Origin: Candidatus Nomurabacteria bacterium
GTDB taxonomy: Bacteria; Patescibacteriota; Minisyncoccia; Phycocordibacterales; UBA9973
Direction of reading: 5' to 3'
Length of the DNA: 64,000 nt
Assembly (NCBI GenBank): GCA_016699365.1
Contig: CP064973.1
Coordinates: forward strand, 575,161 to 639,160
The notes beneath the pieces were generated by a model that saw only the letters and a program-made list of their open reading frames with translations, was not told the DNA's origin and ran no database searches. Shown piece after piece: positions 1 to 64,000 of the stretch (its first letter is position 1; each line of letters opens with the position of its first letter). Both the position numbers and the translations under genes were made by a program.

Positions 1-191
1 CAAATATAATATGGGATGTAAATACAGAGGAAATCATATCTTCTTTGGTTGGCAAGCGTAAAAAAGATTTTCAATCCATCATGTCTATAAATCCAAACAT
101 TCAAAGTGCTGAAGTGGTTATAAAACCATTTTGGGAGAGAAAATTTCCAACCAAGCCAGAGTCAATTGAGGTTTTGGTAAAGGAAAGTTAA
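1..191 (+). CDS. 3' end of an upstream CDS, product not recognised (...SAEVVIKPFWERKFPTKPESIEVLVKES*)
   Basis: Open frame runs from the window edge to TAA at 189-191; sits directly upstream of infA in the ribosomal cluster. Confidence 0.45.
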   Translation, partial: NIIWDVNTEEIISSLVGKRKKDFQSIMSINPNIQSAEVVIKPFWERKFPTKPESIEVLVKES

Positions 192-251
192 TTTATACTC
201 TTATAAATTTGACTAATACGTTTTCATTTGCTATTGTTATTTAGCTAACGC

Positions 252-464
252 ATGAGTGATAAAAAAGAAATTTCACGAATTGCTTCCGTCCAGGAAGCAT
301 TACCAAGTACTCTTTTTAGAGTTGCCTTTGAAGACGGTGAAGTTATTCTAGCTTACTTGTCAGGTAAAATGCGCATGCACCGTATAAAGGTTATGATCGG
401 CGACAGAGTAGAGGTTGTGATAGACCCATACGGTGGAAAAGGACGTATTGTCAAAAGACTTTAA
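252..464 (+). CDS. infA: translation initiation factor IF-1
   Basis: 70 aa; S1-like IF-1 signature ...LSGKMRMHRIKVMIGDRVEVVIDPYGGKGRIV; cluster context. Confidence 0.95.
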   Translation: MSDKKEISRIASVQEALPSTLFRVAFEDGEVILAYLSGKMRMHRIKVMIGDRVEVVIDPYGGKGRIVKRL

Positions 465-551
465 ATAGAGTATTATATACAAGCATTTTATCAAATAACC
501 CAAAAATGCTTGTAAACAAAGGGTTTTATACCCTTCATTTTCCATTATTTC

Positions 552-662
552 ATGAAAATCAGAGCAAGAGTAAAAAAGATGTGCGATAAATGCAAACTTG
601 TTAAGCGCAAGGGTCATCTTCGCGTTATCTGTGATAATCCAAAGCATAAACAAAAACAATAA
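552..662 (+). CDS. rpmJ: 50S ribosomal protein L36
   Basis: 36 aa, [36 protein letters not shown] (zinc ribbon C-x2-C...C-x4-H); below the 60-aa ORF cutoff; between infA and rpsM as expected. Confidence 0.9.
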
Positions 663-668
663 AATCAA

Positions 669-1049
669 ATGAGAATACTAGGTATAACAATTCCAAACGA
701 AAAGCGCATTGAGATAGGTCTTACATCCCTTTATGGTATTGGACTAACTAGATCAAGAAAGGTTCTTGATGAAGTTAAGGTCCCTTACAACAAAAAGGCA
801 AGTGAACTTACTCCTGAAGAAGAAAATCAAATCCGTAAGCTTATCGAAGACTACAAGATCGAAGGAAATCTAAAGCGTGAAATTGCATCAAACATCAAAC
901 GCTTAAAAGATATCAAGGCTTACCGAGGAGTTCGCCACATGCGCAAACTTCCAGTACGGGGACAGAGAACAAAAACAAACTCTAGAACTGTTCGAGGAAA
1001 CGTTCGAAAGACAATGGCAAGTGGACGCCGAAAACTTGAAAAGACTTAA
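669..1049 (+). CDS. rpsM: 30S ribosomal protein S13
   Basis: MRILGITIPNEKRIEIGLTSLYGIG... S13 N-terminus and a basic C-terminus. Confidence 0.95.
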   Translation: MRILGITIPNEKRIEIGLTSLYGIGLTRSRKVLDEVKVPYNKKASELTPEEENQIRKLIEDYKIEGNLKREIASNIKRLKDIKAYRGVRHMRKLPVRGQRTKTNSRTVRGNVRKTMASGRRKLEKT

Positions 1050-1087
1050 GATTTAGATTTTATTTAACTTCCTAATTTATAAAAACC

Positions 1088-1528
1088 GTGGGTAAAAAGA
1101 AAATTACAACAAAAGAGGGTACAGAAGTAGAAGCTGAAGTAAAGGCTCCTGTTTCTGCTTCACCAAAAACTCCAAAGAAGAAGATCACTGCTGCGACAAT
1201 GCACGTAGACGCTACTTTCAACAATACAAAGATAGTAATATCTGACAAAGCTGGTAATACACTTTTCTGGTCTTCAGCAGGAGCTATGGGATTCAAAGGT
1301 GCAAAGAAGGGAACTCCTTTCGCTGCTTCAAAAGTAGGTGAAATATTGGCTGACAAAGCTGGTGCACTAGGTATAAAAGAATTTGATGTAATTATCAGAG
1401 GTGTTGGTTCAGGTCGTGAGAGTGCTATTCGTACATTCATGGCAAGAGGATTTGATCTTACAGGTATTCGCGATATGACTCCTGTCCCACACAATGGTCC
1501 AAAACCAAAAAAACCACGAAGAGTTTAA
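1088..1528 (+). CDS. rpsK: 30S ribosomal protein S11
   Basis: GTG start; S11 core ...FKGAKKGTPFAA...GIKEFDVIIRGVGSGRESAIR... Confidence 0.93.
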   Translation: MGKKKITTKEGTEVEAEVKAPVSASPKTPKKKITAATMHVDATFNNTKIVISDKAGNTLFWSSAGAMGFKGAKKGTPFAASKVGEILADKAGALGIKEFDVIIRGVGSGRESAIRTFMARGFDLTGIRDMTPVPHNGPKPKKPRRV

Positions 1529-1557
1529 TTTTTAATAGTATTTAAAACGATTGAGTT

Positions 1558-2160
1558 ATGATTACAGGTCCAAAATATAAAATGTGTCGAAGATTGGGTT
1601 CAGGTGTTTTTGAAAAATGCCAAACTCAAAAATACACTCTCTCTGAGGGTCGTAAATCTACATCTGGAAAAAGACCAAAACAACTTTCTGGATATGGAGA
1701 ACAACTTCTAGAAAAGCAACGCATTCGCTTCAGTTATGGAGTTAGTGAAAAGCAATTTAAAAACTACGTTAAATACGCTAGTTCTATTAAGGGTGCAAAC
1801 GCATCAGAAAAGCTATACGAATCTCTAGAAGCTCGTCTCGACAACATAACTTACAGACTTGGACTTGCTCATACACGAAATCTTTCACGACAGATGGTTT
1901 CCCATGGCCACATACTGGTAAACGGCAAACGCACAACAGTGCCTTCATTTAAAGTTAAGATTGGTGATGTTATTACAATACGCGAAGGGTCGAAAAAAAG
2001 CGTTTTGTTCGCAGAATTAGAGAAGAAGCAAAAAACTTATTCTATGCCAAACTGGTTGTCTTTTGACACAGCTCGCATGGAAGGCAAGGTTATCGGTGTT
2101 CCAAAAAATGCAGATGCGTTCCTCAATTTTAATGCAGTGCTTGAGTTTTATAGTCGTTAA
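1558..2160 (+). CDS. rpsD: 30S ribosomal protein S4
   Basis: S4 N-terminus KYKMCRRLG..., S4 RNA-binding domain. Confidence 0.95.
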   Translation: MITGPKYKMCRRLGSGVFEKCQTQKYTLSEGRKSTSGKRPKQLSGYGEQLLEKQRIRFSYGVSEKQFKNYVKYASSIKGANASEKLYESLEARLDNITYRLGLAHTRNLSRQMVSHGHILVNGKRTTVPSFKVKIGDVITIREGSKKSVLFAELEKKQKTYSMPNWLSFDTARMEGKVIGVPKNADAFLNFNAVLEFYSR

Positions 2161-2193
2161 TCGTTATTAGTTAAACTAATCGAGATAATATAT

Positions 2194-3177
2194 ATGTTAG
2201 ATCATTCAATTATGTTACCTTCAAAGCCTCGTGTTGTTTCAGAAGATGCAACTAAAGGTGTTTATGAAATCGACAATCTATATCCAGGCTACGGACACAC
2301 ACTCGGCAACTCTCTACGCCGCATAATCCTTTCTTCTCTACCAGGTGCAGCACTTACATCAATATCTATTGATGGTATTTCACATGAGTTTTCTACAATC
2401 GAAGGAGTAAAAGAGGATGTTATTATGATAATCCTTGCTCTTAAAAAAGTTCGTTTTAAAGTTAGTAGTGATGAACCTCAACAAGTAACACTAAAGGTTA
2501 AAGGACCAAAGGTTGTTACTGCTGGAGACATAGTATGTCCTGGACAAGTTGAAGTTATAAATACTGATGAATACATAACAGAAATCACAGGCAAAGGTAA
2601 AGAACTTTCAATAACTATGAACATCGAAACTGGTCTTGGTTTCGTGCAAAAAGATATGCACCAAAAGTCAAAGACAGATATCGGTACAATCGCTCTAGAT
2701 GCACTATTTTCACCAATCCGCCGCGTAGCTTATGAAGTTGAAAACATGCGCGTGGGTGACAAAACAAACCACAATCGTCTACGTATGATCATAGAGACTG
2801 ATGGTAGTGTTGATCCTCGTGAAGCTCTAAAGAGATCTATCGAAATCATGATCACTCAGCTCAAAGCTATTTTTGATTTCAAATTCGACGATGAAGCAAA
2901 GCCTGCTATCAAAGAGGAGTCTGCTGATGCATCTGTAGAAGAATCTGAAGGAGAAAAAGATTCAGGAGAAGATATGTCAGACATCCTAAAAACTCGTATT
3001 GATACTCTAGAGCTTTCTACTCGAACACTAAACGCTCTAAATTCTGCAAACATCCGAACAGTTGGAGGTATTGCTCGCAAGAAAAAAGAGGATTTACTCG
3101 AGCTTGAAGGTATCGGAGAGAAGGGTATTCAGGAAATCCGTCGTATGTTATCAAATTTTGGCATTACCCTAAAATAA
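2194..3177 (+). CDS. rpoA: DNA-directed RNA polymerase alpha subunit
   Basis: 327 aa; alpha NTD (GNSLRRIILSSLPGAA) and a C-terminal HhH domain; standard position after rpsD. Confidence 0.95.
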   Translation: MLDHSIMLPSKPRVVSEDATKGVYEIDNLYPGYGHTLGNSLRRIILSSLPGAALTSISIDGISHEFSTIEGVKEDVIMIILALKKVRFKVSSDEPQQVTLKVKGPKVVTAGDIVCPGQVEVINTDEYITEITGKGKELSITMNIETGLGFVQKDMHQKSKTDIGTIALDALFSPIRRVAYEVENMRVGDKTNHNRLRMIIETDGSVDPREALKRSIEIMITQLKAIFDFKFDDEAKPAIKEESADASVEESEGEKDSGEDMSDILKTRIDTLELSTRTLNALNSANIRTVGGIARKKKEDLLELEGIGEKGIQEIRRMLSNFGITLK

Positions 3178-3211
3178 TCCCATTCGCTAATTACTAATCA
3201 CTTTTACTACT

Positions 3212-3565
3212 ATGAGACACGCAAACAACGTAAGAAAATTTGGCAGAACAGCAAACGCAAGAAGAGCACTTCTAAAGAGTCTTGCTCTTTCGCTTATCAA
3301 ACACGAGCAAATCACAACAACTGAGGCAAAGGCAAAAGAATTGCGTCCTTATATCGAAAAGCTAATTACTCGTGCACAAAAAGGTGATCTAGCTACACGC
3401 CGTGCAATCGTTGCTCGTCTTATGAATAGAAAAACTGAGACAAAAAAGCTTTTTGATGAGATCGCTCCAAAGTATGCAAAGAGAAAAGGTGGATACACAC
3501 GTGTGTTGAAACTTCCTCAGAGAAAAGGCGATGCAAGTAAAATGGCTATTATTGAATTTGTATAA
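3212..3565 (+). CDS. rplQ: 50S ribosomal protein L17
   Basis: MRHANNVRKFGRTANARRALLKSL... L17 signature. Confidence 0.95.
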   Translation: MRHANNVRKFGRTANARRALLKSLALSLIKHEQITTTEAKAKELRPYIEKLITRAQKGDLATRRAIVARLMNRKTETKKLFDEIAPKYAKRKGGYTRVLKLPQRKGDASKMAIIEFV

Positions 3566-3600
3566 TATATAAAAATACGGTAGTATATCGAAACACAACT

Positions 3601-3945
3601 ATGGAATACACACTTGATGCAAAAGGAATAACAGTAGGAAGAACTGCAACAAAAGCAGCGACTATTTTGATGGGCAAAAACAAGCCAGGAAGCAAGAAAA
3701 ACGTTATAGCAGAAAACAAGGTTACAATCATAAATGCTTCACAGGCAAAGATAAGTGCAAAGAAAGCTCGCGAAACAGTACTTGAGCGTTACACTGGATA
3801 TCCTAGTGGTCTTATACTACAAAATATTGATGAGGTTGTTTCAAAGAAGGGGCATTCAGAACTTTTCAAACTTGCAGTTTACGGAATGCTTCCAGGTAAC
3901 AAACTTCGCGATAAGATTATGAAAAATCTAGTAATCACAGAATAA
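3601..3945 (+). CDS. rplM: 50S ribosomal protein L13
   Basis: 114 aa short L13 (…KISAKKARETVLERYTGYPSG…LAVYGMLPGNKLR); immediately followed by rpsI. Confidence 0.85.
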   Translation: MEYTLDAKGITVGRTATKAATILMGKNKPGSKKNVIAENKVTIINASQAKISAKKARETVLERYTGYPSGLILQNIDEVVSKKGHSELFKLAVYGMLPGNKLRDKIMKNLVITE

Positions 3946-3946
3946 T

Positions 3947-4357
3947 ATGTCAGAAAAAACTACAACAAAAAGATATATTGAAACAATCGGACGTCGAAAG
4001 ACAGCAAGTGCTCGCGTAAGACTTACTCCAAGTTCAAAGCTTTCAATAGAAGTAAATGGAAAAGAGCATTCAGCATATTTCCCTACAGACTCACACAGAG
4101 CAATAGTTATCGATCCTTTTGTAAAAGGCAAGATTGATTCAAAGTTTACAATCACAGCTCTCGTAACTGGAGGAGGAATCCACGCTCAAGCTGAAGCAAT
4201 CCGTCACGGTATCGCTCGTGCGATCGTAGAGCTCGATGAAAATGAACACACAAATATCAAAAAACTTGGTTTCCTAAAACGTGATCCTAGAGCAAAAGAG
4301 CGCCGCAAGTTCGGTCTCAAGAAAGCTCGTAAGGCTCCACAATGGAGTAAACGTTAA
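3947..4357 (+). CDS. rpsI: 30S ribosomal protein S9
   Basis: S9 C-terminus ...GGGIHAQAEAIRHGIARAI...RDPRAKERRKFGLKKARKAPQWSKR. Confidence 0.95.
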   Translation: MSEKTTTKRYIETIGRRKTASARVRLTPSSKLSIEVNGKEHSAYFPTDSHRAIVIDPFVKGKIDSKFTITALVTGGGIHAQAEAIRHGIARAIVELDENEHTNIKKLGFLKRDPRAKERRKFGLKKARKAPQWSKR

Positions 4358-4364
4358 AACAAAG

Positions 4365-4390
4365 AAGTCCCGAAAGGGATTTTTTTGTTT
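4365..4390 (+). terminator. rho-independent terminator after rpsI
   Basis: Hairpin AAGTCCC-GAAA-GGGATTT followed by TTTTTTGTTT. Confidence 0.6.
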
Positions 4391-4435
4391 GACAAAATCC
4401 TATTTTACGGTATTATTTAAAAAAATGTACACACA

Positions 4436-4888
4436 ATGAATAAAAAATTGAAAAACCAATTACGCCACAAAGCCGGGATATATTCTCTTTTTTCCAGAGG
4501 TAATATTTTCACAGCTATACTATTGGCGCTATGTATGAGTTTTGTATATGGGATTTTTACCTATGGTACGGTGGAAGATTATCCACTAAATCTTCTGGTG
4601 CCACTAATAGTCGCCCTTTTTATATCTATTGTTTTTGTATACCTACTTGGTAGGGTTACATATTCAGATATAGAATCGGCGTCTGATTCTATGCAGGTTA
4701 AAATAGGTGAAAAACTCCTCCTCATAGAGGTAGAGATCAAAGAGCTTAGCGATAAGATCGCAAAGAACCCAGCTCCAGCACGTTTTCTTGATGAACGTGA
4801 GGCAGACCTCTACGACCTACAAAAGGAGAAGGAAAAGCTCCTTGCGACGCTTGGGGAGCTTCAGAAAGTTCCATTCGAATTCAATTAA
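4436..4888 (+). CDS. hypothetical membrane protein with a C-terminal coiled coil
   Basis: 150 aa; two hydrophobic helices then a charged heptad-like region; no recognised family. Confidence 0.5.
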   Translation: MNKKLKNQLRHKAGIYSLFSRGNIFTAILLALCMSFVYGIFTYGTVEDYPLNLLVPLIVALFISIVFVYLLGRVTYSDIESASDSMQVKIGEKLLLIEVEIKELSDKIAKNPAPARFLDEREADLYDLQKEKEKLLATLGELQKVPFEFN

Positions 4889-4894
4889 AAAATA

Positions 4895-4924
4895 AACCCT
4901 CAGTACGAGGGTTTTAATTTTGCC
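4895..4924 (+). terminator. rho-independent terminator
   Basis: AACCCTC-AGTAC-GAGGGTT then TTAATTTT. Confidence 0.6.
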
Positions 4925-4948
4925 AATTTTTCAAATCCAAGTATAATC

Positions 4949-5557
4949 GTGTATATGAAAGACGAAGAAGACAAAAAAATAGATGAGACTGTGGTGGAGG
5001 ATGCTGACACAGAAACTGACGAGGATGTAGTGGAATTTGTTTTCAATGATGATGGAGAAGAAGATATAAAAGCCACTTTAAAAAAGCTTAGAAAAGACTT
5101 AAAAGAAGCTCAAAAAGAAAAGACAGAGTATCTTACAAACTGGCAGAGAGAGCGCGCAGATTTTACAAACTACAAAAAAGATGAACAAGAAAGACGTGAG
5201 AGTACACTCGCTTATGCTCGGGAGAATTTTGCCGAAGAACTTCTACCAGTACTAGACGCATACGATATGGCTTTTTCAAACCGTGAGGCATGGGAGAAGG
5301 TAGATAAAAACTGGCGTATAGGTGTGGAATATATCCACGCACAGCTTTTGAAAGTTCTTGCTGACAACGGTGTGAATCCTATAAAGGTTTCTGTGGGGGA
5401 CAAAGTTGACCCAAAACTTCATGAGGCAGTTGAAAATATTTCTACCGATGATGAAGCACAAGACCACTCTATAGCCGAAGTTACTCAGTCCGGATACATA
5501 ATAGGCGAGCGAGTACTCAGAGCAGCGAGAGTAAAAGTGTTTGAATTCAAAAAATAA
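4949..5557 (+). CDS. grpE: nucleotide exchange factor GrpE
   Basis: Acidic N-terminus, then NWQRERADFTNYKK...LLPVLDAYDMA... GrpE core. Confidence 0.9.
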   Translation: MYMKDEEDKKIDETVVEDADTETDEDVVEFVFNDDGEEDIKATLKKLRKDLKEAQKEKTEYLTNWQRERADFTNYKKDEQERRESTLAYARENFAEELLPVLDAYDMAFSNREAWEKVDKNWRIGVEYIHAQLLKVLADNGVNPIKVSVGDKVDPKLHEAVENISTDDEAQDHSIAEVTQSGYIIGERVLRAARVKVFEFKK

Positions 5558-5592
5558 ATAAAAAAAACGAGCATTGCTCGTTTTTTTTATTT
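5556..5592. terminator. bidirectional terminator between grpE (+) and the regulator gene (-)
   Basis: A-run, hairpin ACGAGCA-TTG-CTCGT, T-run (AAAAAAAACGAGCATTGCTCGTTTTTTTT). Confidence 0.6.
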
Positions 5593-6124
5593 ATTTCCCA
5601 AATATTCCAAACAAAACTTTTCCAGTCTCTGAATCTATTGTATCAGTCGTAAAAATCATGATCTCTGTCGTAAGGCCGAGATCTTTTTTTATATTTTCAA
5701 ACAAATGCTCAAGGGGGTAGGGAGATATCCAAGCACTATTTTTTAGACATACAAAACCTGCTTTCTTTAGCAGATAGCGCAAACTATCGCGTTCATTTTT
5801 TCTAGACTCAGGTAGATCCAGAAGTATAATTCTCCACTTACCATCCCATTTTGGGTCTAGGATTGCGCTGTCACTTTCTAGCTTTAGACTATTGGCCTTC
5901 TTTTTTCCTTCATTTGTTAGACGTGTGTATTTAGTTCTGTCTGAAGACAGATTCTCCACCAGACCTGCCTCTTTTAGGCCCTTCAGAGAGCGATTTATAG
6001 CGTATACAGGCACTTTTGTGGCAGGGCGAGGGGAAACACGCTCACTGAGCTCAGATAGCGAAATAACTGGCTTTTCAGACAGTATTTTGAGTATTTTCCT
6101 TGAGAAATCTGGCTTTTTTTGCAT
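5591..6124 (-). CDS. PaaX-like winged-helix transcriptional regulator
   Basis: 177 aa; N-terminal wHTH, and a C-terminal ...WDGKWRIILLDLPESRKNERDSLRYLLKKAGFVCLKNSAWISP motif typical of the PaaX C-terminal domain; divergent from dnaK. Confidence 0.55.
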   Translation of the reverse strand: MQKKPDFSRKILKILSEKPVISLSELSERVSPRPATKVPVYAINRSLKGLKEAGLVENLSSDRTKYTRLTNEGKKKANSLKLESDSAILDPKWDGKWRIILLDLPESRKNERDSLRYLLKKAGFVCLKNSAWISPYPLEHLFENIKKDLGLTTEIMIFTTDTIDSETGKVLFGIFGK

Positions 6125-6162
6125 ATCTAGATATTAACATACTTTTCACGAACGCAAAATAC

Positions 6163-6190
6163 TTGTCAAAAAGTTATCCACATGTATAAT
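6163..6190 (+). promoter_or_regulatory. sigma70-type promoter for dnaK
   Basis: TTGTCA (6163-6168), 16-nt spacer, TATAAT (6185-6190), about 40 nt upstream of the dnaK start codon. Confidence 0.5.
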
Positions 6191-6232
6191 AGGTCTATAG
6201 TTATTAAATTATCAGTAATGCTAATAAAAAAT

Positions 6233-8128
6233 ATGTCAAAAATCATTGGAATAGACTTGGGAACTACAAACAGTGCTGTATCTATCATCGAAGGTGGACA
6301 GCCAAAAATAATCGAAAACATTGAAGGTAATCGTACGACACCTTCTATTGTTGCTATGGCAAAGAACGGCGATCGTCTCGTCGGACTTTTAGCAAAGCGT
6401 CAGTCTGTTACAAATCCAGAAAATACAATTTACGGCATCAAGCGCTTCATGGGTCACAGATTTGATGATGCAGAAATTCAGAAAGACAGAGGTGTTGCTC
6501 CATACAAAATTGAAAAAGGCGAGAACGATGGAGTTGTTGTAAAAATGTCTGACAAGACTTATCGTCCAGAAGAAATTTCTTCTATGATACTTGCAAAGAT
6601 CAAAGCTGATGTAGAAGCAAAGCTCGGAGAAAAAGTTACAGAAGCGGTTATCACAGTACCAGCGTATTTCAACGACTCACAACGCAAAGCAACAGTAGAC
6701 GCCGGAGCTATCGCAGGCTTGGATGTAAAGCGTATTATCAACGAACCGACAGCAGCAGCTCTTGCATACGGATTCAATACTAAAAAAGATGAAAAGATTG
6801 TTGTGTACGACTTCGGAGGAGGAACTTTCGATGTGTCTGTACTAGAAGTTGGAAACGATGTTATCGAAGTAAAGTCTACTGACGGAGACTCTCACATGGG
6901 TGGAGAAGATATTGATCAGAAAATCATCAAATGGATCGCCGAAGAATTCAAAAAAGAATCCGGTGTAGATATAACAAAAGATGTTCTTGCTCTTCAGCGT
7001 TTGAAGGAAGCTGCTGAGAAGGCAAAGCATGAACTTTCTACTACAACAGAAACTGAAATCAATATTCCATTTATTACTTCTACGGCTTCAGGACCTCAAC
7101 ACTTACTGATCAAGATGAGTCGCGCGCAACTAGAAAGTTTGGCCGATGAATTCGTGTCTCGTTCTATCGAGATCACAAAACGTGCAATCGAAGCTTCACC
7201 ATTTAAAATTGGTGATATAAACGAAATCATAATGGTTGGAGGTCAGACTCGTATGCCAAAGATTATTGAAGAGGTAAAGAAACTTTTTGGTAAAGAGCCA
7301 AATCGTTCTATCAACCCAGACGAAGTTGTAGCTCTCGGAGCTGCAGTGCAAGGTGGAGTTTTGAAAGGTGATGTACGAGATGTGCTACTTCTAGATGTTA
7401 TCCCACTATCACTTGGAATTGAGACTTTGGGAGGTATCGCAACAAAGCTTGTTGAACGAAATACAACTATTCCGACATCTAAGTCACAGATATTCTCGAC
7501 CGCAGCCGACAATCAAACATCTGTAGAAATTCATATTTCTCAGGGTGAACGTCAAATGGCTTCCGACAACAAATCTCTAGGAAGATTTATCTTGGACGGA
7601 ATCCCGCCTGCACCTCGAGGTATGCCTCAGGTTGAAGTTACTTTTGATGTTGATGCAAACGGAATCCTTTCTGTAACTGCAAAAGACAAGACTTCTGGCA
7701 AGACTCAGTCTATCCGCATCGAAGCATCAAGTGGTCTTACAGACGAAGAGGTCAAGAAAATGCAAAAAGACGCAGAACTTCATGCAGAAGAAGATAAAAA
7801 GAAAAAAGACGCAGTTGATATAAAAAATACTACAGAGATGATTCTCTACACTGCTGAAAAAGCTCTCAAAGATAGCGAAGGTAAAGTATCTGATGAAATA
7901 AAGAACGGAGTTCAATCAAAGATCGATGCACTCAAGGCTGTAAAGGATGGAGACGACATGGAACAAATCAAAAAAGCTACAGAAGAACTTTCAAGCGAAA
8001 TGAGTAAAATCGGTGAGGCTATGCAAAAGGCAAATGCTGAAGCTACTCCAAACACGGAGGCAGAATCTGAGCCAAAAACAGAGGAACCGATTCGTGATGC
8101 AGAGACAGGTGAGAGTGAAGTAAAATAA
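6233..8128 (+). CDS. dnaK: molecular chaperone DnaK (Hsp70)
   Basis: Start taken at [16 protein letters not shown], not the upstream in-frame ATG at 6182; Hsp70 motifs [16 protein letters not shown], acidic C-terminal tail. Confidence 0.97.
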
Positions 8129-8145
8129 TTATCAATCAAATATTA

Positions 8146-8174
8146 AAAATCCGCACAATCTGCGGATTTTTAAT
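8146..8174 (+). terminator. rho-independent terminator after dnaK
   Basis: ATCCGCA-CAATC-TGCGGAT followed by TTTTAAT. Confidence 0.6.
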
Positions 8175-8190
8175 ATGCTAAAATAAAAAT

Positions 8191-8745
8191 ATGTCTAAAA
8201 AAGAAGCAATATACGCAGGAGGATGTTTTTGGTGTACAGAGCAAGATTTGCGCAAAGTGAACGGTGTTATAGATATCATGCCTGGCTATACAGGTGGTAG
8301 TGAAAACGATGCAAACTACGATGATGTAGCCACACACAAAACTTCTCATCGTGAAGCGGTAAAAGTAGAGTACGATGATACGAAAACATCTTTCAAAAAG
8401 ATCACACAGTTTTTTCTAGACCATATCGATCCGACAGATGCTGGTGGGCAGTTTTTTGACCGAGGAGAAAATTATAAAACTGCTATTTATTTTTCAAACG
8501 GAGATGAAGAGGGTATTGCTAAGTCACTTTTGGTAGAGCTTGGAGAAAGTGGAATCTATGACAAGCCGATTGCAGTTGGAATATTACCAACCCTGCCTTT
8601 TTATGTAGCCGAATCTGAACATCAAAATTATGCGGAAAAGAATCCGGTACGTTATAGTATATACAAGCAAGGTTCAGGCCGAGAAGATTTTGTAAACAAT
8701 GTTTGTGCGATTAGAGATGAGAAAAAGATAAATTGGAAAGATTAA
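8191..8745 (+). CDS. msrA: peptide methionine sulfoxide reductase MsrA
   Basis: GCFWC active-site motif near the N-terminus (AGGCFWCTE); 184 aa. Confidence 0.88.
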   Translation: MSKKEAIYAGGCFWCTEQDLRKVNGVIDIMPGYTGGSENDANYDDVATHKTSHREAVKVEYDDTKTSFKKITQFFLDHIDPTDAGGQFFDRGENYKTAIYFSNGDEEGIAKSLLVELGESGIYDKPIAVGILPTLPFYVAESEHQNYAEKNPVRYSIYKQGSGREDFVNNVCAIRDEKKINWKD

Positions 8746-8748
8746 AAA

Positions 8749-9258
8749 ATGAAACCAAAAAAAGTATTAGTAAATGACAAAATGCAAAAAGGGTATAGTT
8801 ATATCCTAACTGAACCTATGGGCAAAAATTTTGCAAAAGATTTCAAGCCACAGCTTTCGCCCAAGCAGATGCTCGCGCTAGGAGTTTTTGGAGGTGTGTA
8901 TATGCGTGATTGCACAAGAGAGTTTCCAAGTGATTGGTTTACGCGCGCCAAATTTGCAAAGGGTAAGCGTGATGCAAAAATAAATTATTTTAAAGTGAAT
9001 GCCTCTCAGCCTCTGTCTGTTTGGAGAAAGAAAGGTTGGATATACAAAGAGGATCCACGCGGATGGTTCCAGTGGTATTGCAGATATTATATGGGACGAA
9101 GAATTCCGTCCGAAGATGCTATTCAGATAAAACGTTACCGTGCTATTCGTCGGCACGTCGGTCAGATTGTTGCCAATTGTAGGCCAGGGGATATAAACTG
9201 CCGACCTCGTCAGCGCCAAGCCCTGCTCCACTGGGCGTATGATTCTAGGAAAATCTAA
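8749..9258 (+). CDS. conserved hypothetical protein
   Basis: 169 aa; Trp/Tyr/Arg-rich motif GWFQWYCRYYMGRR; family not recognised. Confidence 0.5.
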   Translation: MKPKKVLVNDKMQKGYSYILTEPMGKNFAKDFKPQLSPKQMLALGVFGGVYMRDCTREFPSDWFTRAKFAKGKRDAKINYFKVNASQPLSVWRKKGWIYKEDPRGWFQWYCRYYMGRRIPSEDAIQIKRYRAIRRHVGQIVANCRPGDINCRPRQRQALLHWAYDSRKI

Positions 9259-9308
9259 CTTTTACAAATTCTAAAAAATATGGTATAAAGTGCTAAATTT
9301 GTAAGAAT

Positions 9309-9965
9309 ATGGCATTTTATAAAAGAAAATATTTACCATCTCAGGCAGATATTGATCAGCTTGAAAGGGATCTAGAAGGACCCGATTTTAATTGTGTAAA
9401 GCTCTCTAATACTGATATTCGCAATTCACTAGCGAAGTACGAGAAAAAAGCACCTCGAAAAACCGAAGGTATTGAACGCGGGTTTGTGTTTATTCCAAAA
9501 GATCCGGACAATGATTATCGTGTAATCATCTGGGGTACTGCCAAGGAAGATGGCGGAGTGAAGCAATCCGATTATGGTTGGGTGCTAGTTTTAAAAGGAG
9601 ACAAGCCAGTTTACTTTGCCAAACGCATGGAGCGGACAAAAAATTATATTATCAATATCAAGCGCAGAGCTTGGGTCACAATATACAAAGTTCGCAATCG
9701 TCCGCACTGCCCACATCCGGGCTGTGAGCGTTTTATGGAGATTTCGAAAACTTCTGTAATTGGTGCTGTGGTATGGAAATGTGAAAACAAAGCAGTTCAC
9801 ACTCGTCCATATTTTCGCAATTGGGATTATGGTTTGCCGAAAAAAGCCAAATCTTTTGTCGATGAAAATCGTAAATCTCGCAGGAGATACTATAAGAAAT
9901 TGAAGAAGGAAAACAAGGTTGTAGAACCCGCCCAATTCAAAAGAAAAAAGCGAAAGCTAAAATAA
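9309..9965 (+). CDS. hypothetical protein with a Cys/His cluster and a lysine-rich C-terminal tail
   Basis: 218 aa; HCPHPGCERF...WKCENKAVH putative zinc site; KKLKKENK...KRKKRKLK tail. Confidence 0.5.
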   Translation: MAFYKRKYLPSQADIDQLERDLEGPDFNCVKLSNTDIRNSLAKYEKKAPRKTEGIERGFVFIPKDPDNDYRVIIWGTAKEDGGVKQSDYGWVLVLKGDKPVYFAKRMERTKNYIINIKRRAWVTIYKVRNRPHCPHPGCERFMEISKTSVIGAVVWKCENKAVHTRPYFRNWDYGLPKKAKSFVDENRKSRRRYYKKLKKENKVVEPAQFKRKKRKLK

Positions 9966-9977
9966 CAAAATCCACTT

Positions 9978-10013
9978 AATCCCCAAAAATTAGTTTGGGG
10001 ATTTTATTATTTT
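9978..10013 (+). terminator. rho-independent terminator
   Basis: AATCCCC-AAAAATTAGTTT-GGGGATT followed by TTATTATTTT. Confidence 0.6.
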
Positions 10014-10036
10014 CAAGTGTTATACTATCTCCACAA

Positions 10037-11697
10037 ATGACTCAACGCGAAGCCCTAAACATACTAAAAACTGGTGCGAGTGTATTTCTAACTGGCGAAC
10101 CCGGCGCTGGTAAGTCTTATGTTATTCGTGAATACGTAGATTATCTCCATGAGCACGGTATTGAGCCAGCTATTACAGCTTCGACCGGTATTGCTGCGAC
10201 ACATATACACGGGCAGACTATTCACTCATGGAGTGGTATTGGAATAAAAGATTTTTTGTCTCCATATGACTTGGAGGCATTGTCAGAAAAAGAATATCTA
10301 GTAAAACGCTTGAAGAACACAACTACACTTATAATCGATGAGATTTCTATGCTTTCTAGTTCTACTCTAGATTGTGTAGACAAAGTTTGTCGTAAACTTC
10401 GAGATACAGACGAACCTTTTGGTGGAGTTCAGGTTGTACTCGTAGGAGATTTTTTCCAACTTCCACCGATTTCAAACGCAAATAGTTTAAAAGATTTTGC
10501 TTATAATTCTAAGGCATGGACTGCTCTTGCTCCTGTAGTTTGTTATTTATCCGAACAACATCGCCAAGAAGATCCAGAGTTGCTGTCATTACTATCAGCA
10601 ATCCGCAGAAACGAAGTCGAAGAAATGCATTTTGAATATATACAGTCTCGTATAAACACAGGTGAACAAATTTCAGAATCTATAACTCGTCTTTTACAAA
10701 AAATGTTTCTGTTGATGCATTGAATTCACAATCTCTAGGCAAGCTTACTGGTATGGATCACAAGTACAACATGGATTCAAAAGGCAAAGCTTCTATGGTC
10801 GAAGCTCTAAAAAAAGGATGTTTATCTCCGGAGGTTTTAGTACTAAAAAAAGATAGTGTGGTTATGTTCACAAAGAACAATCCACAAGCTGGTTTTGCAA
10901 ACGGAACACTAGGCAAGGTTGTAGATTTCGATAGCTTGTCTCACTACCCAATAGTTCTAACTCGCAGTGGTAGACGGATCACTGTCGAACCTGCTGAATG
11001 GTTAATCGAAGAAGACGGTAAAGTGCGCGCGCGTATATCTCAGCTTCCACTCAGACTCGCTTGGGCGATCACTGTTCACAAGTCACAAGGTATGTCACTC
11101 GACGCAGCAGTGATGGACTTGCGTGATGTATTTGAATACGGCCAAGGCTACGTTGCGCTTTCTCGTGTGCGAACACTCGCTGGGATATATTTACACGGTA
11201 TAAACCAGAAATCTCTCCAGGTTCATCCAGGGGTTCTAGAGACAGATGAATCTTTTCGCAACAAGTCCACAGACGCTGCATATTATTTTGAGTCACTTGA
11301 TAGCTCTGCTATAAAAATCATGCATGATAACTTTATCAAAGCTTGTGGTGGTAGTGTTGAAAAGTTAGCAGCCGACAAGATGTCTAAAAAAACCAAAGAT
11401 AAAACTGAAGAGAAAACTCTAGCGTTACTAGAAGAGGGTTGCTCTATTGAAGATATAAAAGAGCGAAGAGGTTTTACTGAAGGTACAATCATCGACCATA
11501 TCGCCAACCTTGTAAAAAATGGAAAATTTGAAAAAGATCGAGTCCGAGAACTTTGTTCAAAAGATTTGCTTGATTGCCTACCTTCTATATTCAAGGCTTT
11601 CAAGACAGAAGGTTTTGAAAAGCTCGCACCCGTGCATGCATATCTAAAAGGTACATATACATACGACGAACTCAAGCTTGCGAGGATTCTATACTAG
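10037..11697 (+). CDS. PIF1/RecD-family 5'-3' DNA helicase with a C-terminal HTH domain, interrupted by an apparent -1 frameshift
   Basis: N-terminal part (GEPGAGKSY, IIDEISM, VGDFFQLPP, EQHRQ) ends at a TGA at 10721-10723. The C-terminal part (AITVHKSQGMSLD, YVALSRVR) continues in the -1 frame. One extra T in the T4 run at 10692-10695 restores ...SITRLFTKNVSVDALNSQ... Start taken at ATG 10037 (the track used a TTG at 9995 inside the upstream terminator). Confidence 0.7.
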
Positions 11698-12395
11698 TGA
11701 AATCCTTCTACAAACAAATCATAATCGATTGGATTTAAACTTTTTATTTTAGCTACAAGTTCGTTGCAAGCCGATTCTTGGCCGCATATGTATATATCTG
11801 AATTATTGAAATCATATTTGCCTATATGATCTTGAATATAGCCTTTTGTGCAATTTGAATTTTCTTCAGGTCTTGAAACTGTAAAGTTGAATTCTATTTT
11901 GTTATTTTGGTGAGTTAGATTTTCGAAATAGTCTTTATACAAGACTTCGTTTTCAAATTTACTTCCAGTAAATATAGTGAGTTTTTCCAGATCGAGCATA
12001 TCTTTGAAATATTCTACAAGTCCCTTTGTCACACCAGCACCAATACCAAATCCAAATAAATATACTTTTTTCCGATTCATTTTATCTACAGTGTTTAGTC
12101 CTAGTGGTCCCATTATTTCGAGTTCTTCTCCAGTCATATCCTTGGTCCAAAAGAGGGTAGACATCTTACCATTTGGAGTAAGTCGCATGGCTATTTTTAT
12201 TATGTCTTTTTCTTCTGGACTAGAAGCTATCGAGTACGCTCTGCGAATTTTCTGGCCATCGATATTTATAAACAGATTTACAAAAGCTCCAGCCGAGAAA
12301 TCTAGGGGTTCACTGAGCTTTATCTCAACTTCTTTTGCAGTCTTCGATAAGTCGACAATTTTATTTATTTTTCCTTTTATTATTTTTATTTTCAT
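11694..12395 (-). CDS. FAD/NAD(P)-binding oxidoreductase (ferredoxin-NADP reductase-like module)
   Basis: 233 aa; RAYSIAS (RxYS FAD-binding motif), GPLG, Gly-rich LFGFGIGAGV NAD(P) site; its ATG overlaps the stop of the upstream membrane gene (ATGA at 12392-12395). Confidence 0.75.
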   Translation of the reverse strand: MKIKIIKGKINKIVDLSKTAKEVEIKLSEPLDFSAGAFVNLFINIDGQKIRRAYSIASSPEEKDIIKIAMRLTPNGKMSTLFWTKDMTGEELEIMGPLGLNTVDKMNRKKVYLFGFGIGAGVTKGLVEYFKDMLDLEKLTIFTGSKFENEVLYKDYFENLTHQNNKIEFNFTVSRPEENSNCTKGYIQDHIGKYDFNNSDIYICGQESACNELVAKIKSLNPIDYDLFVEGFH

Positions 12396-13012
12396 ATAGT
12401 TTTTACTATTAGCGCTTTTCGCTCTCGATTTTTAAAGTAGGCCAGTGCAGTAAATATCGTTACGAGGATCATCGATACTGCTAGGTCTATGTGTCCATAA
12501 GTTAGAAATACATATAGCGAACTCGAGTAGAAGTATACATAAGAGAGCTTCTGAATTCTTTTCCAATTATCACCGAGTAACCTTTTAGAAAGACTATTTG
12601 ATGTTATGAGCAAGATTATAGCGGTTATATCTCCCATATGAGCAAGTACAGCATAATTCACCATTGACCAATATTCTAGCGTAAAAAAGCTGTTTAGGTA
12701 TCCGCCTGGGTCCATGATTATTTTAGCAAATATAAACGATACGATTATAGATGCAGACAGAACACCCGCCCCTTTTCGCAGTATCACAAGTGGTCTGATC
12801 CATTTATTTTCCATAAATATATCTGCCATTGGTCTCACAATCATCACGAAAAATAGAGCTACGTGTGAGATGTTGTATATATTTGTGATGTCGGTTGCGT
12901 TGAATGTATTTGGCGAAAACACCAAGACAAGTGGCAAGATCATCATCGCCAGTATAGATATCCCGAGTAATATTTCCTGTGTGTATTTTATTGTAGTTAA
13001 GTATTTTTTCAT
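12392..13012 (-). CDS. ferric-reductase-like transmembrane protein (MsrQ/YedZ-type heme-binding domain)
   Basis: 206 aa, about six TM helices with conserved His in the TM segments; 4-nt overlaps with both neighbours suggest translational coupling. Confidence 0.6.
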   Translation of the reverse strand: MKKYLTTIKYTQEILLGISILAMMILPLVLVFSPNTFNATDITNIYNISHVALFFVMIVRPMADIFMENKWIRPLVILRKGAGVLSASIIVSFIFAKIIMDPGGYLNSFFTLEYWSMVNYAVLAHMGDITAIILLITSNSLSKRLLGDNWKRIQKLSYVYFYSSSLYVFLTYGHIDLAVSMILVTIFTALAYFKNRERKALIVKTI

Positions 13013-13917
13013 ATATTTTTATTTACAACCCCAGATTCTGTTATGGTTATATATTTTATTTTTGATTCTGCAAATAGTACGTTCACATCTTTTATAGGTA
13101 AGCTCAAGAACACTTTTGCGAACGCTTCTGCGCTAGATCCACTTTCGTGTATTATGCTTGCTGAGATTGTTCCACTGTCAGTATTGCCGGTTCCAGACTT
13201 GTTTAGTATGTGATTTATTTTATTGCCAGATCTATCCCAAACCCTTTTGTATGTTCCACTTGTGGCTAGGCTTTGGTTGAATATTTCTACGGGTTCATTT
13301 TTATCTGGATTGACTGGATTGTAGATACTGAAGATAAATTTTCTATTGTGTTCGTCTAGACCTCGTGTGCATATATCTCCGCCTAGATTTACAATCACTC
13401 CACTTACACTTTCATTTTCAATTATATTTTGGGCTATTTTTTCGGCGAGATATCCCTTCAAGACTCCTCCGAAATCCAATTTTTGGCAATCAGCTAGAGT
13501 GATTTTATTATTCTCTATATCGATTTTTACACTATCAAAATCAATGTCATAACATAGATCTATCGGGGTGTCTTGTGGTGTAAGCTCTGTATATGTTTTG
13601 TCATACCCGAAACGCTCAATCTGTACGAGCGGATTAAATATTCCTTTCGTTTTTTTATAAAGCATAAATGCTTCACTTATAACTTCCATAAACTCTCTAG
13701 AAACATTCATCTCTTTTTTTTCATTCAGCTTTGATAGTTCACTGTCAGGTAGGAATCTAGAGAATTTTTTTTCATATTCTTTTATTGTGTTTAGCGCCTG
13801 CACTCCAAGTACACCTGCTTTTACCTCATCATTAGATATGATTGATATAAAGCACTCTGTGCCCATCGCTTTCATCTTAAATTCATATTCTTTATTCATA
13901 ATGCAACTATAAAACAA
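13009..13917 (-). CDS. apbE: FAD:protein FMN transferase ApbE
   Basis: KAMGTE, DFGGVLKGY, LVNLGGD and TSGTYKR motifs; the true start may be an internal Met (MKAMGT...). Confidence 0.85.
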   Translation of the reverse strand: MFYSCIMNKEYEFKMKAMGTECFISIISNDEVKAGVLGVQALNTIKEYEKKFSRFLPDSELSKLNEKKEMNVSREFMEVISEAFMLYKKTKGIFNPLVQIERFGYDKTYTELTPQDTPIDLCYDIDFDSVKIDIENNKITLADCQKLDFGGVLKGYLAEKIAQNIIENESVSGVIVNLGGDICTRGLDEHNRKFIFSIYNPVNPDKNEPVEIFNQSLATSGTYKRVWDRSGNKINHILNKSGTGNTDSGTISASIIHESGSSAEAFAKVFLSLPIKDVNVLFAESKIKYITITESGVVNKNI

Positions 13918-13956
13918 AGAGATGAATAATAAATGAACGGGGTGTAGAATATAGAT

Positions 13957-14625
13957 ATGAGAATACTTTTAGTCGAAGACAACGAAAAATTGGCCAAATA
14001 TACCAAGCAAATGCTCTACGAGGAGGGGTATTCTGTAGATGTGATTTCTGATGGTATTGCCGGTGAACGTATGGCAAGATCCGGTTCGCATGATCTCTTA
14101 ATCCTCGATATTATGCTTCCGTCCAAGGATGGCATAGCAGTTTGCAAAAGTCTCCGCGAGAGTGATGTAAATTTGCCCATAATCATGATCACAGCAAGGG
14201 GAGAGGTAGATGACAGGGTCTTAGGTCTCGATAGTGGTGCCGATGACTATCTAGTGAAGCCGTTTGAGATGAAAGAGCTTTTAGCCAGAATTCGCGCACT
14301 ACTCCGTAGGCCAGAATCAAAGATTAGTGAGACTCTCTCTATTCAAGATATAACCCTGGATAGTACAAAGCATCAGGTTTTCAAAAAAGGTGTTCTGATC
14401 CCTCTAACACTAAAAGAATATTCGATTCTCGAATATCTTATGCGCAATGTCGATACAGTAGTTTCGCGTGAGCAACTTCTCGAACATTGTTGGGATTTTG
14501 CATATAGTGCATTTAGTAACATAACAGATGTTTATATAAAAAGATTGCGTGAAAAATTTAAAGATACAGATGAAAAATATATTAAAACAATTCGAGGTGT
14601 CGGGTATGTCTTCAACTCCAAGTAA
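13957..14625 (+). CDS. OmpR-family two-component response regulator
   Basis: Receiver domain (LLILDIMLPSKDG, phospho-acceptor Asp) plus a winged-helix output domain. Confidence 0.9.
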   Translation: MRILLVEDNEKLAKYTKQMLYEEGYSVDVISDGIAGERMARSGSHDLLILDIMLPSKDGIAVCKSLRESDVNLPIIMITARGEVDDRVLGLDSGADDYLVKPFEMKELLARIRALLRRPESKISETLSIQDITLDSTKHQVFKKGVLIPLTLKEYSILEYLMRNVDTVVSREQLLEHCWDFAYSAFSNITDVYIKRLREKFKDTDEKYIKTIRGVGYVFNSK

Positions 14626-15610
14626 TTTTAAAAAAGCCGTATTGAAACTGACTGTGTATTACACGTTGGGTGTTTTTGCTGTGATCCTAGTCTTTAACTT
14701 GATAGTTTATAGTCTTTTTTCTAATACTTTATATAAACAGTACGAAGAAGAGCGCGAGAATTCTTCTTATGAACACGAAGATGATTTTGAAGAGGGGGTT
14801 GAATCCAGAGTGGAAACAACCCAAGGCAACCTACTGGGTATATTTGTAGTTTCAGATGCAATCATACTTCTTTTGACAGTGTTGATTTCATATTTATTAT
14901 CCAAACGCACACTTGCACCTCTGGAGATTGCATATAAAAAACAAGCACGCTTTGTTGCAGATGCAGCGCACGAACTTCGCACACCGCTTGCTGTTATGCG
15001 TGCCGGTGGAGAGGTTATATTGCGGAGCGACAGAAAAGTCTCTGAATATCAAAAATATATACAGGAGAATCTTGGCGAAGTAGAGAGACTGACAAATATT
15101 TCAAATGACCTTTTGATTTTGGCTCGTAGTGACAATCAAAACAAGAAACTTCTTGCAAAGATTAGCCTTTCAGATAATTTGAATGCCGTTATAAATATCA
15201 TGGAGGTATATGCAAAAAGTAAAAACATAACGCTAAATTCAAAGATTGATGGAGATATCTTTATAAATGGCAAAAAAGACGACATCACAAGACTGGTTAT
15301 GAACTTGGTCAAAAATGCTATTGATTACAATAAGATTGGTGGCTCTGTAGATATAGGGCTCAATAAAAGTCACAATACTGCACACATAATCGTCAAAGAT
15401 AATGGAATAGGAATCAAAAAAGAAGCACTACCTTATATATTTGATCGTTTTTACAAGGCTGATAGCGCAAGATCAGAAGATTCTAATTCTGGGTCTGGGC
15501 TAGGGCTCGCTATAGCAAGAGATATAGTACTCTCTCACGGTGGTGAGATAAGAGTAGAAAGTATTTTCGGAGAAGGGACTACATTCTCCATAGATTTGCC
15601 TTGTGTATAA
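14606..15610 (+). CDS. sensor histidine kinase
   Basis: Start at MSSTPSNFKK, overlapping the regulator gene by 20 nt; two TM helices, H-box HELRTPL, N-box and G2-box GSGLGLAI. Confidence 0.85.
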   Translation: MSSTPSNFKKAVLKLTVYYTLGVFAVILVFNLIVYSLFSNTLYKQYEEERENSSYEHEDDFEEGVESRVETTQGNLLGIFVVSDAIILLLTVLISYLLSKRTLAPLEIAYKKQARFVADAAHELRTPLAVMRAGGEVILRSDRKVSEYQKYIQENLGEVERLTNISNDLLILARSDNQNKKLLAKISLSDNLNAVINIMEVYAKSKNITLNSKIDGDIFINGKKDDITRLVMNLVKNAIDYNKIGGSVDIGLNKSHNTAHIIVKDNGIGIKKEALPYIFDRFYKADSARSEDSNSGSGLGLAIARDIVLSHGGEIRVESIFGEGTTFSIDLPCV

Positions 15611-15686
15611 AAGGCATCCTCGTTCATTTTCTATTCATAATCTTTTTGTAGAGTATAAGCATTAGTAATAATTAACTAATAAATAT

Positions 15687-15857
15687 ATGGCACAATATGT
15701 ATGTTTAGATTGCGGATGGATTTACTCTGAGGTAGACGGTGATCCATCTCGCGGAATAGCTCCAGGTACAAAATGGGAAGAGCTCCCAGATGATTTCAAA
15801 TGCGCAGATTGCAGTGTACGAAAAAGCGATACACACATGTGGCAGAAAATTGATTAA
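15687..15857 (+). CDS. rubredoxin
   Basis: 56 aa, MAQYVCLDCGWIYSEVDGDPSRGIAPGTKWEELPDDFKCADCSVRK... with the two CxxC pairs and GTKWEELPDD core; below the ORF cutoff. Confidence 0.85.
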   Translation: MAQYVCLDCGWIYSEVDGDPSRGIAPGTKWEELPDDFKCADCSVRKSDTHMWQKID

Positions 15858-15864
15858 AAAATAT

Positions 15865-16242
15865 ATGAAAAAAGATTTTAGAAATGTATTTATAACAACT
15901 TGCATGATAACCTGGACTTTGTTTTGGGGAGGTCTGTCATATCACAGGTATGTACTGGTGCAAGCTGAAGCACAGCATATAGCACAAGTTGCCGAAGACA
16001 ATAGAATTGTCTTACTTGCAATACAACAAGAAAATATCCGTAAACAACAACTTGCCGCTGAGCAAAAAAGACTAGCGGCTGCGCAAGTTATCGCCAAGGC
16101 ACAGACGGTTTCTGCCATACCTACACAAGTTTATATTCCTCCACAACCTCAAGTTGCCCAGGTGTCACAGCCAGTGTACACACCACCAACTCCAGTCCAA
16201 GTCGTAGTAACCAAACCTTCACGTCAGTCACGTGCAAGTTAA
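15865..16242 (+). CDS. hypothetical membrane-anchored protein (coiled coil and Pro/Gln-rich tail)
   Basis: Start at MKKDFRNV, downstream of the rubredoxin stop; one TM helix, then QQENIRKQQLAAEQKRLAAAQ and PPQPQVAQVSQP. Confidence 0.45.
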   Translation: MKKDFRNVFITTCMITWTLFWGGLSYHRYVLVQAEAQHIAQVAEDNRIVLLAIQQENIRKQQLAAEQKRLAAAQVIAKAQTVSAIPTQVYIPPQPQVAQVSQPVYTPPTPVQVVVTKPSRQSRAS

Positions 16243-16263
16243 TTAATCTAATAAATAATAATT

Positions 16264-16620
16264 ATGAAAAAATACCTAATACCCACATTCGCATTTCTCT
16301 TGTTCTCAGGCTTTGTCGCATATGCGACAGTGAAAACACAATCAGTGCTTGATACAGTCGAGCCAGAGCAGGAGATTGCTCAAGTCGAGAAAGCTTTTGA
16401 TGTTTCAGACACACTAGCTATCTCCGATGTATTTGAAGATCCAAAGCCGATTGCAGAAAACATTCCAGTTGTATCTGTTGTCACGCAGGCTCCAGCACAA
16501 AGTACAGAAACTATCAGTGATCCTGTACCAACAGAGTATGTGTATAGCTATGAAGATGGACATGATCAAGATGAGGATTATGGCGGAGATGACGAAGAAG
16601 ACGAAGGCGATGATGATTAA
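16264..16620 (+). CDS. hypothetical secreted/anchored protein with a poly-acidic C-terminus
   Basis: Signal/anchor MKKYLIPTFAFLLFSGFVAYA; C-terminus EDGHDQDEDYGGDDEEDEGDDD. Confidence 0.5.
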   Translation: MKKYLIPTFAFLLFSGFVAYATVKTQSVLDTVEPEQEIAQVEKAFDVSDTLAISDVFEDPKPIAENIPVVSVVTQAPAQSTETISDPVPTEYVYSYEDGHDQDEDYGGDDEEDEGDDD

Positions 16621-16646
16621 AAATCTTCATTTGCTATAATATTCGC

Positions 16647-17309
16647 ATGAATAAACAAACACAAAACATTATTGCGATTTTAGGTATTATTGTTTTTGGA
16701 TTTTTAGCTTTTACATACACAGAAGACAGATCTGATGTTGGAGGTCGTGTTATGGCGCCAGTGGATTTGGTTTTGGGAGTTGGTGACAGTGGTGAGGCAC
16801 TAGGACTTAGTGTTACTTTCAATGCACTTGTAAATGATTATCGTTGCCCAGTAGATGTACAGTGTATCGAAGGCGGGGCAGTAAATACAAACATAACCCT
16901 AAAAGACAGCGAAGGAGAAGTTACTGCAAACTATTCATCTGACGGAGTTCCTTATTCTTTCAACGGTTATGAAATTTCAATAGTCGGAGTATCTCCTGAT
17001 ATTTATTCAGAAAAGTTTATCGATCCAACTAGTTATGTAGTTACATTCAATATAAAAAGTGCTGCAACTGGTGCTGTAGACAATCCAGATTACAGTGGAG
17101 CAGCTGGCGGGACTGTTCCTGCAGGCGAGAATCCTTGTAGTGCAGTAGGTGGAACATGGGACGAAATGAACAGTGAGTGTCTCGAAGTAGACGCAAACAT
17201 GTGTCAGGAAATTGGTGGAATGTTCAATGAGTGTGCAAGTGCTTGTCGAAACAACCCAGCGGCCGAAGTATGTACTATGCAGTGTGTACAGGTCTGCGAA
17301 TTCAAATAA
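16647..17309 (+). CDS. hypothetical secreted cysteine-rich protein
   Basis: N-terminal TM anchor; C-terminal region with 10 Cys (CSAVGG...CLEV...CQEIGG...CASACRNN...CTMQCVQVC). Confidence 0.5.
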   Translation: MNKQTQNIIAILGIIVFGFLAFTYTEDRSDVGGRVMAPVDLVLGVGDSGEALGLSVTFNALVNDYRCPVDVQCIEGGAVNTNITLKDSEGEVTANYSSDGVPYSFNGYEISIVGVSPDIYSEKFIDPTSYVVTFNIKSAATGAVDNPDYSGAAGGTVPAGENPCSAVGGTWDEMNSECLEVDANMCQEIGGMFNECASACRNNPAAEVCTMQCVQVCEFK

Positions 17310-17315
17310 TCTTTA

Positions 17316-17755
17316 TGGAATTCATATCTACATTTATAACCCTCGCGGGGTTTGTCATCGGACTTGGAGCTGTGACTGTTATTGACTTGCATGGATTTCT
17401 TGGACGTAAATCTCCGTACTGGACAGAAGCAACTATTCGTACCCACAAAGTTACCAAGCCACTTATTTGGATCGGTATACTTCTCGTAGCAATCGGAACT
17501 TTCATATCTGGTGTAAACGAACTTATTTCATCTCTAGATTTTGCTTTTAGACTTGGAATTATATTTCTCATGATTTTAAATGGAAGCTTCTTGTCTTTTG
17601 TAATTTCTCCGGAGCTTTTGAAGAGAGAAAAAGATGGGAGAGCTAGTGAGATACTACCAAGTACAATGCAGAACAAAATTGTTGTTAGTTTTTTTGTATC
17701 TTTTATTCTCTGGTGGGGACTGTTGGCGTATGTTGTAAATAGCCTAATAAAATAA
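17316..17755 (+). CDS. hypothetical integral membrane protein
   Basis: Start at MEFISTF; four predicted TM helices. Confidence 0.5.
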
Positions 17756-17756
17756 A

Positions 17757-18158
17757 ATGCCCCAGAAACCAGCTGTTAAAAAAACTAAAAAAGTTACTGC
17801 AAAGCGTCTCGATGAAACTCTGTGGGAATATTGCAAAGAAGAAGCGATCACAAAGATGGGGAAGTTTTCTGCTCGTGCGATGCAATATGCTGTCTCCTTG
17901 TATAAGAAAAGAGGTGGACGATATGAAGGTAAGAAGTCGAAGGATAATTCTCTGGTGAAATGGACAAAAGAAGATTGGGGGTATGTTGCAGAACCCAAAA
18001 GGTCTAGATATCTACCCAAAAAGGCACGAGAGCATATGACTGTCGGAGAGAAGATTGCGACCGATAGAGCCAAGAATGCAGGAACAAAGGCTGGTTCGCA
18101 GTGGGTGAAGCAACCAAAAAAGATTGCCAAGAAAACTGCGAAGTATAGAATAAAATAA
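17757..18158 (+). CDS. hypothetical basic protein
   Basis: 133 aa, Lys-rich; conserved-looking stretch RGGRYEGKKSKDNSLVKWTKEDWGY. Confidence 0.5.
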   Translation: MPQKPAVKKTKKVTAKRLDETLWEYCKEEAITKMGKFSARAMQYAVSLYKKRGGRYEGKKSKDNSLVKWTKEDWGYVAEPKRSRYLPKKAREHMTVGEKIATDRAKNAGTKAGSQWVKQPKKIAKKTAKYRIK

Positions 18159-18217
18159 TTCGTTTTAAAAAAGGTTTTGTTATAATAAAAGTATTAGAAA
18201 ATTAATAAAAATTTCAC

Positions 18218-18370
18218 ATGTCTAAATCAAAAAAACTTTTGGCATTTGCAGCGTTCATATCTTTTGCGTTTGCTATCTACTTGTGGTTCATGGCGGATAG
18301 AGAATCTGCATTGTTTGTCGGACTCTGGGTTCCATCTATCCTATCTTTGTCCAACTTTTTCCGAAACTAA
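18218..18370 (+). CDS. small hydrophobic peptide (50 aa), followed by a second 28-aa hydrophobic ORF at 18371-18457
   Basis: MSKSKKLLAFAAFISFAFAIYLWF... single TM helix; the second ORF MSELVIFVVGFIVSAVVLSALVYEYKKS starts at the next base; both sit before a strong terminator. Confidence 0.3.
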   Translation: MSKSKKLLAFAAFISFAFAIYLWFMADRESALFVGLWVPSILSLSNFFRN

Positions 18371-18471
18371 ATGTCTGAGCTTGTGATATTTGTAGTCGGA
18401 TTCATAGTGTCGGCAGTTGTCCTATCTGCCTTAGTTTACGAATACAAGAAATCCTAATTAATAAAATAAAA

Positions 18472-18500
18472 AGCCCTCCTATCCTGGAGGGCTTTTGTTT
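18472..18500. terminator. bidirectional rho-independent terminator
   Basis: AGCCCTCC-TATCCT-GGAGGGCT followed by TTTGTTT; the convergent minus-strand gene ends at 18499. Confidence 0.65.
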
Positions 18501-19017
18501 AATTTATATTTTCAATAATTATCTTGTGATTATCAAAGAAAATTGTATTTTTCTCGTACCACAACACACTTGGACAAGGTGATTTATTTACTTTTGATCT
18601 ATATCCTGCGATCAGGTCTCTGCTTGTAACAACCTGATATCCATTTTCTATTGCGCTTTTTGCGGTTTCGTAAACACAAAAGCCTGCATTTACTCCCATG
18701 ATTAGAATATTTTTAGTCTTGTGCGCTACGAGAATCTTATTCAATTCCGTCTTATAAAAAGCGTCATCGTATTTTTTATTTAGACAATACACACGAGCTT
18801 CTGGATTACCCTTCACAGCTTCCTGTATTTTTGGGGCTGTATTTCCATACCCTATGTATTCAAATATAACTATAGGAACTTTATTTGATATACAAAACTT
18901 TAAAACGGATACTTGAGGGGGGATTAGCTTGAGTTTGTTTGGTTTTTTGAATAGAAAATCTTTTTGCATATCTATCAACACAACACATATGTTGGCTAGA
19001 TTAATTTTTTTACCCAT
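18499..19017 (-). CDS. isochorismatase-family cysteine hydrolase (nicotinamidase-like)
   Basis: VLIDMQKDF N-terminal motif and GVNAGFCV catalytic Cys region. Confidence 0.8.
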   Translation of the reverse strand: MGKKINLANICVVLIDMQKDFLFKKPNKLKLIPPQVSVLKFCISNKVPIVIFEYIGYGNTAPKIQEAVKGNPEARVYCLNKKYDDAFYKTELNKILVAHKTKNILIMGVNAGFCVYETAKSAIENGYQVVTSRDLIAGYRSKVNKSPCPSVLWYEKNTIFFDNHKIIIENIN

Positions 19018-19090
19018 TGGTACTTATTTCTAGGAACTCTATTACAGCTTTTATACGTTGTCAAATATATATTTTTTGGTGATTATTTAG

Positions 19091-19119
19091 TTGACTTATA
19101 TGCTTTTATGTGATATAAT
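19091..19119 (+). promoter_or_regulatory. consensus sigma70 promoter
   Basis: TTGACT (19091-19096), 17-nt spacer, TATAAT (19114-19119), about 40 nt upstream of the 19158 ATG. Confidence 0.5.
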
Positions 19120-19157
19120 ACTAGGCATAAGTTCACTAAAACTAAATAAAAACGAAT

Positions 19158-19994
19158 ATGAATATAATTGTCGTGTTTGGCGGAGCTGACTTCGAAGAAG
19201 CAGCTGCAAGGTTGATTGCAAAAAAACATGGACTCGTACTTGCCACCGCGACGGTGGATGGAGTTCCTTGTCATGCAGGCAACGCATACAAAGCAAACGG
19301 CTTTGTAGTAGACGAAGGCAAGGAGAGCAACGAAGACATAGTTATAGTTTTCGAATGCTCAGAAAAGGTTGCAGGAAATCGCGAGATCATAATGGTCTGT
19401 GACCATCACAACCCTGGCGATCCCGGCTTCGGGTTTCCTCCGGAAAATTTCTGGAGAGGTAGTTCTATCGGCCAATTGTGCAAATATCTTAACGAAGAAC
19501 CTACAGAGGAACTTCTTATGGTAGCTGCCTCTGATCACTGTTTTCCTGCTGCATATGCAGGAAAATGTCCGGGGATTAATCCGGAGGAGTTTGCGAAATT
19601 TCGAATCTCGCAGAAAGTTGCATTTTATGCAACAGATGTTCGTAATGCGCATAAATCAACTCCGTCGGAGCTGGAAGAAATTATCCAGATGACAATGCAG
19701 AAAATTTCTAAGGCTCCTATTATCGAACCTGGACTGGTTGATATGCGAGGACAGGGCTTCGTTGAAGAACTGCCTGAGTCGGCAGTGAGATTGGGACTGG
19801 CCTACATCTCGGAGATACAAGACCGTGATAGGAATCAGGTTCCTACAGGTAACATGAAAATTGTTATCGGCGGATGTACTGATCCTGAGATGGTCGTTTC
19901 CTTCATGGAATGGGCAAATGCTCTTCCTAACAAGGTCGGTAACGCATACGGAGATCCTATCCGTGGCTTTGCCGGAATTGTTGTGAAGCCTTAA
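19158..19994 (+). CDS. hypothetical protein of unknown function, compositionally atypical (high GC)
   Basis: 278 aa; GC clearly above its neighbours by eye, about 47% against a high-30s background; motif MVCDHHNPGDPGFGFP; flanked by a perfect promoter and a strong terminator. Confidence 0.6.
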   Translation: MNIIVVFGGADFEEAAARLIAKKHGLVLATATVDGVPCHAGNAYKANGFVVDEGKESNEDIVIVFECSEKVAGNREIIMVCDHHNPGDPGFGFPPENFWRGSSIGQLCKYLNEEPTEELLMVAASDHCFPAAYAGKCPGINPEEFAKFRISQKVAFYATDVRNAHKSTPSELEEIIQMTMQKISKAPIIEPGLVDMRGQGFVEELPESAVRLGLAYISEIQDRDRNQVPTGNMKIVIGGCTDPEMVVSFMEWANALPNKVGNAYGDPIRGFAGIVVKP

Positions 19995-20002
19995 ATTTTT
20001 TC

Positions 20003-20031
20003 AAAACCCTCCGATTGCGGAGGGTTTTTAA
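20003..20031 (+). terminator. rho-independent terminator
   Basis: AAACCCTCCG-ATT-GCGGAGGGTTT followed by TTAAT. Confidence 0.6.
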
Positions 20032-20057
20032 TATGCTTGTGTAGACAAATTATCTCC

Positions 20058-20345
20058 CAAAGAAAAAAGGCTGTTCCGTAGAACAGCCTTCTAAAACTCC
20101 TATTTATAAGTCTCCGGATGGTGCCGGCAGATTTCTGCGAAATCTTCTCCAATTCCGCATACTTGGGACACCCGATACGTATCCCGCAACCTCAAGCAAG
20201 TGAGGACTTGCTTGATTTAGACTATTTCTCCGTTCGCTCGCCACTACTGGGAGATAAAGAGCTTTTTGTAAAGATAACACATAAATCTGGATAGTCAAAC
20301 AACCCTACCGCCTCGTATCCTCGAGGCGGTTTCTCCACCCAAAAT
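20058..20345 (-). ncRNA. 23S rRNA domain-I-like fragment with its own intrinsic terminator (rRNA-derived ncRNA or pseudogene)
   Basis: The minus strand reads ...UCUCCCAGUAGUGGCGAGCGAACGGAGA..., near-identical to the universal 23S segment CCCAGUAGCGGCGAGCGAACGGGGA. Flanking stretches resemble the adjacent 23S helices but other universal cores are diverged or missing. It ends in the hairpin AGGCUGUUC-UACG-GAACAGCCU plus UUUUUU, at 20058-20090 on the minus strand. Confidence 0.5.
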
Positions 20346-20389
20346 ACCATTGTTTTGAGAGGGGATTTGTGGGATGATAAATAAATATA

Positions 20390-23373
20390 ATGGATAAATA
20401 CATACAAAGCATATCTAAAAAATACTTAGATACTCAAACAAGTGAAATGGGATATCGTACGGATTTTGAAAATTTTCTCGAAACTATTTTTTCAAAAGAG
20501 CAAAAATACCATATTCATCATGATGCAAAAGCTGTGGGTGGAAATAAGCCTGATTTCGTTGTACTTAAAAACCAAATACCAGTTTTGTATATTGAAAATA
20601 AAGATATTGGTATTGATTTAGATAAAATAGAGAAGTCTAATCAGATGGATAGATATTTTGGATATGATAACCTTATTTTGACTGACCAAATAGAATTTAG
20701 ATTTTATCGAAACGGAGAAAAATATGATGAATCAATTAAAATCGCAACATACGATAAATCAAATAGAACGATTAATCCTATCCCAGAAAATTTTACACTT
20801 CTAGAAAAAACTATTATAGATTTCACTCTTTCTCACAAAGAACCAATTAAACGAGGGAAGCGTCTTGCTCAAATTATGGGTGGAAAAGCTCAACGCATTC
20901 GTGACAATGTTTGTGACATGCTTACTTCTAATAATGAAAAATATGCAGAACTTTTAAATATAAAAAAAGTAGTTACTGAAAATCTTGTTTCGAATTTAAA
21001 AGATGAAGACTTTGCTGATATGTACGCGCAAACCCTTGTATATGGACTTTTTGCGGCTCGGTATAATGATAAGACAAATGATACTTTTTCTCGTGCTGAA
21101 GCTCGAGATTTGGTTCCAAAAACAAACCCATTCCTACATTCTTTTTTTGATCACATCGCAGGAGCGTCTTTTCCTGATAGATTGCGGTTTATTGTAGACG
21201 AACTTTGCGAAGTTTTTTCTCATGCAGATATTCAAAAAATTCTTCATGATTTTTATGGAAAAGAAAAAGATAATAAAGATCCAATAATTCATTTTTATGA
21301 AGATTTCTTGAAAGAATATGATTCAAAAAAGAAGATGGAAATGGGAGTTTTTTATACTCCTCGTCAAGTTGTGAAGTTTATTGTGCGTTCTGTTGATGAA
21401 ATTTTGAAAAAAGAATTTGGTCTTGCTAAAGGTCTTGCTGACGCAGAGAAAATTAAAATAAATAAAAAAGAAATCTATCAAGCTCAAAAAAGAACAAAGG
21501 CTGAAGAAAAGAAAGATGGTTCAATAATAGAAGTTCAAAAAGAATATCACAAGGTACAGGTTTTGGATATAGCGACAGGAACAGGAACATTTTTAAACGA
21601 AGTTATTGAACATATTCACAAGAGCTTTATAGGTCAAGAAGGGCGTTGGGAGAGTTATGTTAAAGAAAACCTTTTACCTCGCCTTCACGGTTTTGAGCTT
21701 ATGATGGCTTCATACACAATTGCGCATTTAAAGCTTGGGATGACTTTATTTGATTCTGGGGTTACTAATTTAAACCAACGTTTGGGTGTTTATTTGACAA
21801 ATACACTCGATGAGCCAAAAGACTATTCAAATCAAGGTTCACTTTTTGGATTTATGGATGCTATTGCTGAAGAGTCAAAAAGTGCTTCAAGGGTAAAATC
21901 TGAATATCCAATAATGTGTGTAGTAGGAAATCCGCCGTATTCCATTAGTTCTAGCAACAAGGGTGAATATATTACTGACTTAATTAATGTATATAAAACA
22001 AAACTAAAAGAAAAAAATATACAACCAATTTCAGATGATTATATTAAATTTATTAGATTTGCTGAAAACCTAATAGAAAAAAATAACTCCGGAGTTGTTG
22101 CAATGATTACAAATAATTCTTTTATTGACGGGATTATTCATAGGCAAATGAGAAAACATTTACTCGAGACTTTTAATACCATTTACATACTTAATTTAAG
22201 TCCTAGGAATCATAAAGAAGATCAAAATGTTTTTGATATCAAACAAGGTGTTTCAATAAATATTTTTGTTAAAAACTCGAAAAAAGACAAAGTTTTAGGA
22301 GATGTTTTTTATGCAGAGATAGCTGCGAAAAGAGAAGAGAAGTTTCGGGTATTGGATGATAATAATATAAAGTATGAAAAGTTAGACTATTCAGATCCAT
22401 ATTATTTTTTTGTTCCAAAGGATTTCTCAAATATTAAGGAATACAGCAAAGGATTTATTTTATCGGACATTTTTATGCATCAAAATGCTGGATGTGCTAC
22501 TGGTAAAGATGATCTATTGGTAAATTTTAACAAAAAGATTTAACCGATAAATTAAACAATAAAAATATTATATTTGATGAATCTGATATCGTTGAATATA
22601 ATTATAGGATATTTGATAGAAGATACTTTGTGTATGATAATAAACTTATACAAAGGTTACGGGAAAAAATAATGAAGCATTTTAAAAATGATAATATTGG
22701 ATTAATTTCAACAAAAATATTATCAAGTGACTCATACAAACACTCTTTCTTAACTAACCTTGTGGGAGATAGATGTCTTATATCAAATAAGGGTAAAGAG
22801 GCAAATTATTATTTTCCTTTATATCTTTACACAGATCAAAATGAAAAAATACCAAACTTGAATAAAGAAATTTGGAATAAGATAAATGAATTAGTGGGGG
22901 AAACTAAACCAGAAAATATTTTGGATTATATTTATGCTGTCTTACATTCGTCTACATATCGTAACGAGTATAAAGAATTCTTAAAAATTGATTTTCCTAG
23001 AATTCCATATCCAGAAAACAAAGAAGAATTTTGGAAACTTGTTCCACTTGGCACAAAACTGCGTGATTTGCATCTTATGACTGCTCCAGAATGCAATAAA
23101 CTTATTACTACTTACGGTATTAAAGGCAGTGATACTGTTGAAAAAATTATATATAAAAATGAAAAGGTGTATATAAACGAAACTCAATACTTCGGGGGTG
23201 TCCCAGAAGTTGCATGGAATTTCTATATAGGAGGTTATCAACCCGCTCAAAAATGGTTAAAAGACCGAAAAGGACGAACTCTTACTAATTCTGATATTGA
23301 GCATTATCAGAAAATTATTGTAGTTTTGGTGGAGACAGATAAGATTATGAAGAAAATAGATCAGTTATTATAG
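20390..23373 (+). CDS. MmeI-like Type IIL restriction-modification enzyme (PD-ExK nuclease, gamma-class N6-adenine methyltransferase, target-recognition C-terminus), interrupted by an apparent -1 frameshift
   Basis: N-terminal nuclease motif KPDFVV...IENKD; methyltransferase motifs GVFYTPRQVV, LDIATGTGTF (motif I), VVGNPPYS (motif IV); C-terminal GGYQPAQKWLKDRKGR. The ORFs 20390-22543 and 22630-23373 fuse into about 965 aa if the A5 run at 22532-22536 is A6 (...NFNKKDLTDKLNNKNIIFDESD...). Confidence 0.75.
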
Positions 23374-23376
23374 AAT

Positions 23377-23955
23377 ATGTCTATGAATACTAAAGACAGT
23401 AAAATTGTATATGTGTTCATTGACGCATCCAATCTATGGCAGTCACAAAAAGTGAAAGGTAGGATGTTTGATTTTGAGAAATTAAAAATATTCTTAAAAG
23501 AAAAATTTAATGCTAAGGAGCTCCAGATATTTTACTATACCGCTTATCCGAAAGAAGGGACACGAGAACAAAGTCAAGATGGAAAACATAAATTTTACAC
23601 ATATCTTAAAAAGGGACTTGGTTTTATTGTGCGTAAAAAGGAATTAAAAAGAATTGTTCAGCATAGTGATTTGGGTGATTCAATACAGGAAAAAGGAAAT
23701 ATGGATGTTGAAATGACCATTGATGCGATTCATCATTGTAAAAAGTACGACTCCGCGGTTCTTTTTACGGGAGATTCTGATTTTCTCGCTTTAGTTAATT
23801 ACTTGAGAAACGGTGATAAAAAAGTATATATTTTTTCTTCAAAAAACAATGTGTCTCAAGAATTAAGAACAGGGAGTGACGGTTATTTTGATGTTTTAAA
23901 TATTAGTCAGGATATTTGGGGTAGAGATCTTAAATATAAGGAAAATAAGACCTAA
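23377..23955 (+). CDS. NYN-domain (PIN-like) nuclease
   Basis: IVYVFIDASNLW... and LFTGDSDF acidic-residue motifs characteristic of the NYN/LabA family; 192 aa. Confidence 0.7.
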   Translation: MSMNTKDSKIVYVFIDASNLWQSQKVKGRMFDFEKLKIFLKEKFNAKELQIFYYTAYPKEGTREQSQDGKHKFYTYLKKGLGFIVRKKELKRIVQHSDLGDSIQEKGNMDVEMTIDAIHHCKKYDSAVLFTGDSDFLALVNYLRNGDKKVYIFSSKNNVSQELRTGSDGYFDVLNISQDIWGRDLKYKENKT

Positions 23956-24075
23956 AAAACAAAGTAGCCCTCCTTTCGGAGGGCTACCCTTGGATGTAAT
24001 ACCCTTAAAGTTTATGGTAAACCTTAAGACAAACTGAGTATATCAAATCTATTCAAAAAGTCAAAGTTTTCCACA

Positions 24076-24150
24076 CCTTTACAAGAATGCCACTCGTGGC
24101 ATTCTTGTAAAGGGCTAGTGCAAAATGGGCTATGCCCATTTTGCACTAGC
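24076..24150. repeat. two abutting perfect palindromic hairpins (17-bp stems)
   Basis: CCTTTACAAGAATGCCA-CTCG-TGGCATTCTTGTAAAGG at 24076-24113, then GCTAGTGCAAAATGGGC-TAT-GCCCATTTTGCACTAGC at 24114-24150; GC-rich, with no T-run on either side. Confidence 0.6.
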
Positions 24151-24160
24151 GGAGTTGAGA

Positions 24161-24185
24161 TTGTCAATATTGACAAAATAGTCAA
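24161..24185. promoter_or_regulatory. overlapping inverted repeats, operator-like
   Basis: Perfect 16-nt palindrome TTGTCAATATTGACAA at 24161-24176, overlapping TTGAC-N6-GTCAA at 24170-24185; lies about 100 nt upstream of the DUF1801 gene pair. Confidence 0.4.
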
Positions 24186-24284
24186 ATATCCACAAAATAA
24201 TTTTGAAAAATTAAACTTGAACGATCTGTTAGAAGCTTTAGAGATTATCATTAGATATATTATATCACAGAATAAAAAATAAAT

Positions 24285-24701
24285 ATGCAAAAAGTAATTC
24301 AGAAAATAAATATTGATACTCGTAAATATAACAAAGCACTACCATTACGTGACAAAAGAATTTGTAATGTTTTAGCTTTAATCATAATGGCCAATTTACC
24401 TAAAGCCGAGAACAAGATATGGCATGGGGCGCCGGTATGGTTTCTCGATGGCAATCCTATTGTTGGATACGACAAGTTGAAAGATTGTGTGAGACTGCTT
24501 TTCTGGAGCGGACAGGGGTTTGGTGAGAAAGATTTGCAAAAAAGTGGAAGTTTCAAGGCTTCTGAAATCAGATATACAGATGTATCAGAGATCAATGAAA
24601 AAGATCTCAAGCGCTGGCTCAAAAAGGCCAAGGAGATACAGTGGGACTATAAAAACATTGTGAAAAGAAAAGGAGTTTTGAAGAAACTGAAATTTAAATA
24701 A
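24285..24701 (+). CDS. DUF1801 (YdhG/YdeI-like) domain protein
   Basis: 138 aa; ...HGAPVWFLDGNPIVGY...KDCVRLLFW... matches the DUF1801 pattern as I recall it. Confidence 0.55.
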   Translation: MQKVIQKINIDTRKYNKALPLRDKRICNVLALIIMANLPKAENKIWHGAPVWFLDGNPIVGYDKLKDCVRLLFWSGQGFGEKDLQKSGSFKASEIRYTDVSEINEKDLKRWLKKAKEIQWDYKNIVKRKGVLKKLKFK

Positions 24702-24707
24702 TAATTT

Positions 24708-25067
24708 ATGAAATCATACAAAAATATAACTGAATATATAAAAGATATTCCAAAAGAGCACCGAGGCTATGTTAAAACCTTGCGGAAACTTGCAAAGAAG
24801 CTTGTGCCAAAAGGCGAGGAAGCTATCCGTTATGGTATGCCGACTATGCAGATCGATGGCAAGAATTTGCTCCACTACGCAGCCATGAAAGCCCACTTTG
24901 GGTTCTATCCTGCACCATCAGGGATCATCGCATTCAAAAGCGAGCTCGATAAAGCAGGTATAGAGTATTCCAAGGGTTGCATCAGATTCCCGTACAACAA
25001 ACCACTGCCAGTCTCGCTCATAACCAAGATTATTAAGTTCCGCTTGAAAGAAGAGAAAAGTAGATAA
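24708..25067 (+). CDS. DUF1801 (YdhG-like) domain protein, paralogue of the preceding gene
   Basis: 119 aa; ...YGMPTMQIDGKNLLHYAAMKAHFGFYP... Confidence 0.55.
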   Translation: MKSYKNITEYIKDIPKEHRGYVKTLRKLAKKLVPKGEEAIRYGMPTMQIDGKNLLHYAAMKAHFGFYPAPSGIIAFKSELDKAGIEYSKGCIRFPYNKPLPVSLITKIIKFRLKEEKSR

Positions 25068-25069
25068 CA

Positions 25070-25101
25070 AAACCCCGGCGAGGATACGCCGGGTTTTTGT
25101 T
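25070..25101 (+). terminator. rho-independent terminator
   Basis: CCCGGC-GAGGATAC-GCCGGG followed by TTTTTGTTTG. Confidence 0.65.
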
Positions 25102-25152
25102 TGCTTGATATCATTTTTAGGTATGCTAATATCACAAAAAACAAAAGTTCTT

Positions 25153-25527
25153 ATGGGAATGAACATATTTTCATTTTTGAAAAATAAAACACAAAAAGCT
25201 CCAAAAGAAGTCGTTTGTGTAAGATGTAGTAAAAATATATCACCGTACAAAAACTGCTGTATCTTGGGATATGACAACAGGAGTAGTTCTGGTGTCTCGT
25301 CAAAAGATATTGAAGTCATATGCTATATGTGCACAAGTCACTTAGGCTTTGAGCCAAATGCCGTATCTGGGATAGGTGGCGTCGTTCCGACGATCTTCTG
25401 GACAACAGAAGAGGTCAATAAAATCAGAGAATTAGGAGCAAGGATTCATTTAGAAAATAAAACGAGAAAAGAGAGAAAAAGACAAAACAGAAGAAAAAAT
25501 AAAATAAAAAGAAAACGCCGTGTATAG
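25153..25527 (+). CDS. hypothetical protein with Cys residues and a poly-basic C-terminus
   Basis: Start at MGMNIFSF (the track ATG at 25105 abuts the terminator); C-terminus KTRKERKRQNRRKNKIKRKRRV. Confidence 0.4.
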   Translation: MGMNIFSFLKNKTQKAPKEVVCVRCSKNISPYKNCCILGYDNRSSSGVSSKDIEVICYMCTSHLGFEPNAVSGIGGVVPTIFWTTEEVNKIRELGARIHLENKTRKERKRQNRRKNKIKRKRRV

Positions 25528-25562
25528 CGGTGTTTTATTTTTGTAAATGTTAAAATAGACAC

Positions 25563-25823
25563 ATGAAATACATAATCGACGTTCGCACAAAAGAAGAATT
25601 TGAAGAAGGAGCTGTCGCTGGAGCGATGAACTTTGACCTTGCAGATATGATGGAGGGTAAGATACCAGAATTACCGAAAGATGCAGAGATCGGACTGTAT
25701 TGCCGTAGTGGTGGTAGATCAGGCAGAGCAAAGGACATACTCGAGCAAGAGGGCTTCACCAATGTTACAAATCTCGGCGGGCTAGAGGATGCAAAAGAAT
25801 ACTTGAGTCAAACTTTGGTATAA
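25563..25823 (+). CDS. single-domain rhodanese (sulfurtransferase)
   Basis: 86 aa; active-site loop CRSGGRS. Confidence 0.8.
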   Translation: MKYIIDVRTKEEFEEGAVAGAMNFDLADMMEGKIPELPKDAEIGLYCRSGGRSGRAKDILEQEGFTNVTNLGGLEDAKEYLSQTLV

Positions 25824-25830
25824 TGCATAT

Positions 25831-26226
25831 ATGAAAAACTTCACATCGTATTCTGAGCTGTTGAAACCCTCTTGGGCACCGCCATCTTGGATATTTGGCC
25901 CTGTATGGACTTTTCTGTATGTATTGATCGCAATATCTTTTGGAAATGTGTTTTACAAGCTAGTAACCAAACAAATTCCTTTTATTGTGGCATTGCCTTT
26001 TATTTTGAACTTGGTTTTCAATTTTTCATTTACATATTTCCAATTTGGGCTCAAGAACAATACCCTCGCGGCGATAGACATATTGCTCGTGCTCGGAACG
26101 CTCGTATGGGCGATGGTTGCTATATTTCCGCACGCTCGCTGGATCACTTACATCCAGATCCCATATCTACTATGGGTTACTTTTGCAACAGTACTCCAGC
26201 TCACTATTACTTTTATAAACAGATAA
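25831..26226 (+). CDS. tspO: TspO/MBR family tryptophan-rich sensory protein
   Basis: PPSWIFGPVWTFLYVLIA signature; five TM helices; 131 aa. Confidence 0.85.
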   Translation: MKNFTSYSELLKPSWAPPSWIFGPVWTFLYVLIAISFGNVFYKLVTKQIPFIVALPFILNLVFNFSFTYFQFGLKNNTLAAIDILLVLGTLVWAMVAIFPHARWITYIQIPYLLWVTFATVLQLTITFINR

Positions 26227-26277
26227 ATATTACTCGAGTATTTTGAATAAAATAAAATAACCCTTTCGGGTTATTGG

Positions 26278-26913
26278 TTATTGAAATAGTTCTCTGATCA
26301 AATTAAAGAAACCTTTTTTCTTTTGTTCTGATCCTGATTTCTTTTCCTTTGGTTTGAATTTACGCTCTTTAATAATCGAGTCGTGTACAAACTCTATTTC
26401 TTCGTCTGACAAGTATCCGTATCTCAGTGCGAGTCCTGGAAAAAGATTGCTATGATTTCTCCTTGCTCTTACAAAGTTGGCCGAGAAGCCAAGTGCCATA
26501 GCCGTGACATCCACAGCTTTCTCTATGTGTTTTATATCTTTGTAATTGTGATAGTACAAATATATATGAGAGAGCTCGTGGCTTATAGTAGTTACGAATA
26601 CATCAAAGTCTAAAGTTATGGTATTGGATATCTCTATGATAAACACGTGATCAAGGAGCTTATTTTTTCCTTCAATAAATATTAAAGGTACGAGTACATG
26701 CGCCGGCTTGTTCAGGTCTTTTTTAGAGACAACCTTTATCTTGTGGGGGATTTGCATAACATTTTTGATCTCCTGTATTGCCCACGCATACTCCCTCTGT
26801 TTAAAGAAAATTTCGGCAGTTTTGAGACTTACGGGTTTCTTGGTTACGTTTTGTAAAGTATAAAGGTACTTCATGATTTCGTTCATGGAAAGAATATTTT
26901 TACTATTGTACAA
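26278..26913 (-). CDS. putative zinc metallopeptidase (HExxH)
   Basis: 211 aa; ISHELSHIYLYYHN contains HExxH; lysine-rich C-terminus. Confidence 0.45.
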   Translation of the reverse strand: MYNSKNILSMNEIMKYLYTLQNVTKKPVSLKTAEIFFKQREYAWAIQEIKNVMQIPHKIKVVSKKDLNKPAHVLVPLIFIEGKNKLLDHVFIIEISNTITLDFDVFVTTISHELSHIYLYYHNYKDIKHIEKAVDVTAMALGFSANFVRARRNHSNLFPGLALRYGYLSDEEIEFVHDSIIKERKFKPKEKKSGSEQKKKGFFNLIRELFQ

Positions 26914-26975
26914 TAAATTATAAATATAGTCAATTATTAATAATAAACGGTAAGTTTCCTTGAGCCATATTATTT

Positions 26976-27425
26976 ATGGGTGTAAAATATAGTTATATGA
27001 AAAACATTTTTACAAAAGTATTCTCTATTACTACTCTTCGTTTGTTGATGGGTTTTATTTTTCTTTGGGCTTTTTTAGACAAGACTTTCGGCCTAGGTTT
27101 TGCTACGACCGCTGACAAAGCTTGGATTTTAGGAGGAAGTCCGACAAGCGGATTCCTAACACATGCAGTTGTTGGTCCTTTCGCTACATTTTTCAATAGC
27201 CTAGCGGGAATTGCGCTAGTAGACTGGTTGTTCATGTTGGGACTTCTTTTTGTTGGAGTAACCCTTATCTTAAATAGATATGTTAAATGGGGAGCGCTTG
27301 CTGGTATAATGATGCTAATACTTATGTACTTAGCACTACTTTTCCCCGAGAACAATCCTTTTGTCGATGATCACATCGTATATGCTGTACTACTCGGGTA
27401 TATTGCAATTCATTCAAGAAAATAG
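26976..27425 (+). CDS. DoxX-family membrane protein
   Basis: RLLMGFIFLWAFLDK N-terminal DoxX motif; four TM helices. Confidence 0.7.
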   Translation: MGVKYSYMKNIFTKVFSITTLRLLMGFIFLWAFLDKTFGLGFATTADKAWILGGSPTSGFLTHAVVGPFATFFNSLAGIALVDWLFMLGLLFVGVTLILNRYVKWGALAGIMMLILMYLALLFPENNPFVDDHIVYAVLLGYIAIHSRK

Positions 27426-27501
27426 AAGTTCAACAAAAAACACATAAATAAAATTATGCGTTTTTTGTTGATTAGTTTTAAAATAAGGATATAGTGTTTT
27501 T

Positions 27502-27780
27502 ATGAAAAAGAATTTTACAATCAAAACAAAAGTTTGGCGCTGGCCGGGTGACGGAGGGTGGCACTTTGTTACTTTGGATAAAAAACTATCTCAAGATATA
27601 CGTAAAGTTTTTACAAAAGGATTCGTTAAAATCCGCGCAGAGATTGGCGACAGTGCTTGGGATACTTCGCTTTTTCCTCACAAAGAATCTGGATATTTAC
27701 TTTGCATAAATAAGAAAATCCGCTCCAAGGAGGGGATTTTCGAAGGAGACGATGTGAATATAAAAGTAAAAATACTCTAA
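27502..27780 (+). CDS. DUF1905 domain protein
   Basis: 92 aa; VWRWPGDGGWHFVTL is the hallmark of DUF1905 as I recall it. Confidence 0.65.
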   Translation: MKKNFTIKTKVWRWPGDGGWHFVTLDKKLSQDIRKVFTKGFVKIRAEIGDSAWDTSLFPHKESGYLLCINKKIRSKEGIFEGDDVNIKVKIL

Positions 27781-28034
27781 GCTTTTTTTAGAAATTCTGT
27801 TTTTAGAACAATACCTTTCATGCCGTCTACACTACACTCTATTTCGTTTGGTTCATCAGTTAGGCGAATACTTTTAACTTTTGTGCCTTTCTTTATGACA
27901 ATCGAACTACCTTTTAATTTTAAGTCTTTGATCAAGATTACAGAATCTCCGTGTGCGAGAGTGTTTCCGTTGCTGTCTTTTGTCTCAACCAAATCTTCTA
28001 TTTCATCTTCTTCTGTGTTGTTTGTGTTGTTCAT
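27777..28034 (-). CDS. PhnA-like protein (C-terminal PhnA/YjdC domain only)
   Basis: Start at MNNTNNTEED (the track ORF extends upstream without support); ...DSNGNTLAHGDSVILIKDLKLKGSSIVIKKGTKVKSIRLTD...GIVLKTEFLKK matches the PhnA C-terminal domain. Confidence 0.7.
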   Translation of the reverse strand: MNNTNNTEEDEIEDLVETKDSNGNTLAHGDSVILIKDLKLKGSSIVIKKGTKVKSIRLTDEPNEIECSVDGMKGIVLKTEFLKKA

Positions 28035-28083
28035 AACAATGATTGTATACCGGATTTTGTAAAAATGGTAGAATGCGATATCT

Positions 28084-28314
28084 ATGCAAGAACACCCAAA
28101 CAATCCATTGCAAGGCAAGACGCTTGAGTTCATACTCACGTTTTTAGTTGAGCAATATGGCTGGGAAGAGCTCGGCAGCCAGATCAATATCAATTGTTTT
28201 ATAAATGACCCAAGTATCAAGTCTAGTCTTACTTTTTTACGCAGAACTCCTTGGGCCAGAAAAAAGGTTGAGGATTTGTATATTTACACCGCGAAGAAAA
28301 TGAACATAAAGTAA
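28084..28314 (+). CDS. VF530-family (DUF2132) small protein
   Basis: ...[60 protein letters not shown] matches this family consensus. Confidence 0.65.
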
Positions 28315-28322
28315 ATCTGATT

Positions 28323-28829
28323 ATGCCTACTATTTTGGACTCAAGAGAGAAAAAGTTTTTTGCTATTAGAAAAACACGCAATGGAAAAGGTGTTTTTACA
28401 CGTATTGGTTTCGGAGAAGGAAAAAGATTGTTCGAAGTAAAAGGTAGATTTGTGACCTGCGATGAAGATGATGATATGGATGAAACAGAAAGGTCAAATG
28501 CATACCGATTCGACAGAGACCTTTTTATTAGCCCAAAAGACAGATTGGCTGATATGGTCAATCACTCGTGTACGCCAAACGCCAAAGTTGTTAAAGATAA
28601 CGACAAGCTCTATGTATATTCAATCAGTGAGATATTAAAATGGAGTGAGGTTTTTATTGACTATTCGACGATCATAGCCAAGGATGATATTTGGACGATG
28701 AAATGTAACTGTGGAAGTGATAAATGCAGAAAGATTGTAAAGAATTTTGCAAAATTATCCAAAAAAACCCAAGATATATACAAGAAAAACAAAATTGTTC
28801 CGGATTTCATTTTAAAAATAAGAGGGTAG
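28323..28829 (+). CDS. SET-domain protein (putative protein-lysine methyltransferase)
   Basis: NHSCTPN (the NHSCxPN SET signature), ...FIDY..., and a post-SET Cys cluster CNCGSDKC. Confidence 0.8.
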   Translation: MPTILDSREKKFFAIRKTRNGKGVFTRIGFGEGKRLFEVKGRFVTCDEDDDMDETERSNAYRFDRDLFISPKDRLADMVNHSCTPNAKVVKDNDKLYVYSISEILKWSEVFIDYSTIIAKDDIWTMKCNCGSDKCRKIVKNFAKLSKKTQDIYKKNKIVPDFILKIRG

Positions 28830-28870
28830 TATGCTGTACTATTTATCAAAATTAGTTTAATATTGGGGAT

Positions 28871-29008
28871 ATGGCAAAAAGAACAAGTCAGGATATCAAG
28901 CCTCAAAATCATCACCCTCGCAAGACAAAGAAGCGTCTTGCTGCAAAGAAGGCGATGCTTGCGGCTCGAAAGCCTAAGTTAAATCGAAAAAGCAAGAGAA
29001 GAAAGTAA
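28871..29008 (+). CDS. small Lys/Arg-rich peptide (45 aa), histone-H1-tail-like
   Basis: MAKRTSQDIKPQNHHPRKTKKRLAAKKAMLAARKPKLNRKSKRRK; followed by the terminator AACCG-GAG-CGGTT plus TTTTTGTTT; below the ORF cutoff. Confidence 0.4.
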   Translation: MAKRTSQDIKPQNHHPRKTKKRLAAKKAMLAARKPKLNRKSKRRK

Positions 29009-29069
29009 ATTCTCGCAAAAACCCTCATAACCGGAGCGGTTTTTTGTTTGATGGATTAGTAAAGCAAGA

Positions 29070-29486
29070 TTGTTGTATAATAAGGATATGAAAGGATACA
29101 AAGACAATATAGAAAAATTAACACAAGAAAACGAAGCTTTTCGCAAGGTTTTATATACAGGCAAGCACTCACAGCTTGTATTGATGAGTCTTTTACCAGG
29201 TGAAGAGATTGGTCTTGAAGTGCACACTGAAAACGATCAATTTTTTAGATTTGAAAAGGGGAATGGTAAAGTGCTGATTGATGGCAATACTTATGATGTG
29301 ACTGACGGTGATGCTGTTGTTGTTCCAAGTGGCGCAGAACACAATGTTATAAATACTTCTGATACTGAAAGTTTAAAGCTGTACACAATATATTCTCCAG
29401 CTCATCACAAAGACGGAATCATACGTGAGACAAAAGCTATCGCCATGGCCGAAGAAGCAGAATTTGATGGAGTAACTACTGAATAA
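29070..29486 (+). CDS. cupin-domain protein
   Basis: GxxxxxHxH-like cupin motif 1 (GLEVHTEND) and motif 2 (VVVPSGAEHNVINT). Confidence 0.7.
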   Translation: MLYNKDMKGYKDNIEKLTQENEAFRKVLYTGKHSQLVLMSLLPGEEIGLEVHTENDQFFRFEKGNGKVLIDGNTYDVTDGDAVVVPSGAEHNVINTSDTESLKLYTIYSPAHHKDGIIRETKAIAMAEEAEFDGVTTE

Positions 29487-29497
29487 TCTAGATAGAG

Positions 29498-30748
29498 ATG
29501 AAAAGTAGTGAAATATACGATTGTATAGTAGTTGGAGGTGGTGCAAGTGGCATGATGGCTGCTGGAGTTGCTGCAGAGAACGGCAAGAGGGTGTTGATAC
29601 TTGAGAAGAATCAATCTCTCGGAGAAAAACTCAAGATTACTGGAGGCGGTAGATGTAACATAACAAATGCCGAAGAAGATCTGCGTACACTCCTAAAATC
29701 ATATGACTCATCGGCGGATTTTTTATTTTCGCCATTTTCACAATTTAGCAACAAGGATACTTTTACTTTTTTTGAAAAACTGGGCCTACCTATAGTAGTC
29801 CAAGCCCGCAAACGTGCATTCCCCGAAAGCGAGAAGGCTTATGATGTGTATCAAACACTCAAAAAATATATTGATAGAGGCAAGGTAGAAGTCAGACTCG
29901 GTGAAGCAGTGTTAAAGATTGTGCGCGATGGTAGTGGTAAAAATATTGCTAGTGTAAAGACAAAAGATGGAATATACAAATCCAAATCTTTTATATTTGC
30001 TACAGGAGGAGTTTCGCATCCAGAAACTGGTTCTACTGGCGATGGTTTCAAGTGGCTTCGTGATCTCGGTCATGAAGTTGTAAATCCTACACCTACAATC
30101 GTACCACTTAAGGTTCCAGAGAAATGGGTACACGAACTCGCGGGGGTTTCTATGTCTTTTATGAAAATAATATTTTATCTGGACGGCAAGAAGCAATTTT
30201 CAAAAACTGGCAAAGTACTCTTCACACACTTTGGTTTATCTGGACCACTGATTTTAAATAGTTCAAAAAAAGTTTCCGATTTACTACACAGCGGTATTGT
30301 AACTGCAAAGATAGATGCATACCCAGATACAGAACTTGGTGATTTGGAAAAGAAAATAATTAAAGTCTTTGACGCAAACAAAAACAAAGCTCTTAAAAAT
30401 GTTTTCAAGGATATAGTTCCACCAGGTATGACAAAGGGACTGGAAATGTTGTTCAAGGATATAGATTTTGATACAAAGGTTCACTCTATAACAAAAGAAG
30501 AACGTAAATACATAGTCCAGACTCTCAAAGCCCTACCTGTAACAATATCTGGCCTAATGGGCTATGACAGAGCTGTGGTGGCCGATGGAGGGGTTGTGTT
30601 GACCGAGATAGACACCAAGACTATGCGCTCCAAGCTTTACAACAATCTATATCTAACAGGAGACTTACTCCACATAAACAGGCCTTCGGGTGGCTTTTCA
30701 CTACAGCTTTGTTGGACGACTGGATATGTCGCAGGTAAAAATGTATAA
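29498..30748 (+). CDS. BaiN/HI0933-family NAD(P)/FAD-dependent flavoprotein
   Basis: DCIVVGGGASGMMAA dinucleotide-binding motif, ...KITGGGRCN...; 416 aa. Confidence 0.85.
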   Translation: MKSSEIYDCIVVGGGASGMMAAGVAAENGKRVLILEKNQSLGEKLKITGGGRCNITNAEEDLRTLLKSYDSSADFLFSPFSQFSNKDTFTFFEKLGLPIVVQARKRAFPESEKAYDVYQTLKKYIDRGKVEVRLGEAVLKIVRDGSGKNIASVKTKDGIYKSKSFIFATGGVSHPETGSTGDGFKWLRDLGHEVVNPTPTIVPLKVPEKWVHELAGVSMSFMKIIFYLDGKKQFSKTGKVLFTHFGLSGPLILNSSKKVSDLLHSGIVTAKIDAYPDTELGDLEKKIIKVFDANKNKALKNVFKDIVPPGMTKGLEMLFKDIDFDTKVHSITKEERKYIVQTLKALPVTISGLMGYDRAVVADGGVVLTEIDTKTMRSKLYNNLYLTGDLLHINRPSGGFSLQLCWTTGYVAGKNV

Positions 30749-30753
30749 AGAAA

Positions 30754-30786
30754 AAGCCCTCGCATGCGCAAGGGCTTTTGTTTTTA
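30754..30786. terminator. bidirectional terminator
   Basis: AGCCCT-CGCATGCGCA-AGGGCT followed by TTTGTTTTT; the convergent desaturase gene ends at 30784. Confidence 0.5.
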
Positions 30787-31845
30787 GGCGACGCCTAGTT
30801 TGTACAATGTTTTGAAGTGTGACCGTATGGCGCCAAAAAAGGATATTTTGTTGTAGGTTATATTGTGTTTCTTGCAAACACTTTCTACTATTCCTGACAT
30901 CTTTGGATAATGCACGTGAGATATGTTTGGAAATAGATGATGAACTGTTTGAAAATTCAAACCTCCTACTAACCAAGATATGACTTTGGAATTTACCGCA
31001 AAGTCTGAAGTTTCTCTAACTTGGCTCTCTGCCCAAGATACTTCAATCTTACCCGTTTCTTTATCTACCATAGGAAATGTGCTCGTCTCTACAACATGCG
31101 CTAGTTGAAATACTATTGATATTACAAATCCGCAAGTTACACCGCACACGCTAAAGCCGATTAACATAGGAACAAATCCAATCAATATCCAAGGTAAGAT
31201 TAGAAAAATAAAAGCATAACTTATCTTACTAACCCAAAATAACACGTGATCGAGTTTGCTCATTTTTATACTATGACCGTGAACTTTTCCCGAAAAGTAT
31301 TTTCTGAAATCCATGATTGCGACCCAGGATATATAGAGCAAGCAATACAAGAGTGGCGCATAAAATGCCTGGAAGCGATGAAAGAATAATTTTTTATGCT
31401 CATCTTTTAGTGTCCGAATCAGTGGATAGAAACTTATATCCTCATCGGCAACTGTATTTACATAAGAGTGATGCAGGACAACATGTTTCTTCTTCCATAG
31501 TGGACTTGAAGCACCTAGTAACTCAAGAGATCGGACCATGATTTCATTGACCCATCTCTTTTTTGAATATGCTCCATGTGATGCGTCGTGCATGATGTTG
31601 AATCCAACTCCTGCAAATACGAGTCCCAGTAGTGCACAAAGGAAAAGAGCAGCACCAGTACTATCAGGTGTATAGAAAACTATACATACATAGAGAACTG
31701 GTATTAGGATCAAGAAAAAAATAGTTTTAATACGCAGATTCCAATTCCCGTATTTTGAAATATTGTTTTTCTCAAAATAAGCATTGATTTCGCGAAGCAA
31801 ATCATTTTTGAATGAATTGTCGGTGTTGTTGTATTTTATATTCAT
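30784..31845 (-). CDS. membrane fatty-acid desaturase
   Basis: Three His boxes HDASH, HVVLHH, HHLFPNISHVH; four TM helices. Confidence 0.85.
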   Translation of the reverse strand: MNIKYNNTDNSFKNDLLREINAYFEKNNISKYGNWNLRIKTIFFLILIPVLYVCIVFYTPDSTGAALFLCALLGLVFAGVGFNIMHDASHGAYSKKRWVNEIMVRSLELLGASSPLWKKKHVVLHHSYVNTVADEDISFYPLIRTLKDEHKKLFFHRFQAFYAPLLYCLLYISWVAIMDFRKYFSGKVHGHSIKMSKLDHVLFWVSKISYAFIFLILPWILIGFVPMLIGFSVCGVTCGFVISIVFQLAHVVETSTFPMVDKETGKIEVSWAESQVRETSDFAVNSKVISWLVGGLNFQTVHHLFPNISHVHYPKMSGIVESVCKKHNITYNKISFFGAIRSHFKTLYKLGVA

Positions 31846-31931
31846 ATTCGGTTGTTTTAGAACGTTTAGAATTAAGTATACATTCTAAATTAATATCAAC
31901 AAATTATTTCAAAAATGTAATAATACTAAGT

Positions 31932-32336
31932 ATGAAAACTAGTGAAAAGATTAAATCTTTACGCCTACCAATTGGGGGGTATGTTGTAATAGGAAGTGCT
32001 TTAATGGAGGAGCTTGGGATTAGAAAGGCTGTTGATATTGATATTTCAGTGACAGAAGAACTATTTAATTCACTTAGGTCTAGTAACGCATGGAGGGAGG
32101 AAACCAGATATGGAAAGATTTTTTTGAAAAAAGATAACGTAGAAATAAATTCAGAACTTTCGTGGCAAGAATATAAAACTACTACACTAGATGCTATACA
32201 ATCAGCCACTTTTATTGACGGTGTCCCTTATATGAACATAGAGGAACTTAAAAAATTTAAAAAAGCACTTGGGCGTAAAAAAGATTTTAAAGACATAGAG
32301 TTGCTTATTAGTTATCAGGCAAAGGAGAATAATTGA
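31932..32336 (+). CDS. minimal nucleotidyltransferase-fold protein
   Basis: Start at MKTSEK; GGYVVIGSALMEELGIRKAVDIDISV matches the GS-X(n)-DxD nucleotidyltransferase motif. Confidence 0.5.
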   Translation: MKTSEKIKSLRLPIGGYVVIGSALMEELGIRKAVDIDISVTEELFNSLRSSNAWREETRYGKIFLKKDNVEINSELSWQEYKTTTLDAIQSATFIDGVPYMNIEELKKFKKALGRKKDFKDIELLISYQAKENN

Positions 32337-32376
32337 GCGCTCTTTTTATACTTGAGACTATATAAGTAAAAAAATA

Positions 32377-32408
32377 AATCCCCGTAAAATACGGGGATTG
32401 TTTTTATA
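32377..32408. terminator. bidirectional terminator
   Basis: AATCCCCGTA-AAA-TACGGGGATT (10-bp stem) followed by GTTTTTAT. Confidence 0.65.
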
Positions 32409-32919
32409 TTTGCTTTAGAGCAAGCAACAATGCGCTCACCAAGGTTTCTTTTCGAGTTATTTTACCTTTAGAGAGTATTGAGTGCGGGTCCTGATGGTCT
32501 CCGCCAAGCTTTTCTGCAATAACTCTGCCTACGGTATTTTTCTCAAACCCACGGCTTTTTGCTTCACGAACATATTGTTCGGGAAAAACTATACCCGGAG
32601 AAGAAACTACTATCTCGCGATCTTCTGGTGTTAAGACCACAATCATAGCAAATTCGAGTGTAAGTGAATTGTGAGCAAGGCGGATAATTCCATTTTCAAT
32701 ACCAATTGCGATAGTATCATCCGCTTTTTCTTTGGCTAGCTGTGCTCTGTTCAAAGCGCCAGCATATATTTCAGTAAAACCTGCTGGCTGTTCGTTCTGG
32801 CCAGAAGGAACCTTGACTGCACTTAAGATCAGATCAAGACCAAGTGTTTTGCAAGCTTCCTCTACAGCGCTTCTTTTTAGAGTGCTGGTGGTACCGAGTG
32901 TTATCTTTATTCCATTCAT
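32404..32919 (-). CDS. inosine/xanthosine triphosphatase (YjjX/DUF84 family)
   Basis: ...GFTEIYAGALNRA... and ...GKITRKETLVSALLLAL align with the YjjX motifs GSEETRAGARNR / AGKLTRASVYHQAVILAL. Confidence 0.7.
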   Translation of the reverse strand: MNGIKITLGTTSTLKRSAVEEACKTLGLDLILSAVKVPSGQNEQPAGFTEIYAGALNRAQLAKEKADDTIAIGIENGIIRLAHNSLTLEFAMIVVLTPEDREIVVSSPGIVFPEQYVREAKSRGFEKNTVGRVIAEKLGGDHQDPHSILSKGKITRKETLVSALLLALKQI

Positions 32920-33096
32920 ATGTTTACAATTTCGTCCATACAGTAAAGTATTATTTGAATTTTGTCAAATAAAGAGTTATCCAGTTACATATATACAAAC
33001 CCATACTAAATATTGTATAATTGTATTTGCTAGAGAACTTAATAATTAATTTAGTAAGCCAGCACATTAAAAGGTGTGTTTCGGCCAAAGTAAAAT

Positions 33097-33357
33097 ATGC
33101 CAGCAAAAAAAGCAAATTCTGCATTTATGAAACCTATGAATGTTAGTGAGGAACTAGCAGCTGTAGTAGGAAAGGGTCCAATGCCTCGTTCTGAGGTTGT
33201 AAAAGCTCTATGGGTATACATCAAGAAGAATGATCTTCAAGACCCAAAGAATAAGAGAAATATAATTGCAGATGCAAATCTAAAGGCTGTGTTTGGAGGG
33301 AAGGAAGTAGTGAACATGTTCGAAATGACAAAGCTCGTTTCAAAACACCTTTCATAA
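33097..33357 (+). CDS. SWIB/MDM2-domain protein
   Basis: 86 aa; ...LWVYIKKNDLQDPKNKRNIIADANLKAVFG...FEMTKLVSKHL is the canonical SWIB pattern. Confidence 0.8.
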   Translation: MPAKKANSAFMKPMNVSEELAAVVGKGPMPRSEVVKALWVYIKKNDLQDPKNKRNIIADANLKAVFGGKEVVNMFEMTKLVSKHLS

Positions 33358-33439
33358 TCACAATCTGTCTGTGCGAAATAAAAATAATCTCTTCTGGGGA
33401 TTATTTTTATTTTATCTACATAAAAGTTATATTTAACAT

Positions 33440-34006
33440 ATGAAAGAAATTTTAGCGATCTTAGGAGGAGTGATTGCAGTAGTGGGAAATATTCCATACC
33501 TAATTGATGTGTTGAAGCACAGAATTCAACCGCATCCATATACGTGGCTTGTTTGGACAATTGTATCGGGGGTAATATTTTTTGGCCAGATTGCGGGTGG
33601 TGCAGGCGTCGGAGCTATTCCAACCGGGGCTGCCGAAATTTTTACATTAATTATATTTTTATTCTCATTAAGATATGGATTTAAAAATATCAAGAAAACA
33701 GACACATATTTTTTAATCGCTGCACTTTTAGGTTTAATTCCGTGGGTTTTAAGTAAAGACCCAACCATATCTGTGATTATTGTGGTTTGTATAGACTTGA
33801 TTGCGTTTATTCCTACGCTTAGAAAAACATGGGAAAAGCCCAGCACAGAAACCCCAGTTTTATACAGCATGAATGTAGTAAGGCACATACTGACACTGTT
33901 TTCATTGCAGGCTTACAATATAGCAACAATGCTACATTCAATTTTTATGATAATTTTGAACACAATAATGGCAGGAATCATAATTGGAGGTAAATATAAG
34001 AAATAG
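33440..34006 (+). CDS. hypothetical integral membrane protein
   Basis: 188 aa, six predicted TM helices. Confidence 0.5.
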   Translation: MKEILAILGGVIAVVGNIPYLIDVLKHRIQPHPYTWLVWTIVSGVIFFGQIAGGAGVGAIPTGAAEIFTLIIFLFSLRYGFKNIKKTDTYFLIAALLGLIPWVLSKDPTISVIIVVCIDLIAFIPTLRKTWEKPSTETPVLYSMNVVRHILTLFSLQAYNIATMLHSIFMIILNTIMAGIIIGGKYKK

Positions 34007-34028
34007 TAAATATGCTATTATATATAGT

Positions 34029-34649
34029 ATGAAGATTGAAAAGCTTGAACAATCAGGGTTTATTTTTGAAACGGAAAATGGTTTTAGATTAGCCTTGGAT
34101 ATAGGCAGATTTACACCAATCGAAAAACTTGAAGGTGTAGAAGTAGACGCCTTCCTAGTTTCCCATATTCACGGAGATCATTTTTCGATTGATCACATAA
34201 GAGCACTTGGTCCAAAGAAGGTTTATGTGAACAATGAGTGTGAGGAAGCGCTCGGGGAAGATGTTTTACCTTTTGAGATTGTTACTATAAAAGATGGGGA
34301 CAATCTGAAGATAGGTGATATAGATCTAAAAGTTTTTAATGTGGATCATGGCCCAAATGTTTCTGCTCCACTAGAAGAGAACTTTGGATTTTTATTGGAA
34401 GTCGATTCAAAAAAAATATATTTTGCTGGAGATATGTTTTATGAATCAGGTATAGATGTTTCGAATTTAGAAGTTGACCTAGCACTTATTCCAGTTGGAG
34501 GATTTTATACTTTTGGACCAGAAGAGGCTTCTGTATTTATAAGAAAATTTAGCAAAATCAACGAAGTGGTATCTATGCATTATGACAAAACTCCTGAGAC
34601 AAAAATTAAATTCCTAGAACTTGCTGAATCTGATTTTAAAATATCTTAA
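34029..34649 (+). CDS. MBL-fold metallo-hydrolase
   Basis: Start at MKIEKL; HIHGDH (HxHxDH) zinc-binding motif. Confidence 0.75.
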   Translation: MKIEKLEQSGFIFETENGFRLALDIGRFTPIEKLEGVEVDAFLVSHIHGDHFSIDHIRALGPKKVYVNNECEEALGEDVLPFEIVTIKDGDNLKIGDIDLKVFNVDHGPNVSAPLEENFGFLLEVDSKKIYFAGDMFYESGIDVSNLEVDLALIPVGGFYTFGPEEASVFIRKFSKINEVVSMHYDKTPETKIKFLELAESDFKIS

Positions 34650-34654
34650 GTAAA

Positions 34655-34909
34655 ATGAAAATTGTCGTAAAAGCCAAGACAGGTTCGAAGGTAGAAAAAG
34701 TAGAGCGTATAACCGAAGAGCCGTTGGATCTTCCGGGGTTGGTGCGGGAGAGTCCAATCTACAAAGTGCTTGTAAAAGATGTCCCTGTTGATGGAAAAGC
34801 TAATCGCGCAATCATAAAAGCACTGTCTAAATATTTTGATGTCCCTCAAGGCAGAGTAAACCTCATCAAAGGAGAATCTTCAAAAACTAAAATCTTTGAA
34901 ATAAATTGA
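34655..34909 (+). CDS. DUF167 (YggU/UPF0235) family protein
   Basis: 84 aa; ...VLVKDVPVDGKANRAIIKALSKYFDVPQGRVNLIKGESSKTK... Confidence 0.7.
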   Translation: MKIVVKAKTGSKVEKVERITEEPLDLPGLVRESPIYKVLVKDVPVDGKANRAIIKALSKYFDVPQGRVNLIKGESSKTKIFEIN

Positions 34910-34939
34910 TTTAAAAATTAGAATTAACAAAAAATAATT

Positions 34940-35656
34940 ATGAATAAAAATAAAAAAATAATTTTAGCTGTTTGCGTGATTGTTGTTGCTGGGATACTAG
35001 GATATTTACTAATCAATAGACCTGCAAAAAACCAAGAGCCCGTGACAGACTCAAATGGTGGGATACAGCTTTGTTTTTACCGAGAAAATATAACATCAAG
35101 TAAGCTAATAGATAAGACTTGGCTAACAATGTATCTGAAGGGTACAGAAGTTACAGGTGAGCTTCACAATATCCCTGCCGAAAAAGATAGTAAAAGAGGG
35201 CCTTTTATTGGAAGTGTCGGGGATGTAGACAAGATGGCAATGGCACGCACAGCGGATGTATGGTGGGAAACAACAGGTGAGGGTATGACAAACAAGGAGC
35301 AACTATCTATAATATTTGGCGAAGGTGTTGCTAGTGTCGGTTTTGGGGAAATGGTAGATAGAGGTGATGGGATTTATGTATACAAAGATATAAATACAGT
35401 GGACTACAGCCTAGAACTAAATGATGTGTCTTGTGAAGACTTGTTTGAGAAGATTGTTGTAGAAGATTATATACGCAAGAACATATCTACAATATCTACA
35501 AAAGCACCAGTTTTAGGAGGATCCTGGTATGTTGTTAGTGTAGATATAAGTACATCCAAAGATACAGCAACAGTTGTGTACGAAGATGGACATGTTCAAG
35601 AATCAGAAAAATTCAAATATACACAGGAGGGCAATACTGTGAATATTGTTTATTAA
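34940..35656 (+). CDS. hypothetical secreted/anchored protein
   Basis: N-terminal signal anchor MNKNKKIILAVCVIVVAGILGYLLI; no recognised domain. Confidence 0.5.
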   Translation: MNKNKKIILAVCVIVVAGILGYLLINRPAKNQEPVTDSNGGIQLCFYRENITSSKLIDKTWLTMYLKGTEVTGELHNIPAEKDSKRGPFIGSVGDVDKMAMARTADVWWETTGEGMTNKEQLSIIFGEGVASVGFGEMVDRGDGIYVYKDINTVDYSLELNDVSCEDLFEKIVVEDYIRKNISTISTKAPVLGGSWYVVSVDISTSKDTATVVYEDGHVQESEKFKYTQEGNTVNIVY

Positions 35657-35823
35657 AATAAGTGTTAATATATATATTGTATTTATAAATTTAATTTTTA
35701 GAACATGGCAAAAGGAAACGAATCAAGAAGAAAAGAAAAAAAGAAGCCAAAGAAAGACAAGAAATAATTTGGTAAAAAGAAAAACCACTCGTGAGAGCGG
35801 TTTTTCTTTTCTAATCGGAGGTA

Positions 35824-36024
35824 TTATGCGCGTGCAACGTTTACAGCGCTTTTGCCTTTTGGTCCGTCTTCAACTTCGAATGACACAGTGTCACCTTGTC
35901 TTAGATCTGAGAAATCAACACCTGAAAGAGAGTTTGCGTGAAAGAAAAGATCTTTATCGAAACCTTCTGCAGTGATGAATCCAAAATTTTTACCATCTAC
36001 GAGTGTTTTTATAGTACCAGTCAT
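35824..36024 (-). CDS. cspA: cold-shock protein (CspA family)
   Basis: Start at MTGTIKT; cold-shock RNP motifs KNFGFI and DLFFHAN; 67 aa; a long structured 5' UTR lies upstream at 36025-36170. Confidence 0.9.
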   Translation of the reverse strand: MTGTIKTLVDGKNFGFITAEGFDKDLFFHANSLSGVDFSDLRQGDTVSFEVEDGPKGKSAVNVARA

Positions 36025-36220
36025 GAAAATTTTGCTAGCTAATAAAATTACAAATGAAAGGTATGTTTGAGAAATCGACTTATTTCGAACCACAACTTCT
36101 TTTGTATGTCAAGTATACAGGATAAAGCCTGTTCTGTCAAGGGGAAAACTACTTTTTATATCTAAAAGGGCATTATATGGTATAATTCTATGCACATTAC
36201 AAGTAACAAAATCACATTTT

Positions 36221-36595
36221 ATGGACACTATATTTCTAATCGGACGCATCATATTTGGAGGATATTTTATATATAACGGAGTAAATCACGTTTTTCACTA
36301 CAAAAACCTTACTGGATACGCAAAGATGAAAGGCGTACCAGCAGCTAGTTTTAGTGTTGTTTTATCAGGAATTATAATGTTACTTGGAGGATTGTCTGTA
36401 CTACTAAACATTAGAATGATACTTGGTTTTTGGTTGATAGTACTATTTTTGGTACCTACAACTTTTATTATGCATGCTTTTTGGAAAGAGAAAGATCCTA
36501 GTGCAAAAATGAATGAGACAATCGCTTTTACTAAAAATATGGCACTTATAGGAGCGAGCTTGATTATGATTGCTTCAGTTTTCGTTTCTTTCTAG
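36221..36595 (+). CDS. DoxX-family membrane protein
   Basis: RIIFGGYFIYNGVNHV N-terminal DoxX motif; four TM helices. Confidence 0.7.
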   Translation: MDTIFLIGRIIFGGYFIYNGVNHVFHYKNLTGYAKMKGVPAASFSVVLSGIIMLLGGLSVLLNIRMILGFWLIVLFLVPTTFIMHAFWKEKDPSAKMNETIAFTKNMALIGASLIMIASVFVSF

Positions 36596-36630
36596 GTTTT
36601 ATATATAAAATCTGATATAAAATAAAAACT

Positions 36631-37707
36631 ATGTCTAAAAAAGATTACTATGAGGTGCTTGGCGTATCAAAGACCGCCACAAAAGATGAGATCAAAAAAG
36701 CTTTTCACAAGCTAGCTCATAAATACCATCCTGATAAAAACAGTGGGGATGATTCGAAGTTCAAAGAAGCCAACGAAGCTTACCAGACACTTTCTGATGA
36801 AACAAAAAGAGCTCAGTACGACCAATTTGGTCAGAGTTTTCCAGGTGGCGGAGCAGGAGCTGGTGGATTTGGAGGTTTTGATTTCAATGGGGGTTTCCAA
36901 GGAGCCCAGGGTTTTGATATGGGAGATCTAAACGAAATATTCTCAGAATTCTTTGGAGGAGGAATGGGGCACGGTAGACAATCCAGAAGAGGTAGAGATA
37001 TCTCCACAGAACTAAGTATATCTTTTTATGAATCTGTTTTTGGAGTAAATCGTAAAATACTAATTACAAAAGTTTCTTCATGTAATACTTGTGAAGGTAG
37101 TGGTGCAAAAAAGGGTACTAGTACTGAAACTTGTAAGACTTGTAATGGAAATGGTCAGATCAGAGAAATGAAAAGATCTTTCTTGGGAACTATTAGTACA
37201 AATAGAGTATGTGATGATTGTGGAGGTAGTGGAAAAGTGCCAAAAGAAAAATGCGCAGATTGCCGTGGTGCTGGTGTGCGACGCCGTGAGGAAGAGGTTT
37301 CTATAAAGATTCCTAGTGGTATCCAGAACGGAGAGATGATACGCATGACAGGTATGGGAGAAGCTATATCTCATGGAGCAACAGGAGACTTATATATAAA
37401 AATAAACGTAACACCACATGCGACCTTTACTCGAGAAGGGTCAAATCTAAACATGAGTCTGAGTATAAAGCTTACTGACGCCTTACTCGGAGCTGATTAT
37501 AAAATTGAAACTTTAGACGGAGAGGTGACACTTAAAATACCCGAAGGGATTACTCATGGAGAGATTTTACGCATAAAAGAAAAAGGTGTACCAAAATCTC
37601 AAGGTAAAAGAGGGGATTTGCACATAAAAATTCTAATCAAATTCCCAAACAAATTAAATAAAAAAACACGTGAAAAAATAGAGGAATTAAGACAAGAGGG
37701 GTTATAA
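36631..37707 (+). CDS. dnaJ: molecular chaperone DnaJ
   Basis: J-domain with HPD (KYHPDKN), a Gly-rich linker, four CxxCxGxG zinc-finger repeats, C-terminal domain. Confidence 0.95.
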   Translation: MSKKDYYEVLGVSKTATKDEIKKAFHKLAHKYHPDKNSGDDSKFKEANEAYQTLSDETKRAQYDQFGQSFPGGGAGAGGFGGFDFNGGFQGAQGFDMGDLNEIFSEFFGGGMGHGRQSRRGRDISTELSISFYESVFGVNRKILITKVSSCNTCEGSGAKKGTSTETCKTCNGNGQIREMKRSFLGTISTNRVCDDCGGSGKVPKEKCADCRGAGVRRREEEVSIKIPSGIQNGEMIRMTGMGEAISHGATGDLYIKINVTPHATFTREGSNLNMSLSIKLTDALLGADYKIETLDGEVTLKIPEGITHGEILRIKEKGVPKSQGKRGDLHIKILIKFPNKLNKKTREKIEELRQEGL

Positions 37708-37732
37708 AATTAATTAATTAATAAATAAAAAT

Positions 37733-38668
37733 ATGCAAACTTGGTTTATATTAGCCGCAATCGTAGCACCGCTATGTTTTGCTCTTGTAAATATATCTGA
37801 TTCATATCTTGTAAAGCACGTTGCTCCTATAAAAGCACTCTTCCTATTTTCTGGATTGTTTACTTTTGTGGTTGCAATAGTCTTTCTTGTAATTAGTCTG
37901 TCTACTGGAATAGAGATAATACTACCAACATCTACGATCTTAATTCTTCTAGTATCTGGATTTCTGGAGTTTGTGTGGCTATGGTTTTATCTCAAAGCCC
38001 TAGACAATGAAGACGTTCCAGTATCATCAATCATTCCATTCTTTCAGCTAATAGGAGTTTTCATATACATACTAGGAATAATATTTCTGGACGAAAGACT
38101 TGCATTAGACAACCTGTTCTACGCTTTCTTGGTACTTCTAGGTGGAGCCTTGCTAACAATAGACTTCAAGGAGTTTAAATTTAGAGCTCGTGAGGCAGGG
38201 CTTATGAGTATAGCAGCTCTCATAATTGCACTCGGTTCTGTGTTCTTCAAGACTCAGGCGATGGATGACCTATCTCTTTTCCCGAGTGCAATGTTTTGGA
38301 TGAGCTTGGGTATGGCGATAACAGCTCTGGTTTGCTATATAGTTCTACCTAGTTTTAGAAAAGAACTCCATGATACTATGCGAGAAAATCGAAAGAGTAA
38401 AACTACAATCGCACTCAATATTTCAAATGAAGTATTTAATGCTATTGGTCTTGTGGCAGTAATGTACGCAAGCTTGAAAATTCAAATTGCACAAGTGTAT
38501 GCTGTAGGATCTTTACAATTTCTATACGTATTTTTAATTGGAGTGATTGGAACATTGTTGTTGCCAAAAATTTTCAATGAAAACTTATCGAAAGCAAGTC
38601 TTATACCAAAAATAATTGCAATTGTACTTATGATTGTCGGAGGCGCAATGCTTGAGATGCGAAACTAA
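37733..38668 (+). CDS. DMT-superfamily (EamA-like) transporter
   Basis: 311 aa, ten TM helices in two five-helix repeats. Confidence 0.55.
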   Translation: MQTWFILAAIVAPLCFALVNISDSYLVKHVAPIKALFLFSGLFTFVVAIVFLVISLSTGIEIILPTSTILILLVSGFLEFVWLWFYLKALDNEDVPVSSIIPFFQLIGVFIYILGIIFLDERLALDNLFYAFLVLLGGALLTIDFKEFKFRAREAGLMSIAALIIALGSVFFKTQAMDDLSLFPSAMFWMSLGMAITALVCYIVLPSFRKELHDTMRENRKSKTTIALNISNEVFNAIGLVAVMYASLKIQIAQVYAVGSLQFLYVFLIGVIGTLLLPKIFNENLSKASLIPKIIAIVLMIVGGAMLEMRN

Positions 38669-38675
38669 AACATAA

Positions 38676-38702
38676 AAAACCGCTCGTATGAGCGGTTTTT
38701 AC
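38676..38702. terminator. bidirectional terminator
   Basis: AACCGCTC-GTAT-GAGCGGTT followed by TTTACT; the convergent ATP-grasp gene ends at 38702. Confidence 0.65.
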
Positions 38703-40000
38703 TATAGATAACCCCAGTCACGAAGCCTCTTTTCATCTCGGTCCATAAAACGTCTACCAACGTCATTTCTATAAATCATCTTAGGAATGATAACTTTGTC
38801 TATGCGATTGTAGGTATCTTCTATGGCTAGAGGTAAGGTTTCTCCCATACCGGTGACGTAAAGCACATAACCACGATTGTCTGATATATAAAATTGATTC
38901 ACGTTGTCTACATCTCTAGAAATTTCTTCAAAATGAATATGCTCAGGATCTTCACCTGTTAGATTGTGGAAAAATACATTCATCCCATAAAACTCACTTG
39001 AAGGTTCTTTTTTTGTATAAGGAAAAGGTGGAACAGCAATTAGTACGACCAATCCATAGCCTTTCTTGTATTTTAAATCATATTTTTCACCTCGAGCCAC
39101 TGCGTATAAAAATTCTCCCCAAGGCGATACATGTATTTCATCGTGCAGGTGAATAATAGGTGATCCAAACCTAGGAGTAGCTTCAAGTGGCCACGCACCT
39201 TCTTCGTCTACAATACAGTTAATTTCAAAATCTCCTCTAAAATCAATCTCTCTCAGATAGGGAGCTAGGGGATTTAAAACTTCCTTGAATAGCTTGTTGT
39301 TTTCATCTTCGCTGTACCAAGCCAAGGTACCCATCTCACTGGTTGTTGGGCCAATATCTCCTGGGAAGAATTTTTTATGTTCTATATTGAATTCTATTGG
39401 TCCAACCCAATCAGTGCCATTGAAATATCTACCAACTCCAATCTCAATCCCGTTTATTTTTTCTTGTAGAGTTATCCTTTCTTTGTTTATTTTTGGATTG
39501 GTAAGATAATTTTTCAACACACTTAAAACATCTCTTCCGTCTTCAAAGAAACCCACGTAGTTTATACTTTTAGAAGCGTGGCCGTTTTGTTTAACAACCC
39601 AAGCTTTTGGATTTTTCTCGACATACTCAATAGCGTCATACATTGCTTCAAAATCTTTTGTCTCCTTTGTTTTAAGTCCGTATTTACTAAATATAATTTG
39701 AGCATATTCACGATCGGTCTCAAGCCTATCTCCTTCAACAGATCCACCAAAAACTGTATAGCCTTGTTTTCTAAGTTTTGATTGCTCTTTGCCCCAACCA
39801 ACATCATCAAATACAATAAGTCCATTTTTCCCAACCCAAGGAAGCTCTGCTTTCCAGTTTGTTGTTTTGGGAACTATAAAGTCTAAGTTTCCGCGACGAG
39901 CGCGCTCATGAACATACAACTTTACCTCATGACCTTCATCTACAAGTCGACGGGCCAAGTTTCCAGCTATAAGGTCATTTGATATAAATAAAATTCTCAT
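38702..40000 (-). CDS. ATP-grasp protein, phosphoribosylamine-glycine ligase (PurD)-like
   Basis: Start at MRILFISN; PurD-like N domain and an ATP-grasp core (...AWVVKQNGHASKSINYV...); no other purine-biosynthesis genes nearby. Confidence 0.55.
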   Translation of the reverse strand: MRILFISNDLIAGNLARRLVDEGHEVKLYVHERARRGNLDFIVPKTTNWKAELPWVGKNGLIVFDDVGWGKEQSKLRKQGYTVFGGSVEGDRLETDREYAQIIFSKYGLKTKETKDFEAMYDAIEYVEKNPKAWVVKQNGHASKSINYVGFFEDGRDVLSVLKNYLTNPKINKERITLQEKINGIEIGVGRYFNGTDWVGPIEFNIEHKKFFPGDIGPTTSEMGTLAWYSEDENNKLFKEVLNPLAPYLREIDFRGDFEINCIVDEEGAWPLEATPRFGSPIIHLHDEIHVSPWGEFLYAVARGEKYDLKYKKGYGLVVLIAVPPFPYTKKEPSSEFYGMNVFFHNLTGEDPEHIHFEEISRDVDNVNQFYISDNRGYVLYVTGMGETLPLAIEDTYNRIDKVIIPKMIYRNDVGRRFMDRDEKRLRDWGYL

Positions 40001-40150
40001 GATATAATATCGATTATACACTTGTATGGATAAAACGACAAAATATTTTATATTGCTCTTATTTATACTCATGGGTATATCAGTCGGATATACTTTTTAT
40101 AGTTCAGTAGTTAGAGAAAATTTTTCTATTATTGTAACGGAGGAATAAAT

Positions 40151-41818
40151 ATGAACGAAGTACTACTTTGCCCAGACGCAATACCAAACGTACTAGGAAT
40201 GTTTGATTTTTCAATAGCACCTAGACTACTGTTTTATTCTTATATCCCTATTGTTTTTATAAGTCTCATAATGGGATTTTTAATATTCTTTAAAGATAAA
40301 TTTTCCCTTAGAGGATCTTTGTTTTTAACTCTTACAATATCTTTCGCTTTTTGGGTGCTAAGCATCTTGTTCCAATGGACTGCAGCTGGAGCTGGATTGG
40401 TACACTTTTCATGGCAGATATTGGCATTGTTTGAGGTTCTAGTATATATATCTTCATTTTATTTCGTATATGTATATGTATACAAAAAAGATTTAGGTCC
40501 TTTCTTGAAAATATTTTTCTTTTTGTTCTTGATAGTAGTTTCCTTGCTTTTACCTTCCGAATATATGATGCGAGAATTTGATCTAATAAACTGCCAATCA
40601 GTACTTGGTCTGTTTTGGGGTGCGATTTATGTTTTTGAATTTGCACTTCTGCCAATAATTTTATTCTTGGGTATAAGTAAAAGTCACAAGATCCCAGACC
40701 CTATAGAACGTAAACAATCTATGATAATTACGATTGGAAACGTTCTGTTTCTAGCTATATTTGCACTATCAAACATAGTGGGGGAAATAACTCAACAATA
40801 TGAGTTCAATCTTTTTGGTCCTATTGGAATGGTTTTGTTTTTAGGATTAGTTACATATTCAATGGTTCGCTATAAAGCATTTAATATGCGATTGATTGGA
40901 GTGCAGGTACTAGTGTTAGCACTAGTCGCTCTAGTATTCTCTCTATTGTTTATAAATAGCCTAGATGTTATCCATGTAATCATAGTTATAACCCTAGGAT
41001 TGTTATCTATTGTGGGATATTTCTTGATTCGAGGTGTTATGCGTGAAATAAGACAAAAAGAAAGACTTACAGTGCTATCAAATAGTCTTTCTGAAGCAAA
41101 TGAGAAGTTAAAAGATTTGGATAAACTGAAAACTGAGTTTCTATCACTTGCATCGCATCAACTTAGAAGCCCACTAACAGCTATTACTGGGTACACTTCT
41201 ATGCTCCTAGATGGATCTTTCGGAGAAGTTCAACCTAAACAAAAAGAAGCTATTGATCGCGTCTTTGAATCAAGTAGGCACCTAACAAAGGTTGTTGAAG
41301 ATTTGTTAAACGTTTCAAAAATCGAACAAGGTGGAATGAAATATGAGATGAAGCCTTTTGATTTCACCGAAGCCGTTAGTACACTTTCTGCTGATTTATC
41401 TGTGACGGCCGAGAAAAAAGGATTGAAGCTTAAATTCAGTACTGATAGTAGTAATAATTACTTTGTAAACGGAGATATGGAGAAAATCTGCCAAGTTATA
41501 ATAAACCTAATAGACAATTCAATTAAATACACAGAAACTGGTGGTTCAATAGATGTATCCGTAACATATTCTCCTCTTGATCGAGTCCTGCTTTCTATAA
41601 AAGACACTGGTATGGGAATCGAACCGAGTATTGCAAAAACTTTGTTTCAGAAATTTAGTCGTGGAGAAGGCGGTAAGGTAAATACTGGTGGATCAGGGCT
41701 GGGACTTTACTTGGCAAAAGAAATTATTGATGCACACAAAGGCAAGATTTGGCTTGAATCAAAAGGAAAAGGAAAGGGAACAGAGTTTTATGTTGAGCTT
41801 TCCGCGCTAGATAGATAA
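40151..41818 (+). CDS. multi-pass membrane sensor histidine kinase (orphan)
   Basis: Seven or eight N-terminal TM helices; H-box LASHQLRSPLTAI; N-box NLIDNSIKYT; G2 GGSGLGLYLAKEII. Confidence 0.85.
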   Translation: MNEVLLCPDAIPNVLGMFDFSIAPRLLFYSYIPIVFISLIMGFLIFFKDKFSLRGSLFLTLTISFAFWVLSILFQWTAAGAGLVHFSWQILALFEVLVYISSFYFVYVYVYKKDLGPFLKIFFFLFLIVVSLLLPSEYMMREFDLINCQSVLGLFWGAIYVFEFALLPIILFLGISKSHKIPDPIERKQSMIITIGNVLFLAIFALSNIVGEITQQYEFNLFGPIGMVLFLGLVTYSMVRYKAFNMRLIGVQVLVLALVALVFSLLFINSLDVIHVIIVITLGLLSIVGYFLIRGVMREIRQKERLTVLSNSLSEANEKLKDLDKLKTEFLSLASHQLRSPLTAITGYTSMLLDGSFGEVQPKQKEAIDRVFESSRHLTKVVEDLLNVSKIEQGGMKYEMKPFDFTEAVSTLSADLSVTAEKKGLKLKFSTDSSNNYFVNGDMEKICQVIINLIDNSIKYTETGGSIDVSVTYSPLDRVLLSIKDTGMGIEPSIAKTLFQKFSRGEGGKVNTGGSGLGLYLAKEIIDAHKGKIWLESKGKGKGTEFYVELSALDR

Positions 41819-41827
41819 GTAATTAAA

Positions 41828-41862
41828 AAATCCAGAACATTCAATATGTTCTGGATTTTTTA
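41828..41862. terminator. bidirectional terminator
   Basis: ATCCAGAACA-TTCAATA-TGTTCTGGAT (10-bp stem) followed by TTTTTAATT; cysS (-) ends at 41860. Confidence 0.65.
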
Positions 41863-43266
41863 ATTGTTCTTTCGAATCATCTGATCACCGTTGGGTAGGT
41901 CTTTTACTTCATAACCCAATTTCTCTATATCCTGACGCAGAGAATCTGACAAGACCCAATCTTTATCCTCACGAGCAAGATGTCTTTTAGAAGCAAGGTC
42001 TTCAACTTCTTTTGGTAGTTGTTGATTTTTATTTTTGCGAGATGTTTCTATAAGATCAAGGCCAAGCACTTTGTCGAATTCGGCAACAGTAGCCAGCTTT
42101 ACAGAGTCTTCAATAGAATCATCTTTCAATAAATCCCAAAGTAGAGCAAGTGCTCTTGAAACTTCAAGATCGTTGTCTATGAAGTCATTGAAAGATTTTA
42201 AATAGTTTGAATCAGCACTCCCAGATTCTTCTCCTAGATTCTCTATGTGAACAAGAAGTCTATTGTATGCATTTTGTGATGCCTCTAGAGCTTCCCAAGT
42301 AAAATTTAGAGATGAACGATAGTGACTAGAGAAATAAAAATATCTTAGAGCCATAGGTGAGAATCTTTTTTCCACTATGTCATGTAGAGAATACGCATTG
42401 CCGAGACTTTTTCCCATCTTACCTCCATCAACTTGTAAAAATGCACCATGCATCCAGCATTTTACAAAAGGGGATTTGTCAGTTGCTCCTTCGGATTGAG
42501 CTATTTCATTTGGATGATGAGTACTCTTCAGGTCTTCTCCTCCTACGTGTATATCAAATTGCTCACCTAGGTATTTCATACTCATAGCAGAGCACTCTAT
42601 GTGCCAACCAGGGAAGCCAGTACCCCAAGGAGACTCCCATTCCATGTCACGTTTTTCATCCTTTGGACTAAATTTCCATAGAGCAAAATCGCGAGGATTC
42701 TTTTTCTGTTGATTGAATTCCACGCGAGCACCCGCTTTAATTTTATCTAAGTTTGAAAGCTCTCCATATTTATAACCCTTGGCTTCAAAAGCGATAGTGT
42801 CAAAATATACACCGTCGTCTATGTTGTAAGTTAGCCCTTTTTCTTCTAATTTTTTTATCAAGTCTATTTGTTCAGAAATATGTTCTGTTGCTCGCGCAAA
42901 AGTATTTGGTGGAAGTAAATTTAAATCTTTATAAGAAGATAGAAAATCATCTATGTAAAATTGAGCTATCTCAAAAGCTCCTTTTCCTTCACGTTTTTTA
43001 GCCTTCTCCATTCTGTCTTCGCCCGTGTCCGCGTCTCCCAGGTTATCTCCAGTTAAGTGACCTACGTCTGTTAGATTCATAACGTAATTGACCTCTAAGC
43101 CATTGTATTTCAGGGCGCGATAGACAATATCACCCAAAATATAAGTCCTCCAGTTACCTATAGTTACATAGTCATATACTGTAGGACCGCATGTATAAAG
43201 CCCCACGATTTGGCTAGCGGGCTTGAATTCATCGATCTCTTTAGTAAGTGAATTATATAGTCTCAT
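41860..43266 (-). CDS. cysS: cysteine--tRNA ligase
   Basis: Start at [16 protein letters not shown]; class I synthetase motifs (...[13 protein letters not shown]..., KMGKS). Confidence 0.93.
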
Positions 43267-43348
43267 TGAGTCGATTATAGCCTGATTATGTAATCTGACC
43301 AAATACTATTGACTTTTTTGGCTCTTTAGCATAATATGGTCTTGTTAT

Positions 43349-43708
43349 ATGGCAACGAAAAAAGCAACAAAAAAATCAGTGTCAAAGAGCGAAGAATTCG
43401 CTGTTATTTCTACTGGTGGAAAACAATACAAAGTAAGTGCTGGGGATGTCCTAGTAATCGAAAAACTACCTGGTACATACAGTGCAGGGGATGAAATAGT
43501 ATTCGACAAGGTATTACTTGTAGATAACGGTAAAGATACAACTATCGGAACTCCTCACATATCTGGAGCGAAAGTCACAGCAAGTTTTATTGAAAACGGA
43601 CGACATCAGAAAGTCATAGTGATGAAATACAAACCAAAGAGTCGCTACAAGAAAACAAACGGCCACAGACAAGAATTCACAAAAGTTAAAATCACAGTTA
43701 TAAAATAA
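43349..43708 (+). CDS. rplU: 50S ribosomal protein L21
   Basis: ...FAVISTGGKQYKVSAGDVLVIEKL... L21 signature after a Lys-rich N-terminal extension. Confidence 0.9.
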   Translation: MATKKATKKSVSKSEEFAVISTGGKQYKVSAGDVLVIEKLPGTYSAGDEIVFDKVLLVDNGKDTTIGTPHISGAKVTASFIENGRHQKVIVMKYKPKSRYKKTNGHRQEFTKVKITVIK

Positions 43709-43744
43709 AAATATCCCGCAATTGCGGGATATTTTTATTTTATA
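43708..43744. terminator. bidirectional terminator
   Basis: ATATCCCGC-AATT-GCGGGATAT followed by TTTTATTTT. Confidence 0.65.
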
Positions 43745-43751
43745 ATCAATC

Positions 43752-44363
43752 CTAATGTCTGTTACCCAAAGCACTCTTCAGAGTCTCACTGTCCGCATAT
43801 TCTGGCTCACTTCCAGTAGACAGTCCACGACCAAGTGAAGTTATTTTAATATTATTTTCATCAGTAAGATCTTTTAAAGTATTTCGAATATAAGAATCTG
43901 TATGCTCACCATCTGGAGTAGCCGGAAATGCCAATATAATCTCTTTTAAACCTTCTGAAGTCCTATCCTTTATAATCTTTATCAATTCACGCTCTCTGAT
44001 ATGACTTTGTACATTTTTTTCAACCGGTGGAACAAGACTACCCAGAATAAAGTATTTACCTTTATGAGCATGTGTACGTTTGAAGCTTTCACAATCAGAA
44101 TCTTTTTCAACAACAAGCAGGGAAGTAGTATCCAAAGTTTTTTTTCTGCAAATATCACAAAAATCTTCTTCGTTTCTAGCGAAATGAATAAAACAAGATG
44201 GACAGGTGGATATATTGGAATTTAGATTTGAAAGTTCTTTTATAAGTTCTTTTTTGTATTCGTCTGGAGCATTCAGTAGAAAGTACACGAAACGCCTTGC
44301 TTGGCGAACACCAATACCAGGGAATCTTTTAAAAATATTTGCGAGATTGTCTATTGGATCCAT
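43752..44363 (-). CDS. recR: recombination protein RecR
   Basis: HhH N-terminus (FKRFPGIGVRQARR), C4 zinc finger (CPSC...CDIC), Toprim domain. Confidence 0.93.
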   Translation of the reverse strand: MDPIDNLANIFKRFPGIGVRQARRFVYFLLNAPDEYKKELIKELSNLNSNISTCPSCFIHFARNEEDFCDICRKKTLDTTSLLVVEKDSDCESFKRTHAHKGKYFILGSLVPPVEKNVQSHIRERELIKIIKDRTSEGLKEIILAFPATPDGEHTDSYIRNTLKDLTDENNIKITSLGRGLSTGSEPEYADSETLKSALGNRH

Positions 44364-44379
44364 GTTTGTTGATTATATC

Positions 44380-45798
44380 TTAAAACATATCAGCATCATC
44401 TGCTTGTCTTGGTTTTTGTGGTGGCTTGAATCCTCCAAGGTCTCCTTTTTCAATCGGTAAGTAAGAACCAGTCTTATCATCGAAATACAAATCTACTTTA
44501 CCAGTAGGACCATTTCTGTGTTTTTCTATCAATATTTCTGCTAAGTTTGTTCTCTCAGATTGATCTTTGTACTTATCTTCTCGGTGAATAAACATAACCA
44601 CGTCAGCATCTTGCTCGATAGAACCTGAGTCACGAAGGTCAGATAGTCTAGGCTTGCCTCCACGAGACTCAACCGCACGAGAAAGCTGTGATAGGGCAAG
44701 TACTGGCACATCCAAATCACGAGCCAAACCTTTTAGAGATCGTGATATTTCGGTAACTTGGTTAACCATAGAATCATAGTTTTTTGAAGTTGTCATAAGC
44801 TGTAGGTAGTCGATTATGATCAAACCTAAACCATGCTCACTCTTCAATCTTCTAGCTGTAGCACGCATTCTCATTATTGAGTTTCCAGCTTGATCATCGA
44901 TATATATAGGAGCCTTAGAAAGCTTGTCTAGAGCATCTCGCAAGTTTGAAAATTCTGAGTCCGCAGATAGTTTTCCAGTTCGAAGATTCCAAGCATCTAC
45001 TCTGGATTCAGAAGCGAGCATTCTGTCTACCAACTGTTGAGCACTCATCTCAAGAGAGAAGATTCCAACTGGTATGTTTTCTCTTGTTGCAGCCATACGA
45101 GCAATATCAAGCGCAAGCGCAGTTTTACCCATAGAAGGTCGAGCCGCCAAGATAATCAAGTCAGAATTTTGCAATCCGGAAAGCATAGTATCAAGATCTT
45201 TAAATCCTGTAGGAACTCCACGAAGACCACCTTTTGTTTCGTGTAATTTTTCAATACGTTCCCAAGCTGTAGAGAGCGTTTGTCTAATACTTACAAATTT
45301 TTGACCCTTTGGACTAGATGTAATACTGAAAATTCTTTTTTCAGCAGTGTCCATAATATCTTCAATCGTGTCATCTGATTCACTAAAACCTAAATCTGAA
45401 ACATAATCAGCTGCATCTATTAATTCACGTAGTATATATTTTTTTGAAACTATAGATGCATAGTGCATCGCATTTGTAGCAGAAGGAACAGAAGCCACCA
45501 GCTCAGACAGGTAACTTGCACCTCCGATATTGTCCAACTCTTTTCTCTCAGATAGTAAGTTTGTTACTGAGACAAGGTCTATAGGTTGGTTTTTTGAAGC
45601 AAGATCAAGCATAGCTTGAAATATAAGCTTATGTCTTGTGCTATAAAAGGCATCTGAAGCCAATGTCTCGGCAATATCAATAATCGCTCCAGGTCTAACC
45701 ATAAGAGACCCTAGAACAGCCTTTTCACTCTCCATACTTTGTGGAGGAACGCGGATTTTGTTGTCTTGCATCTTTGCCATTGGGCTTGATTGTACCAC
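44380..45798 (-). CDS. dnaB: replicative DNA helicase DnaB
   Basis: DnaB N domain, Walker A ARPSMGKTALAL, RecA-like C domain; 472 aa. Confidence 0.95.
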   Translation of the reverse strand: MVQSSPMAKMQDNKIRVPPQSMESEKAVLGSLMVRPGAIIDIAETLASDAFYSTRHKLIFQAMLDLASKNQPIDLVSVTNLLSERKELDNIGGASYLSELVASVPSATNAMHYASIVSKKYILRELIDAADYVSDLGFSESDDTIEDIMDTAEKRIFSITSSPKGQKFVSIRQTLSTAWERIEKLHETKGGLRGVPTGFKDLDTMLSGLQNSDLIILAARPSMGKTALALDIARMAATRENIPVGIFSLEMSAQQLVDRMLASESRVDAWNLRTGKLSADSEFSNLRDALDKLSKAPIYIDDQAGNSIMRMRATARRLKSEHGLGLIIIDYLQLMTTSKNYDSMVNQVTEISRSLKGLARDLDVPVLALSQLSRAVESRGGKPRLSDLRDSGSIEQDADVVMFIHREDKYKDQSERTNLAEILIEKHRNGPTGKVDLYFDDKTGSYLPIEKGDLGGFKPPQKPRQADDADMF

Positions 45799-45898
45799 AT
45801 GAATCTTTTTGCAAAATATAAAAAGTGCATTAAGTGGTTGGTATCATGTGGATTGAGCAATACTTCATTAAAAATGATATTTTTGCTAGAATTACCTT

Positions 45899-46906
45899 AT
45901 GCAAAAACCAGAATCAATTGTCTTAACAGGAGATAGACCAACAGGCAGACTTCACTTGGGTCACCTAGTTGGATCACTACAAAAAAGAATAGAATTAGCA
46001 GAGAACGCGAAGCATTCTTTTTACATGATTGCTGATATTCAAGCACTTACCGACAATGCCGACAACCCAGATAAAGTTCGAAACAATGTACTCGAAGTTG
46101 CTCTAGACAATCTTGCGTGTGGACTAAAACCAGAAAAAACAATCATGTATATTCAATCTGAAATTCCTGAGATTGCTGAGTTAACAGTTTTGTTTATGAA
46201 CCTAGTTACAGTAGCAAGACTAAAGCGAAATCCTACAGTAAAAGCAGAGATGCAGCAAAAAGGTTATGGTGAAGATGTACCCGCTGGTTTCTTGGCTTAT
46301 CCGATATCCCAGGCTGCAGATATTTTAGTCATGAAGTCAAACTTAATCCCAGTTGGAGAAGACCAATATCCGGTTATCGAACAAGCAAACGAAATAGTCG
46401 ATACATTCAATCGATTGTATGGAAAAGTTTTTGACCGGATAGAACATGTTAGTGGAGGCACTGCGCGACTAGTCGGCACAGATGGAAACGCAAAGATGTC
46501 TAAATCTCTTGGTAATTGTATTTTCTTAGCAGATAGTGATGAAGCTATAGAAGAAAAGGTTATGAGTATGTACACAGACCCGAGTCATATTCGCGTGGAA
46601 GATCCAGGAAAAGTAGAAGGCAATGTTGTTTTCACATATCTAGATATTTTTGATCCAAACAAAGACGAGGTAGCTGAACTAAAGAAACAATATGAAAAGG
46701 GAGGACTTGGAGACGTAGTACTTAAAAAAAGACTTGCAGAAGTATTGAAAGAAATAATTTCTCCAATTCGCGAAAGACGTGAACAGCTTGCAAAGAATCC
46801 AAAGATGATTATGGATTTACTCGAAGAGGGAACTAAAGAAGCTCGCAAGGTCGCAGCTGAAACTATGCGCGAAGTACGAAGTGCGCTTAAAATTGATTAT
46901 TTCTAA
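45899..46906 (+). CDS. trpS: tryptophan--tRNA ligase
   Basis: TGDRPTGRLHLGHLVG (HIGH-like) and KMSKSLGN motifs; 335 aa. Confidence 0.93.
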   Translation: MQKPESIVLTGDRPTGRLHLGHLVGSLQKRIELAENAKHSFYMIADIQALTDNADNPDKVRNNVLEVALDNLACGLKPEKTIMYIQSEIPEIAELTVLFMNLVTVARLKRNPTVKAEMQQKGYGEDVPAGFLAYPISQAADILVMKSNLIPVGEDQYPVIEQANEIVDTFNRLYGKVFDRIEHVSGGTARLVGTDGNAKMSKSLGNCIFLADSDEAIEEKVMSMYTDPSHIRVEDPGKVEGNVVFTYLDIFDPNKDEVAELKKQYEKGGLGDVVLKKRLAEVLKEIISPIRERREQLAKNPKMIMDLLEEGTKEARKVAAETMREVRSALKIDYF

Positions 46907-46964
46907 GGTTGACTTTACATAAAAAACCTGATATAATATAGACAAATAAAAGATATTTTACAAT

Positions 46965-48778
46965 ATGAATATAAAAGAAAATAAAGAAAAAAAGTTGGCA
47001 TTGAAAGATTATGCACACGGAATCAAACTCATCTGGCAGCAAATTACTGTGAACCACAAAAGGGAAGTGCGTACATTGGTAATTCTGTCTTTTTTTATTG
47101 CCATACTAGACGGTATTGTTCCACTTATCTCAGGACATTTTTTTGATGCGATAACAAATATATCTACTGATATTGGGAGTGTCTGGTTTGCGCTAATTCT
47201 ACTATTAGTCGTAACTGCATTCTCAGCTATAGGTCAAAAAATTAAAGTAACAAAGAGTGATTGGGTGAATTATAAAATAATCACGACTTATCATTCTGAT
47301 GTTGCCGCAAAGTTTGTAAAACTTCCTGTGTCATACCTAAAGAATCACCCAATGTCTGAAATGGTTCAAAAGACCATGACAGCGGGTAATAACCTGCAGT
47401 CAATGTTTAGTGATGTGATTATGGAACTTTTACCAGCATTCTTGGGGATCATCGTTGCGTTTGTTACAGTTTTACGATAAACACAAATATGTCTCTAGTG
47501 CTTTTGGCTGGAGTTTTAACATATGTGCTGATTGTTCTAAGAACAGTTGGAGACGGTGCAAAATTCCAAAGAGAAAATCAAAAGCAATGGGTGCATGCAT
47601 GGAGGGCAAGGTCCGATGGGTTGAACAATATTGCGACAGTAAAACAATTTGCCGCAGAAGAGTACGAAACTGAAAAGAATCGACAAAACTACACAGTTAA
47701 AGTACTAGGTGCCCAAAGAAGACTTTGGGAGTTGTGGAGTAAAATTAATATATCTCAAAAAATAATAGTCTTAGCAACTCAAGCAGTTATATTAATCTTG
47801 TCTATAAAAATGCTTCAAGTGAACTCACTAACACCAGGTCAGGTTATTGCATTCAATGCATACGTAGGCATGGTATTTAATCCATTCTTGCGACTTGGAA
47901 ATATGTGGCGCACTATTCAGAATTCAATTATAAATGTTTCTGATGCTCATGAAATACTTTCTATTGAACCAGAAAATTATAACGAACCCGGTGCAGTAAA
48001 AAAGCAGATTAACGGAGATGTAGAATTCAAGAGCGTTGCATTCTTTCATGATGAGCGCAAGCTTGTGCTCGATGACCTATCGTTCTCTGCACCATCGGGA
48101 TCTGTAATTGCGTTCGTAGGTAAAACTGGCTCTGGTAAGACATCGCTTACAGAATTGATATATCGATTCCATGACCCAAAGACTGGCGAGATACTCGTGG
48201 ATGGAATTCCAATAGACAAATATGATCTCACAAGCTTGCGGTCACAGATTGGAATTGTCCCACAGGAACCAGTACTTTTTGACACTACAATCCGCGAGAA
48301 CATAATGTATCCTCGCAAAGATGTAAATCAAAAAGTATTGAACGACGCAGCGAAAAAAGCTGACCTGCTTGAGTTTATAAAAGACCAACCTGATGGATGG
48401 GAGACAATCGTTGGAGACAGAGGGGTAAAGCTTTCTGGCGGACAGAAACAGAGAATCGCGATTGCACGAGCACTTGTGGCCAATCCAAAAATTCTAATCT
48501 TGGATGAATCAACTTCAGCGCTCGATGCAGAGACTCAGAGAACAATTGAAAATTCCCTCAAAGAACTAATGAAAGGTAAAACTACCTTCATAGTTGCTCA
48601 TAGACTTAGTGCTGTGCGCAATGCAGATAAAATCTGTGTATTGCACAAAGGTAAAATTGTCGAAGAGGGAACTCACGACGAACTGATACAGATTGCAAAT
48701 GGACGTTACAAAAAGCTCTATGACCTGCAGTTCAAGGAAGAGGAAATCCTCATTGCTGAGCATGAGCTTGAAGATTAA
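46965..48778 (+). CDS. MsbA-like ABC exporter (fused permease and ATPase), interrupted by an apparent -1 frameshift
   Basis: TM helices 1-3 lie in ORF 46965-47480; TM4-6 plus the NBD (Walker A GKTGSGKTS, LSGGQKQR, Walker B ILILDE) lie in ORF 47489-48778. One extra T in the T4 run at 47470-47473 restores ...FVTVFTINTNMSLVLL... Confidence 0.8.
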
Positions 48779-48861
48779 AGTCCTTTAGATTTCGTTTCGA
48801 AAAGGATGGCCAGAACTCGAATTCGTAAGTACGGCACGGGTATGCCCGTTATAGCTTAGTG

Positions 48862-48896
48862 AAACCGTAAGATCTAATCTTGCGGTTTTTTATATT
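48862..48896 (+). terminator. rho-independent terminator
   Basis: ACCGTAAGAT-CTAA-TCTTGCGGT followed by TTTTTTATATTT. Confidence 0.65.
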
Positions 48897-48928
48897 TGAT
48901 GTTATAAATATTTCAAATATTGTAACGT

Positions 48929-49426
48929 ATGAATAAGTCAAAAACTGAAATCGCTAAAAAAGTTGAACTAATTAAATCAATCGATTTCACTCAATTAAAA
49001 GAAAAACTTATGGACCCCAATGAAGGCAAAGGCTGGTCCAAAGACGAGTGTAATGACCTAGAATTGCTCTATAAAGATTTTCTCGTCCTCATGCTGAAGT
49101 ATCCAGAAAAATCTATTGTGCCCACTACGATGATAGATGAATTCTGGCATGCGCACATCCTTGATACCAGAAAGTACCATGAGGACTGTAAATTGATTTA
49201 TGGAGAATATCTGCATCATTTTCCGTACTTTGGACTAAGAGGTGAGAGTGACAAAAAGGATCTTGAGGATTCGTTTACAGCAACCAAAAAACTGTGGGTT
49301 AGCGAGTTTGGATATGAAGTGGACAATCCATTCATTAAAGTAAGCATCTATACTCACAAGAAGGTTACTAACGCGAATAGTTGTAGAAATTGCGTTAGTA
49401 CATGTGCCGGCTCATGCACACGATAA
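48929..49426 (+). CDS. conserved hypothetical protein with a Cys-rich C-terminus
   Basis: 165 aa; motif FWHAHILDTRKYHEDC; C-terminus NANSCRNCVSTCAGSCTR. Confidence 0.5.
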   Translation: MNKSKTEIAKKVELIKSIDFTQLKEKLMDPNEGKGWSKDECNDLELLYKDFLVLMLKYPEKSIVPTTMIDEFWHAHILDTRKYHEDCKLIYGEYLHHFPYFGLRGESDKKDLEDSFTATKKLWVSEFGYEVDNPFIKVSIYTHKKVTNANSCRNCVSTCAGSCTR

Positions 49427-49444
49427 ATGAATTATATTTTTTAA

Positions 49445-49472
49445 AATACCCGCTTGCGGGTATTTATTTTTG
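49445..49472 (+). terminator. rho-independent terminator
   Basis: AATACCCG-CTTG-CGGGTATT followed by TATTTTT. Confidence 0.55.
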
Positions 49473-49484
49473 GTAGTAGTATAA

Positions 49485-49645
49485 AGATATCCACTGATCC
49501 GCTGACAACGGGGAGGAAAACCAAGATTACAAGGTCATCTCGCTCGAAACGAGACTGACGAAGTAGGGTGGCACCGCGTTTCAAACATGAATCGCCCCTG
49601 CGAATTTACAAACTAATGTAAGTTCGAAGAGGCGATTTTTGTTTC
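49485..49645 (+). promoter_or_regulatory. T-box riboswitch leader for aspS
   Basis: T-box core AGGGUGGCACCGCG at 49565-49578. The antiterminator fits: AGGG/CCCU and GCG/CGC helices around a UGGCACC bulge, where UGGC would pair the tRNA GCCA end. A mutually exclusive terminator AAUCGCC...GGCGAUUUUU lies at 49592-49645. Candidate specifier GAC followed by A at 49504-49507. Confidence 0.75.
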
Positions 49646-49664
49646 CTCTAGAGCTCAAAAACAT

Positions 49665-50959
49665 ATGGTAAAAGCTATACATGTTTCTGAATTGAAAAAT
49701 CATAGTGGTGAAGACGCAACCGTACAAGGTTTCGTTCATACACTTCGCGTGCAAAGTAAGATTATTTTCTTGATACTTCGTGATGTAACTGGAATCGCAC
49801 AAACAGTTGTAGAGATCAAAGATCCTGAAGTATTTGAAATTGCAAAAAATCTCTCTCATGAATCTGTTGTTAGAATATCCGGCTTAGTAAAAGACGTACC
49901 TCAGGCTCCAGGTGGATTTGAAATTGGAGTCTCATCTATCGAAGTACTCTCAGTTGCAAACCCTGAACTACCGATTCCAATTATTGAAAGGGAAATGAGG
50001 AAACAGAAGCTCCAACACGTTTTGACTATCGATGGATAGACCTACGTAAGCCAGAAAAAACAAAAATATTTAAAGTTTGGACTGAGCTCGAAAAAGGTTT
50101 CAGAAAATATTGGGATGAAAATGGGTATACCCAGCTCTACTCACCATCTTTTATGTCTACACCGTCTGAAACTGGAGCAGAAGTTTTCGAGGTAAATTAT
50201 TTTGACCGCAAGGCATACCTCGCACAATCTCCACAATTCTACAAACAAATGGGAATTGCATCTGGTTTTGAGCGCGTATTTATCGCAGGTCCAGTATTTA
50301 GAGCAGAAGAATCTTTCACAACTCGTCATATGACAGAGTTCACTGGCTGGGACTTCGAGATTGGTTTTATAGATTCACACCATGATGTTATGGACCAAGA
50401 AGAAGGAATGATTGTTTCTGGATTTGAAAATCTAAAAGCTAAATTCCCAGAGCTTGATATTACTGTTCCGAGTATACCTTTTCCAAGAATAAAAATGACT
50501 GAAGCAAAAGAAATCCTTTCCAAAGAAGGAATTGCAAGTTCTGAAGACCATGACCTATCACCAGAAGAAGAACGCGCAATATGTGAATATGTAAAAAAAG
50601 AACACAATCACGAATTCGTTTTCATAACTGATTACCACAAATCAAAATCTGCTTTCTACCACATGAGATTGGAAGAGGGATCTGACAGATCTCGTCGCGC
50701 AGACTTACTTTTCCGAGGTATCGAAATAACGACACTTGCACAACGTGAGCATCGTATAGACATACTTGAAGCTCAGGCAAAGGAGAAGGGAATGTCACTT
50801 GAAGCACTGTCTGACTATCTAAATTTCTTCCGCTACGGCTGTCCTCCACATGGAGGTGCTGGAATTGGCCCAGGACGTCTTATAATGAAGATCTTAGACC
50901 TTCCAAACGTCCGTGAGGCGACATATCTACCGAGAGACGTGAAGAGACTTAATCCGTAA
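49665..50959 (+). CDS. aspS: aspartate--tRNA ligase, archaeal/eukaryal type, interrupted by an apparent -1 frameshift
   Basis: OB-fold anticodon-binding domain in 49665-50039; the catalytic core in the -1 frame reads from ...TRFDYRWIDLRKPE... (motif 2 FRAE, motif 3 GGAGIGPGRL, C-terminus LPRDVKRLNP as in archaeal-type AspRS). One extra T in the T4 run at 50020-50023 joins them. Confidence 0.85.
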
Positions 50960-50993
50960 AAGATAAAAGCACCCATTGCGGGTGCTTTTTTAT

Positions 50994-51644
50994 TTAATTA
51001 CCATTTATTGATAAATCATACTGATTTAGTATTAGTTCGCGCATATCATGACAGACACGATTAATACTTCCACTTGGGATTTTTCCAAGTATACAACAAG
51101 GATGCATTTCCAAGGTATCTAAAACTGATTCGTACCAGAAATTCTTCATTCGATCATCTCCAAACTGGTGATTGTCTGCAATAAGTCCTACAGGTATAGA
51201 ATGCATGATTGCCCATGCAACTATCCCTAATCCTTGCGGGAAATTATCTGGATATCTAGGATCAAAATAATCGTATCGTCGTACATATAGATCTGTAATA
51301 ATTCCATCAATATCCTCAAGTGGTTTTGTTTCAGGCTCTTCTACTACAGAATCCACGAGCTTGGTTTTTATCGCAAGTGCGCTTGAGCTTTCATCTTGAG
51401 TATACAATTCATTTATTTCAAGTCTTTTTACTATTTTTTCTTCAGGAATTAGTCTATTGCGAAATGAAAGATGATTTAGATTTGCGCCCACCATTTTTTC
51501 AAATTCTTCAATCGATTTTGCAATCAAATTACCCTCATCAAGAAGAAAGAATTTTCGCATGTATATATCATCTTCACTTAATTTCAAAGAAGAACTTAAA
51601 CGAATTATTTTGAAGTTCGTACTTGTATTTGCTGACACTTTCAT
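50994..51644 (-). CDS. hypothetical protein
   Basis: 216 aa; conserved-looking GLGIVAWAIMHSIPVGLIADNHQFGDD; no family recognised. Confidence 0.5.
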   Translation of the reverse strand: MKVSANTSTNFKIIRLSSSLKLSEDDIYMRKFFLLDEGNLIAKSIEEFEKMVGANLNHLSFRNRLIPEEKIVKRLEINELYTQDESSSALAIKTKLVDSVVEEPETKPLEDIDGIITDLYVRRYDYFDPRYPDNFPQGLGIVAWAIMHSIPVGLIADNHQFGDDRMKNFWYESVLDTLEMHPCCILGKIPSGSINRVCHDMRELILNQYDLSINGN

Positions 51645-51735
51645 AGAATATTTTTTAAAACAATAACAAACAATCTTACTAATGTCAAATATAAAAAGCT
51701 TTTAATATCCATTTTTTTAGCTTACAATAGTTTTT

Positions 51736-52479
51736 ATGGAAGAAATTACTAAAGCTGGATACACTATAAAAACCGAAGCTTTTTCAGGTCCATTTGATCT
51801 ACTTCTAGAACTAATAGAGAACAAAAAACTCTTTGTAAATGAAATCTCGCTTGCTGAAATAACAGCTGATTATATTGAGCATGTGCGCAAAATGGAGTCT
51901 TTAGATCTAGGTCAGGCTACGCATTTTGCTGTGGTTGCAGCGACCCTTATCCTAATAAAATCAAAATCTCTATTACCAAATCTACCACTCACAAAAGAAG
52001 AAGAAACTTCAATCGATGACCTGGAACTTCGACTTAAACTTTACCAAGCTATAAAAGATATTGCTCCGTATATAAAAGAAAAATATGGAAAAGTTGTCCT
52101 ACTGCCACTACCAGACAGACCTATCGGAACAGCACTTTTTAGCCCAGATAAAAATCTAAAAAAAGAAAGTATAGAATCTGCAATATTAAATGTTCTAGGA
52201 TCTCTACCGGTAAAAGTCGATCTACCTGAGGTAACAGTAAAAACAATAGTAAGTATCGAAGAGATGATATCTTCACTTGAAGAGCGCATAACTAGCACTA
52301 TGACACTCTCTTTTAAGGAGTTTAGTCGTTCAGACAGTTCCGAGGTAAAGGAAGTTAAAATTCATACAATAGTATCATTCTTGGCACTGCTCGAACTTGT
52401 GCGAACAGGGATTATTGATGTTATGCAAACAAACGCGTATGATGATATGACAATTAGTAAACGAATAGAAAATATATGA
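51736..52479 (+). CDS. scpA: segregation and condensation protein A
   Basis: FSGPFDLLLELIENKKL ScpA N-terminal signature. Confidence 0.85.
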   Translation: MEEITKAGYTIKTEAFSGPFDLLLELIENKKLFVNEISLAEITADYIEHVRKMESLDLGQATHFAVVAATLILIKSKSLLPNLPLTKEEETSIDDLELRLKLYQAIKDIAPYIKEKYGKVVLLPLPDRPIGTALFSPDKNLKKESIESAILNVLGSLPVKVDLPEVTVKTIVSIEEMISSLEERITSTMTLSFKEFSRSDSSEVKEVKIHTIVSFLALLELVRTGIIDVMQTNAYDDMTISKRIENI

Positions 52480-53030
52480 ACATAGAACTTGATGCAAAAA
52501 TTGAAGCCCTGCTTTTCTCAAAAGCAGAACCAGTAAGCATAAAAGAGCTTGCTCGTACTTTCAACGAAAGTGAAGTTAGTATCGGTGAAGCATTGGAAAA
52601 ATTAAAACAAAAACTTTCTGACAGAGGAGTTAGATTAATTTCGCACGAGAACTTAGTAACACTATCTACTGCTCCAGAATGCGCTGTATTCTTAGATGAA
52701 ATTAGGAGAGAAGAATTATCAAGAGAACTTTCCAAGGCAAGCTTAGAAACACTATCTATAATCCTCTATACAGACAAACCAACGCGCGGAGATATAGATT
52801 ACATAAGAGGAGTGAACTCCAGTTTTATATTAAGAAACTTACTCGTTCGCGGAATAATAGAAAAAGATATTCATCCTGAAGATAGTCGCAAATTCATATA
52901 TAAACCGACTCTAGACCTATTAAGATTCTTGGGAATAACCAACGTATCAGATCTAGAAAATTTTTCAGAGACAAAAGAAAAATTAAATGCATTTAGGTCT
53001 GCAAAGCCCGAAGAAAACACCAAAGAATAG
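52476..53030 (+). CDS. scpB: segregation and condensation protein B
   Basis: IEALLFSKAEPVSIKELA ScpB winged-helix N domain; 4-nt overlap with scpA. Confidence 0.85.
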   Translation: MNIELDAKIEALLFSKAEPVSIKELARTFNESEVSIGEALEKLKQKLSDRGVRLISHENLVTLSTAPECAVFLDEIRREELSRELSKASLETLSIILYTDKPTRGDIDYIRGVNSSFILRNLLVRGIIEKDIHPEDSRKFIYKPTLDLLRFLGITNVSDLENFSETKEKLNAFRSAKPEENTKE

Positions 53031-53037
53031 ACTAACA

Positions 53038-53976
53038 ATGTATCCGAGTCGGCCAACAATTTTTTCTACACTGTTTTTAACATTCTGCCTTTTGGTAGTT
53101 TTTATATATCAAACAAAAATAAATGAAGCTCGAGAAACTGAAAGACAAATTTTAGAATCTCAATTGGAAAATTCTAAAAAAGAAATTTTCGAAAATCTAG
53201 AGCTGCAGGCGCAGGCATTTGTTATAAAAGATATTGATTCAGGTGAAATAATCTACGAATATGGGATGTACAGAAAAATGCCACTCGCTTCTCTAACAAA
53301 ACTTATGACCGCATATGTATCACAAAAATATGCTCCTAGTAGTTTCAAAGTAGAAATAAATGAACAAGATCTAAAAGCAGTTGGAGATGCGAAGCTGTAT
53401 CCTGGAGATACATGGAACTTAAATGATATTGTATCTTTTGCTATGGTAAATTCATCAAACGACGCAATAGAATCAATAGACAGAAATCTGTCAGCATATT
53501 TTGGTGGAAATAATAAATTTGTAGAAAAGATGAACGAAGAAGCTCTGCTTTTAGGTTTGTATAGTATGGAATTTTTTAATGCTACAGGCCTCGATGTAAA
53601 CCAAAATACAAATGGGGGATATGGTTCTGTAAATGATGTAGCTAGTCTAACGATGCATGTTTTCAATGAATACCCGCATGTCTTGAAAGATACTATTTCC
53701 TCTAGAGCAAAATTTATATCTCTTTCAAACAAAGAGTATGAATCTATAAATACAAATACTTATATAGATTCATTATCGCCAATAATCGCATCAAAAACAG
53801 GCTATACGAACATAACTGGGGGCAATCTTGTCATTATAAAAGAAATACAGGGCAAAAAATTTGTATTTGTTGTAATGGGTTCAACTTATGAGGGCAGGTT
53901 TATAGATATGTCTATCTTAGCTAGAGCTGTAGAAGAATACCTACCCATAAAAACAGCCTACGATTTTAAAATTTAG
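53038..53976 (+). CDS. D-alanyl-D-alanine carboxypeptidase (S11 penicillin-binding protein)
   Basis: Start at MYPSRPTIF (signal anchor); SxxK (ASLTK), SxN (SSND), KTG (SKTGYT) motifs. Confidence 0.8.
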   Translation: MYPSRPTIFSTLFLTFCLLVVFIYQTKINEARETERQILESQLENSKKEIFENLELQAQAFVIKDIDSGEIIYEYGMYRKMPLASLTKLMTAYVSQKYAPSSFKVEINEQDLKAVGDAKLYPGDTWNLNDIVSFAMVNSSNDAIESIDRNLSAYFGGNNKFVEKMNEEALLLGLYSMEFFNATGLDVNQNTNGGYGSVNDVASLTMHVFNEYPHVLKDTISSRAKFISLSNKEYESINTNTYIDSLSPIIASKTGYTNITGGNLVIIKEIQGKKFVFVVMGSTYEGRFIDMSILARAVEEYLPIKTAYDFKI

Positions 53977-54009
53977 CAAATAACTTATACAATTGTTATA
54001 CTTCTAAAT

Positions 54010-55068
54010 ATGATAATAAATATAATCAAAATATTTATACCGACCACGATAGCATTCTTTTTAGGTATTGGTATGACCCCTTTTCTAATGCGACTGTTTA
54101 TAAAAAACCGTCTCTGGAAAAGACATGCTCGAATAGATGAAACTATAAATGCCGATAAAATTTCGCCAACATTTACAGCCATACACAACACAAAAGAAGA
54201 GCTAGCTACACCAAGAGTCGGCGGTTCAATCATTTGGTTAGCGACACTAGGTACAGCATTGATAATATTCCTGATTTCTGTATTTATACCAAACGAAATA
54301 ACTGAAAAACTAAACTTCATAAGTAGAAATCAAACACTACTTTTATTGTTCGCAATGCTTATAGCCAGCCTTGTTGGATTAACAGATGATCTGCTTACAA
54401 TTTTTGCAAAACCAGGAACTTTTGCAAATGGATTTCCTAGAGGATACATGATTTCAATCGTCCTATCTATAGGGCTTATTGGCGGCTTGTGGTTTTACTA
54501 CAAACTTGGAATATCTAGCATGGCAATACCTGTATTTGGAATACTTCCGCTTGGTATGCTGTTCATACCAGTTTTTATGGCAGTAATATTTGCAGTTTTT
54601 TCAAGTGGTGTAATAGACGGAATAGATGGACTAGCAGGAGGCGTGATGGCTATTATATTTGGAGCATATTCAACAATTGCTCTTTTGCAGAATCAAATTG
54701 ATATAGCAGTATTTTGCGCTGTTGTGACTGGAGCAATATTATCTTTCTTGTGGTTCAATATTCCACCAGCAAGATTTTATATGGGAGAAACCGGCATGCT
54801 CGGACTTACTGTCACATTAACTATAGTAGCTTTCCTTACAGATACAGTTCTACTTCTACCAGTAGTTGCTTTTCCTCTTTTTGCTACAGCCCTATCTTCT
54901 GCAATACAAATATTTTCAAAAAAGTATTTCAATAAAAAAGTATTTAAAGTTGCACCTCTGCACCATCACTTTGAAGCACTAGGTTGGTCAAGGGCGAAAA
55001 TTACAATGCGGTATTGGGTTATATCTATAATATTTGCGATTATTGGAATAGTTCTATCTCTATTATAA
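54010..55068 (+). CDS. mraY: phospho-N-acetylmuramoyl-pentapeptide transferase
   Basis: Ten TM helices; conserved DDLLTIF and GIDGLAGG motifs. Confidence 0.93.
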   Translation: MIINIIKIFIPTTIAFFLGIGMTPFLMRLFIKNRLWKRHARIDETINADKISPTFTAIHNTKEELATPRVGGSIIWLATLGTALIIFLISVFIPNEITEKLNFISRNQTLLLLFAMLIASLVGLTDDLLTIFAKPGTFANGFPRGYMISIVLSIGLIGGLWFYYKLGISSMAIPVFGILPLGMLFIPVFMAVIFAVFSSGVIDGIDGLAGGVMAIIFGAYSTIALLQNQIDIAVFCAVVTGAILSFLWFNIPPARFYMGETGMLGLTVTLTIVAFLTDTVLLLPVVAFPLFATALSSAIQIFSKKYFNKKVFKVAPLHHHFEALGWSRAKITMRYWVISIIFAIIGIVLSLL

Positions 55069-55070
55069 AA

Positions 55071-56183
55071 ATGTCCAAGACCAGCAAGAATTCAATAGAC
55101 AAAGTCTTCCTTGGTATTGTGGTGGCGCTAGTTATCTTTGGACTAATATCATTTGTATCTGCATCTCTAGGAATACTCGCAAAAAATGAAGAAAAATTTT
55201 ATGGCGTCTTATTCAACCAATTAGTACTGGGGTTACTAGGTGGTTCAATAGCTCTATTAATCTGCATGAAATACAAATATGATTTTTGGAGGAATAATTC
55301 TTTTATAATATTTTTAGGATCTATTGTATTAACTCTATTAGTATTCGTACCAGGACTTGGTCTTAGTCACGGCGGAGCAAGACGCTGGATATCTATTTTT
55401 GGATTCTCACTTCAGCCAGTAGAATTTTTAAAAATTGGTTTTGTTATATATTTTGCTGCTTATTTGTCATGGATAAAAAGCAAGGTCTCAGATTACAAAT
55501 TTAGTATCTTACCACTAATACTAATGATCGGGGTTATTGCGTCTGTACTACTTGCTCAACCAGATACAAAAAGTCTGATGCTGATTATCGCAGTTGGAGC
55601 TTCTATGCTCTTCGTCTCCGGTATACCTATAAAATACATAGTTTTCTTGATTTCTATCGCTGCTGCCGGCCTCATAGCACTAGCAATGTTTACTCCTTAT
55701 CTGACAGAGCGTATAGAAACTTTTCTAGACCCAAGTAGTGATCCTAGTAATTCATCTTACCAACTCCAGCAATCACTTATCGCCATAGGGTCAGGTGGGG
55801 TTTTTGGAAGAGGTCTTGGGCAAAGTATCCAGAAGTTTAGCTACCTACCAGAACCACAAGGAGATTCCATATTCGCCGTGATTGGTGAAGAGTTCGGTTT
55901 TGTTGGCTCTGTCTTATTGTTAGTTTTATATGTGGCTTTTGTGATGAGGGGTTTACATCTTGCATACAGAGCACCCGATTCGTTCAGTAGACTTTTTATA
56001 GTTGGAATTGTTATACTTTTTGGAGCGCAATCCTTACTAAACATAGCGTCTATAGTTGGACTCTTTCCGCTAACCGGAGTTCCGCTTGTTTTTATTAGTC
56101 ACGGAGGAACATCTTTACTTATTTCATTGGCTGCGATTGGTATAATACTTAATATGTCAAAATACCAACGCAAAATTAATTAA
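55071..56183 (+). CDS. ftsW: SEDS-family peptidoglycan glycosyltransferase FtsW
   Basis: Start at MSKTSKNS, right after the mraY stop; FtsW/RodA topology and motifs; dcw-cluster context between mraY and murG. Confidence 0.88.
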   Translation: MSKTSKNSIDKVFLGIVVALVIFGLISFVSASLGILAKNEEKFYGVLFNQLVLGLLGGSIALLICMKYKYDFWRNNSFIIFLGSIVLTLLVFVPGLGLSHGGARRWISIFGFSLQPVEFLKIGFVIYFAAYLSWIKSKVSDYKFSILPLILMIGVIASVLLAQPDTKSLMLIIAVGASMLFVSGIPIKYIVFLISIAAAGLIALAMFTPYLTERIETFLDPSSDPSNSSYQLQQSLIAIGSGGVFGRGLGQSIQKFSYLPEPQGDSIFAVIGEEFGFVGSVLLLVLYVAFVMRGLHLAYRAPDSFSRLFIVGIVILFGAQSLLNIASIVGLFPLTGVPLVFISHGGTSLLISLAAIGIILNMSKYQRKIN

Positions 56184-56185
56184 TT

Positions 56186-57313
56186 ATGAGAATACTTTTT
56201 ACAGGAGGAGGAACCGGCGGGCATTTTTACCCAATCATTGCTATTGCTGAAGCATTGAACAAGATAGTCGACGAGGAAAAGATTTTAAAATCGGAACTTT
56301 ACTATATGTCTACCGAGCCATATGACAAGCAGGCACTTTTTGAAAATAATATAAAGTTTGTACAAGTAAACGCAGGTAAGCTTCGGATATACCCATCTAT
56401 AAAAAACATAACTGATATGTTTAAAACAGCGACTGGATGCATGGAAGCAATATTTAAAATATTTGCTCTATATCCTGATGTTGTATTTGGTAAAGGTGGC
56501 TTTGCGAGCTTCCCAGCACTTTTTGCAGCAAAGATTCTACGTATACCTGTAGTTATCCATGAATCAGACTCTGCCCCGGGTAGAGTAAACAAATGGGCAA
56601 GTAAATTTGCAAAAAGAATAGCAATATCTTTCCCAGAAGCAATAGACTCTTTCCCAAAAAATAAAACAGCTTGGACAGGACAGCCTGTGCGTAGAGATAT
56701 TGCACGAGGAGTAAAAGAAGGAGCTCATGAATACTTTGGGTTTGATCAAAACATTCCAGTGATCCTAATTTTAGGTGGATCTCAAGGTGCTCAAAAAATA
56801 AACAACGCTCTTATAGACGCACTTCCTGCTCTTCTTCCAAATTTCCAAATAATTCATCAAGTTGGTCCTAAAAATCTTGAAGACATAACACAAACCGCAA
56901 ACGTAATAATTGCAAACAATGAATTCAAAAAAAGATACAAACCTATTGGTTTTTTAAATCCATTGGGAATAAAAATGGCAGCTGGTGCTGCAAATATAGT
57001 AGTATCTCGTGCTGGTTCAACCATATTTGAAATAGCAGGCTGGGGAGTTCCAGCTATAATAATTCCTTTTGATAAATCAAACGGAGATCATTCACGTAAA
57101 AATGCGTATACATACGCAAGAAGTGGCGCAGGAGAGGTGATAGAGGAAACAAATCTTTCCCCAAACCTTCTAGTTGCAGAAATCGAAAAATTGGTAGGGG
57201 ATAGTGTGAAAATAGAAGCAATGAAAAAAGCCGCGCTTTCTTTTGCGCGACCAGATGCTGCAAATACTATTGCAAGAGAAATTATAAATATCGCACTCAA
57301 GCACGAACAATAA
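56186..57313 (+). CDS. murG: UDP-N-acetylglucosamine--N-acetylmuramyl-(pentapeptide) pyrophosphoryl-undecaprenol GlcNAc transferase
   Basis: MRILFTGGGTGGHFYPIIAIAEAL N-terminal Gly-rich motif; GT-B fold. Confidence 0.93.
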   Translation: MRILFTGGGTGGHFYPIIAIAEALNKIVDEEKILKSELYYMSTEPYDKQALFENNIKFVQVNAGKLRIYPSIKNITDMFKTATGCMEAIFKIFALYPDVVFGKGGFASFPALFAAKILRIPVVIHESDSAPGRVNKWASKFAKRIAISFPEAIDSFPKNKTAWTGQPVRRDIARGVKEGAHEYFGFDQNIPVILILGGSQGAQKINNALIDALPALLPNFQIIHQVGPKNLEDITQTANVIIANNEFKKRYKPIGFLNPLGIKMAAGAANIVVSRAGSTIFEIAGWGVPAIIIPFDKSNGDHSRKNAYTYARSGAGEVIEETNLSPNLLVAEIEKLVGDSVKIEAMKKAALSFARPDAANTIAREIINIALKHEQ

Positions 57314-57316
57314 AAA

Positions 57317-57445
57317 AAGCGCCGATCTAAAAAGAGATCGACGCAAACGAGGTCTGATCACACCCCTGGATACCTCCACTGTCAGCTCATTAGGCCACAG
57401 CAACCGGGAGGGTCGTTGCTATGCCTGTACTCTCTAATCCGTAAT
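57317..57445 (-). ncRNA. candidate small structured RNA of unknown class, antisense-oriented between murG and gltX
   Basis: GC-rich island. The minus strand ends with the intrinsic terminator GCGUCGAUCU-CUUUUU-AGAUCGGCGC plus UUUUUU at 57317-57350. Internal hairpin AGCAAC-CGGGAGGGUC-GUUGCU. No good match to SRP, tmRNA, RNase P or tRNA. Confidence 0.4.
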
Positions 57446-57516
57446 TAGGATATTAACATATTAATATTCTAAAGTCAAGTATCCTCAAAAAAGCCTTTAT
57501 TTGCTATACTTTTTCT

Positions 57517-58968
57517 ATGCCTGAATCAAAAAAAGTTGTAACTCGTTTTGCACCAAGCCCAACAGGCTATATGCATATAGGTGGTGTGCGCACTGCGCTT
57601 TTTGCGTGGGCATTTGCACGTAAAAATAAAGGAACTTTTATACTTAGAATAGAAGATACTGACAAAGCCCGTGAAGTAGAAGGTTCTATTGAACATATAA
57701 TAAAATCTTTAAAGTGGCTCGGTATTGAGTGGGATGAAGGAGTCGATATAGGCGGACCAAATGCACCATATCTTCAATCAAAAAGATTGGACTCTTATAA
57801 AAAATACGCAAACATTTTAATCGAAAAAGGTCTTGCTTACGCAGACCCATATACAGAAGCAGAAGTTGAAGAATTTAGAAAAAAATCCGAAGCAGATAAA
57901 AAACCTTTTTTGTTCAGAGATTACAGACCAGAAAATCCTCCAGCTTGGGATGGAACAAAACCTCTTCGGTTAAAAGTATCTGAAATAAAATCTTATAAAT
58001 GGAACGATCTAGTTCGAGGAGAACTTTCTGCTGGACCGGAAGCTTTAGATGACATAATTCTAATTAAAAGCGATGGATATCCTACTTACAATTTTGCACA
58101 TATAATCGACGATCTAGAAATGGGAGTAACACATATCATGAGAGCCGATGAATTCATATCTTCAACTCCAAAGTTTTTGTCTATATACGAAGCACTTGGT
58201 ATTGAAAGACCTGAATTTGCGACCCTTCCGCCTATTATGGCTCCTGATGGAAAAAAGAAGCTCGGCAAGCGCGACGGTGCAAAAGATATATTGGAATACA
58301 AAGACGAAGGATATTTACCCGAAGCCATGATAAATTTTTTGGCTTTTATTGGATGGAACCCAGGAGACGAAAGAGAAATTCTTAGCCCTTCTGAGTTTAT
58401 AGAATCTTTTGATATTACAAAGGTCCAAAAATCTGGAGGTGGTTTTAATACAGAGAAACTAAATTGGATAAATCGTGAACATATGAAAAGTCTTACAGAG
58501 TCTGAATTTTTAATTAAATTAGATGAACACATACCGCAAGATTTTAAAAACAAGATAGGGGATAAAATAAATAAACTAGTACCACTAATCAAAGAAAGGA
58601 TAGAGAAATTTTCTGATATAAAAAATATGATAGAGATAGGGGACTTAGATTATTTTTCTGATAGACCAAAATACGATGCGACTAAATTGATATTTAAATA
58701 TTCCACAAAAGAAGCTATTGTTGAAAATCTAAAACATGGATATGAATTGATAGATGGAATAAAAGATACTGAATTTACACAAGATTCTATAAAAGAAACT
58801 CTTATGAATAATCTAGATAAAGATAAGCGTGGTCCGACACTTCATCCTATTCGTATAGCACTATCCGGACTAGATAAATCACCAGATCCTTTTGTTATTT
58901 CATCTATATTGGGCAAATCAGAGACATTGGAAAGAATCAAAATTGCTATGGAACTCCTCGCGGGTTAA
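57517..58968 (+). CDS. gltX: glutamate--tRNA ligase
   Basis: VVTRFAPSPTGYMHIGGVRTALF (HIGH region) and KLGKRDGA (KMSKS-like) motifs. Confidence 0.93.
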   Translation: MPESKKVVTRFAPSPTGYMHIGGVRTALFAWAFARKNKGTFILRIEDTDKAREVEGSIEHIIKSLKWLGIEWDEGVDIGGPNAPYLQSKRLDSYKKYANILIEKGLAYADPYTEAEVEEFRKKSEADKKPFLFRDYRPENPPAWDGTKPLRLKVSEIKSYKWNDLVRGELSAGPEALDDIILIKSDGYPTYNFAHIIDDLEMGVTHIMRADEFISSTPKFLSIYEALGIERPEFATLPPIMAPDGKKKLGKRDGAKDILEYKDEGYLPEAMINFLAFIGWNPGDEREILSPSEFIESFDITKVQKSGGGFNTEKLNWINREHMKSLTESEFLIKLDEHIPQDFKNKIGDKINKLVPLIKERIEKFSDIKNMIEIGDLDYFSDRPKYDATKLIFKYSTKEAIVENLKHGYELIDGIKDTEFTQDSIKETLMNNLDKDKRGPTLHPIRIALSGLDKSPDPFVISSILGKSETLERIKIAMELLAG

Positions 58969-58979
58969 GATATAGTAAT

Positions 58980-60293
58980 ATGAGCTCAAAAAAAGATATA
59001 AAATCAATCCTTTTTGCGACAATTGTCTTGTCATTACTCGTACTTCACGTTAATAAAAACGTAGAAGCTGATGTAGCTACAGACCTATCAAATAAAATAC
59101 AATCTCATACTAGCGAAATAGACAAATTGGAAGCTGAGATCGCTCAGTATCAAACTCAATTAAATAATACAAGTAAAGATGCACTATCTTTAAAAGGATC
59201 CATCAATGAACTTGATATATCAAAGAAAAAATTACAAGCTGAAATATCTGTAACTGAAAACAAGATAAGTTCTACGGAACTCCGGATTCAAAGTCTAAAT
59301 TTGGATATAGGAGATAAATCAAAAACTATAGATGTAAACCAGCTTGCTATAGCTAGAAACATAGCCAAGATAAATGAACTAGACGCAAATCCTCTAATTG
59401 TATCAATGCTCTCAAACGACAGGATTGCTGATGTATGGAATGAAATAGAGTCTCTAAAACGAATACAGTCTGATGTATACAATCACACAAAAGATGTGAT
59501 CGCGGTACGCCACGGATTAGAGGGCGACCGAAACGAAGAATTAGAAGCAAAAAAAGAATTACTCGCGCTAAAAGATGAGCTGAATGGTCAGAAAAAAGTA
59601 CTGGATATAAATATAAAAGATAAAAACAAGCTACTAAGCGAAACAAAAAACTTAGAATCAAATTATAAAAAAATTCTAGCTGACAAGCTCGCACTTAAAG
59701 CAGCTTTCGAAAAAGAACTTCAGAGTTACGAGTCTCAACTAAAATACGTTCTTGATCCAAGTAGTATACCAGCAAGAGGCTCTCATTCACTTGGATGGCC
59801 ACTCACAAATGTATTCATAACTCAGATGTTCGGTAAAACTGTAGATTCAGTTAGACTGTATACATCTGGAACTCATAGTGGAACTGACTTCCGAGCTAGT
59901 ATCGGAACACCAGTATTAGCTATGGCAAGTGGCGTGGTTGTTGCTAGTGGAGATACGGACGCAACTTGTCGCGGTGCATCTTTTGGAAAATGGGTATTTA
60001 TAAAATACGACAATGGACTGGCTAGTACTTATGGACACTTGTCACTCGTCAGCGCCGCAAAAGGAGCTAGGGTCAGTCCTGGACAAATTGTGGCCTATAG
60101 TGGTAACACTGGGCATTCTACAGCTCCACACTTACATGTCAGTCTATACCCAGCAGACGCTGTGGATGTATCAGGTAAAGAAAGTATCGCATGTAAAGGA
60201 AAGATACTAGTGCAACCCCGAGCAGCAACAAATGCATATCTAAACCCTCTAGATTATATGCCAAGCTACACAAGCTCTATGATCAAAAGCTAA
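58980..60293 (+). CDS. M23-family peptidase with an N-terminal coiled coil (EnvC/LytM-like)
   Basis: Signal anchor, about 230 aa of coiled coil, then the M23 catalytic core HSGTDFRAS...GNTGHSTAPHLHVSLY. Confidence 0.85.
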   Translation: MSSKKDIKSILFATIVLSLLVLHVNKNVEADVATDLSNKIQSHTSEIDKLEAEIAQYQTQLNNTSKDALSLKGSINELDISKKKLQAEISVTENKISSTELRIQSLNLDIGDKSKTIDVNQLAIARNIAKINELDANPLIVSMLSNDRIADVWNEIESLKRIQSDVYNHTKDVIAVRHGLEGDRNEELEAKKELLALKDELNGQKKVLDINIKDKNKLLSETKNLESNYKKILADKLALKAAFEKELQSYESQLKYVLDPSSIPARGSHSLGWPLTNVFITQMFGKTVDSVRLYTSGTHSGTDFRASIGTPVLAMASGVVVASGDTDATCRGASFGKWVFIKYDNGLASTYGHLSLVSAAKGARVSPGQIVAYSGNTGHSTAPHLHVSLYPADAVDVSGKESIACKGKILVQPRAATNAYLNPLDYMPSYTSSMIKS

Positions 60294-60592
60294 TAAAAAC
60301 ACCCTATCCCACGGGATGTTTTTATTTTATGTATTACAACACATTTATAACTAGAGTCAAGTATAAATAGGGTAGCCAGATGATAAAAAATCAATGAATT
60401 GATTAAAGGTAGTATGTTCTATATAAATCCTAACACTAGGGTAGAGGATGGGCTTAAAAACGATTATATGACGTAATAGATATGCACGAAAGCATCCAAG
60501 ACAACCAGACAATAAACCAAGTAAACAAAGGGCTTATTTTCAAATATAACGTCGCAAAAGATATATTGTGCGACGTTAGTATTCTAAATTCC

Positions 60593-61501
60593 CTATGAGG
60601 AAACACAGGCATTAAATAGCACCACGCCCTCGTTGTATAAGGCTATATCTTCTTTTATTGCGACCACCTTGGAATTAAATTCTGATATAAGCGCGTTGTA
60701 CTCCTCTACTAGGTCATTGTACCCACTAGACCATTTATTTGTACTATTTATCTCATCCAATTTTTTATATATATCATTTTCCAAACTATCTATTACTGTC
60801 TGTTCGTCTTCAATCTTTAATTCAAGAGAGCTATCTATTTTTGGACAAGTATCAATAGAAGCACCGAAATGCTGCACCAGTATCCAAACATCTGATCCAT
60901 CATATCTTCCATAAACTATACCAATGCCTATGTCTGTATATTTACTGTTCATAATATTTTCACGGTGCGCTGGAGAATTCATCCATGCTAAAACAACTTC
61001 ATCTGCTGTTTTGAAATCACCTCTGGCTAAATTTTCTCCAACAACAATATATTCATAGCCAGAATCTTCGGCCAAATCAGCCACTCCAATACCATCTGGA
61101 GAATCATGTTCAAAGTATTGCCTATCTAACATATCTTGTGCTTTTTTTTGAGCTGAGGATTCCAATCTAGTATTTTGATTTAAAATTGAAAATCCTTCAG
61201 ATTGTCTATTCAAGTTAGTATGGTAGACAATATTTACCTGATTGATTTGGCTGGTGCTGTTATTTGTTTGTTTACTATCTACACCAGACTCATCTCTATC
61301 AAATACAAGCGGAGATGGTAAGAAAACTCTCAAGTCAAAATCTTCATTTGGAATAGAAAAAACCTGATCCCCTATTTTTTCTATATCTTTAGTTATTTCT
61401 GATTTGGAAAATAAAAAATTATTTTCTTTATTAAGAATTCCATAAACCGAAAACGATGCCAGAATAATACCTATGATAGATGTAATCCAGATTACTCGCA
61501 T
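60593..61501 (-). CDS. secreted CAP/SCP (PR-1-like, YkwD-type) domain protein
   Basis: N-terminal signal anchor; CAP-domain motifs (...HDSPDG..., GENLA, VLAWMNSPAHRENIM, YTDIGIGI); hairpin terminator downstream on the minus strand at 60551-60582. Confidence 0.75.
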   Translation of the reverse strand: MRVIWITSIIGIILASFSVYGILNKENNFLFSKSEITKDIEKIGDQVFSIPNEDFDLRVFLPSPLVFDRDESGVDSKQTNNSTSQINQVNIVYHTNLNRQSEGFSILNQNTRLESSAQKKAQDMLDRQYFEHDSPDGIGVADLAEDSGYEYIVVGENLARGDFKTADEVVLAWMNSPAHRENIMNSKYTDIGIGIVYGRYDGSDVWILVQHFGASIDTCPKIDSSLELKIEDEQTVIDSLENDIYKKLDEINSTNKWSSGYNDLVEEYNALISEFNSKVVAIKEDIALYNEGVVLFNACVSS

Positions 61502-61503
61502 CT

Positions 61504-63390
61504 TTATTGAACAGTTACGGACTTAGCTAGATTTCTAGGCTTATCTATATTGTTACCTAATTGTTTTGCAAAATAATATGCAAAAAGTTGCAACGGTAAA
61601 ACTTCTATAAGAGGATACATCACTGGGTTGTTTAGTTTTGGTATAACAATAATTTCATCTGCAAGTCTCATCACAGGACTCTTCGCACCCTCTTCATCTG
61701 TAATAACAAGCAATCTTCCACTTTTTGATTTTATTTGTTCGATTGAAATTGAACCGATAGAAAATAAATCGTCTTTAGGTAATATAACAACCGAAAGAGA
61801 CATATCATCTATCACAGCCATAGGCCCATGCTTCAGTTCTCCCAGAGGATAGCTACCAGCTTCCATATAAGTCAGTTCTTTGAATTTTAAAGCACCTTCA
61901 TATGCAATCGGCATGTGAATTCCCCTACCTAGAAATTGGATTTTTTCTATATCTCTAAAAACTTCTGCAATTCTTTCAATCTCTTGGTGATTTTCTAAAA
62001 CTTTTTTCATTATGTCAGGTATAGATTCAAGCTCTTTTATAAAAGATATACCTGAGCTTTCGCTCATACCATGAACCCTAGCTAGAGATAGACTAAACAA
62101 ATAAAGTGTTATTGCTTGAGCTGTAAAAGCTTTTGTAGAAGCGACACCGATTTCTGTTCCTGCTCGGGTGTATATACCAGCATCACTTTCATGCGCAATT
62201 GCACTTCCTACGACGTTTACTATTCCTAGTGTAGTAAAACCTTTTCTCTTCATCTCTTTTAAAGACTCTAATGTATCAGCAGTTTCACCTGATTGACTGA
62301 TACTCAAAAATACTGAATTGTCTGGACTAAAATTTTGTTTTCTATATCTAAACTCAGAAGCAATTTGTGCAGAAACATTTATTGGAGTCAGATTTTCAAT
62401 CAATTCTTTTCCAAGCATTCCTGCATTGTAAGCTGTACCACAACCCACGATATATAGATTGTCTATATTCCTTAGTTTTTCTTTATAATCAATAAGCCCA
62501 CCCAATACAGCCAATCCCTCTTCTGTATTTGTTCTACCTAGTATTGTTGAACGAGTTGTAGCAGGCTGCTCAAATATCTCTTTTTGCATAAAGGTATCAA
62601 AATCCCCTTTTGATAAATCTTCTAGCAATATTCCTTCGATTACTTGCTCAGCCTTATACAATCTAGATCTTGCTGGCTGTTTATATTTAAATATATTGTG
62701 AGACATGTTTTCTGCATCAAGTTTAGCCATCTCACCGTCTTCTAAAACCAAATATCGATCAGTGTATCTAAGTATTGCATTTGTACTAGAAGCAACCACA
62801 AACATTTCATTTGATATACCAATACTTATAGGACTACCATTTTTTAGAACAAACAAAGTCTTTGGATAATCTTTGAGTATAATCGCCAATCCAAAACTAC
62901 CTTCCAATAAAGAGGCCGATTCAACGATAGCATCTTCTAGACTGAGACCTTTTTTCATATTCTCTTCTATCAAGTGCGGGACTACTTCTGTATCAGTATC
63001 TGATTTAAAGTTATGTCCCTGTTTCTTTAAGTTTTCTTTTAGGGATTCGTAGTTAAGTATTGTACCGTTATGCACTACCGCAATATCTCCACCACAATCA
63101 AGATGAGGGTGAGCATTTGATATTGAAGGCTTACCATGAGTTGCCCATCTATTGTGACCTATTCCAACAGTAGTCAAAATCTTTTCTTCTCCTATATTTT
63201 TCTTGAAACGATCCAGGTCCATATACTGACTAGGTGCACCTAAGCATTTTTCTATCTTGATACTTGAGTTGTGAACTATAGCAATACCAGCACTATCATA
63301 TCCGCGATATTCCAAATCAATCAAAGACTGAACTAAGTTGTCTGAGAGTTCACTATTTTCTTTTTTTAGTATACCAATTATTCCACACAT
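61504..63390 (-). CDS. glmS: glutamine--fructose-6-phosphate aminotransferase
   Basis: MCGIIGI N-terminal nucleophile Cys; two SIS domains; 628 aa. Confidence 0.95.
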   Translation of the reverse strand: MCGIIGILKKENSELSDNLVQSLIDLEYRGYDSAGIAIVHNSSIKIEKCLGAPSQYMDLDRFKKNIGEEKILTTVGIGHNRWATHGKPSISNAHPHLDCGGDIAVVHNGTILNYESLKENLKKQGHNFKSDTDTEVVPHLIEENMKKGLSLEDAIVESASLLEGSFGLAIILKDYPKTLFVLKNGSPISIGISNEMFVVASSTNAILRYTDRYLVLEDGEMAKLDAENMSHNIFKYKQPARSRLYKAEQVIEGILLEDLSKGDFDTFMQKEIFEQPATTRSTILGRTNTEEGLAVLGGLIDYKEKLRNIDNLYIVGCGTAYNAGMLGKELIENLTPINVSAQIASEFRYRKQNFSPDNSVFLSISQSGETADTLESLKEMKRKGFTTLGIVNVVGSAIAHESDAGIYTRAGTEIGVASTKAFTAQAITLYLFSLSLARVHGMSESSGISFIKELESIPDIMKKVLENHQEIERIAEVFRDIEKIQFLGRGIHMPIAYEGALKFKELTYMEAGSYPLGELKHGPMAVIDDMSLSVVILPKDDLFSIGSISIEQIKSKSGRLLVITDEEGAKSPVMRLADEIIVIPKLNNPVMYPLIEVLPLQLFAYYFAKQLGNNIDKPRNLAKSVTVQ

Positions 63391-63405
63391 ATATTTATTT
63401 TTTAT

Positions 63406-63801
63406 TTAATAATTACAAGTTGAGGATTTTGTAAAACCAGCATTTTCAGCTTCAGATTCCGAATTAAACCAAATTTTATTTTCCTCTTTTATTCTAGAAG
63501 CCCCACTACAGGTAGGAAGATAATATTTTGTACCACTTCTAGAAGCGACATAGGCACCCCCTGTGGAGTAAGAAGACCCATATCCCCCACCCTTTTCGGA
63601 GCCACCAATTTCTTCATAACTGGAAACATTTCCTATAATAGATACTGTATCACTTTCTAGTGTTTTTGGGACCGACAACCTACCCAGACCAAAAGAAGTT
63701 AAACATGTCAATACCAAAATGACCGAAAATACCTCTTCTAGGCCAATTTTGTAACCCCCTAGATAACCCTTGATTTTTTTTGTATAATCACGTATACTCA
63801 T
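63406..63801 (-). CDS. membrane-anchored protein with a C-terminal Ada-like zinc-binding domain
   Basis: TM anchor, Gly/Ser-rich linker, then ...YYLPTCSGASRIKEENKIWFNSESEAENAGFTKSSTC, which resembles the Ada N-terminal zinc-ribbon pattern. Confidence 0.45.
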   Translation of the reverse strand: MSIRDYTKKIKGYLGGYKIGLEEVFSVILVLTCLTSFGLGRLSVPKTLESDTVSIIGNVSSYEEIGGSEKGGGYGSSYSTGGAYVASRSGTKYYLPTCSGASRIKEENKIWFNSESEAENAGFTKSSTCNY

Positions 63802-63842
63802 TAATACTTATATTATAATAGTTTTAGTAATCAAGCGAACAT

Positions 63843-64000
63843 ATGGCACATCGAAAAGCGGGCGGATCAGCTAAAAACCTAAAAGACTCAAATCCTAAGT
63901 ACCTTGGCACGAAGAAATACGACGGCCAGGCTGTTGGTGCTGGAAATATAATAATCAGACAGCGAGGATCTAAGATACTATCTGGAGCAGGAACAAAAAT
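63843..64000 (+). CDS. rpmA: 50S ribosomal protein L27 (5' part; continues past the window end)
   Basis: [44 protein letters not shown]... matches the L27 N-terminus. Confidence 0.85.

What the first reader, a model, noticed from the sequence alone, without database searches (positions are those of the whole stretch)
57317..57445. Antisense-oriented structured small RNA between murG and gltX
A GC-rich island of about 130 nt sits in an AT-rich spacer. A 10-bp hairpin followed by six U makes sense as a terminator only on the minus strand, while both flanking genes are on the plus strand. An internal hairpin AGCAAC-CGGGAGGGUC-GUUGCU has a GNRA-like GGGA loop. It is not a T-box for gltX, and I could not match it to SRP, tmRNA, 6S, RNase P or tRNA consensus.
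Basis: seen in the sequence. Interest (0 to 1): 0.5.

Follow-up and report, generated by a model that had tools for sequence, protein, structure and literature searches.

The report
Orphan small RNA gene in Nomurabacteria
Between the murG and gltX genes of a tiny-genome Candidatus Nomurabacteria bacterium lies a real, backward-facing gene for a structured RNA of about 130 bases that matches no known RNA family, occurs in only four closely related species, and has no known function.

Summary
Window 57312-57478 on the minus strand is a compact non-coding RNA gene. It has a near-consensus promoter (TTGACT, 17 nt, TG-n-TAATAT), a transcript of about 130 nt, and a 10-bp terminator followed by U7.

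I found it on ten contigs (seven distinct sequences, four species-level lineages), always between murG and gltX. The nearest outgroups have only 1-60 nt in that spacer. 80 other Paceibacteria murG loci also lack it.

Two helices, P1 (12 bp) and P3 (5-6 bp), are kept through seven compensatory pair changes. 93% of cells pair on the minus strand and 84.5% on the plus strand. The terminator hairpin has three unrelated sequences. An 18-nt single-stranded stretch, CUGACAGUGGAGGUAUCC, and the C-rich P1 loop, GACCCUCCCG, are almost invariant.

Rfam, ARAGORN, phage and plasmid searches find nothing. It is not a T-box, SRP RNA, 6S RNA, tmRNA or tRNA.

The most likely function is a trans-acting base-pairing regulator. 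No target could be named, and this organism hardly uses Shine-Dalgarno sequences, which weakens the usual model for C-rich loops. The rivals are antisense control of murG-to-gltX read-through and a protein- or ribosome-binding pseudoknot. It is a new family of a known kind, of moderate interest.

The parts
57473..57478 (-). -35 hexamer TTGACT of the sRNA promoter
   Evidence: It is invariant in all alleles.
57450..57458 (-). Extended -10 element, TG-T-TAATAT, 17 nt downstream of the -35 hexamer
   Evidence: Across alleles the sequence is TG + TA[A/G/C/T]TAT: only the third hexamer position varies, and the 17-nt spacer keeps its length but not its sequence.
57427..57445 (-). Predicted 5' end and 5' single-stranded tail (AUUACGGAUUAGAGAGUAC). 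The start site is inferred at about 57445-57440.
   Evidence: The position is inferred from the promoter. The tail is only moderately conserved.
57392..57426 (-). Helix P1: 12 bp with one bulged nucleotide. The 5' strand is 57426-57415 and the 3' strand is 57404-57392.
   Evidence: Predicted by RNAfold and RNAalifold. It is 95% paired, with 4 pairs showing compensatory changes.
57405..57414 (-). C-rich apical loop of P1, GACCCUCCCG (resembles an anti-Shine-Dalgarno sequence)
   Evidence: It is conserved as ACCCU(C/U)CCG, or UGAUCCUUCCCG in L082.
57368..57385 (-). Conserved single-stranded linker CUGACAGUGGAGGUAUCC, with an SD-like GGAGG at 57377-57373. It is the candidate seed, or a pseudoknot partner of the P1 loop.
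   Evidence: It is identical in five of the seven distinct sequences, with 1 change in L081 and 2 in L082. Pairing between loop and linker is compatible in 100% of cells, but all changes are one-sided.
57349..57366 (-). Helix P3: 5-6 bp (GGGGU / ACCUC) with an 8-10 nt loop
   Evidence: It has 3 pairs with compensatory changes.
57312..57344 (-). Intrinsic terminator: 10-bp hairpin (57344-57319) plus U7 (57318-57312), ending at the murG stop codon
   Evidence: Three unrelated stem sequences in the homologs all fold at -16 to -19 kcal/mol, with z from -4.2 to -6.8.

Best explanation
Window 57312-57478 (minus strand) is a lineage-specific gene for a non-coding small RNA of about 130 nt.

Inferred from sequence and comparative evidence, with transcription itself not observed:
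- It is transcribed from its own sigma-70-type promoter, convergent with murG and divergent from gltX.
- It ends at an intrinsic terminator.
- It folds into a 5' tail, a 12-bp hairpin P1 with a C-rich 10-nt loop, a 24-nt conserved single strand, a short hairpin P3, and the terminator hairpin.

Inferred function: it acts in trans as a base-pairing regulator. The nearly invariant unpaired segments (linker CUGACAGUGGAGGUAUCC and/or loop CCCUCCC) would pair with complementary stretches in one or a few mRNAs and change their translation or stability.

My confidence that it is a real, selected, minus-strand RNA gene is about 0.9. My confidence in the trans-acting base-pairing mechanism is about 0.4. 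The figure given here is for the whole statement.
For: - Gene signals: the promoter is TTGACT-17-TG-TAATAT and the terminator has 10 bp plus U7. In the homologs the -35 hexamer and the TG are invariant. The -10 hexamer varies only at its third position. The spacer keeps its length but not its sequence.
- Terminator: three unrelated terminator sequences all fold well.
- Structure: P1 and P3 are 93.1% paired, against 31-46% when the 3' partners are slid by 1-3 columns. Seven pairs carry compensatory changes, and 0/500 shuffles reach the observed values. The result is the same with 7 distinct sequences. RNAalifold finds P1 and P3 independently.
- Strand: the mirror structure on the plus strand is only 84.5% paired, because 7 G-U cells become C-A.
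- Selection: core identity is 0.61-0.90, while third-codon positions in the flanking genes are 0.46-0.85 identical; the core is not the more conserved in every pair. Variation is concentrated in the stems, and the linker and loop are almost invariant. That pattern points to a sequence-specific partner.
- No conserved ORF: the only AUG in the window copy is AUG-AGC-UGA, and it is absent from L100.
- Copy number: a single copy in the window.
Against: - No transcript data are available.
- No target could be named. Duplex predictions with the neighbouring genes are no better than shuffles, and the window-wide scan found nothing convincing at a start codon.
- The classical mode of action for C-rich loops is masking a Shine-Dalgarno sequence, which fits this organism poorly. 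SD-like cores are depleted upstream of its genes (5/76, against 10/76 and 16/76 in controls).
- Only four species-level lineages carry the gene, so the statistics rest on few independent events. Related sequences can beat the shuffle control without any structure.
- Only 64 kb of a genome of roughly 705 kb (the length of its single NCBI contig) could be searched for targets.
Confidence: 0.4

Rival explanations
1. It is a cis-antisense RNA or insulator. In most relatives murG and gltX are 1-60 nt apart and are probably co-transcribed. Here the convergent sRNA gene sits between them. Its transcript is fully complementary to any murG-to-gltX read-through RNA. Through transcriptional collision and/or duplex cleavage it would uncouple gltX from the cell-wall (dcw) operon, as GadY does in the E. 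coli gadX-gadW spacer.
For: - murG-gltX synteny with very short spacers is the rule in the 74 related loci that carry both genes and in the nearest outgroups.
- No plus-strand terminator was found between the murG stop and gltX.
- On the plus strand the sRNA terminator hairpin is followed by a U-run only in L081 (read).
- gltX has its own extended -10 element, TGCTATACT, just before the ATG.
Against: A purely antisense role does not need a fixed sequence, because any sequence is complementary to its own opposite strand. Yet the linker and the P1 loop are almost invariant while the stems change freely. The two roles do not exclude each other.
Confidence: 0.2
2. It is a protein- or ribosome-binding structured RNA. 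The P1 loop (CCUCC) and the linker (GGAGG) pair to form an H-type pseudoknot that is recognised by a protein. Alternatively, the free GGAGGU-AUCC stretch mimics an extended Shine-Dalgarno sequence and occupies the 3' tail of 16S rRNA.
For: - Loop-linker pairing is compatible in 100% of cells in 7 distinct sequences. All three observed substitutions are wobble-preserving: C-to-U opposite G, and A-to-G opposite U.
- The loop lengths are sterically compatible with an H-type pseudoknot (inference).
- GGAGGUAUCC is complementary to the canonical bacterial 16S 3' end GGAU(C)ACCUCC (own knowledge).
- mRNAs of this organism lack SD sequences, so such a motif is conspicuous.
Against: - There is no two-sided compensatory change in the putative pseudoknot. 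Three wobble-preserving transitions would happen by chance in about 1 of 8 cases.
- RNAalifold prefers a weak local hairpin in the linker.
- The 16S sequence of this organism was not available.
- In L082 the motif is GGGGGCAUCC, which is less complementary to the 16S tail.
Confidence: 0.15
3. It is a plus-strand cis-regulatory leader of gltX (a T-box or another riboswitch) within a murG-gltX transcript.
For: Structured leaders, especially T-boxes, are common upstream of aminoacyl-tRNA synthetase genes (established knowledge). The helices can also form on the plus strand (84.5% of cells paired).
Against: - No T-box or other Rfam hit at E<=10.
- Seven G-U cells become mismatches on the plus strand, and none goes the other way.
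- The conserved promoter and terminator lie on the minus strand.
- Folding is weaker on the plus strand: -32.0 against -43.6 kcal/mol.
- gltX has its own promoter-like element downstream of the island.
- Relatives manage with 1-60 nt spacers.
Confidence: 0.03
4. It is a neutral or selfish relic: a leftover promoter-terminator cassette from a lost minus-strand gene, or a spreading cassette with no cellular function.
For: - Distribution is narrow.
- Other lineages (L097, L098) carry a minus-strand 138/157-aa ORF behind a similar promoter at the same place.
- The cassette has been swapped between species by recombination.
Against: - Compensatory changes keep two helices and the terminator intact.
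- The core is more conserved than third-codon positions in five of the six species pairs.
- Similarity to the L097 ORF region stops at the promoter.
- There are no terminal repeats and no second copy in the window.
Confidence: 0.07
5. It is a ligand-controlled antisense RNA. P1, the linker and P3 form an aptamer that controls the terminator, and read-through transcripts run antisense into murG and the dcw operon.
For: The architecture is promoter, then structured domain, then terminator, facing the 3' end of an operon. Riboswitch-controlled antisense RNAs are known in Listeria and Clostridium (own knowledge).
Against: No conserved antiterminator alternative was seen. The only candidate, GAUC in the P3 loop against the terminator stem, is absent from L100 and L081 (read). 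The terminators are strong, at -16 to -19 kcal/mol with 6-7 U. No Rfam riboswitch hit was found.
Confidence: 0.05

Closest known systems
C-rich / UCCC-loop sRNAs of Firmicutes (RsaE/RoxS, Rfam RF01820, and related S. aureus Rsa RNAs)
   Same: These are independent transcripts of about 100-130 nt with their own promoter and an intrinsic terminator. A hairpin presents an unpaired C-rich motif (here CCCUCCC). They probably act by base pairing, and they are restricted to one lineage.
   Different: No sequence or covariance-model similarity was found. This RNA has one C-rich loop rather than two or more. It also has an invariant G-rich single strand that those RNAs lack. The host hardly uses Shine-Dalgarno sequences, which are the usual targets of those sRNAs.
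Alphaproteobacterial 'cuckoo' / alpha-r14 sRNAs (CcsR1-4, NfeR1) with CCUCCUCCC anti-SD loops
   Same: The hairpin loop carries an anti-SD-like CCUCC motif (comparison from own knowledge).
   Different: There is no homology. Those RNAs have two or three repeated hairpins and often sit next to DUF1127 genes. Here there is a single hairpin inside the dcw-gltX locus of a CPR bacterium.
GadY-type cis-antisense sRNAs in operon spacers (E. coli gadX-gadW)
   Same: The small RNA is encoded on the opposite strand of an intergenic spacer between two co-oriented genes. It could pair with the polycistronic transcript and direct its processing.
   Different: Whether a read-through transcript exists is unknown. 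The strong primary-sequence conservation of the unpaired segments goes beyond what an antisense role needs. There is no sequence relationship.
T-box leader (Rfam RF00230), the usual structured RNA upstream of tRNA synthetase genes
   Same: It is a structured, GC-rich RNA element directly upstream of an aminoacyl-tRNA synthetase gene.
   Different: It lies on the opposite strand, has no Rfam match and no specifier or T-box motifs, and has its own promoter and terminator pointing away from gltX.

Membership tests
Independently transcribed bacterial small RNA gene (generic kind) | Own promoter immediately upstream, on the same strand | tested here: met
   The promoter is TTGACT-17-TG-TAATAT. The conservation pattern is the one expected of a functional promoter.
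Independently transcribed bacterial small RNA gene (generic kind) | Intrinsic terminator at the 3' end | tested here: met
   A 10-bp stem plus U7. It is structurally conserved with three different sequences, z from -4.2 to -6.8.
Independently transcribed bacterial small RNA gene (generic kind) | Conserved secondary structure supported by covariation, on the transcribed strand | tested here: met
   Seven compensatory pairs. 93.1% of cells pair on the minus strand, 84.5% on the plus strand, and 31-46% in slid controls.
Independently transcribed bacterial small RNA gene (generic kind) | No conserved open reading frame | tested here: met
   Only AUG-AGC-UGA occurs in the window copy, and it is absent from L100.
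Independently transcribed bacterial small RNA gene (generic kind) | A discrete transcript of the predicted size is detected | not testable with these tools
   No transcriptome data were accessible.
T-box leader (RF00230) | Sense-strand leader with specifier loop, T-box sequence and a terminator/antiterminator switch, matching the covariance model | tested here: not met
   No hit at E<=10 in 57200-57600 or in three homologous loci. The structure and gene signals are on the opposite strand.
Bacterial SRP RNA (RF00169 / RF01854) | Helix 8 capped by a GNRA tetraloop, with conserved symmetric and asymmetric loops; present in all relatives | tested here: not met
   No Rfam hit. The P1 loop has 10-13 nt and the P3 loop 8-10 nt. 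The element is absent from the same spacer in the nearest outgroups and from the DNA held around their murG-gltX loci.
tRNA / tmRNA | Cloverleaf or tRNA-like domain recognised by ARAGORN | tested here: not met
   ARAGORN finds no gene in the whole window.
6S RNA (RF00013) and RNase P RNA | Match to the family covariance model; length of about 180 nt (6S) or more than 300 nt (RNase P) | tested here: not met
   No hit. The transcript is about 130 nt.
RsaE/RoxS (RF01820) | Match to the family covariance model | tested here: not met
   No hit at E<=10.
RsaE/RoxS (RF01820) | Unpaired C-rich (UCCC/CCCC) motif presented in a hairpin loop | tested here: met
   The P1 loop is GACCCUCCCG. This is a functional resemblance only.
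cis-antisense sRNA of an operon spacer (GadY-like) | An overlapping transcript exists on the opposite strand | not testable with these tools
   Only the prerequisite was checked: no plus-strand terminator-like site lies between the murG stop and gltX.

The most novel reading that the evidence does not exclude
In a bacterium whose mRNAs have almost no Shine-Dalgarno sequences, this sRNA keeps a perfect SD-like strand (GGAGGU-AUCC, complementary to the canonical 16S 3' tail) and an anti-SD-like loop (CCUCC) that can pair with each other. It might be a ribosome-directed RNA. In one version it docks on the otherwise idle anti-SD tail of 30S subunits. In another it switches between a closed pseudoknot and an open form that binds the tail. 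Either way it would tune translation globally, or of the few SD-bearing genes such as the histidine kinase at 40151. That would be a regulatory principle not described for CPR bacteria.
Probability: 0.07. Interest if true: 0.7.

Novelty: new member of a known kind. Interest (0 to 1): 0.35.

Why it matters
Regulatory RNAs of Candidate Phyla Radiation (Patescibacteria) bacteria are almost unknown, because the organisms are uncultured and their genomes are annotated for proteins only. None of my four literature searches returned a described sRNA of this group.

This locus is a clean, comparatively supported example of a lineage-specific sRNA gene in a bacterium whose genome is probably about 0.7 Mb (the length of its single NCBI contig). 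It has defined ends, a supported secondary structure and candidate interaction surfaces. That makes it a ready target for metatranscriptome mapping and for seeding a new RNA family.

It also shows two further things. The murG-gltX junction of the dcw region is a hotspot where different minus-strand cassettes have been inserted. The sRNA cassette itself is exchanged between species by recombination.

If the SD/anti-SD-like motifs prove functional in an organism that does not use SD-led initiation, the finding would bear on how translation is controlled in such organisms.

Tried and rejected
1. Rfam. The whole window at gathering score gave no hit. The region at E<=10 gave only noise: snoRNA, miRNA, CRISPR-DR and suhB at 12.9 bits. 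Three homologous loci gave no consistent hit.
2. ARAGORN found no tRNA or tmRNA.
3. blastn and nhmmer of the sRNA against 80 murG loci from GTDB genomes found nothing. Covariance model R1 over 840 kb of related loci and the window found only the true copies. With filters off, it found nothing more in the window or the outgroups.
4. The longer murG-gltX spacers in other lineages (L005, L006, L028, L072, L076) are unrelated AT-rich hairpins, N-runs or small ORFs.
5. Pattern scans gave only chance hits in GC-rich coding DNA. The patterns were CTGACAGTGGRGGYAYCC and TCCCGGTT-N-CTGACAGTGG in the viral collection, and CCCGGTT-N{13,20}-CTGACAGTGGRGG in JGI metagenomes. The nearest relatives come from NCBI, Logan and ENA data, which cannot be scanned by DNA pattern here.
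6. A second CTGACAGTGG in the window (13172-13181) lies inside a coding ORF and is a chance match.
7. Phage and plasmid collections gave no match.
8. Target prediction failed. Duplexes with the gltX, M23 peptidase and murG start regions are no better than shuffles, and the window-wide scan was uninformative.
9. Looking for the organism's 16S 3' end in the fetched loci found none.
10. Literature searches for CPR/Patescibacteria sRNAs or anti-SD usage returned nothing relevant.
11. The idea that the P3 loop encodes a conserved start-stop mini-ORF (GUG-UGA) was rejected, because L100 and L082 have GUA at that position.

Full report
OBSERVATION. The spacer between the plus-strand genes murG (56186-57313) and gltX (57517-58968) is 203 nt long (gene identities from NCBIfam). 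It holds a GC-rich island: GC is 0.55 in 57340-57429 against 0.25-0.33 around it. This is the most GC-rich 80-nt intergenic stretch of the whole 64-kb window (0.59). On the minus strand a 10-pair hairpin (57344..57319) is followed by seven T. On the plus strand the same hairpin is followed by AAAC, so it can terminate only minus-strand transcription. On the transcribed strand its loop is the 10-nt C-rich GACCCUCCCG, not a GNRA tetraloop.

GENE ANATOMY. That places the 5' end at about 57445-57440. The transcript is then about 130 nt and ends in the U-run at 57312, abutting the murG stop codon. The minus-strand RNA folds to -43.6 kcal/mol (z = -1.8). The plus-strand RNA folds to -32.0 kcal/mol (z = -0.95). 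The terminator alone has z = -5.1. There is no conserved ORF. The only AUG in the window copy gives AUG-AGC-UGA, and it is missing in a homolog.

ORGANISM AND DISTRIBUTION. The window's GltX is identical to a protein on a 705,143-bp NCBI contig named Candidatus Nomurabacteria bacterium. The MurG relatives are Patescibacteria/Paceibacteria genomes assembled from metagenomes.

- Where it is absent. The murG-gltX order is the rule in this group, usually with a spacer of only 2-60 nt. None of 80 GTDB murG loci contains anything similar, by blastn, nhmmer or a covariance model. The few longer spacers are unrelated.
- Where it is present. It was found only on contigs whose MurG is at least 82% identical to the window's. 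These are L081 (93%), L082 (84%) and L100 (82% over a partial gene), plus six strain-level variants, L101-L106 (99%). That makes ten copies, seven distinct sequences and four species-level lineages.
- Nearest outgroups. L083 and L084 (MurG 74% and 71% identical) have spacers of 53 and 32 nt. L107-L109 have a spacer of 1 nt. The model finds nothing in them even with filters off.
- Copy number and other collections. The window holds a single copy. DNA-pattern scans of the JGI metagenome and IMG/VR collections gave only chance hits. Phage and plasmid collections gave nothing.

The gene is therefore confined, as far as could be searched, to one genus-level clade and one locus.

CONSERVATION PATTERN. 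Promoter: the -35 TTGACT and the TG of the extended -10 are invariant. The -10 hexamer is TAATAT, TAGTAT, TACTAT or TATTAT, so only its least critical third position varies. The 17-nt spacer keeps its length but not its sequence. This is the signature of a working promoter.

Terminator: three unrelated stem sequences are each followed by 6-7 U and fold at -16 to -19 kcal/mol, with z from -4.2 to -6.8.

Core: I defined P1 (12 pairs) and P3 (6 pairs) by eye on the four-species alignment A5, and RNAalifold recovered both independently. On A5, 93.1% of cells form standard pairs, against 31-46% when the 3' partners are slid by 1-3 columns. Seven pairs show changes on both sides, and 0 of 500 shuffles reach the observed values. 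With seven distinct sequences the figures are the same. In strain variants L101-L103 the change G22-to-U is absorbed by pairing with the formerly bulged G.

Strand: the mirror structure on the plus strand is 84.5% paired, because seven G-U cells become C-A, and no cell goes the other way.

In contrast to the stems, the P1 loop and an 18-nt stretch of the linker, CUGACAGUGGAGGUAUCC (57385-57368), are almost invariant. Core identity between species is 0.61-0.90, while third-codon positions of the flanking genes are 0.46-0.85 identical. The core is the more conserved in five of the six species pairs. The exception is L100 against L082, whose flanks are almost identical.

KNOWN FAMILIES. Rfam 15 gives no hit at gathering score in the whole window. 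At E<=10 in 57200-57600 it gives only noise. It gives no consistent hit in three homologous loci. ARAGORN finds no tRNA or tmRNA. The features that define a T-box, SRP RNA, 6S RNA or RsaE/RoxS were tested and not met (see the membership table). The literature searches found no described sRNA of this bacterial group.

CONTEXT THAT BEARS ON MECHANISM.
(a) This organism hardly uses Shine-Dalgarno sequences. SD-like cores occur in 5 of 76 upstream regions, fewer than in control positions (10/76 and 16/76). The usual role of C-rich sRNA loops, masking SD sequences, can therefore apply to very few genes. One such gene is the histidine kinase at 40151, which has aacGGAGGaataaatATG.
(b) gltX has its own extended -10-like element, TGCTATACT (57502-57510), ending 6 nt before the ATG. 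It is also present in L083, which lacks the sRNA. gltX therefore does not need the island as a leader.
(c) No plus-strand terminator lies between murG and gltX, so read-through RNA fully complementary to the sRNA is plausible.
(d) The P1 loop CCUCC and the linker GGAGG can pair with each other. All 35 cells are compatible, and the three substitutions seen are wobble-preserving. There is no two-sided change, however, so this pseudoknot is possible but unproven.
(e) GGAGGU-AUCC is complementary to the canonical 16S 3' tail (own knowledge).

MECHANISM. Inferred from sequence signals and comparison across relatives (no transcript was observed): this is a minus-strand, independently transcribed, structurally constrained non-coding RNA gene (confidence about 0.9).

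Inferred: the invariant unpaired segments indicate a sequence-specific partner. The most common solution in bacteria is base pairing in trans with mRNAs, and I commit to that as the most likely mechanism (about 0.4). I stress that no target could be named. Predictions with the neighbouring genes are no better than shuffles, and only 64 kb of a genome of probably about 705 kb could be scanned.

Rivals:
- Antisense control or insulation of murG-to-gltX read-through (0.2). This does not exclude the main explanation, but it does not explain the invariant sequence.
- A protein- or ribosome-binding pseudoknot or SD mimic (0.15).
- A neutral or selfish relic (0.07). This is contradicted by the compensatory changes.
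- A ligand-controlled antisense RNA (0.05). No antiterminator was seen.
- A plus-strand gltX leader (0.03). This is contradicted by the strand evidence.

EVOLUTION. L100 is a mosaic. Its murG is 0.87-0.98 identical to L082 in 100-nt windows, up to about 50 nt before the stop codon. Its sRNA spacer is 0.88-0.90 identical to the window, against 0.57-0.67 to L082. The first 160 nt or so of its gltX are again about 0.95 identical to L082. The sRNA cassette has thus been exchanged between species by homologous recombination through the conserved flanks. In two other lineages (L097, L098/L099) the same spacer carries a minus-strand 138/157-aa ORF with no Pfam hit behind a similar TTGACA-17-TATAGT promoter. 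Similarity to the window stops at the promoter region. The murG-gltX junction is therefore a recurrent insertion site for minus-strand cassettes.

VERDICT. This is a new RNA family of a known kind: an orphan, lineage-restricted bacterial sRNA. I score interest at 0.35. It is a well-supported sRNA in a bacterial group where almost none are known, and it has an odd SD/anti-SD-like motif pair in an organism that hardly uses SD sequences. Against that, its distribution is narrow, no expression data exist and no target is known.

Noticed in passing
L100:740-1130 compared with L082 and window 57285-57680: L100 is a mosaic. Its murG and the start of its gltX are about 95% identical to L082, but the sRNA spacer between them is 88-90% identical to the window's allele and only 57-67% identical to L082's. 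This indicates exchange of the sRNA cassette between species by homologous recombination.
   Followed up: partly
L097:1173-1589 (-); L098:2441-2914 (-); L099:1394-1867 (-): In other Paceibacteria lineages the same murG-gltX spacer holds a minus-strand ORF of 138 or 157 aa with no Pfam hit. The L097 product looks hydrophobic by eye. It sits behind a similar TTGACA-17-TATAGT promoter and before its own terminator. The junction seems to be a hotspot for minus-strand insertions.
   Followed up: partly
window, upstream regions of 76 ORFs: Shine-Dalgarno-like cores are depleted just upstream of start codons: 5/76, against 10/76 further upstream and 16/76 inside coding sequence. Upstream regions are A/T-rich. 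The organism appears to initiate translation without SD pairing.
   Followed up: partly
window 57502-57516 (+): gltX is preceded by an extended -10-like element, TGCTATACT, ending 6 nt before the ATG. It is also present in L083, which lacks the sRNA. This suggests a leaderless or nearly leaderless gltX mRNA. Window-wide, TAnnnT boxes 5-9 nt before start codons are only mildly enriched: 24/76 against 15-17/76 in controls.
   Followed up: partly
window 40130-40153 (+): The sensor histidine kinase gene (40151-41818) is one of the very few genes with a canonical SD, aacGGAGGaataaatATG. It is a possible but untested target for the CCUCC loop of the sRNA.
   Followed up: no
window 19995-20389: A 395-nt intergenic stretch has GC up to 0.55, no convincing ORF, and only noise-level Rfam hits that resemble terminators. 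It may hold another unannotated RNA.
   Followed up: partly
window 49432-49602 (+): A weak T-box-like match (21.5 bits, E = 0.006, far below the gathering score of 93) lies in a GC-rich spacer upstream of a 124-aa ORF (49665-50039). It is probably not a true T-box, but the spacer looks structured.
   Followed up: no
window 1-64000: No tRNA, tmRNA, rRNA or any Rfam family at gathering score was found in 64 kb.
   Followed up: yes
window 13172-13181 (-): A second exact copy of the 10-mer CTGACAGTGG lies inside a coding ORF (13009-13917, minus strand). It shows no other similarity to the sRNA and is a chance match.
   Followed up: yes
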